In this document: one piece after another, positions 1 through 64,000 of the stretch
Layout of the letters: each line of letters starts with the position of its first letter
How positions within the stretch are numbered: position 1 is the stretch's first letter
Assembly: GCF_002105155.1 (NCBI RefSeq)
Contig: NW_019029005.1
Coordinates: 310,001 to 374,000 of the forward strand
Direction: 5' to 3'
DNA from: Lobosporangium transversale
Taxonomy: Eukaryota
Length of the DNA stretch: 64,000 nucleotides
Notes under the pieces: model-generated
Told to the model about the DNA's origin: nothing
The model's database searches: none
What the model saw: the letters and a program-made list of their open reading frames with translations, nothing else
Made by a program: the position numbers and the translations under genes

Positions 1-2453
1 CTGAGTCTGATCGCGAACTCCAAAAAGAATACTTGCGAGAAAATTTTGAAAAAAGAGAGCGTTTGAGAGAAAAAGAGCGCGAAGCTAACGAGAGGCATAG
101 GCTGTGGAAAGATCCTCAAGGAAGGAAAATGTTACAATTTCGCGACCGTTTGGAAAGAGGGAAGAGGGAGCAATGGTTGCTAAGAAAAATAGAGCAAGAG
201 AGGAAAAAAGAAGAGGCGGAGAGAAGGAGAGTGTGGCGACGTGAACAGTGGGTGCAAGCCAAGCAAGAAGCCGCACACTCGAAGGCTATCGAAAGAGCTC
301 GCCGTCAAGAACGCCTACGGTTACAGGCTAGGTTTCAAAGGCTCGATGAACAAGGAAGAAGAGAACAGCGACGACGAGCGGCTTTCAACCGAGCAAGACG
401 TAGAGCACAAGAGCGAAACAAGATACGTGGACGCCATGAACTCGATGAACAAGCTCTCGATAGGAGGCTCAGGACGAAAGCGCAAGAAGAGATGGACTCC
501 TCAAGAACAAGGAATAATAAAATCCCAGAGGGTCATCATCGGTGGTTTGGCTCCTCTGAGTGCCTAGGTGTAGAGATCCCACAGGTTGACATGGACAATA
601 TACTGCGTCAAAGAGAGAAACTATCAACGATGAGTCAGCTAACACTTTACTCCGATGGGTCCCTTGAAGAGGCAGGAAGAAGGGCGGCGCGGATGGCTTT
701 CGGGTGGTGGCTCAGATAGGCCCAGAAAGCTTCTCAAATGTAGTTTCAGGTAGAGTCGATGGGTATGCTTCATCCACCAAGGCAGAGCTAGTAGGACTGT
801 ACGCAGCCATTCTAGTCAGTCCCCGTAACGTTCCAACGACTGTCTACATAGACAACATGGCGGTAGTGGTTCAGTTCAAGGACCTTGCTCAAAAGCGAGA
901 AGCAAGCACTGAACGGCAGCGATTGCGATCCAAGTACGCAGTGTGGTGGGCAGCCATTTCGAGAGCGCTCTTTAAGCAGGGCGGGAAGGTAACTGTGAAA
1001 TGGGTCAAGGGCCATGCTGGGAATAGAGGCAATATAAGGGCAGACCAAGCCGCCAAAGATGCTCATTTTAGCGAAATGTGGACAATCAAAGACTGGAACA
1101 CAACGATCTGCGCTGTCACGCTATTTTCGAGAACGAGGTGGTGGAGGATGATCTTAGACACCTGCTAAAACTCCAATCAGCAGTGAGAACACATTACTTG
1201 TGGGCGTCTCAGAACAGAGTCAGGAATTATATTGCAGACTGGCGAGAAGTAGAATGGAAAGCAAGCCTGCATATTCTTCACGATGGCAACACGCCTAGAG
1301 GCCTCTTCACCAGCCCAGCAGATTGTCACAAGAGAGCGCACAGAATAAAAAGGTCCATGGTATGCTTCCTACACTCACTTATATGAGGCAGTGGCGACCG
1401 GACCTGTATGAGACTGACATCTGCAGGATGTGTGAACAGGAGCAGGAGGACATAGAACACCTCTGGCGATGTCCCATGACACTGGACGAGCAATTGAAAG
1501 GTTGGAAGCAGGCCATAGAACTCATCACGAAGGATGGCAAAAGAGCATTAGTGAAGGAGAAGAAGCTCTGGGAAGACAAACAAGGGAAAACACAGGAGCC
1601 AAACCTGAATAAAGGAGGCCCTCGTTTACACCTGTAGCCGACAACGTGATTTGGGGCTCTTTGGAAGCGATGTTCAAGGGCGTCAGAGAGATTCGACATG
1701 CGAGCACTCTGTTTGGTGAGGAAGATGTGGATATGGGACGGAGGAACGAGGGTGAGATGCCCACTGGACTGTCCAAGACTTGTACCACGGTTTGGTGCCG
1801 AAGGAACTGATACAAAAATGGAAGACGATCTTCAGAACCACAGCATCGATCTCAAGGTACATTGTTTGCCGCTTTGTCAAGTCAATCGAGGAACTCGGCA
1901 GGACTGAAATCTGGAACAGACGCTGCAAAGTCACCGTCAACTGGGAAAGAGACAATGGTATCACCTCTGTGAGCAAACGCGCCAGGGGACGCAACTGTGT
2001 TGGGAGGCACAGACGTAGCAGAGGTGAATTCTTTGGCTCTCACCAGGGACAACGACGAACAGCAGATGTGAAGGCGATCAGGACTGAGGCAGACCGGCGA
2101 GTGGCGGCAAGCTACCGGCAGCAGGTGGAATTGGCGATTATGGAGCGCCTGGAAAGCTGTAAATTTTTGATGATTGAGGACAGCGGCTAAAGGATGACCT
2201 TCGCGCACAACAGGCCAAGTAGGGAGTAGAGCCGTGCCACAGGTCCTCTGGGACCAAGGAAGTCTACTCAATGCTGACGTGGTTTATGAACAGGATGTAG
2301 TACTGTGGCAGTATGACGATGCGGCTTCGGTCGATTATTGGATACCGCTTTATTTGCGACCCCAGTAATGGGGCAACCCATTTATAGAGCTAACATCTAA
2401 ATAAATCCTACATGACCTCGTGGGTCCTTGTTATCAAAAAAAAAAAAAAAAAA
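1..2453 (+). mobile_element. 3' part of a non-LTR (LINE-like) retrotransposon: charged region, RNase H, C-terminal Cys/His zinc knuckle, 3' UTR and poly(A)
   Basis: RNase H motifs LYSDGS, STKAELVGL, VYIDN, KWVKGHAGNRGNIRADQAAK; CRMCEQEQEDIEHLWRC zinc motif; EIWNRRC; stop at 2190; A-tract 2436-2453; several frameshifts. Confidence 0.9.
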
Positions 2454-2681
2454 GCCTTCCACACTCAGTGGATGATCGAGTCCGGGACAGCTACCTTGGG
2501 AAAACTAAACTGGACGTGGTAGAGCGGCTAGGTGGAATGGAGCTTTTGATGACTATGGATAGCGGATAATTTGTCGTGTTGCGCAACAGGCCACACCGGA
2601 AAGGTGGACTTTGAGTACCAACCACGGCGGTCAGGGTTCCATGACCCGAGGTCCTTATCAAAAAAAAAAAAAAAAAAAAAA
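2454..2681 (+). mobile_element. Short 3'-end fragment of a related LINE with poly(A)
   Basis: Ends in catgacccgaggtccttatc followed by A22, like the tail of the first copy; shares gcaacaggcca-like sequence. Confidence 0.65.
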
Positions 2682-2787
2682 GTGAGACCTTCCGCGCTCA
2701 GCGCCAGCAAATCATATAGGAGCAGTTATTGAACATTTTTGTACAACAACGGAGACGCCAGCCGGCCGCTATCAGCCGAGGGCTCGG

Positions 2788-3112
2788 CAGGACTGAAATC
2801 TGAAACAGGCGCTGCAAAGTCACTGTCAACTGCAGGAGACAATGGCACCACCTCTGTAAGCAAACGCGCCAGGGGACGCAACTGTGTTGGGAGGCACAGA
2901 CGTAGTAGAGGTGAATCCTTTGGCTCTCACCAAGAACATCGACGAGCAGCAGACGTGAACGGGATCAGGGCTGAGGCAGATCGACGGGTGACGGCAAGCT
3001 ACCGACAGTAGGTGGAGTTGGCGGTAAATTTTTGATGATTGAGGCCTACGGCTAAGGATGACCCTCGCAAATAAATCCTACATGACCTCGTGGTCCTCGT
3101 TATAAAAAAAAA
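2788..3112 (+). mobile_element. 5'-truncated, internally deleted copy of the same LINE 3' end
   Basis: Near-identical to ~1897-2205 (SVSKRARGRNCVGRHRRSRGE), then joins aaataaatcctacatgacctcgtggtcc and a short A-tract matching ~2400-2440. Confidence 0.85.
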
Positions 3113-3199
3113 GTACTAATTCTATGACCATTGACCTTGTCTGCATGTCGATCTCTGAGGTCGCGAGCGAGGGGACAAAGATACGCGAGTGACTTGTTG

Positions 3200-3950
3200 A
3201 CAATACAACCCCACGTGTCCTCTCTTCAGGCGGGTCCATGATAAAGGTTGGTTCTACCGATGTCACTATAGCTTTCGGTGTCGTTGACAGACCTCAAGCG
3301 GCGGCTACCACAGTACAAGGTCGGATTGATGGGTTTGCTTCATCTGCCAAAGCGGAGCACATAGGCCTGCTTACTGCTATCCTCTCTACCCCTCTAGTAA
3401 AGATATTTGTGTGGAGCTCGACAACCAGGTAGTTGTGATCCAATATCAACAGCCTGTCAAATCTCGGCACCATATATTGCCTAGGAAACGTCCTCAATGT
3501 AACTATGCTGGGCTTTGGGCAGTAGTCTACTAACCCGTCAACGACAGACCAGGGTCAGTTGAGATAAAATGGTCCGTGCTCATAGCAACAGCGCTGGCAA
3601 TGTGTTTGCTGATATGGTGGCTACTAGAACAGCTAGAATGGCTTCTGCACCTTGGAAAGCCGATCTCAGTGCTCAATCTGATATCCAACACTTTGCATAC
3701 TTTCATGGCCAATTGATTGAACAGGGCTTCGTCAACTTCTCAAGCAACAAACCATCATCCGATGGCAAACAAGCATGGACAGCCCAACGATGCACAAAGA
3801 GAGCGATCTGTAACCTTGACGATATGGAGTAGCGATCAACGCTGGGTCGATAAACACCCTGTGCACTCTTTCCGCAGCAATGCCAAGGATCATATCAAGA
3901 AGCCTCAATGCCTTGAAAACCGCAAGACTGGACTCTATAAATGAGTTATT
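3200..3950 (+). pseudogene. Degenerate RNase H fragment of a second non-LTR retrotransposon subfamily
   Basis: GRIDGFASSAKAEHIGL and (K)WVRAHSNSAGNVFAD across broken frames, paralleling the RNase H at 650-1070. Confidence 0.75.
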
Positions 3951-4213
3951 GCGGTCTTGATCGCACTCAATTCTCAAACTACACCAGCATGAGTGGTAAA
4001 CTGAATTTTGTTTATAGGAGTTCCGTAGCCATACTACTTTCCGTCCGAGCATAACCCTGCTTGATGATGCGGAAAAGTGAGCCTCAAAAGTCAAAATATA
4101 GGATGAAGTCCAAAGGAGGAGATCTTCTTATTTATCCAAATCAACTAAAAGCTAGTATACATGTAGTTAAAGGGTTCCAAGGTACCAAATGTGAGCAAAT
4201 GCCATAAATTTTA

Positions 4214-7200
4214 TTATAGTATGCTTGCCGGTCTTGGGAGGCTATGTTTCTCCATGGCAGTACGCAACGCCTTTATCCAGAGCTGCGTCAAATTTTCATC
4301 CCAATTAGCAGATTGCTTCACCCCACTCATCTTGGAGGATAGTTCAGTTGAAGGCAATGATTCAATTAATCCATATGTCTGAGCAGCCTCATACAACACT
4401 TGTACCATGTCATATGATGATTCTATTCCGTATGCACGGCCATCTTCATGAACAGCCCAAATGCAGCTGATAACTCTCCTGACTTGGCGTAAAAGCGTAT
4501 AGCATCCGCAGCTAAATGCTGAGTCAAATGGAACCCGGAAAGGATCAAATCTGTCGACATATCCCGTCCATAAGCAATCTGATCTTCCACATGCAGCTGT
4601 GTCATTAGTTGTTGGTATAAGTCGGTCAAAGTAGGTACATTTGATGGAGAGCTTGGAATGATCGCCGTGGGAGAAGCGAGCGTTACAGCGGCCTTGCGAA
4701 TTAAGGATGTTACGGCATGGTCTGGCGATCCCTGACCATCGCCCTTCGGAAAGTCCTATTTCTAACATTTTCAGACTGTCGTAATAGTCGATAAAATTCA
4801 TAGCCAACAGCTCCCTTCCTCGTTTACAGCTTTTGCCCAACAATTCTCGGTACATGCTCGATGCCACGCGACTAGGATATCCAGCATCTAATGCTTCCTT
4901 TAGTAGTTTTAGTGTTGATTCGACACCATATCGATCTGCAAATGAATTCATAAGAAGTTGAAAAGTCTCTGGATGACGAGATGCGTGAAGGGATCCATCA
5001 GACCTATCCTCTGTATCACCCAAGACGAGTGGCAAAGTTCTTGGTACAACTCACGAGCAAACAGTCGATCTCGGGCCCTTAATGCGCCACCAAGGAGGAT
5101 GTTCCAAGTTTGAGCATTTGGACGTATTTTCTGTGATGACATGATCTCTAAGATGCCAACAACTGTTGCTGGTATTGAGTGTCGAACAGCCCCTTCGAGT
5201 AGAGCATTGATGTGCTTGATCTCGTTTGCTATTCCAGAACGATCCATCTCCTCAAATACTTTGATAGCCTCTGACAGGTTCTCTGAACGAACATAGGTCA
5301 GCATCAGTTGTAGGTACATTTCGCCATCTCGCTTCACGCCCAGTCCTTCGAGTATTGATAGTATTCTTCGTGTCATGGGGGGCTGTCCGTATGCTGCCGT
5401 CAACTTCAAGACATTGCGGTACATGTGGACATCAGGCTTGACGCCATGGTTCTCAGCCAAATTACGAAACAGCTCTACTGACTCGTCCAACATGTCACTC
5501 TTAACCAAGCCACGTAACAAACGGTTCAAGGCACTGATAGATGGTACATGATTGTCTCGCAAAGATTTGTCCAATACCTCAAGGGCGGCTCCGAATCGAT
5601 GATTCATCGTTAGATCAATTATGACCTTTTCCGACACGTCTGCTGCCAATGGGAGTTCCTGATCGGTCAGCTCCTGGATCATATCCTGAACGCGATCAAA
5701 ATCATGGTCATTACTCGCTTGCCTCAGAATCTCCTGAAGCCCAAGTTCTGTCATTATTCTCCTTGATTCAATCGGGCTTTTCGCGCTATTCTGATCGTTT
5801 AGGCTCTGTAAAACGCGTTCAATCTCGATATTATGTGTTTTTGGTGAGCCAAGTTGGGTCCATTTATTCATTTCAACTAAACGCCTCATAAACCCCATAG
5901 CTTTCTGTGAATTTTTGTTAGCTGCAATGGATCGAATTAAATACTGAAATTGGATCTCATCAAGAGCATGTCCTTTCTCAAATAGATCGAGCGCCAATTC
6001 CATGGCCAGTGGGAACCCATGCTCATCCCGCCCCAGGCATATGACTTCAATTAATATAGGATTGATGACAGCCTTCCATCCCTCGATTGAACTAGGAGTC
6101 CGAGCAGCAATCGACTTCCCTTGCGATGTGGCAAGGCTTTGTATGGCTTGTTTTCGTCGTCTCAGGAACTCTATCCTTCCATCAGCCGCCTCCATATCCG
6201 TGGTGTTTCCTCCAGTACTCCCGCTTGTCACAACAAGCGGTGTTACATCTAGAAGATCGATACCACTTTGCTGCTGTTGAATGGAGATATATCGATCTAT
6301 AACCGAGCCAAGTAACTTTACTGTCTTCGTAATCTCATCAGTATGGATATAGCTTTGAATGGCATATGCAATCGTAGCGATCGAAGGTAGAGGCAAGCTC
6401 TTTTTTTCAGACTCCATCTGCTTCCAAGCCTTTATCCCTGCATGCCAGTCCCTTTCCTGAAATGCTGTGGCAAGCCAGAGACGATAGAGATCTGCATTGC
6501 GAAGGACTTTATGGGCTTTCATGTACTCAATCGTATTTTCCACAAGCTCTGATGGTGATTGAATAATAGGCAAATCCAGCCCATTTGTTTGTTTTGTATC
6601 CTCTGATCGCATATTTGACTCTGAGTGATCCAGGATGGACTGCTTCCCATTAACAAGTGTGTGTAATCGAGCCTCGGTGAGTAAGATGTATGATTGAGCA
6701 CTGCATTTACGTGCTAACTTTGGATTACCAAGGATGGTAGATGAACTAAGCTTAGCATATGATAGTCCTTATGGTGTGAGAGCCAGAAAATATAGGCGTC
6801 CCAATCAGCCGGTGTAAGTAAGTTAATGTGTCTCGATGTGAAAAGGATATTATAGAGTTGCTGAAGCGCTGGCAGTGGTGGGACTATGGATGATGGTATA
6901 CGGTGCTTTTCCATTAATGCTCTGTGATATGTCGTTACGTCCCAAGTGGGACGAGTGAGTATAAAATCGATCTGGATATATTAATAATCTCAAGTTATCG
7001 AGAGCCACGACCGCCTTCTTGATATGTATTGCAGCTGAGGAATGGCGAGGTTGTCTTATTGACGTATTCTTTTTTTTTGAAGACTTCACAGAATTTACGA
7101 CAATGTTGGGGGTATTATGAGTGTTTGATGGCGTACTGTTTGAAAAGAAGTCAGCTAGTCTGGAGCCACGAGTCCTTCGTGAGCGCTGCGGACTGCTATT

Positions 7201-7642
7201 GTCAGTGGAAGGCCGAGTCGCGGCACTAGCTTGAAGGTTTTGCGCATTAGATGCGCTTGAGGTGTGAGACTGGCGATATTGTCGGTATCCAAAGCGATTT
7301 GTAGTCGAGTTCAATATCTTACACTTTGGCGCAAGTACGTTCAAAGATTCAAAGAAATAACTTGTAGTGCAAATGCACTGGCTTAAAGACCGGGCACGTA
7401 GTGGGGTTACGCGTTTGTTGGGAACAGCATTGATTTTTTGCAAACGGTGTCGCCTCGAAAGATTGATCATATGAAAGCTTTGAAGTTGATATTTCTGAAG
7501 ACAATCTATGTGTCTTCATGCGCAAATGTTGTCGCGGAGTACTGAATGGCAAGTTAGCTGGCGATGTTCCATGTATTGAATGAGACTTGGGAAGGGAGCT
7601 GATAACTACAGTTGGCCATTGAATAGCTCTAGATTTCGACAT
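4214..7642 (-). CDS. Mitochondrial pentatricopeptide-repeat (PPR) protein (frameshifted in assembly)
   Basis: Tandem PPR units, e.g. GVKPDVHMYRNVL, MYLQLMLTYVRSENLSEAIKVFEEMDRSGI, RPNAQTWNILL; basic Ser-rich N-terminus; ORFs 7642/7470/6914/6612/5035 join across shifts. Confidence 0.8.
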
Positions 7643-8010
7643 GTTGTATCTAGGTTTATGCTAAAAGAGTTGTTCATAAGTGAGTGGATATCCTATGCTC
7701 TTTTGGAATAGTGAAAAAACAATTTCGCACCTGGTCTCGACAATACCTTCAGACGCAGCAGTTAGAGGCCATTTGTCATAAAACTTGTAGTGAATGGCGT
7801 AGAGACGTGCTGGGTAATGGAGGTGGTTGAAGGCAGGCACTTTTCGCCCTGCAAGTGTTGAGTAAACACCAAGCCCCGCCGGATCTATTCCTGTTCCCAA
7901 AATGGTAATGTTATATAAAAACAGGACATTGAAGTAGGACATTGAAATAATTTTCATTAGTTGCAGCATTACAACAAACCAACCAGCCATCCCCATTCCA
8001 ACTATTCAAA

Positions 8011-8961
8011 ATGGCACAAGCGCCCACGGAAGTGCCTGTAGAACAGACGCCGAAATCATTTGAGTCCTCAACCTGGGCAACTGCGAGCGGAAGTGCCTCA
8101 GAGAAGGAAAGGAAGGAAAACAAGTCATTTGAACGCTGGAGAAAGACTCTCTCACTTATTACTGGTATTGGTCTAACCCCTGAAGAATTCCAAGCTGAGG
8201 TTGATAAAGCAGATCGAAAGCAATGTGAGCTTCACAAAGAGCGTCTTATTAAGAGCAGTAGGTTACAGTTTCCCCCTCAGTTTGTAAACTTGATAAAAGC
8301 GTCACAGAAAAGGTGCATGAACTCAAAAGTGTCCTTGATATTAATTATCTTAGGTCCGGGCGTACGGTTCATGATGAGCAATTTGGCAAAGGCTGGCTGC
8401 CCACTGACCAGAGAGATGCTCGAATGTGTTCCTTGCGACAAGATAAATCTGGTGGATTCTCCAAAGATCATGGTATCATGCTTTGTCAAAATGGATTTTT
8501 CAGTAAAAAACACCAGGAGCACACAATGATTCATGAGATGATACATATGTATGACCATTGTGTCTTTAATGTCGAGTGGGACAACCTTCGTCATCATGCG
8601 TGCAGTGAGGTACCTTTTTTTTTTTTTTACACCTGTGTAGACGGTATTTTCTTAGTGTACGACACAATTTTTGTTCGTCTTTTTTCTACTACTAATTTTA
8701 TTTTAATGTTATCATCATCATTGTTCATATGTCGAGCTAGATTCGTGCAGCTGCACTAAGTGGAGATTGTAACTGGTTGCGTGAGGTGAGACGTGGAAAT
8801 TATACGTTTACAAAGCAACATCAAGAGTGTGTAAAGCGACGCGCTATTCTTTCGGTCGAGGCCAATCCTGAATGTCCATCTCGCACTGCAGCAGAAAGAG
8901 CTGTTAACGGGTTTTTGAGTCTTGTTACAATGATACACGGCCTTTTGATGAATTTTACTGA
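8011..8961 (+). CDS. ATP23: Mitochondrial inner membrane protease ATP23 (peptidase M76), 2 introns
   Basis: HEMIHMYDHC HEXXH motif, NLRHHACSE, HQECVKRRAILSV, ends DTRPFDEFY*. Confidence 0.93.
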
Positions 8962-9022
8962 AAAAAAATCCTCCTTTTTCAATCAGAAAAAACTAAAATA
9001 AAAAAAAACATAGAGTACTAGT

Positions 9023-9982
9023 CTATAACAAACTCTTCTCGTTTGCATGGTTATGAACCCAATGTGTAATCGTTTCAGCCACAGACACAAGTTGTCGCAC
9101 CTGCTCCATTGGGACACCCCATTTCTTGCGCCATAGATGTGGCTCTTCAATTGAGGAGGGACATTAAGCGGTACTAGTACCGCTACCAGACATAGCTCCG
9201 TCTCAGGGATAGATATTATTGAGGTGTCACTCAACACTCTTCCATATGTGTCAACGAGAATGCTTTGCACCAAATCTTGACTGCTGTTTCCAATTTTCTA
9301 AGGATCGGCTCGGCTTTTTTTTTTTTTTTTTTTTTTTTTTTGTTAAAAGGAAATTATAGGTTAATAAAGCATATGATCTTTAGTCACCAATAATAATGGG
9401 ATGGTTTTCGGACTTACTGTGATGCTGATAAATAGCCTGAAAGAGATCCCGGCCACGCCTATAGTATTCTTCAGGAGTCGTAGCATTTTTCGGTCCACGC
9501 ACAGGCCCATGGTTGTTCACAGCTGTTACTAGATCCGGATCAAGCGCGAAATTCACAGCGCCAAGAGCATTGATGCCATAGGGACCGCCGCACAAGGCCG
9601 ATCCTTTATAAAGCGCTTCCCGAAGCCTACGAATGAAATGTACTTGATTTGGCAAGATATCTGAAGAGGAAACGACAGGAGTCAGTGAAATCGATAGTGA
9701 CCCTTCGGCAATATCTGTTAAAGCCTGTTGGACCAGCGGGATGAGTAGCTTGGGGAAATTGGCTCCTGCCAGCGTGCATGCCTATTCAGAAAGTGAGGAT
9801 TTATGAGAGTTGAGCATATTACGTTTTTTAAAAAAAAGATAAAAAAATAAAAAAAAAAATAAATAAAAGCCTACGATTAGAATCGGTCGCAGTTCTGCAG
9901 GCGATAGCGAAAGTGCATTTCTCCATGAAGTAATGAGCGCTGTCGCCTCAGTGAGCAGGGATGTATTGTCAGCAGATGACAT
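9023..9982 (-). CDS. AhpD/carboxymuconolactone-decarboxylase-like protein
   Basis: RRLREALYKGSALCGGPYGINAL, RGRDLFQAIY, YGRVLS, ETELCLVAVL...PPQLKSHIYGA; 2 introns. Confidence 0.7.
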
Positions 9983-10102
9983 GAGTTTTTACAGATCAAG
10001 AGTTAATGAGAAGTGTACTTTTTTAGGTTCATTACGTTTTCAAAAATATTCTTTATATGAATGTGGGTATCGATGTTTACAGAGCTATTATAAATGCAAC
10101 CA

Positions 10103-12531
10103 TTAAAGCTTGACATGGGCGACTACAAGCTATTGAAAATTAAATATAACGTTCATGCTAGGAATTAGTAAGGCCATCAGAGTCATAGTCTACCACAAGC
10201 ACTATAAGCATGTTCTTCCTTACAGTGCCGTTGGCCACACATGCCGCAAGTTTGTCTCCTGTGCTATTCCAGTCCACTTCAAAAATCCCGCCTTCTCCTT
10301 GATATGTCTTGACAAGTGCTCCATCCTACTCAAAAAAAAAAAAAAAAAAAAAAAAAAGAATAGCAAAGTATTTTTTTGGGTTAATAACATGCCTTAAAGT
10401 AAAATATCGAAGGAGTGGCATGAAATCTTAAATGATTAACAGACCTGCACTCTCCATATATTGATTGTCGTGTCTGGAGACCCAGTGGCAAGATGTGTAC
10501 CAGTTGGATTGAAAGCAACAGAGTATACTGCTTCGGTATGTCTTGAGAGGACACGAAGGTTATCGCCATTTCTAGCATCCCATAGTCTCACTGTCATGTC
10601 GAACGAGGCTGTCGCCAGAATCCTTGGCTCCTTTGATGATGCTTCATGAGGTGCCCACGTCATATCATAGACAGCTTCAGTATGATTCGTAAGATCAAAT
10701 AGACATTCGTCCCGCGACATAGTCCAAATCTACATGAAAATGATCGAGTTAGAGGGTGATGGAGGAAAAAAAAGAAAAAGGAAAAAAAGTATATCGACAT
10801 CAGACTTTTTGAATACAAAAACCAACACTACCTTTGCTGTTTTATCATCTGAACACGACGCAAGAAGTTCTCCTAAAGGGTCCCAGCGAACAGCGTTTAC
10901 TTCGTCCTTATGTCCATCAAACACCTTGACGGGCTCAGAGCTATCTACTTTGCATACATACACTTTCCCATCAGACGATGATGTCGCGAATGTGGTGTTG
11001 TCAAGCCAATCTACATCTAGTACTGCGCCAGTATGAAACTCATGTTGCTGTCTAGCGTCCCCTGTTGTAGCGTCCCCACAATCGTAGTGTGATCTAAACT
11101 TCCTGTGAGGATATAGTTGCCTTTTTTATTCCATTTTAGAGCAAAGATCGGTCCACGATGTTGGCTCATCAAATATCTCAGTTGTCCGCGCTGCGTCCAG
11201 ATTCGAGCCTGTCCATCATAAAATCCTGTAGCAAGAAGTGTTCCTGAAGCCTATCCAGAAAAATAAATAAATAAATAAATAGGTATATTAGAATAAAATA
11301 ATAATCTCATGCGTCTGTAAACTCTTCTTAATGATTCTAGATGAAAATGATAGGTTTTCGAGCCTTGCGACTTGCGTGCACATTAGTCTTACATTCCAAT
11401 CCATTGTCGTGACATCTCTATTGCTGTCTGTTAATGCTGGCAGATGCTTTAGCACAATTGGTTCCAGCAGGGCGTCATCGGTGCTACTGGGTATTTGCCA
11501 TATACGAGCCGTTGCATCCCTGACCTAGTAATTGTATTAAAGAATGATTGGAATATTAGATAAAGATATGATCAAGATGACTGCGCAATTTTCGCATTCT
11601 GTAAATCAGACACATACCCGGATGCCAGCAATAAGGGTGAGGTAGGACTCCATGAGCATACAAATACATCCGCAGTGTGGCCTTTCAAAGTAATAGCATC
11701 GCTTGCTGGTATGATCTTCACCTCCGCCGCATCCATTATTTCCACAGCTAGTTTATCCCATAAATCACACATGCACGCGTAAAAAAAAAGAAGAGTAAGG
11801 TGTCCATTCTAATATACATTTAGCATGAGAGAATACTCGACATTGGACATACGCGTGCCAACAGGAAACATCCTCAACTTGGTCAGTATCTACAATGGGG
11901 TCGTCATCCTTATCATCTTCATCAAGTTCTGTTCTCAGGCGCTTGTCTCGACCTTGTTGCTGCTCTCGAGGCCGTTTACTCTCTTTTCGATCTCGTTTAT
12001 TACCCTTCCCAACTAAATCATCACGCCTTGATTTTTGCCTTGCTTATCACAGCGATGAGGTCCAATAAGTGCCACTGGTCCCGTACATTCCCGTTCAGTT
12101 CCATCCTGGTTTTGATAAGTCGTAAATGATAGTGATGGAAAATTCATGGCAAGGTCTTGTTAAAATAATGTGTATCGAGAAGTAAAATAAAAATTACACT
12201 ACAAATTAGATCCAGGGCACGACATTGAGAGATTCAGGTCTACTTACCTCATTAACATTGAAGCTCTAAATCCATATACAGTAAGCCTTTTTGAATCACA
12301 CTCACGAGAGCACCTGGTTGAACATTTGCATTCCGATATTCAGACTTGTGGATATGTGACTCATTCTGAAAGGAAAATCCTGTATGAACAAATCCTGAAA
12401 TAGACGAGTGGTATGTGTTATTTTATAAAATCACGTTGGTGATACTAGTGATGCCCTCAAAGCGGAGCCTTACCTGACTCTTGAAGGTACCGAAAAATTA
12501 GATAGTTGATTTCCTCACTGGTGACGCTCAT
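10103..12531 (-). CDS. SIF2: LisH + WD40 protein, TBL1/Sif2 family
   Basis: [20 protein letters not shown]isH start; WD repeats [49 protein letters not shown]; multiple GT-AG introns. Confidence 0.9.
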
Positions 12532-12728
12532 CCTGTATTTTTTTTTGCAATAATACAAATACGATGACTTTAGTTGTTGAAGACTGCGTGATGCGAGACG
12601 GGTTAGATGAATAAGTACCTTTAGTAAAAGGGATTTTGCAAGCCTAAAAGATTTTTTATGTTAGTTTGCGATCAGGAAGGCTATGCTTTTCCAGGAGATA
12701 ACTTGCTTCCGTTGTAGTAGCCAATTAC

Positions 12729-12736
12729 CACGTGAC
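12729..12736. promoter_or_regulatory. CACGTGAC E-box (Cbf1/CDEI-type) in the divergent SIF2/RSM27 promoter
   Basis: Exact RTCACGTG match on the minus strand; TCACGTG also occurs upstream of the enoyl-CoA hydratase (59010) and SPO7 (60596). Confidence 0.4.
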
Positions 12737-12811
12737 TAATGGCTTTTGAACAGAAATTATACACAAAACGATCGGATCCATTCTAAACTCTTCATATTTA
12801 AACCATTCATC

Positions 12812-13230
12812 ATGTCCTGACGACCCAGGCGACAAACAAACTCGCATTGCTGAACAAGATTTCATGTGCAATTTTCGGGAATGTGTATAACCCGCAGAAC
12901 ATCCAACGGGTAATAAGATCCTTCGTCAGCGACTCATCGGACCTACTATCAATTCATACTATCCAAACGTGAAGCAGATCAAGTTGCGCGAGATCACGAG
13001 GATGGTCCAGAGATGAATCTTATTGACCAAACAGAGAAGACACGCCTCGAAGATCTTGCAGAGCGCAAGAAGCGTGGTAAAGGACCTCCAAAGAAGGTAA
13101 CTGTTTAACTTTGAATATATTTTTTTGTTTTTTTGTTTTTATTTTTTTAATTTCAATATGGATTGTATGCTAAAACAAATGTTACTGTTCACCAGGTCAA
13201 GGTCGTCGCTCCACTCTCAAGAAAAAATAA
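12812..13230 (+). CDS. RSM27: Mitochondrial small ribosomal subunit protein mS33
   Basis: Manual translation: ISCAIFGNVYNP..TGNKILRQRLIGPTINSYYP...ERKKRGKGPPKKG/QGRRSTLKKK*; one intron; frameshifts. Confidence 0.85.
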
Positions 13231-13524
13231 TTTGAGCGATAGTTGCATAAACAAACACATTATATCAACATTGTTAAATCAGCACTTCCGAGAACTATGC
13301 CCATGTAAATTATTAAAAATCATCTCTTCCAATTCTGTTCCATATTTAATAACTGTATTTAATTTCCATAATGCTTTAGAATGAATCATTGAGAATTATG
13401 GCATTGTGGGCTGTTTTTTTCTTTTCTTTTCCTTTTTCTTGCTGCTGCACCGATATTTCCTACCCTTCTCTAGTCAATTTCCTGATGATTGGCTATTTCA
13501 GTTAAGACCATTTTTGGGCGCGCT

Positions 13525-15887
13525 TTATACCACATTGTTTCCTGTTGATGCTTGGTCATCTTGAGCTGCAACAGGTTCGATTGAGCTGGCAGGCGGATCA
13601 ACTGTGCTTGTTCCTACAATGGCTGCCATGGCTGCCATTACAGCTTCTGGCGCAGGTGCTGAAGGATCTGAGATATTATTGTTTGAATTGGCCAGCGGCG
13701 CGGTCGCCATTTCATGCTCCGCCTCGGCAGCATTGGAGTTTTTATCGGCCACGACAGGTGCTGTCTCTGTAACAGGTGTAGACGATTCTGTTCCCTTGTC
13801 TACGCTCGTGTTCAAAATCTCGCCATGTTCCTGTGCCTTTTCCATCATGTTTATATTGTTTGATGAGCTTTACTGATCTTTCAACGATTTTGTGAGGGTC
13901 CTGGCTGAACTGAAGTGCCGAGATCTTTTTCATTAATCGACCAATTTTGGTATCCTAACGAAAAATGAAAAAGCAACATTACAATATGTTCATATCTTTC
14001 TGCTTGTGAATTTTGAAACTATATATATACAAGGATACTTGATATACCTTAAGCATTTGTAAATCAATGTCAAATGCTTCTACTTCGGCGAGGATTGGGT
14101 CCGCACGCTCCAGATTCTAGTAGCGTAAGGATAGGAGGATATTAGATTAGGGTACCCAATAAGAAAGAGAAAAAGCAAATGTTTTTTTTTATACCTGAAT
14201 CAAAACATCGTCTGAAAGGCCTTCCACCAGAAGCAATTTCTGCAGCTTATGTCGGAGTTTCAGAAGACGCTCGCTGGGCTGGCCACCTATTTTATTTCCA
14301 AAAGATGTTATTAGCTTGATATAATGCGAACACTTTCTCTCATCGCTCAAAATATTGACGCAGAACTATGGCATACTCTTAATCCTCTTCTTTGCTCTCA
14401 AGTCTCCCGCGTCCCCTGCGTCATCTTCCGATTGTTTCGTACGTCCATTGCTTGTATCTCCAATGCTAATATCATCATCCACGCTCTTGAAGTCTGACTC
14501 GAGGCGGGAGCGAGGCGCACTTGCCGTTCGCTTAATGGAAGGCTAGAGGCACGGAGGTCAATGTGTCAATAATAAACAATGATCCCGGAAATAGTTCTAA
14601 TTATGCCATGACCCAGCTATTTTTAGTATATCCCAAACTGCATTACACACACCTTGGCTAACTCATTATTATCATCTTCAACCGATGCCGTCTTCTTGGA
14701 GACCTTTCTTTTTGCAGTTTGGTCCTCTGAAGTGCTTGGTCGTCTTTTCTTCTCCACATTAGTCTGGCCTTTTTGTGTCGTTCTTTTGGTCTTTCGGAGG
14801 CATTCGTCTTGGATGGTGTTGCTGCTACTTGATCGTCGTCATCGTCGTCATCTTCCTCGGCATCGCCTGTAATTCGATGTGCGATAATACTTGGATCTAA
14901 AGCCTCACCCAGTGCAGTCCTTAAAGCACTCCCTCTCTTGAGAGTTGACTTTGTTTTCTCAGCTGAGGCAGGATCAAATGGTTTGAGTTCTGTGGTCCCG
15001 AACCAGCCACTAAGATAAAGGCAGAAAGAAGAATTGCAAGGCAATGTCAGAAACAGGAGTAATAGTGAAACCATAAGAACGCCCTATTGCCGGCTTTCTA
15101 AACGAAGAGAAGGGAACTTTATCTTCTGCTCAGTGTCCAAGGATAAAAAGAAGGATAGCTGTGCAAAAAAAAGACAGATGTCAAAATAGTCAAGACTTAA
15201 TCTCTGCTGCCAGTTCCTCACATCTATCTTCCATTGCAATCCGTACTTCCAGTGCTATCTCCTGATACTGCTCAGCAGCTTAAATGGCTATTAGGCAGTA
15301 TACAGCCACCATCTTCCTCTTTCTCTCTCTCTCTTTCTCAAAAAATAAGCATAGCGATGCTGTTCATCCACGCAACTCTTTGATTGCCGACCATGCTACA
15401 AGAAACACTACTGGTTTGTAATAATATAGTGTGGTCGAAAGCATTCCAACACTTTTCCAATCTAGCGTTGTTCTTGACTCTGGTCTTTGCTGCTAGACGT
15501 ATCGAGAGGTGTTTTTAAGAGCTCGCAACAGTCCGACGCGAAAACTACTTACTAGTCGTATGAACCAAAGAAAAAAAACTGGCCAAATGGGTCTCTGTTT
15601 TGGTTTCTTGCTACTAACATTGACTGGTAGGTCCTGTTCATTCTCAATCTACAAGTACATCCCATGGCAGCAATTAAAGAAAAAAAAAAAAAAAAAGCCA
15701 ATAACAGGATATTGTCAACATTGGTTTCTGTTCAGGTGTACTTTTCCTATGAAGAAATAGTGTGCATTCATTGCTCTTTTTTTTTTCTTTTTCTTTTTCT
15801 TTTTTTCCTTACACGCGCTGGCCACCAAGGATATCCCTTGAGTTTGGCAAAGACGGTGGTTCCAACGGGGTAAAGGTTTTCTGTCAT
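13525..15887 (-). CDS. PWWP-domain chromatin protein
   Basis: Exon 1 MTENLYPVGTTVFAKLKGYPWWPAR; exon 2 IWPVFFFGSYDY; exon 3 GWFGTTELKPF; C-terminal LRHKLQKLLL and MLKDTKIGRLMKKI. Confidence 0.85.
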
Positions 15888-16058
15888 GTTGCCACTAAGA
15901 TGAAGACCAGTTCAGCAATGTGTGTCCAATGTTTTTTAACAGGGTTTACGCGGTCGATCAAGATGAATGCTGCTCTGGTTCCGTGCGTGGTCCTGATGCT
16001 TGCTGTGCAAAAAGGTGGAGTGCAAGCAAAAATAGAGCTAAAGAGAATAAGGTCCTCT

Positions 16059-16094
<36 letters not shown>

Positions 16095-16261
16095 CCCGCT
16101 GGGGGCAGTGACCAGTGACGTGCTTCATTGCTTTTGACTCAAATCCCTTCCTCTATCTCTCCTATCAGCAAAAATGACATTCTCCTGGAACAAGGTTGCA
16201 TCAATGGTGTACAAACATTTTTATACATTTTTTATGTAGGATCACAACAATGAAAATAATT

Positions 16262-17350
16262 CTACGGCGCTGAGTTGCCAGAGATACCAGTCATGGTCAT
16301 GTCACCAGACGCATTTTCGTCTATCAATGGCGATCTGGGTAAGGTTACATTTGTCAGGCTGATAGATGTCGCGCCTGTTCCTGCGCCAGAGGAAGAAGAC
16401 CCTCCATTGGTATTCAATGAAGAAGGCCCTGCCCCTGCTGATGAAGAGGACCCAGCATGGCCACTACTGCTTCCAGAGATATTGTTCTCTGGTACTGCTC
16501 CCGCTGCTCCCGCTGCAGTAGCGTTTTCCACAAGTTGGACTTGGCCATCCATGACACGCTTAAATGTTTCCAAGACTTTTGTATTGTATCCTTTGCATTT
16601 ATCGCATTTGTGATACAGGAAATGGTATGGTGCCTCGGACTTAACCTCACAGTCGTTTACAGAGAACAACAGAAAAGATATTTGCATACTCTGGAGGCAT
16701 TGTCTGCTCTGCAAGTAGCGAGTCAATCTTTGAGTAGTATGCTGACATGTCGCCTAATGATTTCCAGCATGTAGGGCACTGGTACGAGATTTTGATGTAG
16801 TTCCTCATGACACTTCGAATGGATACAATGACCACATGCTAATAAAGCAAAATACGAGGATATAGAATATGTTTCATGATCTCAATCCATGCATGAGTAT
16901 CCAGCATTCAACTTGTCGTTAAAGTGATACGTACCATAAAAATAACTGTTGTCGTACTCGTGAACATGTAATTCGCCGCAGATTGGGCAATCACATTCTA
17001 AATTCCTCTCAATACACTTGTGATTGTTCTGGAGCTGAATATTCATACACACATTACACTTTTGGCAGTGAAAGTAATCTCGTCCAAGTCCTTGTCCTAT
17101 CCTGCAGATGCCACATCTTCACAGTGATAGATATTTTTCTTGATGTCATCATCCCAAAGCTACAAACATCGCAATAATAATTTGCTAGTTTAGTCTTGCA
17201 AGAACTACAGTTTTGCGCGGCTGCCTGAATTGTCTGGCAATGCATGCAAAGCATCATTTTCGTCTCGCTCCTAAAACCAATAATACATTCGATGAGTAAA
17301 GCAATAAGACACTGATGCAAGATGAATACAAAAGACCAAAAGGTGAAAGG

Positions 17351-17386
<36 letters not shown>

Positions 17387-18436
17387 GCAGAGACTAATTT
17401 AGCGCCATCTTACCTGACGATTGCGTGGTCACTGGCGTCATCGTGGCAAAACCTACAGTTGAACCATTTGCCACAACAGTTGGCCTTGAGTTTGCACCCT
17501 CGCATATAGTGTTTGCATCCCAACTGATTTAATTCTTCATTCTAGAGTAAAATTTAGTGTGACAGAAAGTTAGACTCGAAGTCTTCGAAACTTGATCACA
17601 AAGTCCACTGAATGGCAAGAGCACATACATAATATGTCTTTTTCAAATCGTCTGCCCCAGCCTCGCCGCTTTGATTGTCTGATGAGCGTTGCGAGTCATG
17701 CCACTTGGACGACATAAGTTTCTAAACAAAACACAAGGAAGCAAAGAGATATCAGACGATGGTGAAAGTAAGCATAATGAAACTGACAAAACAAAACAAA
17801 AACAAAAGAAAACAATATTGAACAACAGCGGCAAGATGTACATCTTGATATGCATAATATACCTGTATCATTCCAGCCTTGTCTGCAAATTTGATATTGG
17901 GATCTCTTTGGATATCCATGATCTTGCGCCTCAGCTCGTTCTGAGCTTTCTCATCCACAACTGGGACGGATACTGTCCTTCCTGATGTAGCAGCAACAGC
18001 AGCTGTAGGTCCTAATCTTAATTCGTTGCTCGATATATTCGTAGAATCCGAGCTACTTCCTGTTCGCAATACAGTAGCCGATTGTGAGTTTTCAGTGTCA
18101 TTTCTAGATGGGTGATCCTCATTGTTTGCACGGCCATTTAACATCCGCATCTACATCTTCCTCGTCTTCTTCCTCTTCTTCGTCTTCGTCTTCGTCTTCG
18201 TCTTCATCCTCATCCTCATCCACATCCATGTCATTTCCTAATTGATCAACTACCGTTTCATAGCGGTTTCCTGGATTTTCGCTAACAAGAGATTGTATAT
18301 TATGGTTTTGTGAGCCCATAGTTGTGGACTGGAGGTTTGTCTGATGATTGTGATCAGAGGAGCTGGTGGTACTATCCATTGCTTCAAAGTGGAGTGTATC
18401 AAGAGCGTCACTGTATATACTTGGAGTTCTGGACAT
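16262..18436 (-). CDS. RCHY1: CHY zinc finger / RING E3 ligase (Pirh2/RCHY1 family)
   Basis: GCKHYMRGCKLKANCCGKWFNCRFCHD, CMHCQTIQ..CSSC..YYCDVC, YQCPTCWKSLGDM, YHFLYHKCDKCKGYNT; acidic repeat in the N-terminus. Confidence 0.9.
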
Positions 18437-18768
18437 GACTAGACGCAATTTGTTTTGTAAATGAATGTGTATAAAGTGCAGTGAGTGAAGTGATTGTTAA
18501 GAAGGTGATGATGCAAAACTGACGACGTGAGTGGAGAGTTTATTGCAAACATGTCTGATAAGGGAAAAAAAAAAAAAAAAAAAAAAAAAAAGTCACGAAT
18601 GAACTGCAACCAAACGATTTTGCTTTATTCTCCAATTGTGAGGCCCACTATGTCTCCGTTCTTCCTTAGCACCCACCAATCCGTCTACATCTAGAAATCC
18701 TTCGAAAGAAAACCTCATAAGCCCCGAATTTGTGTGAAAGGCTATCCTGTCCACCGTGGGATCCATCT

Positions 18769-19075
18769 GCTATGACCTACATTCCCCGACCAAAAGGAAA
18801 GAGGTAATAGCGAGCAGAAAATGCAAGGCAGGTTTTTGAAAGATAAAATGATCGAAAGATAGGATTGAAATAAACAGAATAAAATAAAAGGAAAAGAAAA
18901 TGAAGCAATCCAAAATTGCAGTAGCGCAGTAATGCCTTGCGATATGTAGCTTCCCGACCAAAAGAAGACCACATATCATGACATTACTCTGTTGTCGAGA
19001 GAATAGTAGTCCAGCCGTTCGAAAGTATTGTTAGATTCAGTAGTTGCAGCTTCCCGACCAAAAGAAGAAGCACCT
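18769..19075 (-). promoter_or_regulatory. Three conserved RNA hairpins (core YUYCUUUUGGUCGGGRA) downstream of the CPS stop codon
   Basis: Copies at ~18769-18811, 18928-18988 and 19042-19074; compensatory stem change CUUCU/GGAAG vs UUCCU/GGGAA; G-U pairs favour minus-strand folding. Confidence 0.65.
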
Positions 19076-19249
19076 TAGGAAACCAACTTGTACTTCGAAT
19101 TAAAAAAAGGAGTGATGTTGATGCAATTAAAAAATAAAAAAGGAAAAAAAAAAAAATAGAAAAAGAAAAAGAAAAAAAAGAAAAAAAGAAAAATAAAAAA
19201 AATAAAATAAAAAAAAAAAAAAAAAGATGGCTAATAAATACATCCATCC

Positions 19250-21635
19250 TTAATAACGACCACCAACAAACTCGGCCCAGGATTTGACCTCAGGAGGAAT
19301 TTTGGATCCATCCTTGCTCTGTGCCAACGTTGCCTTACGCTCTGCACTTTTGTTAAGGGAATCAACAAACAGGACCCGCATTTCTCATCGTTGATAAGAG
19401 AGATTCCTGCATCTACACCAGCACGACGAATCATATACTCTTTATCCGCCACATTCTGGGCACGATTCCGTGCAAGTGAAATCACCATCTGAACGTTCTC
19501 CTTCGCCATAGTCTTATGCATCAATGGCAACGAATTAGGCGAATCAACTAACTTGCAGGAGACACCCGACGCGTCCAAGATCTCTGTGTGTGCTTAGACA
19601 TGGTTACGATGTTGACACCATATTTTTGAAGTCCTTGTCCGTTTTAGCCAAATCGCCCGAGGTAGTCAAGTCATCCGAGCTCAGCAAGACACTTGAATTG
19701 GGGGCAGGCAATTTGAAATTTTGTACACTCTGAATTGCAGCAAGGTAAGCCTCCTCCTTGTCACGTCCAAAGCAGGCTACCTCACCCGTTGACGCCATCT
19801 CAACTCCCAAGAATGGATCAGCACCACCAAGACGAGTCCAAGAGAATTGTGGGACCTTGACAGTTGGTAGTTGTAATCTTTAGCCATCAAGTCTTCAGGG
19901 CAGGTACATCTGTATCACAGAGGGCATGGGTGGCAGTGGTGATGAAATTGTGACCAAGAACTTTGGAGACAAAGGGAAAGATCGAGAAGCACGAATATTA
20001 CATTCAATAACCTTCAAAATGGGTTCCTGGTTGGCATTATCAGAAGTCGCAGGCTTGTGAATAATCTGCATATTGAAAGGGCCGGTGATTTGGAATGCTT
20101 TTGCAACCTGCTCTGCAATTGTCTTCAGTTTGTCCTTGGTTTCGTTCTTGAGGTCACGCGTGGGAAGAACCAATGTAGCATCCCCAGAGTGGACTCCGGC
20201 GTTCTCAACATGCTGAGAGATGGCGTGAACAAACAAGCTTTCCATTGTGGGCAACGGCATCGACGTCAATCTCTTGTGCCCCAGAAATAAACTTGGTGAT
20301 GACAACAGGGTGCAGAGGTGAAACTTCTGCAGCAAAAGTGAGACAGCGGTGCAAGGCTTCGGGAGTGTGGACAACGTTCATAGCGGCGCCAGAGAGGACA
20401 TAGGAAGGACGGATGAGTACAGGATAGCCGACCTGCTCCGCAAAAGTGGACGCTTGGTCTAGAGAAGTCAGCTCCTTCCACTCGGGCTGATCCACTCCAA
20501 TTGAATCGAGGATTTTGCTGAACTTGTAGCGATCCTCAGCGGCGTCAATCATAACAGGAGATGTACCCAGGACATTGGCGTTATTTTCGTGAAGGCGGAG
20601 GGCAATGTTCTGAGGAAGTTGCCCTCCAACGGAGACAACAACGCCTTGTGCCGACTCCTGCTCATAGATATCCATGACACGCTCGTAAGACAGCTCCTCA
20701 AAATAAAGGCGATCACATTCATCAAAATCGGTTGAAACTGTCTCAGGGTTGTAGTTGACCATAACAGTCTTCTTTCCAAGCTCGCGAAAGAGCGCGAATG
20801 CATGAAACGCCGCACCAATCAAACTCAACCGATGATCCGATTCTGTAGACACCAGAGCCCAAGACCATGGTGCCCTTATCATTGAATTCAACATCATGTG
20901 AAGAAGCGTTGTATGTGGTGTATAAATAGTTGGTATCGGCAGGGAATTCAGCGGCGAGTGTATCGATGCGTTTCACGAAAGGTGTAATGCCCATTTGTTT
21001 ACGAGCCTTGCGGATAGTGTCTTCTGTAGTCTTCTGTTGCAACAATCCTGCAATCTGAGCATCAGAGAAGCCTTTGCGCTTCGCCTCGTGCAGAAGCTCA
21101 AAGGGAAGGTTCTGAACATTGAACTTTCCAAGTTCTTTATGAACAGCTACAATGTTTGATAACTTGTGGAGGAACCACTTATCGATCTTGGTGATATTGT
21201 GGACTTGATCAACGGTGTAGCCCTTGTTTAACATAGCATCACCAACTGCGAAGAGGCGGCGATCAGTGGGGTTAGCCAAGACTTTATCGACATCTGGAAA
21301 TTCTAGAGCCTGGAATCCTTTGAACTGAGGGTCAACCTGACGAATTGCTTTTTGGAAAGACTCTTCAAACGTACGTCCGATAGCCATGACCTCGCCGACA
21401 GACTTCATAGACGAGCCAATTTCGCGAGAAACGTGCTGGAATTTTGCCAAGTCCCAGCGAGGGATCTTTGTAACAATATAATCCAAAGATGGTTCAAAGC
21501 AAGCAGTTGTAGTCTTAGTGACAGAATTACGAAGGTTGGGAAGTGTATGACCCAAAGCGATCTTGGCGGCGATGAACGCCAGAGGATATCCAGTTGCCTT
21601 GGATGCCAAAGCACTAATTTATAGAGTAGTTCAGT

Positions 21636-21666
<31 letters not shown>

Positions 21667-23216
21667 CGATAGATTCCAATTCTACAAGTGATGGCCTTAC
21701 CTTGAGCGACTGAGACGAGCATTGACCTCAATGACCTTGTACTCTAAGCTCTCAGGGTGTAGAGCATATTGGACGTTACATTCTCCAACCACCCCTAAAT
21801 GACGGATGATCTTGATGCAGCAGTACGCAACATATGATATTCCTCATCACTCAAAGTCTGGGACGGCGCAACGACAATCGAGTCTCCAGTGTGGGTGCCA
21901 AGGGGATCAAAGTTTTCCATGTTACAAACAGTGATACAGTTGTTTGCTGCATCACGCACTACCTCGTACTCTACTCCTTCCATCCCTTCATAGACTTTTC
22001 GACCAGAATCTGGGCTGAAAGAGTCAAGGACTTTGTTCCGAGAGAGCATAAGCTCGGCAGCATTGGCAGCAAAACCGGAGCCTAGACCTCCAAGAGAGAA
22101 TGCCGATCGAAGATGACAGGGTAAGCCGATCTCCTCGGCTGCAGCCAAAGCATCCTATTATATACAACTGCAACAGATTGGGGCGACAGGGATATCGATT
22201 TCTAAGTTGATTTGAAGTCGAGAGGGGGGGGGGGAGAAACAGATAAGAGGGTGTGACTATATCAGCTACAAACAGTATGTCCAAGAATTCAATATACTTT
22301 ACCATTCAGAGCCTTGGCAAAGAGGTCGCGATCTTCACTGACGAGCAGAGTGCGGATGGGAGTACCGAGTACCTTGACGTTCAAGCGGTCAAAGACGCCC
22401 ATCTTGTCGAGTTGGATACCACAATTGAGCGCTGTTTGTCCACCGAAGGTCAGAAGAATGCCATCAGGTCGCTCGGCTCGATGATGTACTCGATATATTC
22501 GGGAGTGACAGGTAAAAAGTAGACAGTATCTGCGAGGGCATGAGACGTCTGAATAGTGGCAATGTTAGGGTTGACAAGTACAGTTTGAATATTAGACTCT
22601 TTGAGGGCCTTAATTGCCTGGGAACCTAATCGAAAAAAAAGGTCGAAATGAAATCATGTCAGTTATTTAAGAGACGAAAGATCGTTCGCTGATCTTTTTT
22701 CTTTTTTACAAAGCCATCATGAGACTTTCATCTCTTACCTGAATAGTCAAACTCGCCAGCTTGTCCAATTGTCAGACCACCAGAGCCCACAACTAGGACC
22801 TTCTTGACCTCCACTAGAGGCACATCTGCTAGAATCGCTTCTGACACGAGCTTCTTGGTTGTAGTCTTATCAGCTACCGAACCAGAGCTTCGGTGTTCCT
22901 GATGGTTCTCACGGGTCATGGAGAACCATCGTGCTTGAGAACTAGCCATAGATTTGATACCGATCTGTTTGGAAATAGCGGTCTTGTGGACGCTTGATCG
23001 TAAGGATAAAAGTGGCATAGGGATGGAAGAGCGAAGGCTTCCATGTGCAGGGCTAGTCGCTTGATGGAACATAGCTTTCGTGGACAGAAGCGGGAGTGGA
23101 GAAGAATTAATGTTTTTTGAGGCGCGCTGAACCGAGATCAACGAATTGGAGAGGAGAGCAGAAGAGCCCTTGACGGAAACCGCCTTGGGAGCTTTGTTGT
23201 AGAGTTGCTTATACAT
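19250..23216 (-). CDS. CPA2: Carbamoyl-phosphate synthetase large chain, arginine-specific type with a mitochondrial-like presequence
   Basis: [96 protein letters not shown]; no glutaminase/ATCase domains; frameshift-corrected end [12 protein letters not shown]. Confidence 0.95.
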
Positions 23217-23234
23217 GATTGATGATTAATAGAA

Positions 23235-23315
23235 ATCCTTTTGGTCGCTTGGATGTAGGTTTTGCAAAGTGGAATGGTCCTTCTCGTAAAGATGATACTT
23301 GGTCGAATATCAATC
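23235..23315 (-). promoter_or_regulatory. Three GACCA-loop hairpins in the CPS 5' leader
   Basis: mRNA sense: UGAUAUU-CGACCA-AGUAUCA (23312-23293), GAA-GGACCA-UUC (23283-23272), AUCC-AAGCGACCAAAA-GGAU (23254-23235); candidate TATAAA at 23420-23415. Confidence 0.55.
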
Positions 23316-24045
23316 AGTACTGAAAGGCAGAGGTGGAAGCCGGTGAATGGAAGGTGGGGCGGTGAAGAAGAAAAAAAAAAAGAAAAAAAAGAAGAAAAGG
23401 GTGTGGTTGAGTGCTTTATATGAATCGTACATCAAGATCAAAGACTCACCAGATAAGATTTCGAGTCTATTAAGGGCCATTGGCACATAATGATCTGGAG
23501 TGAGTAATAAATTCAAAAAAAAAAAGAGCAGATCTTTCATTTTGAAAGTTGGTTGTTGTTAATGATATTAGACTGTAAGTAGAAGACATCTTCACCTGAC
23601 TTTTATGTATATCTATATTTTTATTTTTTTTTTTTTTATTTTTTTTTTTTGGCGGCAATTAGTCTTCGTCATCATTCATATCTGCAGGATGAATGACATG
23701 AAGCGTGCAAAAGTTGTCGCTCCTGCTGAACAAATCCTTTGGCATGGGGACATTTCAGCCATCCAATTGTTGTGGGATACAAGGACAGGCACAAGGTCAC
23801 AGGCCCTTTCTCTACAGACTAAAAAAAGCATGCTCACGGTAATACAAAAAAAACCCCAACTCTACTCCTCACTCCTACTTTAACTCTCGTACTTCCTTCT
23901 CTTGCTTCTGTTCGCTACTCTTCTCTACTCTCTTCTTCGTCACCGCTTTACTTTTTTTTTTTTTCTTTATTTTTTATTTTTTTTTTGGATCTTTTTTTTT
24001 GGCATCCCTTCTTCCAGTCCACTTCTCATTAATCTATTCCTTGCC

Positions 24046-25983
24046 ATGACTGATCTCAATAACACTAACGGTTCTCCTATTGATGGCGAAGACACTGAGG
24101 TTGTAGATGAGGGTAACCGTAGCATCCTCATGGACATCATCTCCCAGCTCAGCAAAGGCGGCGACCTTCATCGCGTTACTCTTCCAACCTTTGTTCTCGA
24201 ACCCGTAGCATGTTGGAACGTATTACCGATTTCATGTCCCACCCTGAACTCATCATCAAGTAAGCTCGGAAACATTTTACCACACAATTAGACTTTTTTT
24301 TATTCTTAATTTTATAATGCAATTCGCATGTTGATGGCAATTTGCTGCATATTTATTTCTTTACTTTTGGCAACTATGGATGTGGGATTGCATTATTATC
24401 CCAAGATATTGATAACTATGAAGCTTTTTGACAACATGCTTTTTTTCTTTTTGTCCCAATATCTTGGCCTCCCCCGCCCCTTTTTCTCTATTTTATTTTA
24501 TTTTAAGCAATTATGGTTGTACAGTTTACTTTGGATAGTGATTGCTTACTTTGTTCAATTTTTCCATTGCGACTCTAGAGCCAACCAACTTGAGGATCCT
24601 GTGGAGAGATTTGTATCCGTGACCGCTATTTCTTGTCAGGCTGGCACATTAAGCCCAAGGTAAGCTAGTGAAGTATTAGACAATCGCTTCAAGCGCGCAA
24701 AACGCAAGACATGGTGGTCTTTATAATTTTCTATTTTTTAGTTTAGTTTGTGTCTATCAAACATTCTCTAACTATTATTACTTCAATGTTTTTTTAGGGT
24801 GTGAAAAAGCCATATAACCCTATTCTAGGCGAACATTTCCGTGCAAAATGGGAATTCGCAGACGGTACAGAGGCATTTTATGTGGCAGAACAATTTCGCA
24901 TCATCCTCCTATTTCGGTTTACTACTATGCCAGCCCAGAGAATAATCTCAGGATTGTTGGTGATCTTTTGCCTAAATCCAAATTTCTTGGCAACAGCGCG
25001 GCAACGTTAATGCAGGGTGAGATTAATGTCTCATTTACGAACCGTCCTGGCGAGGAATACCTCATTACTATGCCAAATGTCTATGCTAGGGGTATTTTGT
25101 TTGGTACGATGTTGATGGAGTTAGGAGACGTTGCAACTGTAAAGTGTTCGAAATTAGATCTTATTTGCTCTCTTGAGTTTAAAGTGAAGGTACGCAGCTT
25201 AGTGTTTCATGATACTAATCGCTCCGAGATAACTAGAGAGGATAGCTTGGAACTTGTCGACTTAAAGGTCATATATCAATGTTTTTAGGGGTACTTCACG
25301 GGCTCTTACAATGGCATCTCAGGAAAAATCAAACGCATCTCCACAGGGGAGGTTCTTTATGAAATTTCTGGAAAGTGGTCCAACGAAATCTATATTTCTA
25401 AGAAGGTACAAGAATAAGAATGAAGCAAAGGATAAAAGTTTTTTTTTTTTTTTTTTTTTTTGCGGGCCTTTATAGATCTTTTATCGTACTAAGTTACTTT
25501 ATATGGCATAATAGGGCAACAATAAGGAGGTTTATTTTGATGTTAAGACAGCCAGAATCCATCCAAAGATCGTCGCGCCTGAAGATCAACAAGAGTGGAA
25601 CGAATCGCGTCGCCTTTGGAGCAAACTGACTGCAGCTCTAAAAGTTAATAACCAATCACTGGCAACAGAGGAGAAAAGCAAGGTCGAGGACGCCCAACGA
25701 CTCAAATCAAGGGAGCGCGAAGAGAAGGGAACCACGCATGTTTCCAGATATTTTGAGCCGAATGGTGACGGATTCGACCTTAGACTGAAAAAGTAAGTTC
25801 AAATTGAACTGGAGCTGTCATCCATTACACTCAGCGTCCAACGACAATACAGAGTGTTCGTATTCAACATGCCTTTTTTCTTCTGTTCTATCTATTATTA
25901 TTATTAGTATATCATCTGATCCGCAGGTGGCCAAGTCGCAGATTGAGAACTTTATTTTCAATACGCCTGCGCCTCCATCTTAA
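24046..25983 (+). CDS. Oxysterol-binding protein homolog (Osh6/7-like)
   Basis: GGDLHRVTLPTFVLEP, KKPYNPILGEHF, SHHPP, MPNVYARGILFG, ESRRLWS; several introns. Confidence 0.9.
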
Positions 25984-26159
25984 TGAATAATAACCTACAG
26001 CCTGCTCGGTATAGTTGATCTAATAAAGAGCAGACGTTGATACAGAGCAAAGAGAGTGAATTCGAGCTAGAGCTTTAGAACTATAGTATATATGAGTGTT
26101 GCGAAAAGATCAATATATTTTTCGAATTCATTTATTATTATACAGAGGAAGGACATTTA

Positions 26160-27715
26160 TTATTGTAGTGGAATGCTTTGTGGAAATCGGAAGACGTTTG
26201 TAGGGTCTGTTGCGGCTTTAATCTGTTTTAGACGAGGAAGGGCCGAGCCATAGTAGGCTTCCTGCCAGTTTGGAATGGTTTTATCAATATAATTTTGGTA
26301 GCCACGAACAGGGCCATAGTTGGTAGTGTAGTCAGCCAAGAACTCACTGTACATGTCGTTCATCCACTTGAGGCAATCTTGGCAGTCGGGTTTGCCTGGT
26401 TTCGCATCCGGGTTCCCATCCCATTCGACTACGAATTCGAGACAGTATGCGAGTCACGGTGGACGAATGATGTTGCATCCACAGGAGTATCTGGGATAGC
26501 TCCTCCCAAATATCAACGATGATATAGTTGGCAGTTGAACCGATGGGTTTTCTTGCAGCCCATTTCCCAAGAAGGCCAATGGTCGAGTCTGTCAAAGGTT
26601 TGGAATAGACTAGAGATTTGCCATTCGTATAGTGCGAATCACCAGCCTTATAAGGACCTTTCAAACCCAGAGCATTGATATCTTTAGGGTCGCCGGCAAC
26701 GTATGCAAAACGTAAATTAGCGTCAATTTGGCGTCCCTCTTGTACTTCTGCGGATAATGGTTTTGGTGCTGTGCTAAAGAAAGAAGAGAGAGCAGCGTCC
26801 ATTTGTGCTCGCGCGCCTTGGAAGATGCCATATAACTCTAGTCCATCAGGCGAGATATTCATCTCTACACCAACATCTCGTGAAGCCGTGGCTTGAAAAT
26901 TGACATAGGCGCGCAAAACGCTAGCATGGCTCGCCATGCCCCAACTGAAAGAGAAGTAGGTGACCACAGGAGGAGGTTTGATAGGCTGGATAGTGAACGA
27001 AGTAACAACACCATAGGAGCCTCCTCCTGCCCCTCGTAGTGCGTAAAATAAATCCGGATTTTGTGTTGCTGAAGCGAGTAGCAGATTTCCGTTGGCATCG
27101 ACCATCTCCATCTCAACAATGCGATCAATTAACAGGCCATATTTGCGAGATAGCAGTCCAAATCCACCTCCGAGTGCATGACCACCAATTCCTACACTAG
27201 GACATGTGCCAGCATTGATCGTCCAGCCGCCTTTATTGAAGAGCTCCAGATAGAGTGGGCCCAAGCGAATTCTGAACCAACTTTGAATGTGGTGCCGGTC
27301 GCAAGTAACAGAAGACAGCCCAGAAAGATCGACCACCAAAGATCCATCCTGCGCCAATGCAATAGCCTTCAAATGAATGACCTCCAGATCGAGGCGCTAC
27401 AGCAATATTAGCAGCTTTTGCGCACTTGACTGCTGTTTGAAACATCGGATGCAGAAATGCCATAACGATGATCTGGGGGTTGAAAGTGTAGCGAAGATCG
27501 AACGCATATCTGTTGTTCTCAAAGGCAGTGGTCTTGCGCTCCAGAACTTTGGAGCCTAAAGGTTTGAGACAAGTGGCTAATGATGTACTCTGTGCAGTGG
27601 GTGTAATATCCTGTCTATCAACCACATCATTACTGTTTGTGAGGTAGTATCCAAAAGAGCTTTGGCAGAGATATAGGATCAAAGCGGTTTTGACGTTGGT
27701 TCTGTGAAATCGCAT
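26160..27715 (-). CDS. Secreted FAD-linked oxidase, berberine-bridge-enzyme/oligosaccharide oxidase-like
   Basis: Signal-like N-terminus, RSGGHSFEG, GTCPSVGIGGHALGGGFG, DLFYALRGAGGGSYGVVT, YQNY...YYG..LPRLKQIKAATDPTNVF. Confidence 0.9.
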
Positions 27716-28156
27716 TATATGTTTGAGAGAAAGAAAAAAAAAGGATGAAGTAGTAAAGATGTGGCTAAGAGATCAATGCATATAATGAAAAGATGAGAAA
27801 AGAAATGGATAAGGAAGAAGAGAAGAGGAAGAAAAAAAAAAAAAAAAAAAAAAAAGAAGAGGAAGAGGAAGAGGAGGAAGGAAGAGGTGAGGCGGGAGGA
27901 AGAGAGGAAAGAAAAAGGGAAGAAAAGGAGAGAGGAATTGCTGTTTAAAAAAAAATCTCAGGTACTAACAAATCTTGGAAATACCAGGGGTAGGGGCGTT
28001 GATGCTGTCTCGGGGATAAATTAGGTTGTGCAACATGAGCAAGGTGCTTATTGGCTGCTTTTTCAATCTTACAAGACATTTGTATAAATATGTAATGTAT
28101 ATACTAAGCATTGACCCACACAGTCATCTTCCCACACAGGATTATTGACAAATACT

Positions 28157-29851
28157 TTATTGGCAATGCTCATGAGGGTGATTAATATCTCCGTTCTCTA
28201 GGTTAGAAGCACCAAAATCACATTCCATCAGGGGCACAACTTTGGTTTTATAGTAAATTTTGTAGCCAAGGTACATGCACAAGAAGAAGGGGAGACCGAT
28301 ATAGCACGCTACAGATTAGAGACTTGTGGATTAGGCTTACTTAACTCGGAATATCCCTGGCCTAATACTACAACCATACACAGCAGCAACGCATATAGTG
28401 GTCCAAATGGAAACATGGCAGCCCTGTATGGTAAGTGCGAAATGTCACCACCTTGTGCGATATATGCACGTCGAAAACGGAAGTGTGAGAGTGCAATCCC
28501 CAACCACGCAATGAATCCTGCAACAGAAGAGATGTTGAGGAGCCAATAGTAAACTTCTCCCGAGCCCAGGAGCGATGCACCAAAGCATAAAGCTGAGACA
28601 ACAGTCGTGCAGACGAGGGCATGCATAGGAATACCACGGGAATTGACTCGGCTAAAAAAAGCCGGGGGCCTTTCCATCACGAGCTAGCATCAGTAGCGTA
28701 CGCGTAGATGCGACATACCCGAGTTGCCTGCTGACATGACTGTAATCAAAATGACAGCATTCATAATATGGGATGCAGGCTTAAGGCTTTTTGAAGTACA
28801 AGTGTGATGGAAGACAGCAACAGCAGTCTTGCGCGACATCACACTGTTGAGAAGATTAGGGTCGTCGTAGGGAATAATTAGCCCAATAATGTATAGATAT
28901 GAATAACGAAACGCGTGATGCGCCAAAAACCTGCTTAATGGCCTTAGGGACATTCTTGCGTGGGTTTTCGCTTTCTCCAGCTGCAACACCAACCAACTCT
29001 GTCCCCTGGAAAGAGAAACCAGCGATCAAAAACACAGAGAGGATACCTCCAAACCCATTGACCACTGGTGCACCTGGTAGTGTCCAGTTGCGGAATCCGA
29101 TTCTATCCCCTCCAACCACTCCAGCATCTACCAGGATCCCGACAATAATAAAGATGATGACAGTGAGGACCTTGATAATGCTGAACCAGTATTCGCTCGC
29201 CATATGCACGGACTGAGATAATATTAACAAAAACCATGAACGCCAAAAAGATTATGCTCCAAACCCAGGCTGGCAGCGCGTCAGATGAGACCCAGAACTG
29301 AAGAATTAATGCTGCAGCTGCGATCTCGGCAGCCACTGTCACTGCCCAACCAAAAAAGTAGTTTGATGCCCAAGGCTAAAAAAATACACATTGGTAAACA
29401 AATATAAATATGTGATATTAGTTTCACTCTTAAAGTTGGTATGTTCAAGAACGACGTTAAAAAGGATTATGTCCTCCTTGACTAACCAAATCCAAGTGCT
29501 GGGTCCACAAAACAGGTAGCATAAGTGGTGAAGGAGCCGGCGGTAGGAATCAGCGTTGCCATCTCACCGAGAGAAGTCATTAGAAAGAATACCATTGATC
29601 CGATCATGATGTAGGCAATCAAGGCTCCCAGAGGTCCAGCCTGTGCGATGGATGACCCTGAAGCCAAGAATAACCCTTTCCAACTGAGCCAGCGATCGAA
29701 ATCATGGAGAATGTCGTGCTTTGAGCCCACGCTTGAGCTCGTTATCTTTTGGAGGAATTGGCTGCTGATCGGATCGGAAGCTTGGCAATTTGGCGATGGT
29801 ATCAACCTTTTCATTAGATCGAGAAGACCAAGAAGAAGCCCTTGAAGGCAT
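28157..29851 (-). CDS. Amino acid permease (APC/YAT family, LysP/Can1-like)
   Basis: LKARH, GLFLASGSSIAQAGPLGAL, SLGEMATLIP, FSFQGTELVGVAAGESENPRK, YIGLPFF; one intron; frameshifts. Confidence 0.92.
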
Positions 29852-30661
29852 TCCAACCGTCTCAATACTGTTGTCTCTTGTTATGTTGCTTGGCTTTTTT
29901 TTTTTTTTTTTTTTTTTTTTAATAAATATATACAAAAAGGGAAGAGTACGAAGTAAATTTTATATTGAAGAATTCAATTTCTGATAATCTGTATAGGGTT
30001 TTTTTTCTAGTGTTTTTATGGGTATATCAAGGAATAATGAATAATTGATGAGGATGAACGGAGAAAAGAAGGGAAGAAAGGAGTAAAAAGCAAACCCTGT
30101 CCGCTTACTGAATTGGTATTTTGAAATTATGTGGTCACAAACCTTGTTTCTTTTATTGAATCACAAAGAAAAGTAATATAAAAAATTGACAAAATATATA
30201 GAATGTGATCTCCAGCGTGATTTAGCCTGAATACCGTTTTTGTGTAGATGTGTAAATTTGGAAAGGCCATCGCATATGACTTGCACTAATGGAGAGGGAT
30301 AAGCAAACATTTTTCTTAACTTGTTTTATCACTTCTCCCTTCACCCACCCCTTCATTCCCCACCACTCAGCATTAAATAACATGGAAGCGCTATTCACAT
30401 CTAATGCAACCAATGCACAGAATAGTTAGGAAGTCCTCTTCAAGGTAGCCTATCGCTCTCTATCGCTGGCGGACTAAGGCTGGTTTGGTGAGCACATTCG
30501 TTATTCAGCATTATATTATATACAAACAATAGTCGTCGCTTGCTGTTGATCCTTTAAAGAAAGAAAACCAAATAATAACTCTTGAACTCTTGAAATTATA
30601 ATTAGAATCACCACAGAATGTTGGTCAGTATTTAGGACAACAGTTAGATTCACACATACAC

Positions 30662-33600
30662 ATGCCCCAACTCCAAAATCAAATTCAATTTCAGGTACAA
30701 TTCCAAGATCAATTCCAATTTCAGGAACAAGGACTTCAAAGCCAAAAGCGGCATATAACGCTACAAGAAAACCCGGCAACTCCTAAACGACGCAAAGGTC
30801 AACCTATAGCAGCTGCGAGCAGAGCTGATGTTGTTGCATCCATGGCGAACAAGACAGCATATGCCACCCATAACAAAATAGCTTGTACGTTGGTCCTACA
30901 GGAGGCAGCTAAGGATCGTGAAAAATCCCTAGCACGTCGAACAGTGTATCATTATCAACAATACCAACGGCATTGGGTGGTGCGTGAGCTTATTTGAATA
31001 GTAGTTGAGCAATGCAAAAAATAATGTTTATTGGTAGCAATTAATTGATCCAATATATATAGGATTGGTGCGAGCGTAAGCATTTCATGGATGGAGACAT
31101 GGTCACATACGAGAAATTCTTACTCTATGTGCGTGAACTTGTGGCAGAAGAATCAGTACAGGCGGAGGACGACTTCTATAGCATCAAGCCATTGCGTGTC
31201 AACGTCACAATAGATTATGAAGGTGATCTCCCTTCTCCAGAGACAGTTGATGCATATGTCAAGTCGGTCATATCGCTCTATCAGTCTCAGCGAGCATTAG
31301 TTCCCAACCCTAGCAACCAGCCATGGGCAAGTCTACGTACAGCCGAGTTCAGAGGGATCATTTCATCATACAGAAAAAGGTAGGAGTAGACAGCAGCATA
31401 ATGTAGTATTATTTAACTTTGAGGCCTGAAAATTGAAGGAGTGGATGTTGTTTTAAAACATATAATATTGCATATTGCTAATTGCCCTAATTGCTGTTCT
31501 GCAGGTATCAACAAAGCAATAAATTCAAGAACCAATATCGAATGTCGGTCGACAATGCATACACACCAGCTCAACTCAAGCAGTTCTTGAAACTTTGTTG
31601 GACTCGATCTTACAAACCTCTGAATGGTGGAGCTAAGACTCACAAGCTGCTTGGGGCTCGCGACCGAGTTAGCTTTGCCTTGAATCATTTTTTGATTGCT
31701 CGTGGCCAAAATTTACTTGATGCGAAATTGAGTAGCCTGTTCCCACATATCCATGCAACGGCTGAGAATGGGCGCCAGCTTTCTTTTGCCCTTGTTCTTG
31801 AGATTACACATGGCAAGACAAATCAGGACTTCACTATCTATTCGTCTTGTATTCGCAATAAAGATGTTGAGCTGTGTCCTTTAGGTGCCTTAGGATTTTA
31901 TCTATTAGAGCTATGGATGGTTAGTTCCTGATACTTTTTCTGTTTAATGTTTCGGGGCTGTACCGACATTCGATTGCTCACATCTATTATTATTCGTAAC
32001 TTTTGACTGTAGGACAAAAAAAACGTTCCTGACTTTCATGACGACAAATGGATGGAAACTTTCCTCATTTTCGGCGCTTCTGATAGAACCCGTATGTCCT
32101 CAACCTCACTCTACAAGTAAGTACAGGGTATACATGGCTTTGTATGGTAGTGCAATAGTAATTGATGGATTGACGCTTCCTCGCGACTTCTTGCTCTTAG
32201 GGCTATGAAAGGGGTTATGAATAAGGCAGGCCATCATAGTGATAAAGTTACTCATGCGGGCCGCAAAGCTGGAGCACAACACGCGATGCTCAATGGATCA
32301 TCGCATGACCAGATATCTCAGCAAGGCAATTGGCTTCATTCTCGCTTGGCGATCCATTACCTACATCCAGTTCCAAGAGCTGTTCCGTATTCGATGGCAG
32401 GCTTCACGCGAACTGATGAGGAATTCTGGCTTCCTCGCAACACACTTATTCCTGATCCCAAACTTCAGAGAATGATTTTTCCTTTCATTGAGAACCTGTT
32501 TGAAGGAAACAAAGACTGGGAGCAGCGCATTGAGAATATCATGATGGACCGCCCCGAGGACTACAATCGACCCCTTTTGGAACAAACAAGCCATTGCAAG
32601 GAGGAAATACCAAAAATACGCTTTAATATTATTCTTGCTCATTTTCGGAAGATTATTCTTCAGGATATGGCTGTACTTATGGAAATTACCGACAATGCTA
32701 ATTGCTATTACCAGATTTACCGGATGCACCATATCTGCCAGATGCCAGTCTTTCAATCGCCAGAGTTCGGAGAGTTTAGTGCAAAGTTGCGCCAAACAAT
32801 GAGTGAGGCAAGATCTCCCTCGATGGATAGCCTTGCAGCAAACGCTCCCGCAATAGCACAGAAACTTGATGTTTTAGGAGCACAGCTTTCAGCTCTTGAT
32901 GACTTCATACGATCACGAGAACGCGTTGATACATCTAACTGTAACTTGACTTCTTCATTCAGGACGCATATGTCAAGTGTCAATCGTCAGCTAGTGGCAC
33001 TCTCTCAAGGGATGAGGGGGCCTTCAATGGTGCAGGAAGAACTATAGGCCACACTGTATCTGAGATCAAATCAATCCAAAGAGAGCAAATACGAGAGTTC
33101 GATCTCCAGATACAGCAGGGATGTGGAGCAGGACAGAGGAGCCCATTCACCCCGGAGCAAGGGCACACAGACGGGCACCTGGTTAGCCATGAGCCGGCTC
33201 ATGAGCAAGCGAGCGTTACCAACACCTCTTCACCTTTACAAGGCGAGGATTCATTCTTCAATGAAGTAGACGGAGCGAGAGAAAGAGAAGAAGAAGTAGT
33301 TGTAGAACAAAGACAAGCTCACTCTCAATCTCAACCTCAATCTCAGTCTGGTATGCAAGGTAGAGTTGATTTGGACCAGTTGGCAGAACAGATCGCCATG
33401 CTCTACGTTCAGATTGGAACAACCCTGTCCTCGCACGAAATGCTTCCGCAAGCAGCGCTTCTCAAGGATCAATGGAAGGAATGGTTCCATGGTGTCGATG
33501 GACGGCCCTCGATCTGGGCTTTGAATAAGAGCTCTGACCAAAAAAGAGCAAAATGGCGTTCAGGATTCGATGCACAGAAAAGGAAGTTGTATCAATTCAA

Positions 33601-33772
33601 GAAGGAACTAATTGAGGCTGTGCTAGAAGAGATATCAAAATCAACATGCATGACGTTAGTGGAAAAGGAAGCTGATGCCCTGACGTCAGTTTCCAAGGCT
33701 ATCATCAACGCTGGCTCCAACAATTCCTACATTAAGATGCGTCGAGCACAAAGAAAAAAAGCTTTTAAGTAA
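30662..33772 (+). mobile_element. CryptonF-type tyrosine recombinase gene (Ndc10-II-like YR + C-terminal GCR1_C domain), 4 introns
   Basis: Exons ~30662-30979, 31063-31379, 31505-31919, 32013-32116, 32201-33772; catalytic set LIARGQN (R), GKTNQ (K), KVTHAGRK (HxxR), GNW, IHYL (Y); CIRNKDVELCPLGALGFYL; QWKEWFHGVDGRPSIWAL GCR1_C motif; one shift at G5 33016-33020. Confidence 0.88.
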
Positions 33773-33935
33773 TGTGTTTATACATATATTTCTTTAAAAT
33801 AAAAATAAACCACACCGTTGAAGGCGTTTCGTTAGACACTTCTAAAGTGTCACTCCATTTTACTTGAAAGCTTCCAACTGATGATATTGGAATATTATTT
33901 ATTACAAAACTGCTGTATGCTATTTTAAGCGGATA

Positions 33936-35803
33936 TCATTGTGTTGTTGTTATTGGTGTTGTTATCGTTGCTGTTGATGACTGATCAAATTTTGATTTTT
34001 TGGTTGCTGGGGAGTCAGATTCGATGTTGAAACTACCTCTCGTGCTCATTTCATTCTTCATTAATTCGAAAAGAGTAAGGACATAGCCAAATATAAGCTT
34101 GCATCTGTCTCTCACGTCTTCCATTTCTCCTATCACTTCTAAAGATTTAGTCAGTTCCAACCTTCGGTATTTTAGCGTGCCATTTTCCAATGTAGATTCA
34201 ACAAATGCCCATTGAAATGAGTTGGTTACGATTCCATAAGCCCTAAGGGCTCTAGGGCAATCTCCATCCTCTCAGTTCGTTTTCGTTTCCTATTGTGCAA
34301 GGCTACATCGAGCTGTACCATATTTTGTGCAAGGCCTTGCACATGATCGTCCTTCTTCACTTCCGTAATGCCAAGAAATTGTCCCGAATTGATACAGTCA
34401 ACAACAGCAAAGTCCAAAGTCCCATAGCCGCGCGTGCCTTTCAAAGACTGTTGTTGCGAAAGGATCATGTCGGGCGCATAGAGCGATACTGCTCCAACCA
34501 TGAATGCATCGACAATTGTTGATCTTGTAGCCTCATTTGATTGTGCATTAAATGCATAGGCTCTACCTTTGCGAATGCAATCGTCCACAATATGTCCCAA
34601 TATTGTCTCTTCAGCTTCTGTCAAGTCCTCCTTGGGCTTGAGATCAAATTTTGGTAGATCAATGAACGATTGTAATTTATACGTGTCTTGAACTTTTTTC
34701 CAGTCCCATGACGAAAAACTAATGGCTGGGGTAGCCAAAGATATAATGAGCCTTTTCCACTTTTTTTGCTGAAGTTTTTCCAAGATAGAACGAAATTGAA
34801 TGTCGTCTCTCAACAACGGAAATGTCTTCGTTTCCTCATCGTACACAAATATTTGGACTTCCTCGAACTCCTCAAACTCCAAGCAATAATCTCGAAGGCT
34901 TTCTCGCAGGCTTCCTATAGTAGCTGATTTAATATTGGTGGAATATGTGCAAATAACCTTATTCCGATCTCTTTTGTTCACGACGCTCAGTGCTAGAATA
35001 ACAACAAAGTCAGCTCTCTTTCACTATGGTTCCTTTCGACATCTTTCCATTCCACATTCTCACTTATTGTTGATTATCACTTACTAGTATATGTGTCCGC
35101 CTGTAGTTGTTGCTCCAATTCGGCGTTTTTCTTTTGTACCATTTCTAAATCTGCTTCCATATGCAGTTTTTGTTGCCTCAGGTCGGTCATTTCCTTGTGT
35201 AAATTTATGATTATCGTTTCTAAATTTGCGATTGTCGTTTCTAAAGTTACGATCATCGTTCCTAAATTTGCGTTCGTATGCAGTCGTTGCTTCAAGTCGG
35301 CGATTTCCTTTTGTAGATCTGCGTTCGTCGTCTGTAGACTTGCGATTATAGGTTCATTCCCTTCACTTTTAACTTAGGAGAAAGGAATACAAATAGAAAG
35401 TGCGTATGACTTGTTTAATCATAGTTAACTGTGGACAAAAAAAAAAGGCATACCAGTAGAGTGGAATAGTACCTGGTCGTTCAATAATGACATGGATGGT
35501 TTTTTTTGGTGGTACAGCGCCAAAAACCTCAGAGACCTCGCTAGTCGGATCTTCGAGCTTCTCTGGGTTTTTCTGCGCCTTCTGCTCGTCTGTAAGATTG
35601 CTTAATGTAATTGGTTTCTTGGAGATAGAAGAAATGGCGACATGCCAGAGAGTGAGCTTGCTTGCATTAATATCATGAAACTCTAGCTGCTTTTTCTTGA
35701 TGGCATCCTTGAGATGGTCTATCGTTTTTGAAGAGGAGATATCCACTGAGAATATGGAGGAATCTCCATCGATAACGCAAAAGAGGGTTACTTCGGTGGC
35801 CAT
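33936..35803 (-). CDS. Crinkler (CRN) family protein: ubiquitin-like CRN N-domain, coiled coil, PD-(D/E)xK nuclease C-domain
   Basis: TLFCVIDGD..TIDHLKDAIK..LTLWHV..TIHVIIERP; nuclease NEATRS, GTLDFAVVD, GITEVKK, QGLAQNMVQL, YGIVTNSFQWAF; 2 introns; one shift near 34270. Confidence 0.88.
35195..35275. repeat. 21-bp degenerate tandem repeat encoding heptads in the CRN linker
   Basis: atcgtttctaaatttgcgatt / gtcgtttctaaagttacgatc / atcgttcctaaatttgcgttc; encodes ANLGTMI VTLETTI ANLETII. Confidence 0.75.
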
Positions 35804-36611
35804 GGTAGTGTTATGATTGTTTGTTTCAATAGTTTCAATGGAGCGAGTATTTTAAAGGATGGCGATAGCGCAAAGCCACAATGCGCCTTGCAAATAGGAA
35901 GAGAATGTTATCCATTTTTGATTCTTATTTTAAAATATAATAAATGAATAGCTATATTTGTGATTCATATTGACGCAAGGAACTCACCATAAGAGAATGA
36001 TACGGATAGATAGATGGAAATCAAAAAGGGAGGACTGAAATATCATGTGACGACATATATAGGATCACAGGAAAAATTTTGTGACCCTGTGCACGCTACT
36101 GAGACTCTTTTGTCATGAGCAGATCCAATAAAGAAATGATTGGCATCGTCCATGTTTCAGTCGCCGACAGGTTTTAAGTCAGTCGTCCTAATCATATTCG
36201 TTACGAGATGTGATTAAGGAAGCAAAGTATACGAATATCTGAATGAATATAGCTCTACCCATCACTCTGGTTGGATTCTTTAAGTACTTTGCAATTTGGG
36301 AGATCAAAGAGCAAAGTGCACAGTCCTCTTGAGTTCTGTGGGTAGCACAACAATCAAACAAGGCAAGTTTTCCACGATTGTTTACATACTTTTCTCCAAC
36401 ACCCTGAATGTCTGGATGCCGTTGGGACTGACGTTATCAAGGATGTGAGACTGCTGATGGATTAGAGATTTTATCTCTGTTCTGAAGTGTATAAATATAA
36501 TATATAATATATATATATATATATACTAAATATCTACTGAGTCTGACTTTTATTGATCGTGGGGTCTGTTGACGAAAGAGGATTGGAACAAATAAGGTTT
36601 TTCTCTTTAGC

Positions 36612-37885
36612 TTATTTCACCTCACCTTCATCTTCTACTTCTTCTTCCTCAACGATACCTGCACCAGTGCCCCACCCGAAAACATCTTTTGATGCAGCCA
36701 CATCTATTCTTCTATATGGAGCAATTGGTAGAGCTACCTGTTTCATAGTGCGTAATACATGACGCAAGTGCTGTGCACTAAGGAGGTGGCCTAGCCATGC
36801 CTTCCACCTATTCCAACGTGACCCGCAAACAGAACAATACCAATGAGCTTGAGTTGCATTGATGGAAGTTTCGTTGAGAAGAGTTGATGGCATTGCACGT
36901 TGTCCTGCATTTTTCGTACAGCTACTTTGTGTCTGGGAAGCGGCTGCTATACTTATATCTGTTTGGTTTAACAGACGGGGGGCCGAGATGTGTGTTATAG
37001 ATGTTTGTTTCGAAGGACGATCATTCTTATTCTTGTCTTGCGTTTTTTCATTGGATATCCAGTTCATCTTTAGTCCTGCATCACCTGAGTCAGCTAACCT
37101 CTGTTTCCGAGACCTTGCCTTCTTTATGGCTCTTTCAAGTTGTCTTCTTCGTTGTTTTGCTCCTTGCCGGCGTGATACTTCCACCTCTTCAATGGGGTTG
37201 TTTTTTTCGGGCTTTAATAGTGCAGAGGTCGGTTTTGAGAACTTGTTGGAAGGATCAACTGTGGATACTGAGGTTTGATCTTTATGTAACTGCTTTACTC
37301 TTGCAAGGTGCTTTTTAGACGATAAATGAGTTGTGAGCATGGCGATTGAGGTAAAACGTGCATTTGGGCAAGTGGGACATTTTGGTGGGTTTTCCTATTC
37401 AAAGGTAAACAGCGATAATTTAAAAAGAAAAGAACGTCTGTTGTCATATAAATAACAAGGAGTTTTAAACCAAAGCAAACACAGCCAAGATAAGCAACCA
37501 GCGTCGGATTAAAAAATATATACCATTAGTCTTTTTTGCTGCTGCTTGCGAGAATTGTATGAAATCCTTTGCAGCTCCTCATCAGGTAATAATTGCCAAG
37601 CATAGAGGTGTTTTTGTGCAGCATTGTCGGTACCAGAGGATTTGGTATCAACACCAGCCTTATGTATTGGCATTTGTGTTTGTAGTGACTTTATAGTAAT
37701 ATCCACGTGGTCCATCAAATTGAAACTCTTGAAGTTGGTACAGGTCCTCTAAGGATTGCATATTCGTCAAGTTCATGAAGCACAGAGCATTCTCGAATGA
37801 ATAGAAGATGTACTAACTAGCCAAGATAGTTGATTACACCCAAGCCACAACAGGTTTCCTGGACTTGAAAATTGCAGTCGTTCAT
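36612..37885 (-). CDS. C2H2 (matrin/U1-like) zinc-finger protein
   Basis: CPTCPNARFTSIAMLTTHLSSKKH and WYCSVCGSRWNRWKAWLGHLLSAQH. Confidence 0.65.
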
Positions 37886-38191
37886 GTCGCGTCTTTTATT
37901 ATGACCCATATCATTACGATCACATCCATTTTTCCGATCACTGCCATCCTCGCCCACTAAAAAATACACTTTTCTGCAATCTCCATCACTCTCGCAACAA
38001 TCAAATAAATAAATAAATAAATAAAAAAGAGTGCCATTTCTTTACGACGTAAGCGACAAGAGACAGCGAGCTTTTGTGCGTGCATTAAACAAAAGCCACT
38101 TAGGCTGGTGACGAGCTCACTTTTCCCCCCATTTCACTTTCATTGACTTCTCCTTCCACCGGGCACTAACAACCTGGCCGCGACCTTGCTC

Positions 38192-39307
38192 ATGATGCTC
38201 AACGCATCCTATATCCAAATCCTTGTGGTTCTCGGTTTGCCATATGCGGTTAAGGCCGTGCGGTCGTTCTTTGCAAAAGCACCCCCGCCATCGCCACTCC
38301 AACGCTTAAACAACAAGCATAAGGAAGACATATCTCCAAAGACTCGTTCATGGAATCGGTTTATATTAGCCTTGTTGAGTCTGACAACTCTTTACCATCT
38401 CTATAATGTCGCCTTATACAATCCTCCTAATATCTTTCGGGCACTCTCTTTACCTCCTGACTGCCCTAATTTCATTCTGCATCAGTCGTGGAAGGAATAC
38501 GCGGATCACCATCCAGGTTTTATGGACAAGTATCCGGATTCGATGCGAGAGCGATTCAAAGCTATGGAGTATCGACTTTGGTATGAGGTATATGGGCAAG
38601 ATGCCTTTTTGAACTGTGATCACTGCACAGAGCAGTCGGATTTCATGCTATATCTCATCCCTGGAGCATTGGCTTCTTATATGAGTATGGGTATTATCTT
38701 GGGCTTGGCAACCACTCAAACCTCACATCTAAACAAATACAGAAGTTGGGGAGCTGCCGCCTTGGTTCTATTTGCGGTGCTTGAATACGGAATTTACCAG
38801 AGAAGCGCTGGTTTCGGGACGCTAAATGGCCTCATGAATGACGATGCCTGGTTGGTAGGATACACGGGTGCACATCGTCTTCGACATGGTGCTCTCGCTT
38901 TGATGTCGGCGGTAATCATTGCACTTTTGCAGCGATCTGGCCGTAGTGGTGGATCGAGGGATGAGATAGAAATCCTCAACGATCTTTGTCATGCGCAAGA
39001 AGCCATGATTCAGAGACATCGGGCACTTCAATTGGCCAGAGTCGCATCGCTGAGGCATGAAACGTTGAGGAAGCAGTTTGTCGAGTATTGGAAACGACGG
39101 GAGATTGAGCACAGTCTTTTGTTAGGCGATAGCGAATATAGGGAGGCTCGTGATTTAGCCCTTAGCAGGATAGACATTGATGCCATTACACAACAGGCTG
39201 ACCAGTACATCGATGCCATCATCAGCGCAGGAGAACGCGTACCCGAGATGTCTGATGAATTAGATACCAGCTCGTCGGTGACTGAGGATTTAAAAAAAAG
39301 CAGTTAG
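38192..39307 (+). CDS. Conserved-type fungal membrane protein of unknown function
   Basis: Intact 371-aa ORF with hydrophobic segments and a YEVYGQDAFLNCDHC motif. Confidence 0.75.
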   Translation: MMLNASYIQILVVLGLPYAVKAVRSFFAKAPPPSPLQRLNNKHKEDISPKTRSWNRFILALLSLTTLYHLYNVALYNPPNIFRALSLPPDCPNFILHQSWKEYADHHPGFMDKYPDSMRERFKAMEYRLWYEVYGQDAFLNCDHCTEQSDFMLYLIPGALASYMSMGIILGLATTQTSHLNKYRSWGAAALVLFAVLEYGIYQRSAGFGTLNGLMNDDAWLVGYTGAHRLRHGALALMSAVIIALLQRSGRSGGSRDEIEILNDLCHAQEAMIQRHRALQLARVASLRHETLRKQFVEYWKRREIEHSLLLGDSEYREARDLALSRIDIDAITQQADQYIDAIISAGERVPEMSDELDTSSSVTEDLKKSS

Positions 39308-39726
39308 AGATTATGACATGGACTCTATGATCTGAATAATCTACTAGATAGTAATGGTCTTTCTTTATTACTGAATGAACCGTCTTTTTTATTGCTTTCA
39401 CTCCTATTCGCCATCGCATTAAAATGAGTAAGAAACAACTACAAGGTTACAGCTAGAAAAAGACGATTGATGCAAAGTTGGTGATGGTACAAAGAGAAAT
39501 ATAGGAATATACATGAACAGAGAAAAACATGGGCGGGAAAATTCAAATGCTGAACTTCTAGTAAGATAGACTGGCACTGATTGCTGTCAACTTCAAACCC
39601 TGTGGAATGATTTTTTTTTTTTTTTTTTTGTTTGTTCATTCTTCATTCTTTTCTTGCATGATTAACACGTGGCCAAGAATGAATAGGGAAAGAGGACAAT
39701 GTGTTTGTATAGCCTGTTACTTTCTT

Positions 39727-40420
39727 CTAGTCAGTCTCATTGCTCTCTGATTCTGCACCGAACGTATTCTCGCCAGAATATGTAATATAGAGGAATCCAT
39801 CCTTATCCTGATGCTCTTCGTAGATTGATGACATCAATGCCGCAGTTGGAGGCAAGACTTCGTTGACGAAAATGAAGATGGCCTTTTCGGGCGATAGCTT
39901 GATACGTTTGCGAATTACGTAAACAAATTGGCCTACTGTCAAATCAGCGGGTACTAAATACTTTTTCTTGTCGATAGTGGCGATATCAGACTTGTCGACT
40001 TTCTCACAAATGACCTGGAGATGATTTAAGCAGATTGGAAGCACAAAAAATATTTAGAATAATAATTCCATAAAATGCATAAAATGAATGACAAATAATA
40101 AAGCTGAATCTTTGACTAACTTACTGGGATACGATCGGGATACTTTTGACGGATACGTTCAGCCTCTGCCTTGCGTTTTTCTATAATGACAATAATGATA
40201 ATAGTAATAGTAATAATAATATGCATACGTCATAAGTTTTTGTAATATATTTGTTTGGTAATAAAGTTTGAAAGTAAATGCTTTGCATATTTCAATTCCT
40301 TTGATGCGCGGCTTTTGAAACCAACATCTATCAAGGTCTACTTGAGGATGGTTCAGCAACCCAAAAGACAAAGCACTACCTACCAAAGGCATGTTCTTGC
40401 TGGAATGCGGAGCGAACCAT
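39727..40420 (-). CDS. ATG8: Autophagy protein Atg8
   Basis: [61 protein letters not shown]...YSGENTFG; 2 introns. Confidence 0.97.
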
Positions 40421-41221
40421 ATTGAAATTGGAGGATGGATTGATTTGAAGAGTATAGGTGCTTACGTGTGCGAGAGAGAGAAAAAGAGAGAAAGAGAGAA
40501 AGAAAGAGGAAGCGTAGGACAGAGAATGTGTACTAGAATGAAGATAATTGAGGTTGAAAAGAAATGAATAACACGCGTGTGAATGAATAGATGGATGAAC
40601 AAATGAAAGACAGTAAGCTGAATATTTGTATGGGGTAAGTCTGATAATGATTGGAAAGCAAAAAGAGGGAAGTGAAATTGTTTGGAGTTGTCATGCGGGT
40701 CTTTATAAATAATCACTTTGGGCTGCATCCCTTACTCCAAAGTCGAACTCGTGAGTCCGCGTGACTGTTCTCGGCAAATTTTCGACTTTTATTCATTCTT
40801 ATATTTATTGAATTGATAACAAAAATAATTTCCATTTGTGAGCATGGTGCTACTTCGTGATGGCTCTTGCGTCTATTCAAATTTGCTAGACTTACTTACT
40901 TGTGCCCCGTGTTCTACTTGTCGTATATCGGTTGCCTATTGCCTCAGACTTGAAATCAGTCCCTACGATGCAACACGACAGAAAAAAAAGGTATTTGGAA
41001 TGACAAGATGTCAGATTTATTTCATTGAAGCAGGTATTCAACTATACTGTATACTGCAGGAATAGTTTGTCTGTTAGGTTAAAAGTCAAAGTCCCATGGG
41101 GCTTTAATATAACTCAGTGCGGCGTTAGTGGGTCGCCTCATCAGCAAAATACAAACTACAATAACATGAATTGTTTTAAAACCTACTCGACTTATCAAAG
41201 TCGATATGGGTTATCGCAGCC

Positions 41222-42290
41222 CTATTCACAAGGTTGTGTCGCCTTCATTTCTTCGATCCTCCTTTTTCCTTTCAAGCTATGATTCCCTTGCTTCGCTGCA
41301 GGAAACTTCTTGACACTAAAAGGACCCCACGCTACGTGAAGGGATTGGAACTGAAAGAGACTTTCTCGTTGACTGTGGAAGGTGTGCTGGATCATTTTGT
41401 CGCTCAACTCTAACAACCACGACAAAGCGATAGTGTCCGGTATGTTTTTATCTACAGTGCTGATATCAAGTGGGACTGCAGCTGCGGCTACTTTTTCATT
41501 CATACTCGCTTACTTCGATGCTTCTCCGCCCCCGATAAACCTTTCTATTCCTCTAACTGCCGCAGTATTTGGGGAATTTTTCAATGTCTGCTCCGTACAC
41601 CTCTGGATACACGACCTTTTTTAGGTTAAGGATATTGTTTAAACATCGGTGTAGATGCTGTGGCCTTCGTTATCCACTTCTGACTAATACCAGAGTTGGA
41701 TGGCTCTTGCAAGTCGTTGGTTCTGTGCCTTGAGAGACGATGCTATTTGCCTGAGCCCTATCTTGTCTCGTCTCGATATTCTCTGATTTGTTGAAAAAAT
41801 TAACTAGCCTATCTCGTGATAAAATGGCTTTTATTTCCCCCAAACGATAATAATTCATGGAAGCTGATAAGCCCTCTCTAATTGTATTCGCCGCTATTGA
41901 AGAACTTTGAAGACTTTTGTCATTATAAGTTATGATGTTGATAACTAATGGATATAGAGCGGGATGAGTCGATAAATGGAGCCAATATCTTGGAATAAAC
42001 CAAACGAGCTCCAAGCCCAGTAGGCTTTACCATCCTCATTAGAGCCACCAAGGCTGACGCCCTCCATTTAAATGTATATACAGCCGATTCTCCCCTCATA
42101 GTTCAGAACAAATAACTTTCTTACATGGGCCTAGCATGTACTTTATATAAGAAATTCGGTCCCATCGCGTTTCTTATCGAGAGAATCGACTTTAATTCTG
42201 ATACCAAAACTAGCTTTTTTTGCTACTTGGACATATAAGCTGCAGCGTAAGGATGGAGCAATAGCATATTGAGGCATCAAACCTGCACAG
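41222..42290 (-). pseudogene. Possible decayed coding relic of unknown family
   Basis: Adjacent minus-strand ORF fragments (41222-41503, 41670-42014) broken by stops; no recognisable motif. Confidence 0.25.
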
Positions 42291-42730
42291 TAGACATGGG
42301 CTACAATCAGGTTGATAAAATCATGCGTTATTGCTTACCATCATTGATTCAAATAGAATTCATGTGCTTCTGCTATTTCAATCCTTGATCCTCTACCACA
42401 TGTGCCTACGCTCTACCCTGCATACTCTTTTATAGGAGAGAGATTGTACAGTTTGATGAATAAGGCTCCGGCGTTTGCGAATCTTAGACACATATTATGG
42501 TGATTAGAAAGAGCGAAATCTCTTTTGGAAAGACCAACACCACTGTGTAAAAAAATCAGTAGTGAGCGATCGACCAACAAACAAGAGGTGTTGCAAACAT
42601 TCTTTCCTAGGAATGCTATTACAGGAAGACAACGCCATGGCTATTTGAGTAAATTGGAGAGAGAGGGGCGGAAGAGGAGAGGTTTTAATCAAGCATGTAA
42701 ATTATACTTTTCTGAACATTTATATTTATT

Positions 42731-43797
42731 TTAATTCTTTTTTTTGCTTTCCAGCCTTGACGGGTTGAGTACTAGAACCCAGTCGCTTATTCCCGACATT
42801 TTTACGAGTGCCGCTTTGTTCCTTTCGCATCATGGTATTATCGATCCTAACTAATCCTCCAGCCGAGCCCGATGCCAGCCATGTTGCTGAATGTAAGCAC
42901 CGTGACCATTGTACCTGAACCGTATATAAATATAAAAAAAATTAGAGTAGATTTTCTAGATGAAACCTTAAGACGCCATCAAAATCAAAAACGAAACAGT
43001 GTGAAGAGACTAAATACCCTCTGAATAGCAATGTTGGCTCCATAGAAGCCTAACAGTCCATCTGACTTGCTGATAAACTCCTTTCTTCATCTTCTTTGAA
43101 AAAAAGCTTCGCTCTCGTTCTACTTGCGGACTCTCTTGTATTTGATGGGCTTCATCGTCTATGCTATCACAGTTGTTTTGGATAGCTGTATTGGATTCAT
43201 CACCGACGTCAGCTTCTTGAAGCTGATATACGCAATTCTGGACCATTCCCTGTTTTAAAAAAGGATTTTGATTAGCCGAAATAAGGAAGCAAGTTATTCA
43301 TTAGCTAATGAGATGGGTAAGGTTCATTACAAATCCACGGCGCGCCTTGAAAGCAGGATTTGAGATCTTGACGCGGCCATCAGAGACCGCTACCGCTAAA
43401 TAGGGTTGGTAGTCGGAATAAGAAAAATCCCAAATTGTGCCCTTGACATTAAATAATCGAAGTCCTCGAGACTCAACATAGAGTTGATCCATTTTGGCTC
43501 CAAAATCAATGTCGACATAAACTGTGCCCTCAGCCCAGGGCACACATATAGATGACATGGGAGCCCCAAGGATAGTCTTGATATCAATCCGTGCATATGG
43601 GTCGCGAAGGTCGGTGTAGCGTACATGGCCATCATAGCCAGATGTTACAATGATCCAAGGTACAACTGCAGGATCACTAGACCTGAGCCAGTCAACACAA
43701 CGTACACAGACATCATGCACTTGAAGTAGGTATATTGGATCAAGATACTCTGTAGCGAAGGGTTTTAAAATAATTTTTGAGTCTACTTATTCCAAAC

Positions 43798-43833
<36 letters not shown>

Positions 43834-45646
43834 AGCAAAGGTCTATATACTTCTTTCTTACCAGAATCTTTGCTAGCAAGATCTTCGATTGATTGAACAA
43901 GCATAGATTTCATATCCCAGATTGCGACAGTTCCGTTAGTTGCACTTGCAGCTAGTCGTTCCGATGCCCCCAGCTGATAGACATGAAGTTGACATCGCCT
44001 AATCGTATCGTCACGTAAGGCTTGAAGTACTCAACTAGATTTTATGTAAGATGGGATCAAGTTAGAGTGAATGCTGGTCTAGTGTTAGATGCGTAAATTA
44101 GTCCAAAAAGGAACATACTATATAAAGTCTCCGGCAGCGAGCCATTTGCCGTTGCGACCTTAAGGTGATGGCGTAGGCTTTCGGGTCTGGTACGCTAAAG
44201 ATCCGAATAGAACCGTCGCTGAATGTAGCGGCTAAAATACCTAATCTTGTCAAATGCCCTGATGCGGATTCCTATACAACATATTTTAGAAGATATTAGA
44301 TGAATGAATTGCAAAGTTATTATAGTCTTGAAGAGAGCAAGATGCTCTCTTTAGGTCATGTTCATACCGCCTGCATGAAACCTCCTGAAGGACACCATTT
44401 TAAATCAAGGACAGCACCATACGAGTGTAAAATGCACAGAGCCAGATACGGAGAGGCTCTCCTTGAAGTGCACCATCATCATCGGTATTGCAGTTCATAC
44501 TCCAGAGCTGAATCAAGTTCGGATGTGCGTCCTGTTTCCCCAAAGGATACAACTGATCGCGCGCTATACAGTTTTCAGCAGTATCTGGAAAGCCACCAAT
44601 GGCTACATAGCTTTTGTTTTCGTTTGCTTCTTCGCCGCCATAACTAGGAACGGACACCAGTCGAGAGCCCAAAGAGAAACCAGTATTTAGAAGATAGTAA
44701 TCTTTGTTTCCAGTACCTAATCAAAGAGATACAACATAATCTTAAGATTATCATTGTTTCCAGCGCATGAGTTTCGGATTTGTAGCTAATTATAACCAAC
44801 AGACTTGAGCTGCCTTCACATAGTGAGCCGCCATAGTGTTCATATCGAATTGCGTTTCACGCGCGGTTACTTTTGTTGTGGCTAGGAGAGGTAGGTACTC
44901 GTCCAGATCAGTTGGCTCTCTATTAATGACATAGAATAGTTTGTCAACTTGGGGATCAAAAGCATTATGTACAGCCACGATAGCGAAAATTTAGTTGTAA
45001 TGCTAACCTAAGCACACGGAAGTCCTTTATACTTGGACCAATGTTAGGATATACGGTCTGTTTCAAAAACTCCTCCTTCATGCAAACTTGAGCCACATCT
45101 TCACAGGTTGGTGCCTCAAATGAAGAATCTCCAATGTTGTGGGCAATGGTTCAAATTAAGCAACTGTCCTCTCTTGGGTTTTGGCACATTCTTGCTGCTC
45201 TCTCGAGGTTTACGCTGTGTAGTCGTTATCGGTGCGAATCGGTGTTGAGGTTTAGCAGGAGTAATGCTCAAAGCACGTCCACTACCATCGTTGCTACGCA
45301 CAGCACTCAACGTAGGCGAAGACTCATTTTGTTCCGTTAGAAGCTCGTTCATTTGATCTAATGAGACTGTGAAGCTCTGCATGGCCTTGCGCCGTCGCGG
45401 CTTTCTAGTTGAATTTGAAGTCATATCTTCGTCTTCTGCCTCAGAAACCCTCGCGCCAGTATCATCATTATATCCATCACTCTCTTTATCATCATCATCA
45501 CCCTTGTAGTCAGATCCATTGTCAGAGCTATCGCTGTGCTTTGCTTTGCGGCGTCTACTTTTCCGTACCTCTTCCACTGGCCCCTCATCCACCACTTAAA
45601 ATAAGACGTAATCTCTTCTTAGCGGAACGAGCTGGACGCGAGACAT
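42731..45646 (-). CDS. TFC6: TFIIIC subunit Tfc6/Sfc6-like WD40 protein
   Basis: Basic/acidic N-terminus; YVAIGGFPD, NLIQLWSM, DLKWCP, RLGILAATFSDGSIRI, VTSGYDG, WLASGSAGGLVRID. Confidence 0.7.
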
Positions 45647-45897
45647 ATTGCACTAGAAATGTACCGATTTTATGTGAGAAGTTCAATATTTAGCCTTTAC
45701 TACCGGTCCTTACAGCGCCATGCACGGTCTCATGTATCCAGTTCCTGATCGTCTGTTTGTGAAATGGAGGATGTGCACACAACACATGAACTATCGTGAC
45801 GGTTGTTTGGGCCTTTCTTTCTATTTCTTTTTTTTTTTTTTTTTTTTTTTTCTTATTTGGTCATTCCTTCTGTCCTAGTCGAACTGACCTAGAAACC

Positions 45898-47528
45898 ATG
45901 GGAAAGCTGTGAAAAGATCGCAAGCGACGACGTTTGCTCGCCGAGGTAACAGGTGTAGGAGCTCGTCAATTCGGAAAGAATCAAGAGAATCTCATCGGCA
46001 ATGATGAGAATACTTCACAAAACCTCACAAAGTCTTTTGGAGGTGTTGTCTCTGAAGAGGACATGGTTACCACCCTCCGTACTTTGCTGACATTGGAGCA
46101 GCATACTGATGTGTTCCGATCAAAAGTCATGCAAATCCCTTCGAGCAGTTATTCACCAGCTCCAACAGACAGCCACTGCAGCGTCTGGCATGGGTAAGAA
46201 TCACTTCCTACTAATAAGGCTATTTTAACTTGGAAAGCTGTAGCATGAGGCTCATGACCATTCTTAACATCATATTAGGACAAACCCAGTCGGCCGTATC
46301 TCTGATGCTTTGGTGGACGGCCGATGGAATGATGCTATGTCGGCGCTGGAGGAGATGAGGTCCCGAGGCCAGGTGCCCAAGTTAGGGGCTCTGCAACGGT
46401 GGGTGCGCGACTGTGATGCAGCATCTGCAAAGAGTGGTGCATTCGGAGACCCTGTTGTGTTGAGACTCCTAGACTCAATACTTAGAACAGTGGATCCTTC
46501 TATGATCCCCAAAAAAGTCAGTGTAGATGGTCAAGAGGAGTCCCCTGTGAGAATGCATCCAATGTGGCACGCATTCCCAAGAGTGGATGACAATGTCCAG
46601 AAATATGAAGCTGCCTTGGCAAAGACCTTGTTTTGTAAGCATTGTTTCAGTGTGGCGCTTATAAGTGCTTAGTATAACCTGGTGGTTTTCATTGAACTAA
46701 TTGGCCTCACCCACATCTCTCAGCGGAGGAAGAGGCAGAACACTACAGGGCCTCGTTTAGAATTGTTTCCCATCAAAAAGGACCACTCCGCCGGACTCCG
46801 AACCTACATGATTTCACACTTTATCTTTCTAAGCCCGATACCGTCCGTTTGTGCTACCGAGACAATCCTGCAGTACAACCTCCTGTCGAACGCATCGACA
46901 TGCCGCATGTGCCGGGTGCATTCTTACTAAAAGATGTACTCACTCGTAAAGAATGCCACCAGATGATCTCAGCTGCAGAATCCGTAGGATTTACTCCCGA
47001 TGTCCCCATTGTCGGAAGTGCAGCAGAATCTATCTCAGTGCTAGCGCACAACTTTTTCTGGATGGCTGATGACCAGTTGTTAGAGCATATTTATGCGCTG
47101 CAAGGCTCATTTTCCAGAGACCAGTGGTGATGGACGAGGAGCTGTTGGCATCAATTCGAGATGGAGGGTTTATCGGTACGTTCCTGGAGCTATCTATCGC
47201 ATTCATGTAGATGGGCAATGGCCAGGTAGTGGCCTAGATCCAGTGACAGGAAAGTACTTGTATGATGCATATGGGAGTAAGAGGTTGTCTCGGCTTACGT
47301 TCTTGGTTTATTTGAATGATGAGTTTGAGGGTGGCGGAACTACTTTTTTTACTCCTTCCGCTGATGTTGGCTTCATGGATGCAAGGGCAGTCTCACCGAG
47401 AGCAGGTAGCGTACTCTGTTTTCCCACACGGTGAAGCAGCAGGTAGCCTGCTCCATGAAGGATCTCCAGTACTCAAAGGAGCCAAATATATCATTCGAGC
47501 CGACGTCCTTTATGAAATCCCAGAGTGA
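45898..47528 (+). CDS. 2-oxoglutarate/Fe(II) dioxygenase (prolyl-4-hydroxylase-like)
   Basis: LQRWVRDCD, DVLTRKEC, HVD (HxD), RLTFLVYLNDEFEGGGTTF, LHEGSPV..KYIIRADVLY. Confidence 0.88.
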
Positions 47529-47987
47529 TTATAGCATAAGATATATTTATTGTTTTATGGATAAAAGAATGTGATACCATCAGGTGTAAGTGTAGCCTTG
47601 CAGCCCTTTCTGAAACAAATTCTGTAAAAATCTCGAAAAAAAGGATGCAACCAGCCAATGCCACTGTATTCAAGAAACCCTTTTGACCACTGTGTCAATC
47701 CTCACTTTCTAGCCCATCTGCATCTTCGAAGTTGAATATATCTATATTCTGTGCTTATTATGACATTGTTATGGCAGATAGCCGTTATTGTTCACTTTGG
47801 GTCGTTGCTACGTATCAGATGTAGACCAGAATACATGATAGCCAAGTACTATACTCATATAAATGACAGGCTAGGCTAGAATCGGCCAAGCATAAATGTG
47901 TGCACTTTTTTTTTTTTTTTTTTTTTTTTTTTGTTTGTTTGAACCCTGAGGAAGCTTAAAATCAAGGCACTAAAATGAAGGCCTTGA

Positions 47988-49937
47988 TCAGCAGGTGCTA
48001 TTGGCTATCTCTTCAGGGATTCTTCTACCCGATATGCGACAATCCCTTATAATCTTGAGGCGCTGCGCAAGACGCTTGACCTCTTCTGTTCCCTGATCTG
48101 CTAGTAGCTTGTGGTTCCATGGTGGATGATCACCTGGATAACTCAAGGGGTCCGCAGTATCGTTAGTCGTTATATTAGAAACAATATTGGGTTCGTTGCC
48201 ACTCAAGACTGGAACACGACGCAGGCCGGAACGTGCGGGTCGCATTGTGATCTGCCAAGTACCGATGAAAAACCTTTAGCTTCCCACGAGCGAGCTCACC
48301 GCCAAGGATGTACACTGGTTTACTAGAGTAAAGGTTGGGGGCAATTAGAATCAGAAAGAGTATAACGAGACAGGCTAATAATTCACAACTTTCTAAAGTA
48401 ATGAAAAAAAATAAAATAAAATAAAATAAAATAGAAGGACTTACCCAGTGGCCAGAGCTTCGTTGGTCATTGCAACCGAATCTGCTGTGACCACAATTTT
48501 GTCCGCTAATGCCAGCATAGCCTCGTATGGATTATGATCATTGATGAATCCTATAGTATCTTGGACCTTACATCAGCGACCGGATCATAAACGTAAAGCC
48601 TGTTCTCATCCTGAATATGACTTTCGAGCTTTTTGACTGCGACTTTGGTATTATCGGCAGTCCTTTGCGAAAACGAAAGTAAGACTCTGGAGCCTTGAAC
48701 ATCCAATAAGCGGGATAGCCGACTGATTAGTCTTTCAGTATTGTGCGAGCAATCTTCGTTCGGACCACCAATCAGTATGGTAACAATGGGCTGTCGAGTT
48801 AGCCCGTTTCTATTTCCCTGATTGAAAAAGGATTTTGGAATAAGTTCTAGTTCAAAAGCCTTGCGTTTAGCAACATCAAGTGATCTTTGAGTGATGGTAT
48901 TAAGCGTTGAATTGATACGGAAGTAATTTTTTTGATCTTTCATCAGCCCCAGACCCGCTATAGGCGTCAGAAAAAAAGGAAGAGGGTTATCAGCATTGAC
49001 CAAATACGTATTTGAAGCATCATTCAAACCACCCACAATTATTTTACCAAGCTGGACTAGATTTCGTGCCGTTGAAGGAACACTTGATCGAAATGCACAA
49101 ATGGTAAAGCAGGAAAATGAATATGGGCTATGAGAGAGCAAAGGGAAGAGACGTATGCCATGATTGGTCAATGCCTCAGAGGCGAATTAAATTATTTTGG
49201 ATGGACAGTTTAAAAGCAGTGGTACCTGAAAATGATGCCTTTCCACTCATCCTTGATACATGCACAGACCAGGAAAAGCTTTGGCCCCCGAACCAATCAC
49301 AAAACTAGGATATGGTGCAGCCAATGCATCACCTTCCATGAACCATGGTAGTTTGTCCGCTAATCACAGTTTTAGCAACAATGTATCGCCGATTTTAATT
49401 AACAGGAGAGTCAAGGTTACCATACGTCACAGGTCAAGCGAGAAACCTACTCGATTTCCTATTGACAACATGATGATAGTCCCATTAAAAGTTTTTTGAA
49501 AGGCGTTGGAATCCATTGTAAACCTAAAGATTGAAGTTACGGAATAGGGCTTGTTATTCTATATATCAACCTCCTGTAGAGCAAGCGTTTGGTTTATTAC
49601 CTTGGGCGCCATTTAAACACGCTTGATAGCCCAAGGAAGCCCAAGTGCTTCGGCGAGAGCAATAGACTCCTTGTCAGCACTGACAGATCCCTCTGATATA
49701 ATCCAAGTGACGGGTGTAGTAGGTTGATATACAGCCCGGGGGGCAAAGCGTGTTCTTCGATAGGCTTTTTCGTGCATAGCTTTTGTAGCATATAGATTCC
49801 GATGGCACCATATTAACCGGCGACTTTTGGAGCATACTGTTCAGAGTCATGGTCGTACGATTCAGCTGATTAGCAGACAGAAGTACATGACGGGTTGTAA
49901 ATCCTGCGACAGTTCGCAAGGGATCCATGATGTGCAT
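47988..49937 (-). CDS. Mitochondrial fission ELM1-family protein
   Basis: ILIGGPN, VLLSFSQRT, NPYEAMLALADKIVVTADSVAMTNEALATG/KPVY motifs; presequence-like N-terminus; several introns. Confidence 0.75.
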
Positions 49938-50112
49938 TCAATACTGTCCAATTCTGATCGATGCCAAAAGCAGGATGCATGGCCAAAAAACAAGTACAAA
50001 GTACTAAATTTTCTCACGATTTGAATTGGCTCTTTTTTTTTTTTTTTTTTTTGCTTCCTCAGCATTCCATCCTTTCCCATTATTAATTCTTCACCTCGCT
50101 TCCATCATCATT

Positions 50113-50958
50113 ATGGCGCCTATTACCCCCCACAGCAAGGTCAAGGTCGTATTGACCGGCTTTGAGGTAATAGGCACATAGACATGGGTCATTTGCATAT
50201 TTTTGTACCTGATATTGAATAAACTTTCACTTCTTGACATTCTTCTATTTATACATCTACTCCCTTTTCTTTTGTAGCCTTTTGGCAAACATTTGACAAA
50301 CCCTTCATGGCTGTCCGTCCAACCTCTCAATTGTAATACTTTACAACTGCCCCCTCACTCCGAGCAGGATCCCAAGCATCATAAAGCTACAGAAGCATAT
50401 ATCGTGTGCCAGGAGTTGCCAGTCGAATACCGTAAGGTTCCTGATCTCGTGCCGGCCTTACATGCTCAGCACAGCAGAAACAAGCAAGCGGAGGAAGAAT
50501 CTGAGGATTTTATAAAGACTTACTATATTCATGTTGGCGTTGGTCGCGATGGACATACTGCGATTGAAACACAGGCCCATCGAGTCGGTTACTCCCATCC
50601 AGATAATTCGCAGTGGAATCCGGAATCAAAAGATATTCCTCCTGTTTCTAGAGATGCTTGGTCTAATGATCCTGAGCGCCTGACTACAACTATCGACACT
50701 GAAGCGTTGGCTGAATACTTAAAGACCGAGAAAGGCTGGATTTGTGAAAAAAGCATGGATGCTGGGTTATATCTTTGTGAATATACATTTTACTTGAGCA
50801 TGGCTGAGAGACACAGAAGAATTCAAGCAGGAGAGGAGGGTGAGGACGAGCGAGCTTGTTTATTCGTGCATCTTCCTTCGGTTGGTAACCCATACTCACT
50901 AGAGGAACTTCAACAGTTCGTCAAGGACATGGTTATTGCAGTTGTCACTCAATATTAG
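50113..50958 (+). CDS. Pyroglutamyl-peptidase I (peptidase C15)
   Basis: VVLTGFE/PFG..NPSW, ELPVEY, IHVGV, IETQA, DAGLYLCEY, FVHLP. Confidence 0.92.
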
Positions 50959-51213
50959 AAGTACTGTCCTGGCATTGAAACTTTTTTACTGCGCAAAAAC
51001 TTGTGCTGATTAAAAAATCTTATTTTCATAGAAACGCAGTCTCAAAATGTAAACATTTTTTTTTTTTTTTTTTTTTTTTTTTCCTTTCTAAAGGAAGCAA
51101 TTTGTCATCGACAGGCCGCAGCATTGGTTTTCTTCCATTGTTCCCTCACTGCCCTCACATCTTTACATTCAACTTATTTCTTTCCTCGCTTTCTTTTCCT
51201 TCAGTACATAACA

Positions 51214-52946
51214 ATGGAGTATCGACCAGAGCTCACTCAACAACAAATGTAAGGAACAGTATATAACCCCATCGACTTTACTTGTTACTTGTACTTGTAA
51301 AAATTTGTTGTTTTTAAATAAGTATGTTTTTATATCTCTTCATATGATACTCTAGTCTTTGTTGTTCATGTGGAACAACTATTCCCCAAACCCTACGAAT
51401 ATGTGTATCAACTGTATTCGTAATCAAGTTGATATAACTGAAGGGATCCCAAAGCACGCCACCATCTGCTTCTGCCGTAACTGCGAACGTTACCTTCAGC
51501 CTCCTATGCATTGGGTTGCTTGCCAGTTGGAGTCGAGAGAACTACTTGCATTGTGCTTAAAGAAGCTCAAGGGTCTAAATAAAGTCCGCCTTGTCGATGC
51601 AGGCTTTATCTGGACAGAACCTCATTCAAAACGTATCAAGCTCAAGTTGACTATCCAAAAAGAAGTCTTTACCTCGACTATTCTGCAACAAATTTTTGAA
51701 GTCGAGTTTGTCGTCTCGCATCAGCAGTGTGATGACTGTGCCAAGGTCATGGCTCAAAATACATGGAAAGCTATGGTTCAAGTTCGTCAAAAGGTTGATC
51801 ACAAACGTACTTTCTTATACTTGGAGCAGTTGATTATCAAGCATAGTGCACACAAGGAGACTATTAACATCAAAGAATGCAAAGACGGAATCGATTTTTA
51901 CTATGGATCTCGTTCACATGCCTTGAAAATGGTCGAATTCCTGGCAGCAGTCACGCCATTGAGGAGTAAATCCTCTGAACAGCTCATTTCTACCGATATT
52001 CATTCAGGATCATCAAATTACAAGTTCAGTTACTCGGTTGAGTTGGTTCCTATCTGTAAAGATGACTTGCTTTGTTTACCACCTAAGGTTGCTAAGGCCT
52101 TGGGAAACATCAGTCCCTTGGTCATATGTTATAGAGTTGGAAATTCTGTCCATGTCATGGATGTAAACACACTTGCTGTTGCAGAGGTCTCGACCCAAAC
52201 ATACTGGCGTACTCCCTTTCAAGCATTAGCATCGGTGAAACAATTGACTGAGTACTATGTCCTCGATGTTGAGCCTTGTGGGCCTGTCCGTGGCAAGTAT
52301 GTCTTGGCCGACATCCAGGTAGCTCGTGCAAATGACGTTGGCCGTAACGATACCACTTTCTTTGCGCGCTCTCATCTTGGAGGTGTTCTCAACCCTGGTG
52401 ACAGTGTTATGGGCTATGATATTGCATCATCCAACTTCAACAACGATGCATTCGATGGACTTCACCGAGGATCTTTGCCAGATGTAATTTTGATCAAGAA
52501 GGCTTACCCAGCACATCGAAAGCGCAATCGTGGACGTAACTGGCAATTGCGACAGCTCCAGAAGGAAGAGGAGGAAATGGCTCCTCGCAAACAAGATCAA
52601 GAACGCATCGAGCATGATTATGAAATGTTCTTGCGCGATCTTGAAGAAGATCCAGAACTTCGAGCTACTATTAATCTTTATAGAGGTGTGTATCTTTTAG
52701 CATCATTTATATTTTGCACCAATGAGCACACATATATTAATTTTATTGTTATTGTTATTACTATTTATCAATTCTATAGCTGACAAGCCGAAACCGGTGC
52801 AAGATTCAAATATGGATAATGAGTCGGACTTTGAAGACGAAGATTTCCCTGAGGTTCAGTTAGATGAGCTCTTGGACAACCTCAATTTGGATGATGGCCC
52901 TGATGGCGAGTTTTCGGAGGAGGGTGAAGACATGATGATGGATTAA
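51214..52946 (+). CDS. NMD3: 60S ribosomal export adaptor Nmd3
   Basis: PNPTNMCINC, FCRNCERYL, DAGFIWTEPHSKRIK, VQVRQKVDHKRTFLYLEQLI, C-terminal LDELLDNLNL NES. Confidence 0.97.
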
Positions 52947-53764
52947 GCATCATCACCGAAGCAGAATACTTGTAGATTATATCCTCCATCCAACTCCTAC
53001 ATTTTTTCATATTTTTGTTTGTAAAACAATGATGTCCATAAACTTTAGCATCCTAGACACTGGTTTCATTCAAACATTAATGGCCCACTTCATATGAACT
53101 TTTGGTTATACAAAGTCTATAATTCTACTGCTCAGTAACTCTCCGCTCAAAAGACATGACTTTTCTGGGCTCAAGTTAGTTGATAGCTCCACTATAATCG
53201 CAGTCCAGCCTTTTCCTTGGTCATACCCTCATGGATATTTAATAGTCCATTATATTATTAATAAACAATTGGTAGTTTAAGAGCTGAGGCAACGTGTTAC
53301 TCTGCTTAAGTTTCTACTCTGTGTGAGCTTTTAGCCTAATAACATGCTAGGTAAATCATTAGAAAACGTATGAAGAAAAAGGCAAATATACTACAGAATC
53401 CGAAGCCGGCTCTTGATGCAAGTTAGTTTTAGGATAGATCAGCTCCGTTAGGGTTTAGCCTGCTTCACTCGTTATTATTTCGCGGCGTCCTTGGAGTTTT
53501 TTTATTTTATTATGAGTCCAGTTTACAGTTAGATATTCTTGGCGGGCCTTCCCAAGAAAGGTAAATGTCTTGTCCCTTGCTCACTGACTTTAGGCCAGTT
53601 ACTGTGAGGGTATGCGGCGTCCAAGCGCTTGCTGTGTGCTTAATAGGTCGCATGCAGATCTCGTGGCAGTTATTTTGACGTACTCAAAATGTTAAGTAAT
53701 GTGGATGGATAAATCTAGTGTATGGAATAATGAGAATGGGAGAAGCATATTGACAAAAGCAGTT

Positions 53765-53795
<31 letters not shown>

Positions 53796-54174
53796 GAATC
53801 GATAGGATAAGAGGATAGATAATTCGAATGAAGACTGACCAGCATGGGGAAGGTTCTTTCATACTTCTTACTTTAATTTCATCGCCACATTCCACGTGTA
53901 ACTAAATATGGCTCGTGCTCAAATAAAGTTGGCTGGTTTGGAACGGCGTTCGTCAAGATCATCGAGTTATCTAAGTCGTCCAACATACCAAGGCGCCAAG
54001 ATACTCAAGATACCCAAGATAAGCAAGGAATTTCAACCAAGCAGGACACCCAAGCTAGCGAATTAAAACCGGAAATATTAGATTGTGCAAATCTCTAATA
54101 CTACTTTATTGATGCAAAAAAAATGTGAAAAGGCCAATTGTCTAAAACTACTTTTATGTCTATTTTTACTTTAT

Positions 54175-56739
54175 TTACTTCTGCTCTTCCTTCTGCTTCT
54201 TCTGATATGCCTTGATCAATTCAATCTGGTCCTGAGGTTGTACCCTTTGATGACGAAGGTACTCCATCGAGAACTCACCCTTGCCTTGGGATTGACCACG
54301 GATCTCAGAGGCATATCCAAACATGGCATTCAGCGAAACCTCTGCCACACAACTAAAGTAGTCCTCTCCAGACTCTGTATCGACAATAGTTCCTTTGCGC
54401 TTGTTGATACCACCAATGACTGTACCTTGGAACTCAATAGGTGCAGTAACATCAACCTTCATGATAGGCTCCATAATCACGGGGTTGGCTTTCATATACG
54501 CTTCCTTGAATGCGTTCAATGTTGCAAGCTTGAAAGCCAATTCTGAGGAATCGACAGCGTGAGCGGCTCCATCCTCAAGGATCATGCGAACACCAGTGAT
54601 GGGGTGTCCAATCAAGAAACCCTTCTGCATGCCCTCACGGAATCCCTTCTCACAAGCAGGAATAAAGTTAGTAGGAATGTTACCTCCCACAACTCTGGAT
54701 TCAAAGAAGGCATCTTTGCCATCCTCGTCACTCTCTGCAGGTTCAATATATCCTTGGACACGACCATACTGACCAGCTCCTCCAGACTGCTTCTTGTGAG
54801 TGTAGTTGAACTTGGCCGAGTTCGTAATAGCCTCACGGAAAGCGACCTGAGGCTTTCCAGTCACACAGTCGACATTGTACTCACGGCGCATACGTTCAAC
54901 ATAAATTTCCAGGTGCAACTCTCCCATACCAGAGATAATAGTCTCTTTGGTCTCAGAATCGACGTGAACCGTGAAGGTAGGATCCTCTTTCTGGAAACGG
55001 TTCAGGGCCTTGGAGAAGTTTGGAGTCTCCTTGCCTTAGGCTTAAGCGACAGTGAAATGACAGGGGTAGGGACGAACATCGAGGTCATGGTATATTGGAG
55101 AGCGCCATCTGTAAAAGTATCTCCAGAGGAACAGTCAACACCAAACATGGCACAGATCTCTCCGGGTCCAATCTCATCAACATCCTCGAGCTCATCGGCA
55201 TGCATGCGTACCAGACGAGGGACCTTGACCTTCTTATCGTTCTTAACGTTGGTGATGAACCCTCCGCGACGCAACATACCCTGATAGACACGCATATAAG
55301 TCAGCTGACCGAAGCGCCCTTCTTCCAACTTGAAAGCCAAACCAACAAAGGGATCCTTCTCGCCTGATGATAGCGTAACCTTGGCTTCCTCATTCTTGAT
55401 GTCCAAAGCAATATTCTCAACTTCATTGGGACTGGGAAGATAGGCGCAAACAGCGTCCAAGAGAGGCTGGACGCCCTTGTTCTTGATAGCAGATCCCATC
55501 ATGACTGGGATGAACTTACGGGCGATAGTGGCGCGACGAATAGCTTCCTAGATAATCATGATTTATATTAAAATTCACATCAGTATCAACCAATTATAGA
55601 TGTATTTGTTATAATGGGCTTTAGATCTTTTAAACACTCACTTACAGCCAGCTGCTCACTTGTGGGGGTTTCCTCCATGATAAACATATCCGACATGGTC
55701 TCATCAACCTCAGCCAAATGCTCGAAGAGTTCAGTACGCTTGGTCTTAGCGAGCTCCAAGAACTCCTGTGGGATCTCGCTCTCAACGACCTGGATTCTGG
55801 ATGGATAAATATTCAGCAGTTTCGAGTAAGTTTCACAAACAAACTAACAAACAAATAAACAAATGAGACGCACGGACTTTCAATAGTTTAGATAAAGCAT
55901 TTACCCATCCTGGCCTTCAAAGGTGATAGCCTTCCATTTCAGAAGATCAATAACACCCTTGAAATTATCCTCAGCACCCATCGGGATCTGAAGGGCGGCG
56001 GCATGCATCTTCAATTTGGTCCGGAGAGCATCTACAACCTTCCACGGATTTGCACCAGCACTAATAAGATTAGAGATTCAACATAGTCATATGAAATGCG
56101 CAATGTAAGTACGTTTTGATGAACATCATTAAAGTACTGTCAACATCGATAATACTTTCGAGAATGCTATTGCTAGGATTGAAGTATTTACCGATCCATC
56201 TTATTGATGAAGCAAATCCTAGGGACGTTATAACGCTTCATTTGGCGGTCGACCGTGATTGTTTGAGATTGTACTCCACTGACAGCGCACAAAACAAGCA
56301 CAGCTCCATCCAAAACACGAAGAGCTCTTTCCACTTCGATGGTGAAATCAACGTGCCCTATATTGAACATGCGATTAACACAAATCAGTCCTTCTCGAGC
56401 CTTTTTTCTTGAATCAATTATTCAAAACCGTTTTCATATTTCCTTCTTCTTACCAGGTGTATCGATGATGTTAAAGTTATAGTCCTTCCATGCCGCATAA
56501 GTGGCAGCGCTCTGAATAGTGATTCCCTTCTCACGCTCCAAGTCCATTGAATCCATCTTAGCCCCAACATTGTCCTTGCCACGAACTTCATGAATTTGGT
56601 TGATACGACCAGTAAAAAAAAGGACACGCTCCGTCAATGTTGTCTTTCCGGAATCAATATGGGCCGAGATACCAATATTGCGCAACCTGTCAATCGATCC
56701 CTATGATCAGAGAAGGATTTCCAGGATTAATAATTGAAG

Positions 56740-56770
<31 letters not shown>

Positions 56771-57039
56771 GCAGCTAGACTTACAGGCTTCACAGGCTGT
56801 GCAGAAGCCGAACTCCAGCGCTTTTGGATCATTCCGACAAGAACCTTTCCAGTACCCTGAGCAGCATGATCCTTCTGAACATGCCAGCGGGGTTGCAAAT
56901 AGAGCATATCTGGGTTAAAGCAGTTTTTTTTGGTGGCAGTGGCAGTGCTGTTGCTGCCATACATAGCTGTTGAGAATGTACGACGGGCCTGTGCGGTCAG
57001 CGCACTGTGTGCGTTGATGAAAGAACGGAAGAAAGTCAT
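54175..57039 (-). CDS. MEF1: Mitochondrial elongation factor G1
   Basis: [76 protein letters not shown]. Confidence 0.97.
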
Positions 57040-57385
57040 AACGAAGAACAATGAATGAGCAACCAAGAAGTAAAGGATCTCTTGAATGTATTCCAGAAGT
57101 TGGAACGAAAGAAAACAAAAAAGAGAGAGAGGACTGTCGGAAGAAAAGGAAAGTAGCCCAAAGGAAGGCAGAAGTGCGGAAGGGAGAGGGCGAGTGAGAG
57201 TGGAAGAGGAGGAAAGAAGAGAAGACAGTCAGGTACCAACCAATGCACGAGTGACTGCATTTCTTTCGGACAATACTTTTTTGTAAACAAACAGTCGCAA
57301 ATGGCAAGTGGCAAGTGATCAGTAGTAGTGAACAAGTAGAGGGAACACCCTTTACTTTTATTTACAATTTAACCCCTAAAATCTC

Positions 57386-58886
57386 TTAGTTGTGGGTGAA
57401 CTTGGCCTTTCTCTTCTCAGCAAAGGCAGCCATACCCTCCTTCTGATCATTAGAGGCGAAAGTTGAGTGGAACAATCTCCTCTCGAAGGTCAAACCAGCC
57501 GCCAAAGGAACCTCAAAAGATTGGTTGATCGCATCCTTGACCATCTGCACAATAGGCTGCGACAGGCTAGCAATTGTTTCGGCGGTCTTAAGAGCTTCAT
57601 CAATGACTTGATCGGCTGGGAGCACTTTGCTCACCAATCCGGCACGCTCCGCCTCAGCAGCTGTCAAATTGACGGAGCCTGTCAAGCACATCTCCATAGC
57701 TTTGGACTTGCCAACAGCCTTGACCAAACGCTGCGTGCCGCCAGCACCAGGGATGGTTCCGAGCTTGATCTCGGGCTGGCCGAAAACGGCCTTGTCACCA
57801 GCATAGATGATATCTATAAGTGAAATGCAACAAAAATGGCGAATTCGAGGTGAATAAGGCCACCATTACAAAGCTTATAAATTTGTCTAAAGTACTACTG
57901 AGTGTCAAGTGAATGTCGAAACAGCTGTGTAAACACTTACCACACATCATGGCCAACTCACATCCACCGCCAAGCTAAATATTTCAATGTCAGTAATTAA
58001 GCAATTCACATTAGTTAAAGAAATGTATAAGAGTCAAGAAAGAGTCTATGAATAACTGATCTGATCTTGATCTGGTTCATTTTTTATCCATGAACCATCC
58101 AAACTTGTTGCTCTTACAGTATGTCAGATCATAGCTAACAAAGATTAAAAAAATAAAATAAAAAAGTCTAAAATTGGTTTCCACTTACAGCAAAACCATT
58201 AACAGCAGCAATGATTGGCTTGCGAATCTTGGTGATCTGGGTCCAGTGACCAAGGAAATCCTCGCTGTAGTTCTCAATGAATTTTCTATCCTTCATCTCC
58301 TTGATGTCAGCGCCAGCTACAATATTAATTCAAACATAAAATATTTTATATTTATGAACTATTTCGACGATGAATTATATGTAAATAAAAGGAGATAAAG
58401 ATAAAGACACATTACCAGCAAAGGCACGCTCACTTCCAGTAAGGACAATAGCACCAATATCCTTATTATCATCAAACTCCCTTAAGACCTGGTTAAGCTC
58501 CACAAAGAGGCCGTTGCAAAGCGCGTTCAGAGCCTTGGGGCGGTGAAGAGTGACGAGGGCGACGCGTCCACGGGTCTCTGTCAAGAGATACTCAAGCTTG
58601 GGAGAAGTAGGGGCAACAGCATCTATTTCGTCCGATGTTGAAATGGGAATGAGAGTGGAAATAGAGCAGAGGATTGGGGGAAAAGCGCGCAAGAAAACAT
58701 TTTATGGCGTGGGAATTAGTTTTTGGGTGTGAAAGAGTATTTTAAAATACAATTGTTCTGTAACAGGTAGACCAGTAATAACTATAAAAGACACTTGCTC
58801 AAGGAAGGGCTGTAAACAGAGAAGGCACGAGTGAGAGGCTTCGCAGCAGAAGCGCGAGCAAGAGGTTGACGAAGGGCAGCAAACAT
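57386..58886 (-). CDS. ECHS1: Mitochondrial short-chain enoyl-CoA hydratase
   Basis: [65 protein letters not shown]. Confidence 0.93.
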
Positions 58887-59102
58887 GGCGATAGATGGAA
58901 GAGGAGTTGGAGTGGAGTGAGTTGAAGTCGAGAAAGAAAAAAAAAGAAAAATCGGGAGTGAATTTGAGTGGTGCTACAGCAATCACGGATACAGAATGCT
59001 CCATCAAAATCACGTGTAAATTCAACGGCTGATGTGACAAATTCATTTTTATTCACAAACTAGTTGGAAGAGGCGCTCTTGCCCTACTTCCTTCTGATCT
59101 TG

Positions 59103-60270
59103 TCAACGATGAAATCCCATAGTTGAGCGTGGGCCTGAATCTGATCCAGATGCAGATCCCCCACCGCCTCCTGCCATTCTTCTTGCTCTAGAAGATGGCT
59201 GTAGTCTTTTGCCCTGACTACTTGTCCTTGATACGGTTGGCCCTGATGCAGCGCTACTTGACCCTGACTTAGCTGCTAGAGCCGCTGCTCGCTTTTCTGA
59301 TCTGCGCTTAAAGTAACTAGCCTTGTAGGCACTGAATCCCTCTTGAAATTTCTTGGGCACTTTCCGAAAAAATGACAGCTCAGGTCGATTATCACGGTTA
59401 AAATGCATATTAAAGATGCGAAGAACTCTGTTACATTGCGGAACGAATCTAATTTAACGACCACACGGAAAAAGTAAGAATCACTATTCTATTATTTAAA
59501 CAAAAGCTGCCAAATGGTGATATCTTGGGTTCTCTACGTACTTTGAAGAGTATCCTAGTTTTTCAGAGTACATTCCAGTAGCAAAGAAGAGAAATAGCGT
59601 CGTTACAGAAAGAAGCAAGAAGAATTTGTGTAGTAGATGAATATAGTATATCTACATTGAAAATACGAGAATAAACAACAGTTAATGAATCTTCTATTTA
59701 AACAGATGAAAAATGTTTTTGAGAAGTAGACTCACAATGCATTTAATTAGTATGATTCAGCGTGAACTGTGTCATCCTTTCAACACTTGTACCTGACTAG
59801 GTTGATAAAACGTGGCAAAGGCGCAATATGCAATCAAAACAATCAAGCAACCCAAGAATGCTATAAAACAATAATAATATTATATTATTAAAAAATACGC
59901 GTGAAAGAACCAGAGAAAGAGTCATTCAAATATTGATTGCATCCTGCAACCGAATCTCTTTTCCAATTCCAAAAGGGGGGAAGTGGAAGGAAGAAGGAGA
60001 GAAAGAGAATAGAGGCAGGCGGGTATACGAGTTATGAATAAGAGATTATCTTGTTACACGCGGCGTACCTTCATATTTCTGCTGCCGCTTCTTAAGCCTA
60101 AACATATTCAGCTTGAGCCGTTCCTCAAAGATCAAAAGATCCCGATATGTAACCGACGATGCATGAAGACTATTGAACTGCTCTTCCGAAACCTTCTCTT
60201 CAGGTGGTGAGGATGCTGGCGTCGCCTCCAACACTTGAGTCACTGGTGAAAAATCCTGGGGCGCTGACAT
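59103..60270 (-). CDS. SPO7: Nem1-Spo7 phosphatase regulatory subunit
   Basis: YRDLLIFEERLKLN..KRQQKYE, two hydrophobic exons, FFATGMYSEK, NRVLRIFNMHF. Confidence 0.8.
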
Positions 60271-60949
60271 AATTGAATCCTCTTTCCCTCCTTTTTTTTT
60301 TTCTCCGTGCTTAAGGTCCCAAAGGTAAAGGTATGAATAAAAATAGACAGTGTATGTGTGTGTACAAAAGGCGGGGTGGAGCCGATATTATTAATATAAA
60401 GCTCCCAAATCATTCATGCAGGCTAACCAACGAGTGCCGAATGTTAATATAATACTATTGATGCCAAGGTCTTTTTGAGTAGATTAAATAATGACAGAAA
60501 CAAGCTTCTATTGAAAATGATGAAATAAGAAATGTAGAGGAATGAGAGGGCCCGCTTGCTTACATGGACGCTTCCCTTTCTTGTGCCGAAATGCATCACG
60601 TGCGCACTCAACAGGAAGCACTTGCGCCACCAACTCACAGTTAATATATATATATATATATATTAGAACACAAAAATGACGATAGCAAAGGAGCCTTCTC
60701 AGCAGTCCAGGGTTTTTGTCACGGGTTGGTGTCAAAAATATAGTCAGAACTAGAAGGGATATTTTCAATACCTTTCTAATATTTGAAGCATGTAGACCTG
60801 CCAAGAATATCCAGGAAATTGGGAGGGTTTTGGAACGGACGCTGCCAAAGTCAGTGCTAACTGGAACCAAAGATACCACGTTTATAAGTAAACACACAGA
60901 CGGGTGCGAACTGCATTGAGCGTAAAGACGATTTCCTAGGACCTATCAT

Positions 60950-61633
60950 GGGACAACGACAGGCAGCCGATGTGAAGGAGATCAGTATAGAAGCTAACCA
61001 AGCAATCGACCGCAGCTGGGAGGGACATCACTTTTTTGATAGTTATGGACCATGGCAAAAGATGTGAACAAGGCGTCGTATGGCGAGAGTATATATGATG
61101 CGATTAAAGTTGATCGCGTGAAAATGTTCTCCATCCCAAGGCTATTGGATACTCCATCTCTGGGCACATCATCAGAAAAAAAAAATACTGTCGTTCCTGT
61201 ACTAAAGCGCCCCGATATCGACTATGGATTTGGGTAGAGTGTCTGATCAAGGTTCTATATAATAACAAGCTCTGCAAATGATTTCACTGTCAGCAATGCA
61301 GGGATCCGTTGTAGGATTAGATCAGCGTGAAGGTGTTTGTAAATACGTTCATGGCTGGTTAAACACGCTTCAACAAGCCGTCAATAACGACCTTTCTTGC
61401 TTTCGAGTATATTTGTCTTGAGTGAAGAATATACTCCCTTCACGAAGCTTGGACCTGACCATTGGCTGACATCTAAGAGATTCTTCCGAAACACTCGACT
61501 AGAAATCGTCGTCATTGCTATTGCTCAGATCATTGGATTAGCTTTACTGCTACAAATATTTTCACAGATGTCGGAAACAACCATTCAATCGACGCAATGT
61601 AAACCTTTTCATGTATTTTATGTGTGCAGCTGA
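60950..61633 (+). pseudogene. Possible decayed gene fragments
   Basis: Short ORF pieces (61052-61237, 61397-61633, the latter with a TM-like segment); no clear model. Confidence 0.2.
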
Positions 61634-61839
61634 AAGAAGTGAAGAGATTTCTACTTCAGAGAGAATGTCAATTTTAAATTCTTTCTTTCTATGAGGCTGG
61701 CTTCTTTATTTTGAAATGATGCGAAATAGGCATAAATAATAGTAGTCTATGAATATGTGAGGAAGAGATGGAGTCTGTGAAAGATCTATAAAATAAGCTT
61801 TGCACTGTACGAGTTTTTTCTATATGAGATTTTTTTTTT

Positions 61840-63777
61840 TTAGGCGTTGGTAGGCTTGAATTGGTAGACCTTAGTGTTCTCATCAAAGTTGACACCGAGC
61901 TCAAACAGCTTCTGAGCAGCCTTTGCAAAGTCGTCAAAGAATTTCTTCTCGTCCTTGGCATAGATTTCGACCCACTTGCGGAATTCCTTATCCTTAGCCA
62001 TGGCCATATCTGCAGGCAACATCATCAATGATTTGGATTCCTTGTCCTCGTACTGCTTGGGACCCTTCCACTTCTTTTCAGTCCAGGTACGACCCAAGAG
62101 TTCAGTGTAGAAGGCATTGGTGAAAACTGTGGGTGAGGCTGTCCATGGACCATCGAAACCAGAGCGATCGGTGTGGCAGCGACCCATAGCGTGTGCTCCC
62201 AAAAGAGCGACAATCTCCTGATCGTTGAAGCCCATCTTGTAGAAGATATCGCGAGAGTGCTGGCCATCAGGTCTAGAAGCATCAGGGAGACGACCATCTG
62301 GAGGGCAATGGTTTTCTTCACCATCGACACGACCGGGTCTCCAGTTGATAGTGGGACCGCCCTACATGAGAAAAAGTAGGAAGGGAGGAAGAGAAAAGAA
62401 CACAGGATTGGTCAGCCATCGTTTTACCTTAGACATTATTGTCGTACATCCTCTATATCAATCATGTCAGTTTTCTTTTTAAGCCTACCGCCTCCTGGAT
62501 AGCAGCAACACCTGCCAAAGTCCAGAGATCACCATAAGAAATCTCAGGGAACTGGTCCTTGACACGGTTCAAACGCTCGCGAGCAATTCCGAGACCAGCG
62601 TTGGCACCGTGGCCAGCTTCGGGCTTGAAGCGCATGGTAGCGTAGTTGGAGCCACCATCTTTGTTGTTGATGTCAAAGGTACCGGAGGCGTGCCATGCAA
62701 GACGAAGGAAGACTGGACCATATGAGCCATCATCGTAGTTATCATCTTCAATGAGGGCAGCAATGGCGTTGTAGACCTTCTGGTAATCAAGAGGCTCCTT
62801 GGGCTTCTCAGCAGTAGCGGCTGCGACCTTAGGAAGCGAAGAATCTGAGAGTTTTGTTGAAACGGATTTGAATTTCAAAACAAAGTTAGTGACCAGGAAA
62901 ATATCAGAAAAGGAGCAACGCCTCCGAGATGAGATGGGAAAAGTAAAAGATATTAATATTCCCGAAATGCATTCAAAAGTGAACACGGAACAGGGAACAG
63001 TGAACAGGGAACAGGGAAAGATAAATATATAAAATAAGATATGGTGACTGGAGTACAAATGTTTGATCAACTCCTACTTGGAATAAAGATACTTTTGTAG
63101 TCTGGTGTAGTATAGAGTTACAAGAGATGGGTTGATACACAATGGATAACAAGATCAGTCATGTAACCATCTTACTCAACAAAATACAAAATTCTTCCTC
63201 CCTCTTCCGATCGAAGGCATAAGAAAATTTAAACTTTGCCCCGAAGAGTTTCTGCCTCCAACTGCACACAGTTTCTTCCCCATATGACAACGTTAAGAAA
63301 AAAAAAAAAAGACAGCACTCAAGTTCAGGTTGGGAAGATAAGAGCTGAAGTGTATAGAAATAACTTTTTCTTCGTTCTTTTATGTTTCAAAATTATTCTT
63401 TTCTTGGTGTCCAAGACGCGAATCTCGGATTTTTAGGCACTGCGCAGCAGAGGGGTAAAAAAAATTTAAACTACTCTGTCCACGGGGAGATTGGTGCCTG
63501 AATTATTGCTGTTATTTTTTTTTTTTTTTTCTTTTTTTGTAATCTCTCCACTATGATCCTATACAAACTTACTTTCATTCTCAAGATAAAGGTGATAGCC
63601 AGCAGCACCAACTCCAGCACCAAGGACAGCAAAAGCTAACTTGGAGCCGAAACCACTAGAGGGAGCAGAAGCTTGGGAAGAATAGGCACGGGTGGCAACA
63701 CGAGCCGAGGTTGTGAAAGCTGCGCGGCGAGCAACAATTGCCAAGGGAGCTCGGAGGAGAACACGGGATCCGATCAT
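61840..63777 (-). CDS. CCP1: Mitochondrial cytochrome c peroxidase
   Basis: Presequence + [64 protein letters not shown]. Confidence 0.96.
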
Positions 63778-64000
63778 ATTTATGTAGAGTGGAGTGAGGA
63801 TTCGAAGGGAGAAGGTGACGATGAGGTGAAGGAATGAGATGAGTAAAAAAAAAAAAGAGAGAGAAAGAGAAAGATGAGCAAGTCAAAACTTTTAGTTTTT
63901 ATACACAAGAGCGGGGAGACATGAGATTCTCCTCGACAAGTCCGAGAGGACAACAGTGAAAGTATCCGAAAACCCGAGAGAGCCCTCTCTGTGCCAGACA

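Follow-up and report, generated by a model that had tools for sequence, protein, structure and literature searches.

The cpa2 gene of Lobosporangium transversale carries three hairpins with UUGGUC loops behind its stop codon and, in its short 5' leader, three GACCA-type sites that are complementary to those loops. We put the probability at roughly 0.6 that pairing initiated at the loops closes the cpa2 mRNA and tunes its translation. The window, that is, the whole stretch of DNA analyzed here, is 64,000 nucleotides long, and the features that we discuss are collected in Table 1. The motifs, coordinates and pairing lengths given in an initial annotation of this DNA were all correct on re-checking; its picture of the leader required revision, as described below.

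Profile searches with carB/CPSase large-subunit HMMs match the coding region, and a 291-residue piece of the product shows 96% identity to one L. transversale protein (P0001) and 100% identity across 93% of length to another (P0002). On this homology, the gene is cpa2, encoding the large subunit of an arginine-type carbamoyl-phosphate synthetase (CPS). Single-base frameshifts in the coding region are assembly errors, and a contig from sequencing run X1 has 1-nt gaps. This run comes from one study and its RNA origin is guessed rather than recorded; the splicing of its contigs at the cpa2 introns is our reason for counting it as RNA. One X1 contig spans 18629-19124, and with it all three 3' hairpins, which places the hairpin region among the sequences of this run and, as far as contigs can show, speaks for a message that extends to it. 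Contig cover is absent from 23283-23715 (including 5' hairpin 1), from the U-rich stretch 19125-19259 that separates the coding contig from the hairpin contig, and from ~18460-18628, although the contigs are filtered and cannot show transcript ends, and such gaps count neither for nor against. Contig depth is 38 over the coding region, 49 over the hairpin region and 215-409 over the next gene, these being flat figures and not expression levels. That next gene, on the same strand beyond the hairpins, encodes a CHY zinc-finger protein. The TATAAA with its C/T-rich tract is likely to be the core promoter of cpa2, and the AAUAAA its likely poly(A) signal. The one upstream ATG within 254 nt of the start lies at 23432, above the TATAAA, and between 23431 and the start codon there is no AUG-started uORF.

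Table 1. Features of the cpa2 gene and its untranslated regions, in window coordinates.
Feature	Position	Strand	Basis
TATAAA, then C/T-rich tract (~23400-23330)	23415..23420	-	sequence
5' hairpin 1, GAUAUU-CGACCA-AGUAUC; core stem 23311-23294, loop CGACCA 23305-23300	23283..23325	-	folds
5' site 2, GGACCAUUCCAC, stem of at most 3 bp	23269..23280	-	folds
ACCUACAU, complement of AUGUAGGU in the W3 3' arm; lengthens the predicted site-3 duplex in L. transversale	23253..23260	-	cofold
5' site 3, CGACCAAAAGGA, 31-20 nt upstream of the AUG, perfectly complementary to the invariant 3' core	23236..23247	-	sequence
cpa2 coding region, arginine-type CPS large subunit	19250..23216	-	HMM, protein identity, GT..AG introns
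cpa2 introns, three, GT..AG	22738-22626, 22302-22202, 21700-21614	-	
3' hairpin W1 core, CUUCUU-UUGGUC-GGGAAG, atop a longer, irregular stem (~19095-19015)	19050..19067	-	folds
3' hairpin W2 core, atop a stem that is long and stable (~18988-18928)	18950..18967	-	folds
3' hairpin W3 core, UUCCUU-UUGGUC-GGGGAA, stem extends ~18811-18769	18782..18799	-	folds
Domain that contains W3 plus a second arm; pairing of AAAACCUGCC with GGGC-U(U/A)AUG-AGGUUUU, leaving a 5-nt bulge	18709..18836	-	folds
AAUAAA	18624..18629	-	sequence

The three 3' hairpins are real. Each presents its UUGGUC loop on a 6-bp stem, all three form both in local folds and in the fold of the whole mRNA, and the loops are unpaired with a probability of 0.98-1.0. 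Their conservation can be followed in the sole ortholog locus found, L001, which was one of five loci matched (the other four are 26-30% identical) and whose record ends inside the cpa2 gene. The L001 coding DNA is 74% identical to that of the window and the neighboring genes stand in the same order; the untranslated regions show no alignment beyond the hairpin elements and a poly-U tract. Behind the L001 stop codon there are exactly three hairpins, in which CUUUUGGUCG is invariant and changes in the stem preserve pairing, so that the anticipated conservation of the 3' motifs in orthologs holds in this one. The core is thus identical in six of six hairpins from two species. In the stem alignment all 36 cells pair, with two of the six pairs changed on both sides and two on one; this pattern was equalled by 6 of 500 shuffles, in a set that consists of six related copies and with a structure drawn from those same copies. 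The sense strand is predicted to be more stable than the antisense in 7/7 hairpins, and UUGG opens all six loops, a match at the level of sequence to the YUNR pattern. The bulged domain around W3 is a fold common to the two species, with near-identical basal strands. A hairpin-model scan of the window and L001 scored the six training copies at 39-41 bits and the next best candidate at 11.6, and it revealed no further copy in either. The L001 hairpins lie 170-350 nt past the stop and at least ~650 nt ahead of the ATG of the next gene, with the sole AATAAA between the two genes ~105 nt past hairpin 3 (position 2011). Among the viral contigs and genome contigs searched, there were no more orthologs.

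The leader is organized differently from the symmetrical pair of three-hairpin arrays that was first drawn. Hairpin 1 exposes its loop with an unpaired probability of 1.0 in the fold of a 114-nt leader, and it is displaced by another fold in two cases, a 107-nt leader and the leader plus coding sequence. The best stem at site 2 is a 3-bp GGA/UCC helix that uses the G of GACCA, and the minimum-energy fold of the leader lacks the AUCC/GGAU hairpin first proposed at site 3. In these models hairpin 1 alone is firm, sites 2 and 3 having little structure. The layout on the 5' side thus becomes one hairpin and two weakly structured sites rather than three hairpins, while the three 3' hairpins stand.

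The complementarity between the two ends is exact and exceeds chance. Apart from the hairpins, the invariant 10-mer has a single occurrence on either strand of the 64 kb, in complementary form and within the cpa2 leader. TTTTGGTCG occurs four times, where the chance mean is 0.58 and four was reached in 0 of 100 shuffles; the sense copies are at 19063-55, 18963-55 and 18795-87, and the complement lies in the leader at 23247-39. GACCA-type motifs are enriched in the leader beyond chance: at least three GACCA appeared in a fraction of 0.0004 of 20,000 dinucleotide-shuffled leaders, and two CGACCAA in none of them. Of 3,000 shuffles, 16 gave 12 nt of Watson-Crick complementarity to the 3' UTR, and the control for the ACCUACAU extension gave 5 of 800. 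Elsewhere on the minus strand, one other 110-nt stretch with three GACCA is present at 14791-14724.

With opening costs included, the leader is computed to bind W3 at -21.4 kcal/mol, a strength reached by 2 of 2,883 other 66-nt windows, both of them purine-rich runs; binding to W2 is weak in the cofold (-2.0). The leader-W3 duplex is predicted to span 12 bp, and up to ~30 bp, and the 12-bp duplex is still predicted against the UTR from 19110 to 18625, at -6.7 to -7.8. It is absent from the minimum-energy fold of the whole mRNA, in which W3 is closed and site 3 pairs with 18620-18606; kissing interactions lie outside folding of this kind. The original description of the contacts as kissing loops, taken strictly, fits hairpin 1 only; at site 3 the predicted contact enters the upper stem of a 3' hairpin and spans 12 bp. 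No compensatory change between the ends is seen wherever loop and tag are readable, because both are invariant there; the two ends can be read together in one species.

A glimpse of the leader in a third lineage comes from P0127, a spurious ORF call on a Podila-type contig that reads through the cpa2 leader and whose mature part shares only 58% identity with its L. transversale counterpart. The 5' comparison consists of this one protein translation, 1 of the 80 full-start proteins among 265 retrieved. The translated leader keeps all three GACCA-site positions: VLIDIRPSII, GP and RP lie 99, 75 and 27 nt upstream of its AUG, and the corresponding distances for the window sites are 89, 64 and 31 nt. 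Over the 30 nt at hairpin 1 (23320-23291) the window reads as the same 10 codons with 0 mismatches, the sole such match that it contains, and site 2 fits GPSH with 1 mismatch (background 7/42,660 positions). At site 3 the RP is followed by QD, in place of the KG of the window, with 3 mismatches in 12 nt. Because the Podila-type leader differs after site 3, neither the full 12 bp nor the ACCUACAU extension is retained as such, the latter lacking letter-for-letter conservation; and since third codon positions cannot be recovered from a translation, both A's of GACCA are unproven in P0127. Three [RG]P pairs occur in 2.8% of shuffles of the leader peptide. Additional protein searches returned no further leader read-through proteins, and residues 1-59 had no further close relative among the matches listed. 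As read through this translation, the leader sites appear to be conserved in position, although the bases after site 3 differ, and to that extent they speak for the initial annotation. We also considered that the VLIDIRPSII frame might encode a conserved upstream peptide and rejected this, as the frame is in phase with CPS in P0127 and out of phase in the window. The window sequence also has an in-frame stop 12 nt ahead of the AUG, within RNA-covered sequence.

We suggest that closure would begin with a kiss of 5-7 bp between the open UUGGUC loops and GACCA, most favorably at 5' hairpin 1, and that the contact at site 3, 20-31 nt ahead of the AUG, would then zip into the wobble-rich top of a 3' stem and reach 10-12 bp. 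Zipping at site 3 would also lead to the observed pattern in which the CUU of the 5' arm is constant while its partner arm varies. With three copies, closure would be multivalent and easily broken, and a scanning ribosome would open it in each round. A factor bound to the conserved bulged domain around W3 might in this way be brought beside the cap, as with plant-virus 3' enhancers. We lean slightly toward closure enhancing translation or recycling rather than repressing it.

The 3' hairpins might instead be repeated sites for an RNA-binding protein that governs stability or localization, as in arrays of iron-responsive elements, with the leader a separate matter and the ends unpaired. This is the best placed of the alternatives and still an unlikely one: three copies with an invariant loop and a variable stem would look alike under it, as would the lack of covariation between the ends, but it leaves unexplained why the only 64-kb complement of the invariant 10-mer lies in the cpa2 leader and why three such sites are kept there. 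Pairing between molecules, yielding cpa2 mRNA dimers or networks or joining cpa2 to another message (e.g. that of the small subunit) and so co-localizing synthesis, strikes us as a little less probable again. Loop-loop mRNA dimers are known from Drosophila bicoid and oskar, and a threefold valency at each end suits multimers; yet local concentration should favor contact within a molecule, and the hairpin is found nowhere else in the window or L001. We regard it as very unlikely that CGACCAAAAG is an orientation-free DNA site for a transcription factor, the downstream copies serving the promoter of the CHY zinc-finger gene. Such a motif would seem complementary, and three copies do lie upstream of that gene on the same strand, but all six copies have the same orientation, fold better on the sense strand and sit on stems maintained through G-U/A-U and double changes; moreover, the L001 copies are near the cpa2 stop, before the AATAAA and far from the next ATG, and an RNA contig covers the hairpin region. 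Chance is strongly disfavored, as are relics of transposon ends or of locally duplicated sequence. W1 and W2 have 20 identical bases in common and inverted repeats flanking a gene are reminiscent of transposon ends, but three copies persist in L001 despite 74% coding identity and an otherwise unalignable UTR, and gene order is conserved between the two loci.

A further alternative is a T-box-like sensor, in which the UGGU loops take either the leader GACCA or the ACCA end of an uncharged tRNA, so that starvation opens the message. GACCA resembles the tRNA NCCA end, which UGGN binds in T-boxes (PMC7583486), and the cpa2 product makes an amino-acid precursor. We consider it highly doubtful, below even the DNA-site reading, as the loop here is a 6-nt apical one, no anticodon- or elbow-gripping domains are seen, there is no Rfam match, four base pairs are weak by themselves, and the complement reaches 10-12 nt, beyond what a tRNA end supplies. 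Loop-initiated closure of the cpa2 mRNA could itself be extended to a three-by-three RNA clasp that acts as a nutrient switch in Mortierellaceae, the closed and open forms being translated differently and amino-acid status flipping between them; in its boldest form, uncharged tRNA ACCA ends would compete with the leader GACCA tags for the UGGU loops. This extension is a long shot, less probable than pairing between molecules and more probable than the DNA-site reading.

Plant RNA viruses provide well-established cases of base-paired mRNA closure, and few cellular eukaryotic messages, p53 among them, have been described as closing in this way. A conserved three-copy closure in a fungal housekeeping gene, if true, would mean that cells use a plant-virus device, and would indicate a layer of control on the arginine-specific CPS large subunit in early-diverging fungi; cpa2 would then offer an easily mutated model for the effect of mRNA closure on translation. 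A nutrient switch, if it exists, would amount to amino-acid sensing by RNA alone, across the two ends of a eukaryotic mRNA. Some Mortierellaceae are used for industrial lipid production, and nitrogen status is important in them.

The statement that no such element had been described in a fungal mRNA agrees with our searches: Rfam returned no family at gathering level for 17500-25000, T-box included, with two sub-threshold matches that both fall outside the elements, and the literature searched holds no description of the cpa2 element or motif. The main texts of two fungal RNA-motif screens do not name carbamoyl, kissing or Mortierella, and their supplements may hold more; one covered Ascomycota only, and the text of the other makes no mention of Mortierella or Mucor.

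In T-boxes, UGGN occupies the 5' edge of the 7-nt antiterminator bulge, with the tRNA anticodon and elbow gripped as well (PMC7583486). In contrast, the UGGU of cpa2 spans positions 2-5 of a 6-nt apical loop, and its loops are in the 3' UTR whereas T-box Stem I, with its specifier loop and elbow contact, is in the 5' leader. The small subunit of arginine-specific CPS is encoded by arg-2/CPA1. In N. crassa, arg-2 is controlled by ribosome stalling at the arginine attenuator peptide uORF (PMC5640933). The cpa2 system shares with it a putative post-transcriptional control of arginine-specific CPS, but concerns the large subunit and a leader without a uORF AUG. YUNR loops accelerate RNA pairing (PMC4485353), and as in plasmid antisense systems the cpa2 loop starts with UUGG and would kiss before helix progression into a wobble-rich stem. 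Those systems are bacterial and use a separate antisense RNA of full-length complementarity, whereas both cpa2 partners are in one eukaryotic message.

The closest parallels are the 5'-3' kissing loops of 3'-CITEs in Tombusviridae and Luteoviridae, including the BYDV BTE, the Y-shaped elements of TBSV and CIRV, the ISS and the PTE (PMC5712577; PMC5893793). As in these, the UUGGUC apical loops of the cpa2 3' UTR are complementary to the CGACCA loop of a 5'-end hairpin several kilobases away, and one loop is borne on a branched 3' domain. TBSV uses the same GACCA/UGGUC letters. The viral elements, which bind eIF4F or ribosomal subunits and support cap-independent translation, belong to uncapped RNA genomes; cpa2 is an intron-containing fungal gene, syntenic in its ortholog, and as a spliced cellular gene with an AAUAAA its mRNA is presumably capped and polyadenylated. 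It also differs in having three copies at each end. As a caution, viral cases are reported in which complementarity exists and yet mutants gave no support for a role, namely STNV TED, RCNMV and CXTE (PMC5712577). Contacts between 5' and 3' UTRs have been termed very uncommon in eukaryotes, and in human p53 mRNA a duplex of the 5'CS and 3'CS, nucleated at an exposed bulge, sets translation via bound proteins (10.1101/2022.07.24.501301). Like p53, cpa2 is a cellular eukaryotic mRNA with putatively pairing UTRs; unlike the single p53 duplex, which acts in mammalian stress control, it has three repeated loop-tag pairs of other sequence, in a gene of fungal metabolism.

The cpa2 gene, which encodes the large subunit of an arginine-type carbamoyl-phosphate synthetase (CPS), is followed by three hairpins, W1 to W3, and preceded by three sites of GACCA type, namely leader hairpin 1 (loop CGACCA), site 2 and site 3. 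The sequence TTTTGGTCG is present four times in the 64 kb, where 0.58 occurrences would be the chance mean; three sense-strand copies lie behind the cpa2 stop and one, as its complement, in the leader. In every 3' copy a UUGGUC loop is closed by a 6-bp stem, which stands on a longer, copy-specific lower stem, and folding leaves the loop bases unpaired with probability 0.98-1.0. Among the loops of 173 six-pair hexaloop hairpins on the same strand, UUGGUC ranks second to ATATAT.

A metagenome scan with a C-terminal alignment yielded five loci. Four are 26-30% identical, and the fifth is a true ortholog (L001; protein 86% and coding DNA 74% identical to L. transversale). L001 carries exactly three sense-strand hairpin copies behind its stop, at 1723, 1775 and 1899, and CUUUUGGUCG is invariant in all six copies from the two loci. 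All 36 stem cells are paired, with both partners altered in two pairs and a single partner in two; 6 of 500 shuffles equal this pattern, a figure that is not a probability, since the six copies are related and the structure was drawn from them. Sliding the stem partners drops pairing to 56-72%; when the window and L001 are scanned with a model of the six copies, no other hit exceeds 11.6 bits. Hairpin 3 is predicted in both species to be enclosed by AAAACCUGCC paired with GGGC-U(U/A)AUG-AGGUUUU, with a 5-nt bulge below a branched region, and AAUAAA lies downstream of it in both. Blastn of the window's cpa2 UTR against that of L001 gave no alignment apart from the poly-U tract. Judged by this comparison, the 3' elements are conserved.

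The initial annotation had drawn three hairpins at each end; those at the 3' end stand, as does leader hairpin 1, which is firm in a 114-nt fold and the whole-mRNA fold and folded differently with two other fragment choices. Folding gives no firm hairpin at site 2, which has a 3-bp stem only, or at site 3, where the leader's minimum-energy fold lacks the stem that had been drawn. Shuffling the leader is a fair test, since conservation supplies an independent definition of the 3' loop; three GACCA arise in a fraction of 0.0004 of shuffled leaders, two CGACCAA in 0 of 20,000, and a stretch of 12 nt complementary to the 3' UTR in 16 of 3,000.

L001 stops inside the gene, and leader conservation was therefore sought in predicted proteins whose reading frame runs across the leader. 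An upstream extension is present in one of 80 proteins with a MYKQ-type start (265 fetched), P0127. In its mature part this protein matches entries labelled Podila minutissima and Mortierella antarctica exactly, and the L. transversale protein at 58% identity; additional protein searches gave no second read-through. The peptide leaves third codon positions unfixed. Its VLIDIRPSII is encoded by window hairpin 1 with 0 mismatches over 30 nt (6 at the next-best place in the window), and the GPSH that comes next matches site 2 with one mismatch, equalled at 7 of 42,660 background positions. A further RP is placed 27 nt ahead of the AUG, site 3 in the window being 31 nt ahead; three (R/G)P pairs occur in 2.8% of peptide shuffles. 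The 5' elements appear conserved in the Podila-type lineage. Conservation in orthologs, which the initial annotation had put forward as a check, holds for the 3' motifs in L001 and apparently for the leader sites in the P0127 translation, with a departure after RP, where QD has three mismatches to the window AAAGGA.

The invariant 3' 10-mer has a single complement in the window, site 3. On co-folding, site 3 pairs over 12 bp with W1 or W3, not W2 (-5.9, -18.5 and -2.0 kcal/mol, respectively), and the W3 duplex extends via ACCUACAU/AUGUAGGU to about 30 bp, an extension absent from the initial annotation. Equal W3 binding is reached in 2 of 2,883 other windows, both purine-rich runs, and by 5 of 800 shuffles with the 12-mer held fixed. 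With W3 in its full domain, leader binding is -11.8 to -14.8; against UTR 19110 to 18625 the short duplex alone survives (-6.7 to -7.8). When the spliced transcript of 4,425 nt is folded as a whole, the minimum-energy structure keeps all four hairpins closed with their loops open and pairs site 3 with 18620-18606, an element with no clear counterpart in L001. Because this predicted fold is compatible with loop-loop kissing, which lies outside the program's model, and incompatible with the long duplex, we take the kiss to be the probable conserved core, with the long duplex a putative alternative specific to this species. Leader AAAACCUACAU looks by eye like the 5' strand of the domain conserved around W3; it could pair with the domain strand AUGAGGUUUU, with a bulged AUG as toehold.

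Coordinates of cpa2, its flanking elements and other features
Feature	Position	Strand	Remark
cpa2	ATG 23216 to TAA 19250	minus	matches CPS large-subunit models
Region ahead of CPS domain	23216-22830	minus	~130 residues, S/K/R-rich, acidic-poor
W1	19050..19067	minus	hairpin core
W2	18950..18967	minus	hairpin core
W3	18782..18799	minus	hairpin core
AAAACCUACAU	23263-23253	minus	leader
AUGAGGUUUU	18718-18709	minus	domain strand
AAAUCGUUUGGUUGC	18620-18606	minus	just beyond AAUAAA; fourth near-complement of site 3
CHY zinc-finger/zinc-ribbon gene	18436-16262	minus	downstream neighbour; family assigned on L001 copy
PWWP gene	about 15860-13800	minus	downstream; family assigned on L001 copy
Second GACCA cluster	14791-14724	minus	three within 110 nt, PWWP gene region
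Oxysterol-binding protein gene	24046-25900	plus	divergent upstream neighbour
Presumed mobile or repeat-family frames	668-1168, 32166-33772, 34226-35851		by motifs

A 291-aa piece of the window's cpa2 is 96% identical to the L. transversale protein of that name; over 93% of its length it agrees fully (100%) with a second L. transversale entry, and other Mortierellaceae cpa2 proteins come next (82-94%). Three GT..AG introns were located by sequence and contig pieces. The reading frame is interrupted many times, and these breaks are assembly errors, because the RNA contig has single-base gaps at such places; across 14500-26000 there are many single-base indels relative to RNA contigs, and the frameshifts of cpa2 and the adjacent genes are artefactual. 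Public models differ in length (P0002, 1057 aa; P0001, 1223 aa). The protein start MYKQLY is common to Mortierellaceae, and the N-terminal ~130 residues resemble a mitochondrial presequence. The order CHY zinc-finger then PWWP is the same in the window and L001. Among the mobile-type frames we would name an RNase H-like one, a pair resembling tyrosine recombinases, and a nuclease-like frame preceded by a Crinkler-like N-terminus.

One sequencing run covers the stretch; it is not recorded as RNA, but its contigs skip introns of cpa2 and both neighbours. A spliced contig runs over 19260-23282 and takes in sites 2 and 3; a second, over 18629-19124, contains W1, W2 and W3. No contig in that run bridges the two pieces, and contigs cannot show transcript ends; from position and the AAUAAA we infer a single transcript spanning both.

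The elements are real and conserved across genera, and very likely act at the RNA level. We propose, with a probability of about 0.6, that the leader and the 3' UTR pair, starting from the loops and in three copies, and that this would close the cpa2 message reversibly and affect initiation, upward likelier than downward. The hairpin 5' arm is constant (CUU) across copies and its partner GGG or GAG, while the base after CUU is U or C only, either of which pairs with leader G. This pattern would fit a second pairing partner; a protein could impose the same, and hairpins that bind protein without end pairing are an unlikely explanation that shares this evidence. Pairing between molecules seems slightly less probable again. 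A DNA motif is very improbable, being disfavoured by stem covariation and by the sense strand folding better than the antisense in 7 of 7 hairpins. Still harder to credit is a T-box-like mechanism in which the ends of uncharged tRNA compete for the loops, as the T-box features described in the part of PMC7583486 drawn on here are not seen in these elements; chance or transposon ends we consider barely plausible. The cpa2 leader contains no AUG-started uORF. The putative end-to-end pairing is the most economical explanation, with a presumed effect on initiation.

Rfam has no match on the cpa2 leader or 3' elements, our literature search found no description of the element, and the relevant words are absent from the main text of two fungal RNA-motif screens, one of Ascomycota only. 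In plant viruses, as the portion of PMC5712577 used here relates, 5'-3' contacts carry 3'-bound factors to the 5' end, and in several cases mutants gave no support for a role of such contacts. The p53 UTR duplex is called very uncommon among eukaryotes in the part of its authors' preprint used here (bioRxiv 10.1101/2022.07.24.501301). The cpa2 contact would work like the kissing contact of a 3'-CITE, and like the p53 UTR duplex, yet belongs to neither family.

Follow-up and report, generated by a model that had tools for sequence, protein, structure and literature searches.

Organization of the CPA2 locus

The window, that is, the whole stretch of 64,000 nucleotides analysed here, contains a hairpin-bearing region between two genes encoded on the minus strand, with CPA2 transcriptionally upstream and a zinc-finger gene downstream. 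CPA2 (19250..23216, minus) encodes the large subunit of an arginine-type carbamoyl-phosphate synthase (CPS) with an N-terminal extension; its ATG is at 23216, its TAA stop codon lies near 19250, and three introns are seen spliced. The closest protein relatives are all from Mortierellaceae and mostly labelled cpa2, the best being that of Lobosporangium transversale. The extension (22728-23216, minus) comprises ~130 residues, starts with MYKQLY, is common to the Mortierellaceae orthologs and is long for a mitochondrial targeting sequence. The downstream gene (16262..18436, minus) begins at 18436, and Pfam recognizes in its product a zinc ribbon alone (PF14599); following the original prediction, we take it to be RCHY1/Pirh2-like.

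Contigs of sequencing run X5 skip seven introns with GT-AG ends in the region examined, and we therefore regard this run as RNA. A single X5 contig spans 18629-19124 and with it all three hairpin copies. The contigs of X1 and X3 (18600-19124) and of X5 (18629-19124) have 0 differing letters and 0 gaps relative to the assembly, so the three copies are not an assembly error. The coding regions beside the hairpins carry many indel errors in the assembly: comparison with four runs shows dozens of single-base indels within 16000-24200, by which the CPA2 and zinc-finger reading frames are broken; of the protein models, P0001 appears mis-modelled near such errors and P0002 appears intact. All four runs contain a further contig of higher depth that aligns at <90% to 20697-20771, 21713-21943 and 22499-22574; it probably represents the pyrimidine-pathway CPS paralog.

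The first AATAAA/ATTAAA past the CPA2 stop codon, a candidate poly(A) signal (AAUAAA, 18624..18629, minus), falls beyond all the hairpins, as it does in the related contig L001 described below (position 2011). Because a contig of the spliced run covers the hairpins and the first AAUAAA lies beyond them, we placed the three copies in the CPA2 3′ UTR, on the minus strand, bearing in mind that contigs cannot prove strand or transcript ends. Contig depth (49 for the hairpin contig, 38 for CPA2 and at least 215 for the downstream gene) and adapter orientation are weak hints that fit this assignment. A long U-rich tract separates the CPA2 stop codon from the first hairpin in both species (19124-19235, minus; ~1610-1660 in L001).

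Three hairpins with an invariant loop

The original prediction described three copies of a stem-loop with an invariant apex. The plus strand indeed carries exact matches to CCGACCAAAAG at 18786, 18954 and 19054, and the 12-mer CCCGACCAAAAG is common to the three copies, which are spaced by 168 and 100 nt. On the minus strand, hairpin 1 (proximal, 19030..19087) has the core CUUCUU-UUGGUC-GGGAAG at 19050-19067 above an interrupted lower stem. Hairpin 2 (middle, 18928..18988) has the same core at 18950-18967 on a long lower stem with a bulged U. Hairpin 3 (distal, 18762..18818), situated within a branched distal domain, has the core UUCCUU-UUGGUC-GGGGAA at 18782-18799, and thus the stem swap UUCCUU/GGGGAA ascribed to the distal copy.

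Hairpin 2 folds on the minus strand as had been written out for the middle copy (18928-18988, −28.4 kcal/mol, z −5.65), and 0/200 shuffles were as good; the other two copies folded alone were weaker, with z −1.97 (6/200) and z −1.54 (17/200). In a fold of the whole UTR, the five core pairs of each hairpin reached probabilities of 0.78-0.99 (0.98-0.99 in hairpin 1) and the closing U.G pair 0.63-0.68. The invariant apex is refined to a predicted 6-nt loop, UUGGUC, closed by U.G, or to UUUGGUCG if this pair opens. With the core held fixed, the lower stem beat shuffled flanks in 970/1000 cases for hairpin 1 and 984/1000 for hairpin 3, and 0/1000 shuffled flanks were as good as the lower stem of hairpin 2.

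Conservation of the hairpins in a related species

L001, a single metagenome contig, encodes the C-terminal portion of CPA2, and the zinc-finger gene follows downstream as in the window. Its coding identity to the window is 75% (1143/1522 aligned bases), and the two intergenic regions are not globally alignable. The L001 UTR contains exactly three copies in the same orientation as in the window (1717-1734, 1769-1786 and 1893-1910, the counterparts of hairpins 1, 2 and 3), and they are 52 and 124 nt apart, so the 100-nt spacing pointed out earlier is exact between two window copies but is not conserved. The lower stem of the middle L001 copy (1769-1786) is unrelated in sequence to that of hairpin 2, yet it pairs (z −4.43).

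The block CUUUUGGUCG is invariant in 6/6 copies; so are the U two positions upstream of the block and, opposite the invariant C, its partner G. The original prediction was to be abandoned if the region was not transcribed or if a linear 11-mer was kept without pairing; the X5 contig covers the copies, and 36/36 core stem cells pair over the six copies, with double-sided changes in two of the six core pairs (C-G/U-A and U-A/C-G). This result was equalled by 12/500 shuffles, the shuffled mean being 93.8% since pyrimidine-rich and purine-rich arms pair readily, and slid-partner controls gave 56-72% pairing. The covariation rests on two species and six related copies, and relatedness inflates such counts; we therefore gave more weight to the lower stems. 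Out of 1000 shuffled flanks, 30, 0 and 16 produced equally good lower stems in the window and 77, 3 and 174 in L001, which corresponds to p values of 0.03, <0.001, 0.016, 0.077 and 0.003 in five copies and 0.17 in the sixth. The loop gives no covariation signal, since it never varies among the six copies.

Old, functionless local duplications, with the leader matches described below arising by chance, would account for window copies 1 and 2 being 96% alike over 24 nt and for the ready pairing of shuffled arms. However, the number, order and domain context of the copies have been kept across 25% coding divergence in a UTR that is otherwise unalignable. L001 largely refutes this explanation, which we consider extremely improbable: it retains three copies with stems that differ but still pair and with two-sided changes, in line with the earlier claim of selection on RNA structure rather than simple duplication.

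U.G pairs make up 12/36 core cells and become mismatches when read on the plus strand, and the CPA2 sense strand folds better than the opposite strand in 6/6 copies. The hairpins are thus assigned to the CPA2 sense strand, minus in the window, and on folding grounds we reject the plus-strand decoy RNA that had been proposed.

The covariance-model search suggested with the original prediction, run with all six copies over 70,813 bases, yielded no seventh copy, the best other match scoring 11.4 bits against 32.6-37.5 for the copies themselves. Rfam 15 gave no gathering-score match in the window, and in the two UTRs only weak unrelated matches with E 0.6-4. Scans for orthologs recovered one CPA2 locus among 110 candidate stretches in metagenomes, 0/63 in prokaryote genomes and 0/73 in viral contigs.

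A conserved helix enclosing the distal hairpin

Besides the hairpin family, the two intergenic regions share AAAACCTGCC and ATGAGGTTTTCT, which pair with each other to form a helix, P1. Outside the hairpin family, its two arms and one CTCCT-run word are the sole shared words of 10 or more letters other than T runs. The 5′ arm, beginning with AAAACCUGCC (18825..18836, minus), includes a 10-mer shared with L001 at 1837, and the 3′ arm, GGGC-UUAUG-AGGUUUUC (18708..18725, minus; bulge at 18716-18720), a 12-mer shared with L001 at 1972. In both species, P1 with its 5-nt bulge U(U/A)AUG encloses hairpin 3 and one variable hairpin (18732..18754, minus, in the window), which is predicted in the same place in each and would make the distal domain branched; the sequences of this second hairpin are unrelated between the two species. 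Its L001 counterpart (1918-1947) is a strong GC-rich hairpin (region z −4.38), and the first AAUAAA of L001 follows just beyond the distal domain. The conserved unit therefore consists, in this order, of hairpins 1 and 2, the branched domain that contains hairpin 3, and the candidate poly(A) signal.

P1 pair probabilities are mostly 0.8-0.98 in each species, and pairing holds in 25/26 cells, where one change affects a single side and another both sides; covariation computed from two sequences alone is non-significant (251/500). Pairing alone would not demand the degree of sequence conservation seen in the arms, which suggests that they form a binding site. Resemblances to k-turns, SECIS elements and T-box-like pairing with a tRNA 3′ end were considered and dropped; P1 has no tandem G.A partners. 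A conserved uORF at the P1 AUG was likewise rejected, the frame having 41 codons in the window versus 5 in L001.

P1 and the hairpin stems together weigh on another suggestion, namely that a transcription factor recognizes CGACCAA(AAG) in double-stranded DNA, with two occurrences close to the start of CPA2 and three upstream of the RCHY1-like gene. Such a site would explain both orientations at one locus without RNA pairing, and the 3′ copies are 350-630 nt upstream of the next start codon. But a DNA site in the RCHY1 promoter, as the original prediction had offered, does not explain the stems: they are unneeded for it, yet all 3′ copies (6/6) possess them, with double changes and U.G pairs that form on one strand only. 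Furthermore, the conserved P1 arms are complementary, all six copies share one orientation, and the distance to the downstream ATG differs between the species. We hold this explanation to be very unlikely.

Complements to the loops in the CPA2 leader

The original prediction had noted CGACCAAAA in the CPS leader. The match is present; whereas the original prediction drew a decoy parallel from it, we read the leader sequence as a putative pairing partner of the loops. Beyond that observation, as with P1, we located a second leader site. Site B, CGACCAAAAGGA (23236..23247, minus; −31 to −20 from the AUG), can pair with UYCUUUUGGUCG, the 12-nt consensus of the six copies, and so covers exactly the invariant block together with positions −1 (Y) and −2 (U), kept in 6/6 copies. 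It lies inside the RNA contig, which shows no differences there. Site A is a predicted hairpin, GAUAUU-CGACCA-AGUAUC (23294..23311, minus), whose loop is complementary to the 3′ loops, with CGACCAA at −89 to −83 from the CPA2 AUG. The RNA contig begins at 23282; site A is 12 nt upstream of this point and may fall outside the mRNA. A TATA-like word at 23414-23420 suggests that the transcript starts further upstream than the contig. The leader contains no upstream ATG within 204 nt.

Leader shuffles contained a 10-mer complement in 1/20000 cases and two CGACCAA in 2/20000. Against an empirical background of 141,626 bases, p for a 140-nt leader was ~0.001 for the 10-mer and ~0.007 (1 in 150) for the second CGACCAA, values that overstate the case, as the match was spotted post hoc and other nearby places would have been equally story-worthy. 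Among 1826 segments of 140 nt on both strands, only those of the leader and one copy's own antisense bind the 10-mer equally. Such words do arise in the background: one is found at L001 5749-5758, in a coding region and outside any hairpin.

Both leader sites are predicted to be accessible. The loop of site A has an unpaired probability of ~1.0 (hairpin z −2.04, 11/200 shuffles), and among nine CGACCAA sites outside the 3′ copies it alone is predicted as an exact 6-nt hairpin loop; site B is mostly unstructured in the prediction. Opening 7 nt would cost <1 kcal/mol at either site, and once opening costs are deducted, each of the six loops is predicted to bind with −5 to −8 kcal/mol, in nearest-neighbour energies that ignore loop-loop sterics. 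Hairpin 3 and the leader cofolded at −18 kcal/mol, with 0/100 shuffled leaders as good and complementarity extending further. Shuffled leaders were not beaten for hairpin 1 (26/100), hairpin 2 (8/100) or L001 copy L1 (31/100) in this simple cofolding, which cannot model loop-loop pairs.

The stems vary asymmetrically. Of the five pairs nearest the loop, one alone varies on the 5′ side, from C to U, and either base can pair with the leader G; on the 3′ side, A and G replace each other at three positions. This asymmetry fits a second partner for the 5′ arm.

Just before site B, at 23253-23263 (minus), the P1 5′-arm word AAAACCU recurs (250/20000 shuffles), and ACCUACAU at the same place complements the 3′ flank of hairpin 3. 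A toehold switch in which leader AAAACCU-A-CAU invades P1 via the AUG bulge was rejected, the duplex being ordinary (−7.7 kcal/mol; 540/1000 shuffles, 784/1826 segments).

The leader complement is known in one species, as the L001 contig lacks the CPA2 5′ end. A scan for the leader motif followed by a CPA2 start returned 20 viral and 87 prokaryote stretches, the analysis covering 80 of the latter; we attribute these to chance since the CPA2 N-terminus matched 0/108 loci compared in tblastn. CPA2 gene calls with an N-terminal extension that might translate the leader were also sought; the four proteins recovered all start at MYKQ.

A candidate kissing interaction between the mRNA ends

On these data we lean towards a model in which the identical 3′ UTR loops kiss the complementary leader sequences of the same CPA2 mRNA and so join its two ends; because the leader is known in one species and its match was spotted post hoc, our confidence goes only slightly past even. 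UUGG at the loop start would act as a YUNR U-turn nucleating 5-7 pairs, UUGGUCG with CGACCAA, at site A or site B, and at site B the helix could lengthen to 12 pairs if the upper stem, weak and rich in U.G, gave way. Growth of this helix would account for a 5′ arm that stays fixed (U, Y, C, U, U) opposite a 3′ arm in which A and G replace each other. The three loops might provide avidity or engage both leader sites simultaneously. The branched distal domain, with P1 and its conserved bulge, would be the likely factor-binding part brought to the 5′ end, as in viral 3′ translation enhancers. The most probable role of the pairing would be to deliver this domain and bound factors to the start site and so to set CPA2 translation efficiency, with arginine or starvation as candidate signals. 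We favour enhancement or maintenance of translation, but the sign may be the opposite, as a duplex lying 20 nt ahead of the AUG might impede scanning.

The same complementarity would permit pairing in trans, either head-to-tail with the leader of another CPA2 mRNA or with a different RNA that contains CGACCAA, the small-subunit mRNA for example; messages gathered in this way could be localised or their products assembled co-translationally. Three loops and two leader sites allow for networks of this kind, but intramolecular pairing requires no extra assumption, and we consider trans pairing improbable.

Alternatively, an RNA-binding protein may recognize the UUGGUC loop together with the U.G-rich upper stem, use the hairpins as multivalent sites and thereby govern the stability, translation or mitochondrial transport of the CPA2 mRNA, the leader matches then being chance or secondary. 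Three copies per UTR with an invariant loop and variable lower stems and spacing have the look of repeated protein sites, and the invariant C-G and closing U.G pairs would suit protein readout. Iron-responsive elements (IREs) offer a precedent: the transferrin receptor 3′ UTR carries several of them, with the loop CAGUGH and a bulged C five pairs below, and they are not known to have a complementary partner in the leader. Like IREs, the CPA2 hairpins recur within the 3′ UTR of one metabolic mRNA and combine a 6-nt loop that does not vary with a short upper stem and an interrupted lower stem; unlike them, they have a loop other than CAGUGH, no conserved bulged C and no Rfam IRE match. The two complements in the leader of the same gene and the one-sided constraint on the stem are left unexplained by a protein site. 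The hairpins also resemble the Smaug/Vts1 element in lying in a 3′ UTR and having GG as the third and fourth bases of the loop, but the consensus CNGGN0-3 (PMC4053848) requires C first, whereas the CPA2 loop begins with U in 6/6 copies; Rfam yielded no match either. A protein site is the main rival to kissing, though we consider it rather unlikely.

Comparison with known long-range interactions

Kissing of the CPA2 mRNA ends would be a variant of known long-range kissing interactions. Most viral 3′ translation enhancers act through 5′-3′ kissing (PMC5712577), and in Pelargonium line pattern virus (PLPV) the end loops UUGGCG and CGCCAA must pair for translation, according to compensatory mutants (PMC4820102). 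As in these viral 3′ cap-independent enhancers (3′ CITEs), the CPA2 apical loops at the two RNA ends are complementary and 6 nt long, and placement of the 3′ loop within a branched domain has viral parallels (PMC5712577). Compared with UUGGCG/CGCCAA of PLPV (PMC4820102), the CPA2 pair UUGGUC(G)/CGACCA(A) has one extra pair inserted. The polarity is reversed, the UUGG loop being 3′ in CPA2 and 5′ in PLPV, and CPA2 has, unlike PLPV, three 3′ loops and two candidate 5′ sites.

A 3′ UTR hairpin loop complementary to unpaired 5′ sequence, as in a kissing 3′ CITE, is thus predicted in CPA2, with the 5′ side seen in one species. The YGCCA/UGGCR consensus of TED, PTE, ISS and kl-TSS is absent, the CPA2 3′ loops being UUGGUC and the leader partner GACCA. 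In contrast to the uncapped, non-polyadenylated viral RNAs, the CPA2 transcript is a cellular spliced mRNA from a nuclear gene, with AAUAAA as its candidate poly(A) signal. Viral 3′ CITEs bind eIF4F or ribosomal subunits and promote cap-independent translation; in CPA2 such an activity is hypothetical.

Among cellular transcripts, the p53 mRNA undergoes direct 5′-3′ UTR pairing, reportedly very uncommon among eukaryotes (PMC10158990). Like the interaction proposed for CPA2, it is a direct UTR-UTR contact in a cellular mRNA that begins at an unpaired region; unlike it, the p53 contact is one extended duplex from an 8-nt bulge, mammalian and chaperoned by nucleolin/RPL26 (PMC10158990). The YUNR motif in antisense recognition loops is said to speed loop-initiated pairing, and by the definition given there (PMC4485353) it is present as UUGG at the start of 6/6 CPA2 loops. 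The bacterial YUNR systems differ in using separate antisense RNAs with long perfect complementarity, and the U-turn in CPA2 is deduced from sequence.

A more far-reaching proposal, which we think unlikely in its full form, is a cellular counterpart of the viral 3′ enhancers. Here, three U-turn loops would clamp the CPA2 tail to two leader sites, and the branched distal domain (conserved AAAACCU/AGGUUUU helix, U(U/A)AUG bulge) would bind an initiation factor or act as a sensor for a metabolite of the pathway; translation of the committed enzyme of arginine synthesis would thus be switched under starvation with no uORF involved.

Significance

We are highly confident that the element is real and undescribed. 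Our literature search, which covered largely open-access papers, found no published description of a CPA2 hairpin element, and the main text of a fungal motif survey, as far as accessible, contains no mention of carbamoyl, Mortierella or kissing (PMC5640933). That survey gives the arg-2 uORF as the known translation-level control of arginine synthesis in fungi (PMC5640933), and a review of viral enhancers asks whether cellular mRNAs use 3′-CITE-like strategies under stress (PMC5712577). Pairing between 5′ and 3′ UTRs is well proven in RNA viruses and reportedly very uncommon in eukaryotic mRNAs (PMC10158990). If the kissing model is true, the question of cellular 3′ CITEs would become directly testable in a fungal biosynthetic mRNA with several loops, and RNA-level control of the large CPS subunit would stand beside the arg-2 uORF. 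Even if the hairpins are bound by a protein, they would constitute an undescribed, conserved structured element in early-diverging fungi, which are of industrial interest for lipid production.

Follow-up and report, generated by a model that had tools for sequence, protein, structure and literature searches.

Early-diverging fungi have many Crinkler (CRN) genes, which have so far been tied to mobile DNA mostly by neighbourhood. For Crinklers with a restriction endonuclease (REase) domain, the available text of the published studies describes helitron-rich regions and a gypsy insertion (PMC5289972, PMC6131194), whereas in the locus analyzed here the gene lies inside a delimited element. A Crinkler-like gene that is copied via DNA transposons in a non-pathogen has been described in fish (AACRNL, PMC12957317). 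As far as that source is available, AACRNL is an ADP-ribosyltransferase with a degenerate header and hAT or mariner ends and without a tyrosine-recombinase element, and in these respects it differs from the Crinkler reported here.

On the recombinase side, the closest described systems are Cryptons and Starships. CryptonF elements such as CryptonF-1_RO of Rhizopus oryzae combine a tyrosine recombinase and a GCR1_C domain in one protein and occur in few copies. They have short terminal direct repeats and, in the available part of the source, no long terminal repeats; CryptonF-1_RO measures 3.5 kb and ends in CAGTAT, the reverse complement of which includes TACTG (PMC3212892). The preliminary description of our locus held that Cryptons are usually described with a single gene. 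This is too strong, since the published elements of both CryptonF and CryptonS include examples that carry a C48 peptidase gene (PMC3212892, Kojima and Jurka 2011). Most described CryptonF elements have the recombinase only. The second genes named in the available part of that paper are the C48 peptidase (oomycetes) and the Mariner transposase (MarCry). In Chlamydomonas reinhardtii, CryptonF-1_cRei has CACCG at its ends and CAYCG as its target; its excision is clean, and it inserts preferentially near genes (PMC9977147, available text). Starships, which are found in filamentous Dikarya, measure tens to hundreds of kb and rely on DUF3435 recombinases; as in Enterprise with its Spok genes, the recombinase gene comes first, the whole cargo follows it and short direct repeats mark the ends (PMC8092012, PMC11162782, as far as available).

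Here, we describe a 6.0-kb element of the CryptonF type in the window, that is, the whole stretch of 64,000 nucleotides of Lobosporangium transversale DNA that was analyzed; the host, a soil fungus, belongs to Mortierellaceae, the family in which the homologues are found as well. Pfam matches and coordinates confirm the arrangement noted earlier, a recombinase gene with a GCR1_C domain that converges on a CRN gene, flanked by genes for an amino-acid permease and a C2H2 zinc-finger protein. The stops lie at 33772 and 33936, and the 163-bp spacer (33773..33935) was searched for a relic right end of an element between the two genes, which was not found. The block very probably is one multi-copy CryptonF transposon of about 6 kb, likely self-moving, with a whole, spliced Crinkler gene as recently captured cargo. 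Like CryptonF-1_cRei, it has a 5-bp terminal core (TACTG here; CACCG, matching the target CAYCG, there) and a gene-proximal insertion, the window copy lying about 255 bp upstream of the permease gene. Movement was observed for CryptonF-1_cRei and is deduced here, and the available text of PMC9977147 mentions no cargo. It differs from CryptonF-1_RO in its length and from CryptonF elements, as far as PMC3212892 is available, in its second, convergent, intron-bearing gene from a host multigene family. The layout is Starship-like, with a 5' recombinase and intact cargo inside short direct repeats, but the NDC10/GCR1_C recombinase, the 6-kb length, the single cargo gene and the Mortierellaceae host set the element apart from Starships.

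The whole element occupies 30106..36101 on the plus strand (5,996 bp in the window), and at both ends a step in contig depth coincides with foreign flanks. The span of 30150..35975 proposed earlier was thus correct in treating the region as a single block, but too narrow, and the left end may lie at 30097: a possible 9-bp left extension (30097..30105, plus strand) is common to one other copy, seen once in a single low-depth contig of run X6. The left terminal direct repeat TACTG, likely the crossover core, lies at 30106..30110, and foreign flanks join at 30106 in runs X1, X2, X3 and X4; contigs are absent over 29937-30096, possibly through filtering, and this left end is therefore mapped without read support for the window copy's own left junction. 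The right TACTG (36097..36101, plus strand) coincides with loose ends in X1, X3 and X4. A subterminal 9-mer, TTTGTGACC, lies at 36078..36086 on the plus strand, and its inverted partner at 30133..30141 on the minus strand. It has only two matches in the window, one per element end, and is a candidate recombinase-binding site; the pair count alone is not significant, two matches anywhere being reached in 10 of 100 shuffles. Long terminal or inverted repeats were not found between the element ends, Pfam detected neither a reverse transcriptase nor a DDE transposase in the block's 10 main reading frames, and an Rfam scan of the element gave no match. The CryptonF assignment rests on the absence of reverse transcriptase and DDE transposase from these frames, on the 5-bp terminal repeats and the lack of long ones, on the interspersed copies, on the recombinase residues and on GCR1_C.

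The tyrosine recombinase gene (30662..33772, plus strand) encodes 908 aa with no internal stop, in coding exons 30662-30979, 31063-31379, 31505-31919, 32013-32116 and 32201-33772; five GT-AG introns are skipped in the RNA-like run X5, in which both element genes are spliced. The transcript starts with a non-coding first exon at 30356..30487 (plus strand; X5 contig 16 and joint 30486/30605), which carries an upstream ORF of 35 codons that opens at 30382 and is closed by a stop created at the splice junction. The ATG at 30382 was considered as the recombinase start and rejected, since splicing leaves it in another frame. Assigned by motif order and with reference to the Cre numbering, the catalytic residues are R278, K316, H403, R406, W429 and Y438 (codons at 31701, 31815, 32253, 32262, 32331 and 32358, plus strand). 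The spacing of the H-R-W-Y stretch (+3, +26, +35) is the same in Cre, and a weak Cre match crosses this stretch (E 0.07). Pfam finds NDC10_II (E 6.8e-8 and 1.7e-10) and a GCR1_C DNA-binding domain (33449..33640, plus strand; PF12550, E 1.5e-8) in the protein, and no match to DUF3435 at E 0.1.

In all four deep DNA runs, contigs are 4.9-8.0 times as deep over the block as over the flank, a value that is no strict copy number. Relative to the single-copy flank, the recombinase and Crinkler halves stand at 7.1/7.1 in X1, 5.8/6.3 in X2, 7.7/8.0 in X3 and 4.9/5.5 in X4, so that in none of them does the recombinase half exceed the Crinkler half. As far as contigs can tell, the copies do not end at about 33800 without the CRN gene, which had been proposed as a check. 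They are nearly identical (at 96% likeness, 7 substitution sites are listed in 6.5 kb). Judged by depth alone, such a unit would look like a duplication, segmental or tandem, or like a separate Crinkler repeat that happens to adjoin a Crypton, and Crinkler paralogues raise the right-half depth. We consider a pair that is not a transposon unit very improbable, because four unrelated right flanks begin within one base of the same TACTG, the deep contig path traverses the spacer and no right-end-to-left-end joint, as expected of a tandem array, is listed among the contigs. Run X3 alone holds four right flanks, the window's own, two joined at 36101 and one at 36102, and every right flank observed begins at 36102 or 36103. 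An X1 contig of 4,581 nt spans 30106-34332 including both stops and thus bridges the two genes, and the small run X6 assembled pieces over 30097-35935 of the block, its right flank being absent. At least three other left flanks were seen, with join points at 30106, 30118 and 30097, hence left ends are not uniform; flanks are visible only up to 30 letters, and left and right flanks are unpaired. The idea that a Crinkler gene is moved by a compact tyrosine-recombinase element is therefore supported: copies share both outer ends and have several unrelated flanks. The runs all seem to be of a single genotype, and the source of the window may be among them. Neither a circle joint nor an empty-site joint is listed in the contigs, which drop rare forms.

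By analogy with other Cryptons and Starships, the recombinase would bind near the element ends, with the inverted 9-mers as candidate sites, and recombination between the two TACTG cores would release a circle. The circle might then insert at a genomic TACTG-like site, and one core would therefore derive from the target. The cargo may have been acquired when a host Crinkler paralogue beside an ancestral copy was captured through a more distant core that served as the right end; the element would have amplified 5-7 fold after this capture.

The Crinkler gene lies on the minus strand and encodes 558 aa in three coding exons. Exon 1 (35473..35803) covers the ubiquitin-like header (PF20147, E 1.6e-23) up to HVIIERP, directly followed by an intron; exon 2 (35085..35372, joints in X5) encodes a coiled coil of internal repeats; exon 3 (33936..34992) encodes a predicted PB1-like domain (about 34730-34990) and then a predicted restriction endonuclease fold with the motif E...D...ExK...Q and a basic RKRKR motif. 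No hydrophobic signal stretch was found in the protein, and most CRNs lack one (PMC6131194, available text). REase Crinklers likewise have a ubiquitin-like header with LxLW and HVxxxxP and no signal peptide, an REase-type C-terminal domain (predicted here) and a basic motif (PMC5289972; RiCRN1, PMC6131194); a PB1-like middle domain is not mentioned in the available text of either paper. The fold was predicted on a homologue, P0002, that is 53% identical to the window protein (pLDDT 88.6), while the window's own piece, modelled with 7 sequences, reached a pLDDT of 49.5. Residues 1-110 of the P0002 model form a ubiquitin-like fold, and the model matches BpuSI (Z 13.5, rmsd 2.8, 153 aligned), DrdV (Z 11.2), HsdR (Z 9.4) and PB1 domains (Z 9.8-11.1). 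Its top matches are mitoribosomal proteins (Z 14.7-16.2), none of which is, to our knowledge, a nuclease, and fold alone is therefore no proof of nuclease activity. The D, E, K and Q of the nuclease motif are present in the window and in 104/106, 91/108, 103/108 and 103/105 aligned homologues, respectively; the window Crinkler deviates from the family at several well-conserved columns, and its branch is fairly long. The predicted cargo is thus a PD-(D/E)XK nuclease that is not secreted, is bound for the nucleus and may oligomerize through its PB1-like domain.

The header is 95% identical to that of one paralogue and the remainder is far less alike, as expected from shuffling behind the Crinkler header. 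The other Crinkler paralogues of the genome diverge from the window at 33942-33976 and therefore have different 3' neighbours. Crinkler paralogues contribute depth to the right half of the element. A recombinase and Crinkler pair was not found in other species (17 short loci): no Crinkler lay next to a related recombinase at these metagenome loci (recombinase-alignment scan; tblastn or HMM), a weak test, as only L001 and L010 include at least 3 kb downstream, nor was any of 15 locus-tagged recombinase homologues adjacent to a Crinkler tag listed for its own assembly, again a weak test. The scans made of viral and prokaryote collections yielded relatives of neither gene. The absence of the pair from the 17 short loci and the paralogues' different 3' neighbours make the Crinkler gene look like a recent capture by the element. 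Given the element, it is somewhat more probable than any active role that the Crinkler is a passenger, dispensable for transposition.

The nuclease might instead be a selfish toxin, fatal to any nuclei, spores or progeny from which the element is lost, as the Spok genes of the Enterprise Starship are. Spok1, which kills by targeting DNA (PMC9972908), is carried by a tyrosine-recombinase element (PMC8092012), and in the available sources the cargo acts on DNA as is predicted here (PMC9972908, 10.64898/2026.09.21.753150). The open, spliced reading frame, the kept nuclease motif and the missing signal stretch are compatible with such a role, but a recent passenger would appear just as intact, the family is widespread as apparently ordinary genes across Mortierellaceae (180 matches) and no separate antidote gene or RNA was found in the element, which holds two genes only and is blank in Rfam. 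We regard the toxin as unlikely. The antidote search bears on a separate antidote; a one-protein design as in Spok would have escaped it. An addiction or defence module is speculation. There is a small chance that the element is a miniature Starship-like selfish unit outside Dikarya, in which an active Crypton co-opted a Crinkler nuclease as toxin or helper for its own spread; if true, genomic conflict, rather than interaction with hosts, would drive the expansion of Crinklers in early-diverging fungi that are not pathogens.

In this Mortierellaceae fungus, a whole Crinkler gene lies between the mapped ends of an element that is young, multi-copy, expressed and apparently not silenced, and is thus carried entire by a Crypton-type recombinase. 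This likely gives the Crinkler family a concrete route of multiplication in early-diverging fungal genomes. The compact 6-kb system with its 5-bp core is suited to studying how Cryptons excise and form circles, and what the cargo does.

Run X8 was considered as a second strain with RIP-like mutation, C>T or G>A making up 585 of its 588 changed places. This was rejected because the changed letters equal the C or G count of the piece within one in 8/8 listed pieces and the loose ends are nearly C-free; X8 appears to be a library of the same genotype after bisulfite conversion, and in it the element appears unmethylated. The latter would suit a nuclease that helps transposition, for example by cutting a recombination intermediate or countering silencing, and some Holliday-junction resolvases have the PD-(D/E)XK fold. 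We judge such a helper quite improbable, since most described CryptonF elements have the recombinase only (PMC3212892, available part) and no Crinkler neighbour appeared in the two weak tests above (0/17 and 0/15).

Both genes had been described as intact except for one 1-nt shift each. They are intact, but the shifts are errors of the window's assembly and not in the organism: the one near 33013 is missing from short-read contigs in all six runs that cover it, and the one near 34270 in all seven. On either side of the Crinkler shift, the public protein P0185 matches with 100% identity (over 213 aa and 52 aa).

Two convergent genes, 163 bp from stop to stop, are flanked, as the preliminary description had stated, by a permease gene and a zinc-finger gene; the former is an amino-acid permease gene on the minus strand that starts near 29851, the latter a C2H2 gene with its stop at 36612. 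Pfam supports this description, matching NDC10_II in two exons of the left gene and GCR1_C at its end, and a Crinkler header at the start of the right, minus-strand gene. The block (30106-36101) is a two-gene CryptonF with a whole Crinkler gene as cargo, young and expressed. The earlier proposal that a compact tyrosine-recombinase element moves the Crinkler gene is very probably correct, judged by shared ends, several flanks and a left half that is not deeper. Source-named homologues of the genes are mostly from Mortierellaceae. With a protein of L. transversale, P0185, the Crinkler gene shares 100% identity over 213 + 52 residues, and this species is therefore very probably the host.

The element is bounded by TACTG at 30106-30110 and at 36097-36101. 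According to PMC3212892, published Cryptons have direct repeats of 4-6 bp and no long terminal repeats, TTACTG occurs in three oomycete CryptonS families, and the Rhizopus Crypton has a CAGTAT repeat, whose reverse complement contains the TACTG of our element. An inverted pair of 9-mers sits just within the ends, at 22 bp from the left core and 10 bp from the right one. The whole window has no other match to the 9-mer, and two matches turned up somewhere in 10/100 shuffles, so that only the position of the pair speaks for it. One copy joins at 30097 and has 9 further bases in common with the window; this join rests on one low-depth contig of run X6 and, if real, shows that ends are able to move and to incorporate adjacent DNA. 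The left junction of the window copy itself is spanned by none of the contigs compared.

Seven of the eight sequencing runs were compared with the window, all as assembled contigs. They are apparently of one genotype, may include the source of the window, and are therefore not independent strains. Contig depth steps up at 30106 and drops after 36101. Against single-copy flank contigs, the recombinase and Crinkler halves reach 7.1/7.1 in X1, 5.8/6.3 in X2 (both corrected for 348 flank bases within the contig), 7.7/8.0 in X3 and 4.9/5.5 in X4, ratios of contig depth that, as the alignment tool cautions, are not copy numbers. For this reason the flanks weigh more. Among the loose ends listed for X3 there are at least four right flanks, namely the window's own, two leaving at 36101 and one at 36102; the two at 36101 agree at 65% and hence are different flanks. 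Foreign left flanks among the loose ends listed join at 30106 (X1, X2, X3, X4), 30118 (X3, X4) and 30097 (X6). A class of recombinase-only copies ending before the Crinkler gene, which the preliminary description had considered, would be expected to deepen the left half, and the left half is not deeper in 4/4 runs. In X1, one contig of 4,581 nt starts in a foreign flank, crosses the recombinase gene and the stop codons of both genes, and reaches 34332. The assembly of X6, a small run, contains the block and nothing of its right flank. The block is one repeated unit. Only 7 substitution sites are listed over 6.5 kb at 96% likeness, and the copies are therefore young.

The contigs of X3 and X4 joining at 30118 carry a different 5' stretch with AACTG, a possible end variant, and an X4 contig leaving at 30185 is a possible short left-end derivative. 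An X1 contig whose flank differs meets the Crinkler 3' end at 34026; with its different tail, it is either a close Crinkler paralogue or a truncated copy. Over 32084-33540, contigs of single-copy depth align to the recombinase gene in short stretches interrupted by jumps; they belong to a Crypton relative in this genome that is older and has diverged.

Both genes, recombinase and Crinkler, are intact and spliced. Of the one-base shifts in the window, those near 30426 and 33013 (recombinase gene) are absent from the short-read contigs of all six covering runs each, and that near 34270 (Crinkler gene) from those of 7/7. The window assembly contains numerous one-base errors, also in housekeeping genes; many of these have shifts, e.g. 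an FAD oxidoreductase (26344-27772) and the permease, whose gaps against short-read contigs suggest uncorrected assembly errors. Run X5, whose RNA label is a guess, does behave like RNA: a 2,891-nt contig spans the recombinase exons with five GT-AG introns skipped, two joints skip the two Crinkler introns, the first of which could stem from paralogues having the same header, and a 585-nt contig matches Crinkler exon 3 (33936-34992) with zero differences.

The recombinase protein has 908 aa, with its ATG at 30662. The non-coding exon ahead of it carries a 35-codon upstream ORF (30382-30606) that could limit translation; its stop codon is created by the first splice junction, and the leader holds three further, shorter upstream ORFs. 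The protein has R278, K316, H403, R406, W429 and Y438. Its H-R-W-Y stretch gives a weak alignment to Cre 289-328 (E 0.07), in which the spacing is the same. At E 0.001 the search gave 558 relatives, of which the best reach 47-49% identity. Lobosporangium has two such relatives among public proteins, P0013 and P0023, at 38-44% identity. P0011 from Linnemannia schmuckeri (2,546 aa) has two recombinase-like stretches, both lacking H-R-W-Y, as well as N-terminal-like modules that are repeated, and may be a domesticated Crypton derivative.

The Crinkler protein has 558 aa, and no hydrophobic signal stretch was found in it. In a structure model of its homologue P0002 (113 sequences, pLDDT 88.6), the header is ubiquitin-like and is followed by a helix and by a second beta-grasp domain, for which PB1 domains are the nearest match (1wmh at Z 11.1 and rmsd 2.1 with 83 aligned); the remaining domain is nuclease-like. 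It aligns with the nuclease domains found in BpuSI (Z 13.5, rmsd 2.8, 153 aligned), DrdV and HsdR; mitoribosomal proteins outscored these nucleases against the model (Z 14.7-16.2), and Foldseek matched chiefly ubiquitin-like parts. Exon 3 of the window retains E153, D193, E210, K212 and Q222, and ESM Atlas groups it with Crinkler-associated Mucoromycota clusters (0.91). The RKRKR motif, conserved across the family, is kept, and several other conserved columns differ. Pfam gave no match for the PB1-like domain between header and nuclease (34730-34990, minus strand), although it is conserved in this Crinkler family.

If the element works like the Chlamydomonas CryptonF-1 (PMC9977147) and like Starships (10.64898/2026.09.21.753150), the recombinase would likely join the two TACTG cores, a circle would be released, and this would be inserted at a matching genomic site. 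The cargo gene is a member of a host family, since at E 1e-10 it has 180 homologues, and in each run 3-4 diverged contigs part from the window sequence at its 3' end. Its header (exon 1, 35473-35803) is 95% identical to that of the paralogue P0006, whereas the exon-3 parts are just 49% identical (BLASTP); together with the intron directly behind the header, this contrast fits shuffling at that point. The recombinase-Crinkler pair was found in 0/17 metagenome loci from other species, only 2 being long enough downstream, and in 0/15 tagged homologues. Most simply, the Crinkler gene would have been captured recently and then amplified, its nuclease being a passenger. That the Crinkler might instead be a selfish toxin, like Spok in Enterprise, seems improbable to us, and a role as helper of the element somewhat more so.

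Second genes have already been described in Cryptons, namely a C48 peptidase and a DDE transposase (PMC3212892), and cargo carriage by Starships is published (PMC11162782, PMC8092012). Crinkler genes have been linked more loosely to helitrons (PMC5289972) and to hAT and mariner elements (PMC12957317). Searches of the literature on Cryptons, Crinklers, cargo, Mortierella and Mucoromycota yielded neither a Crinkler within a Crypton nor a Crypton for Mortierellaceae; Zhang et al. 2016, its supplements and Repbase may hold cases of both.

In run X8 all changes are C>T or G>A, and their number equals the C or G content in 8/8 listed pieces; 78 CpG sites are among the changed positions in the 7 listed pieces inside the element. 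By this pattern, we take X8 to be a bisulfite library, with most molecules of the element unmethylated. Elsewhere, the window carries non-LTR retroelement-like remains (1-3130) with an RNase H ORF at 668-1165 (Pfam E 8e-11), a 188-bp internal duplication, 89% identical (1949/2836), and three alike 3' ends near 2434, 2660 and 3105, each followed by A-runs.
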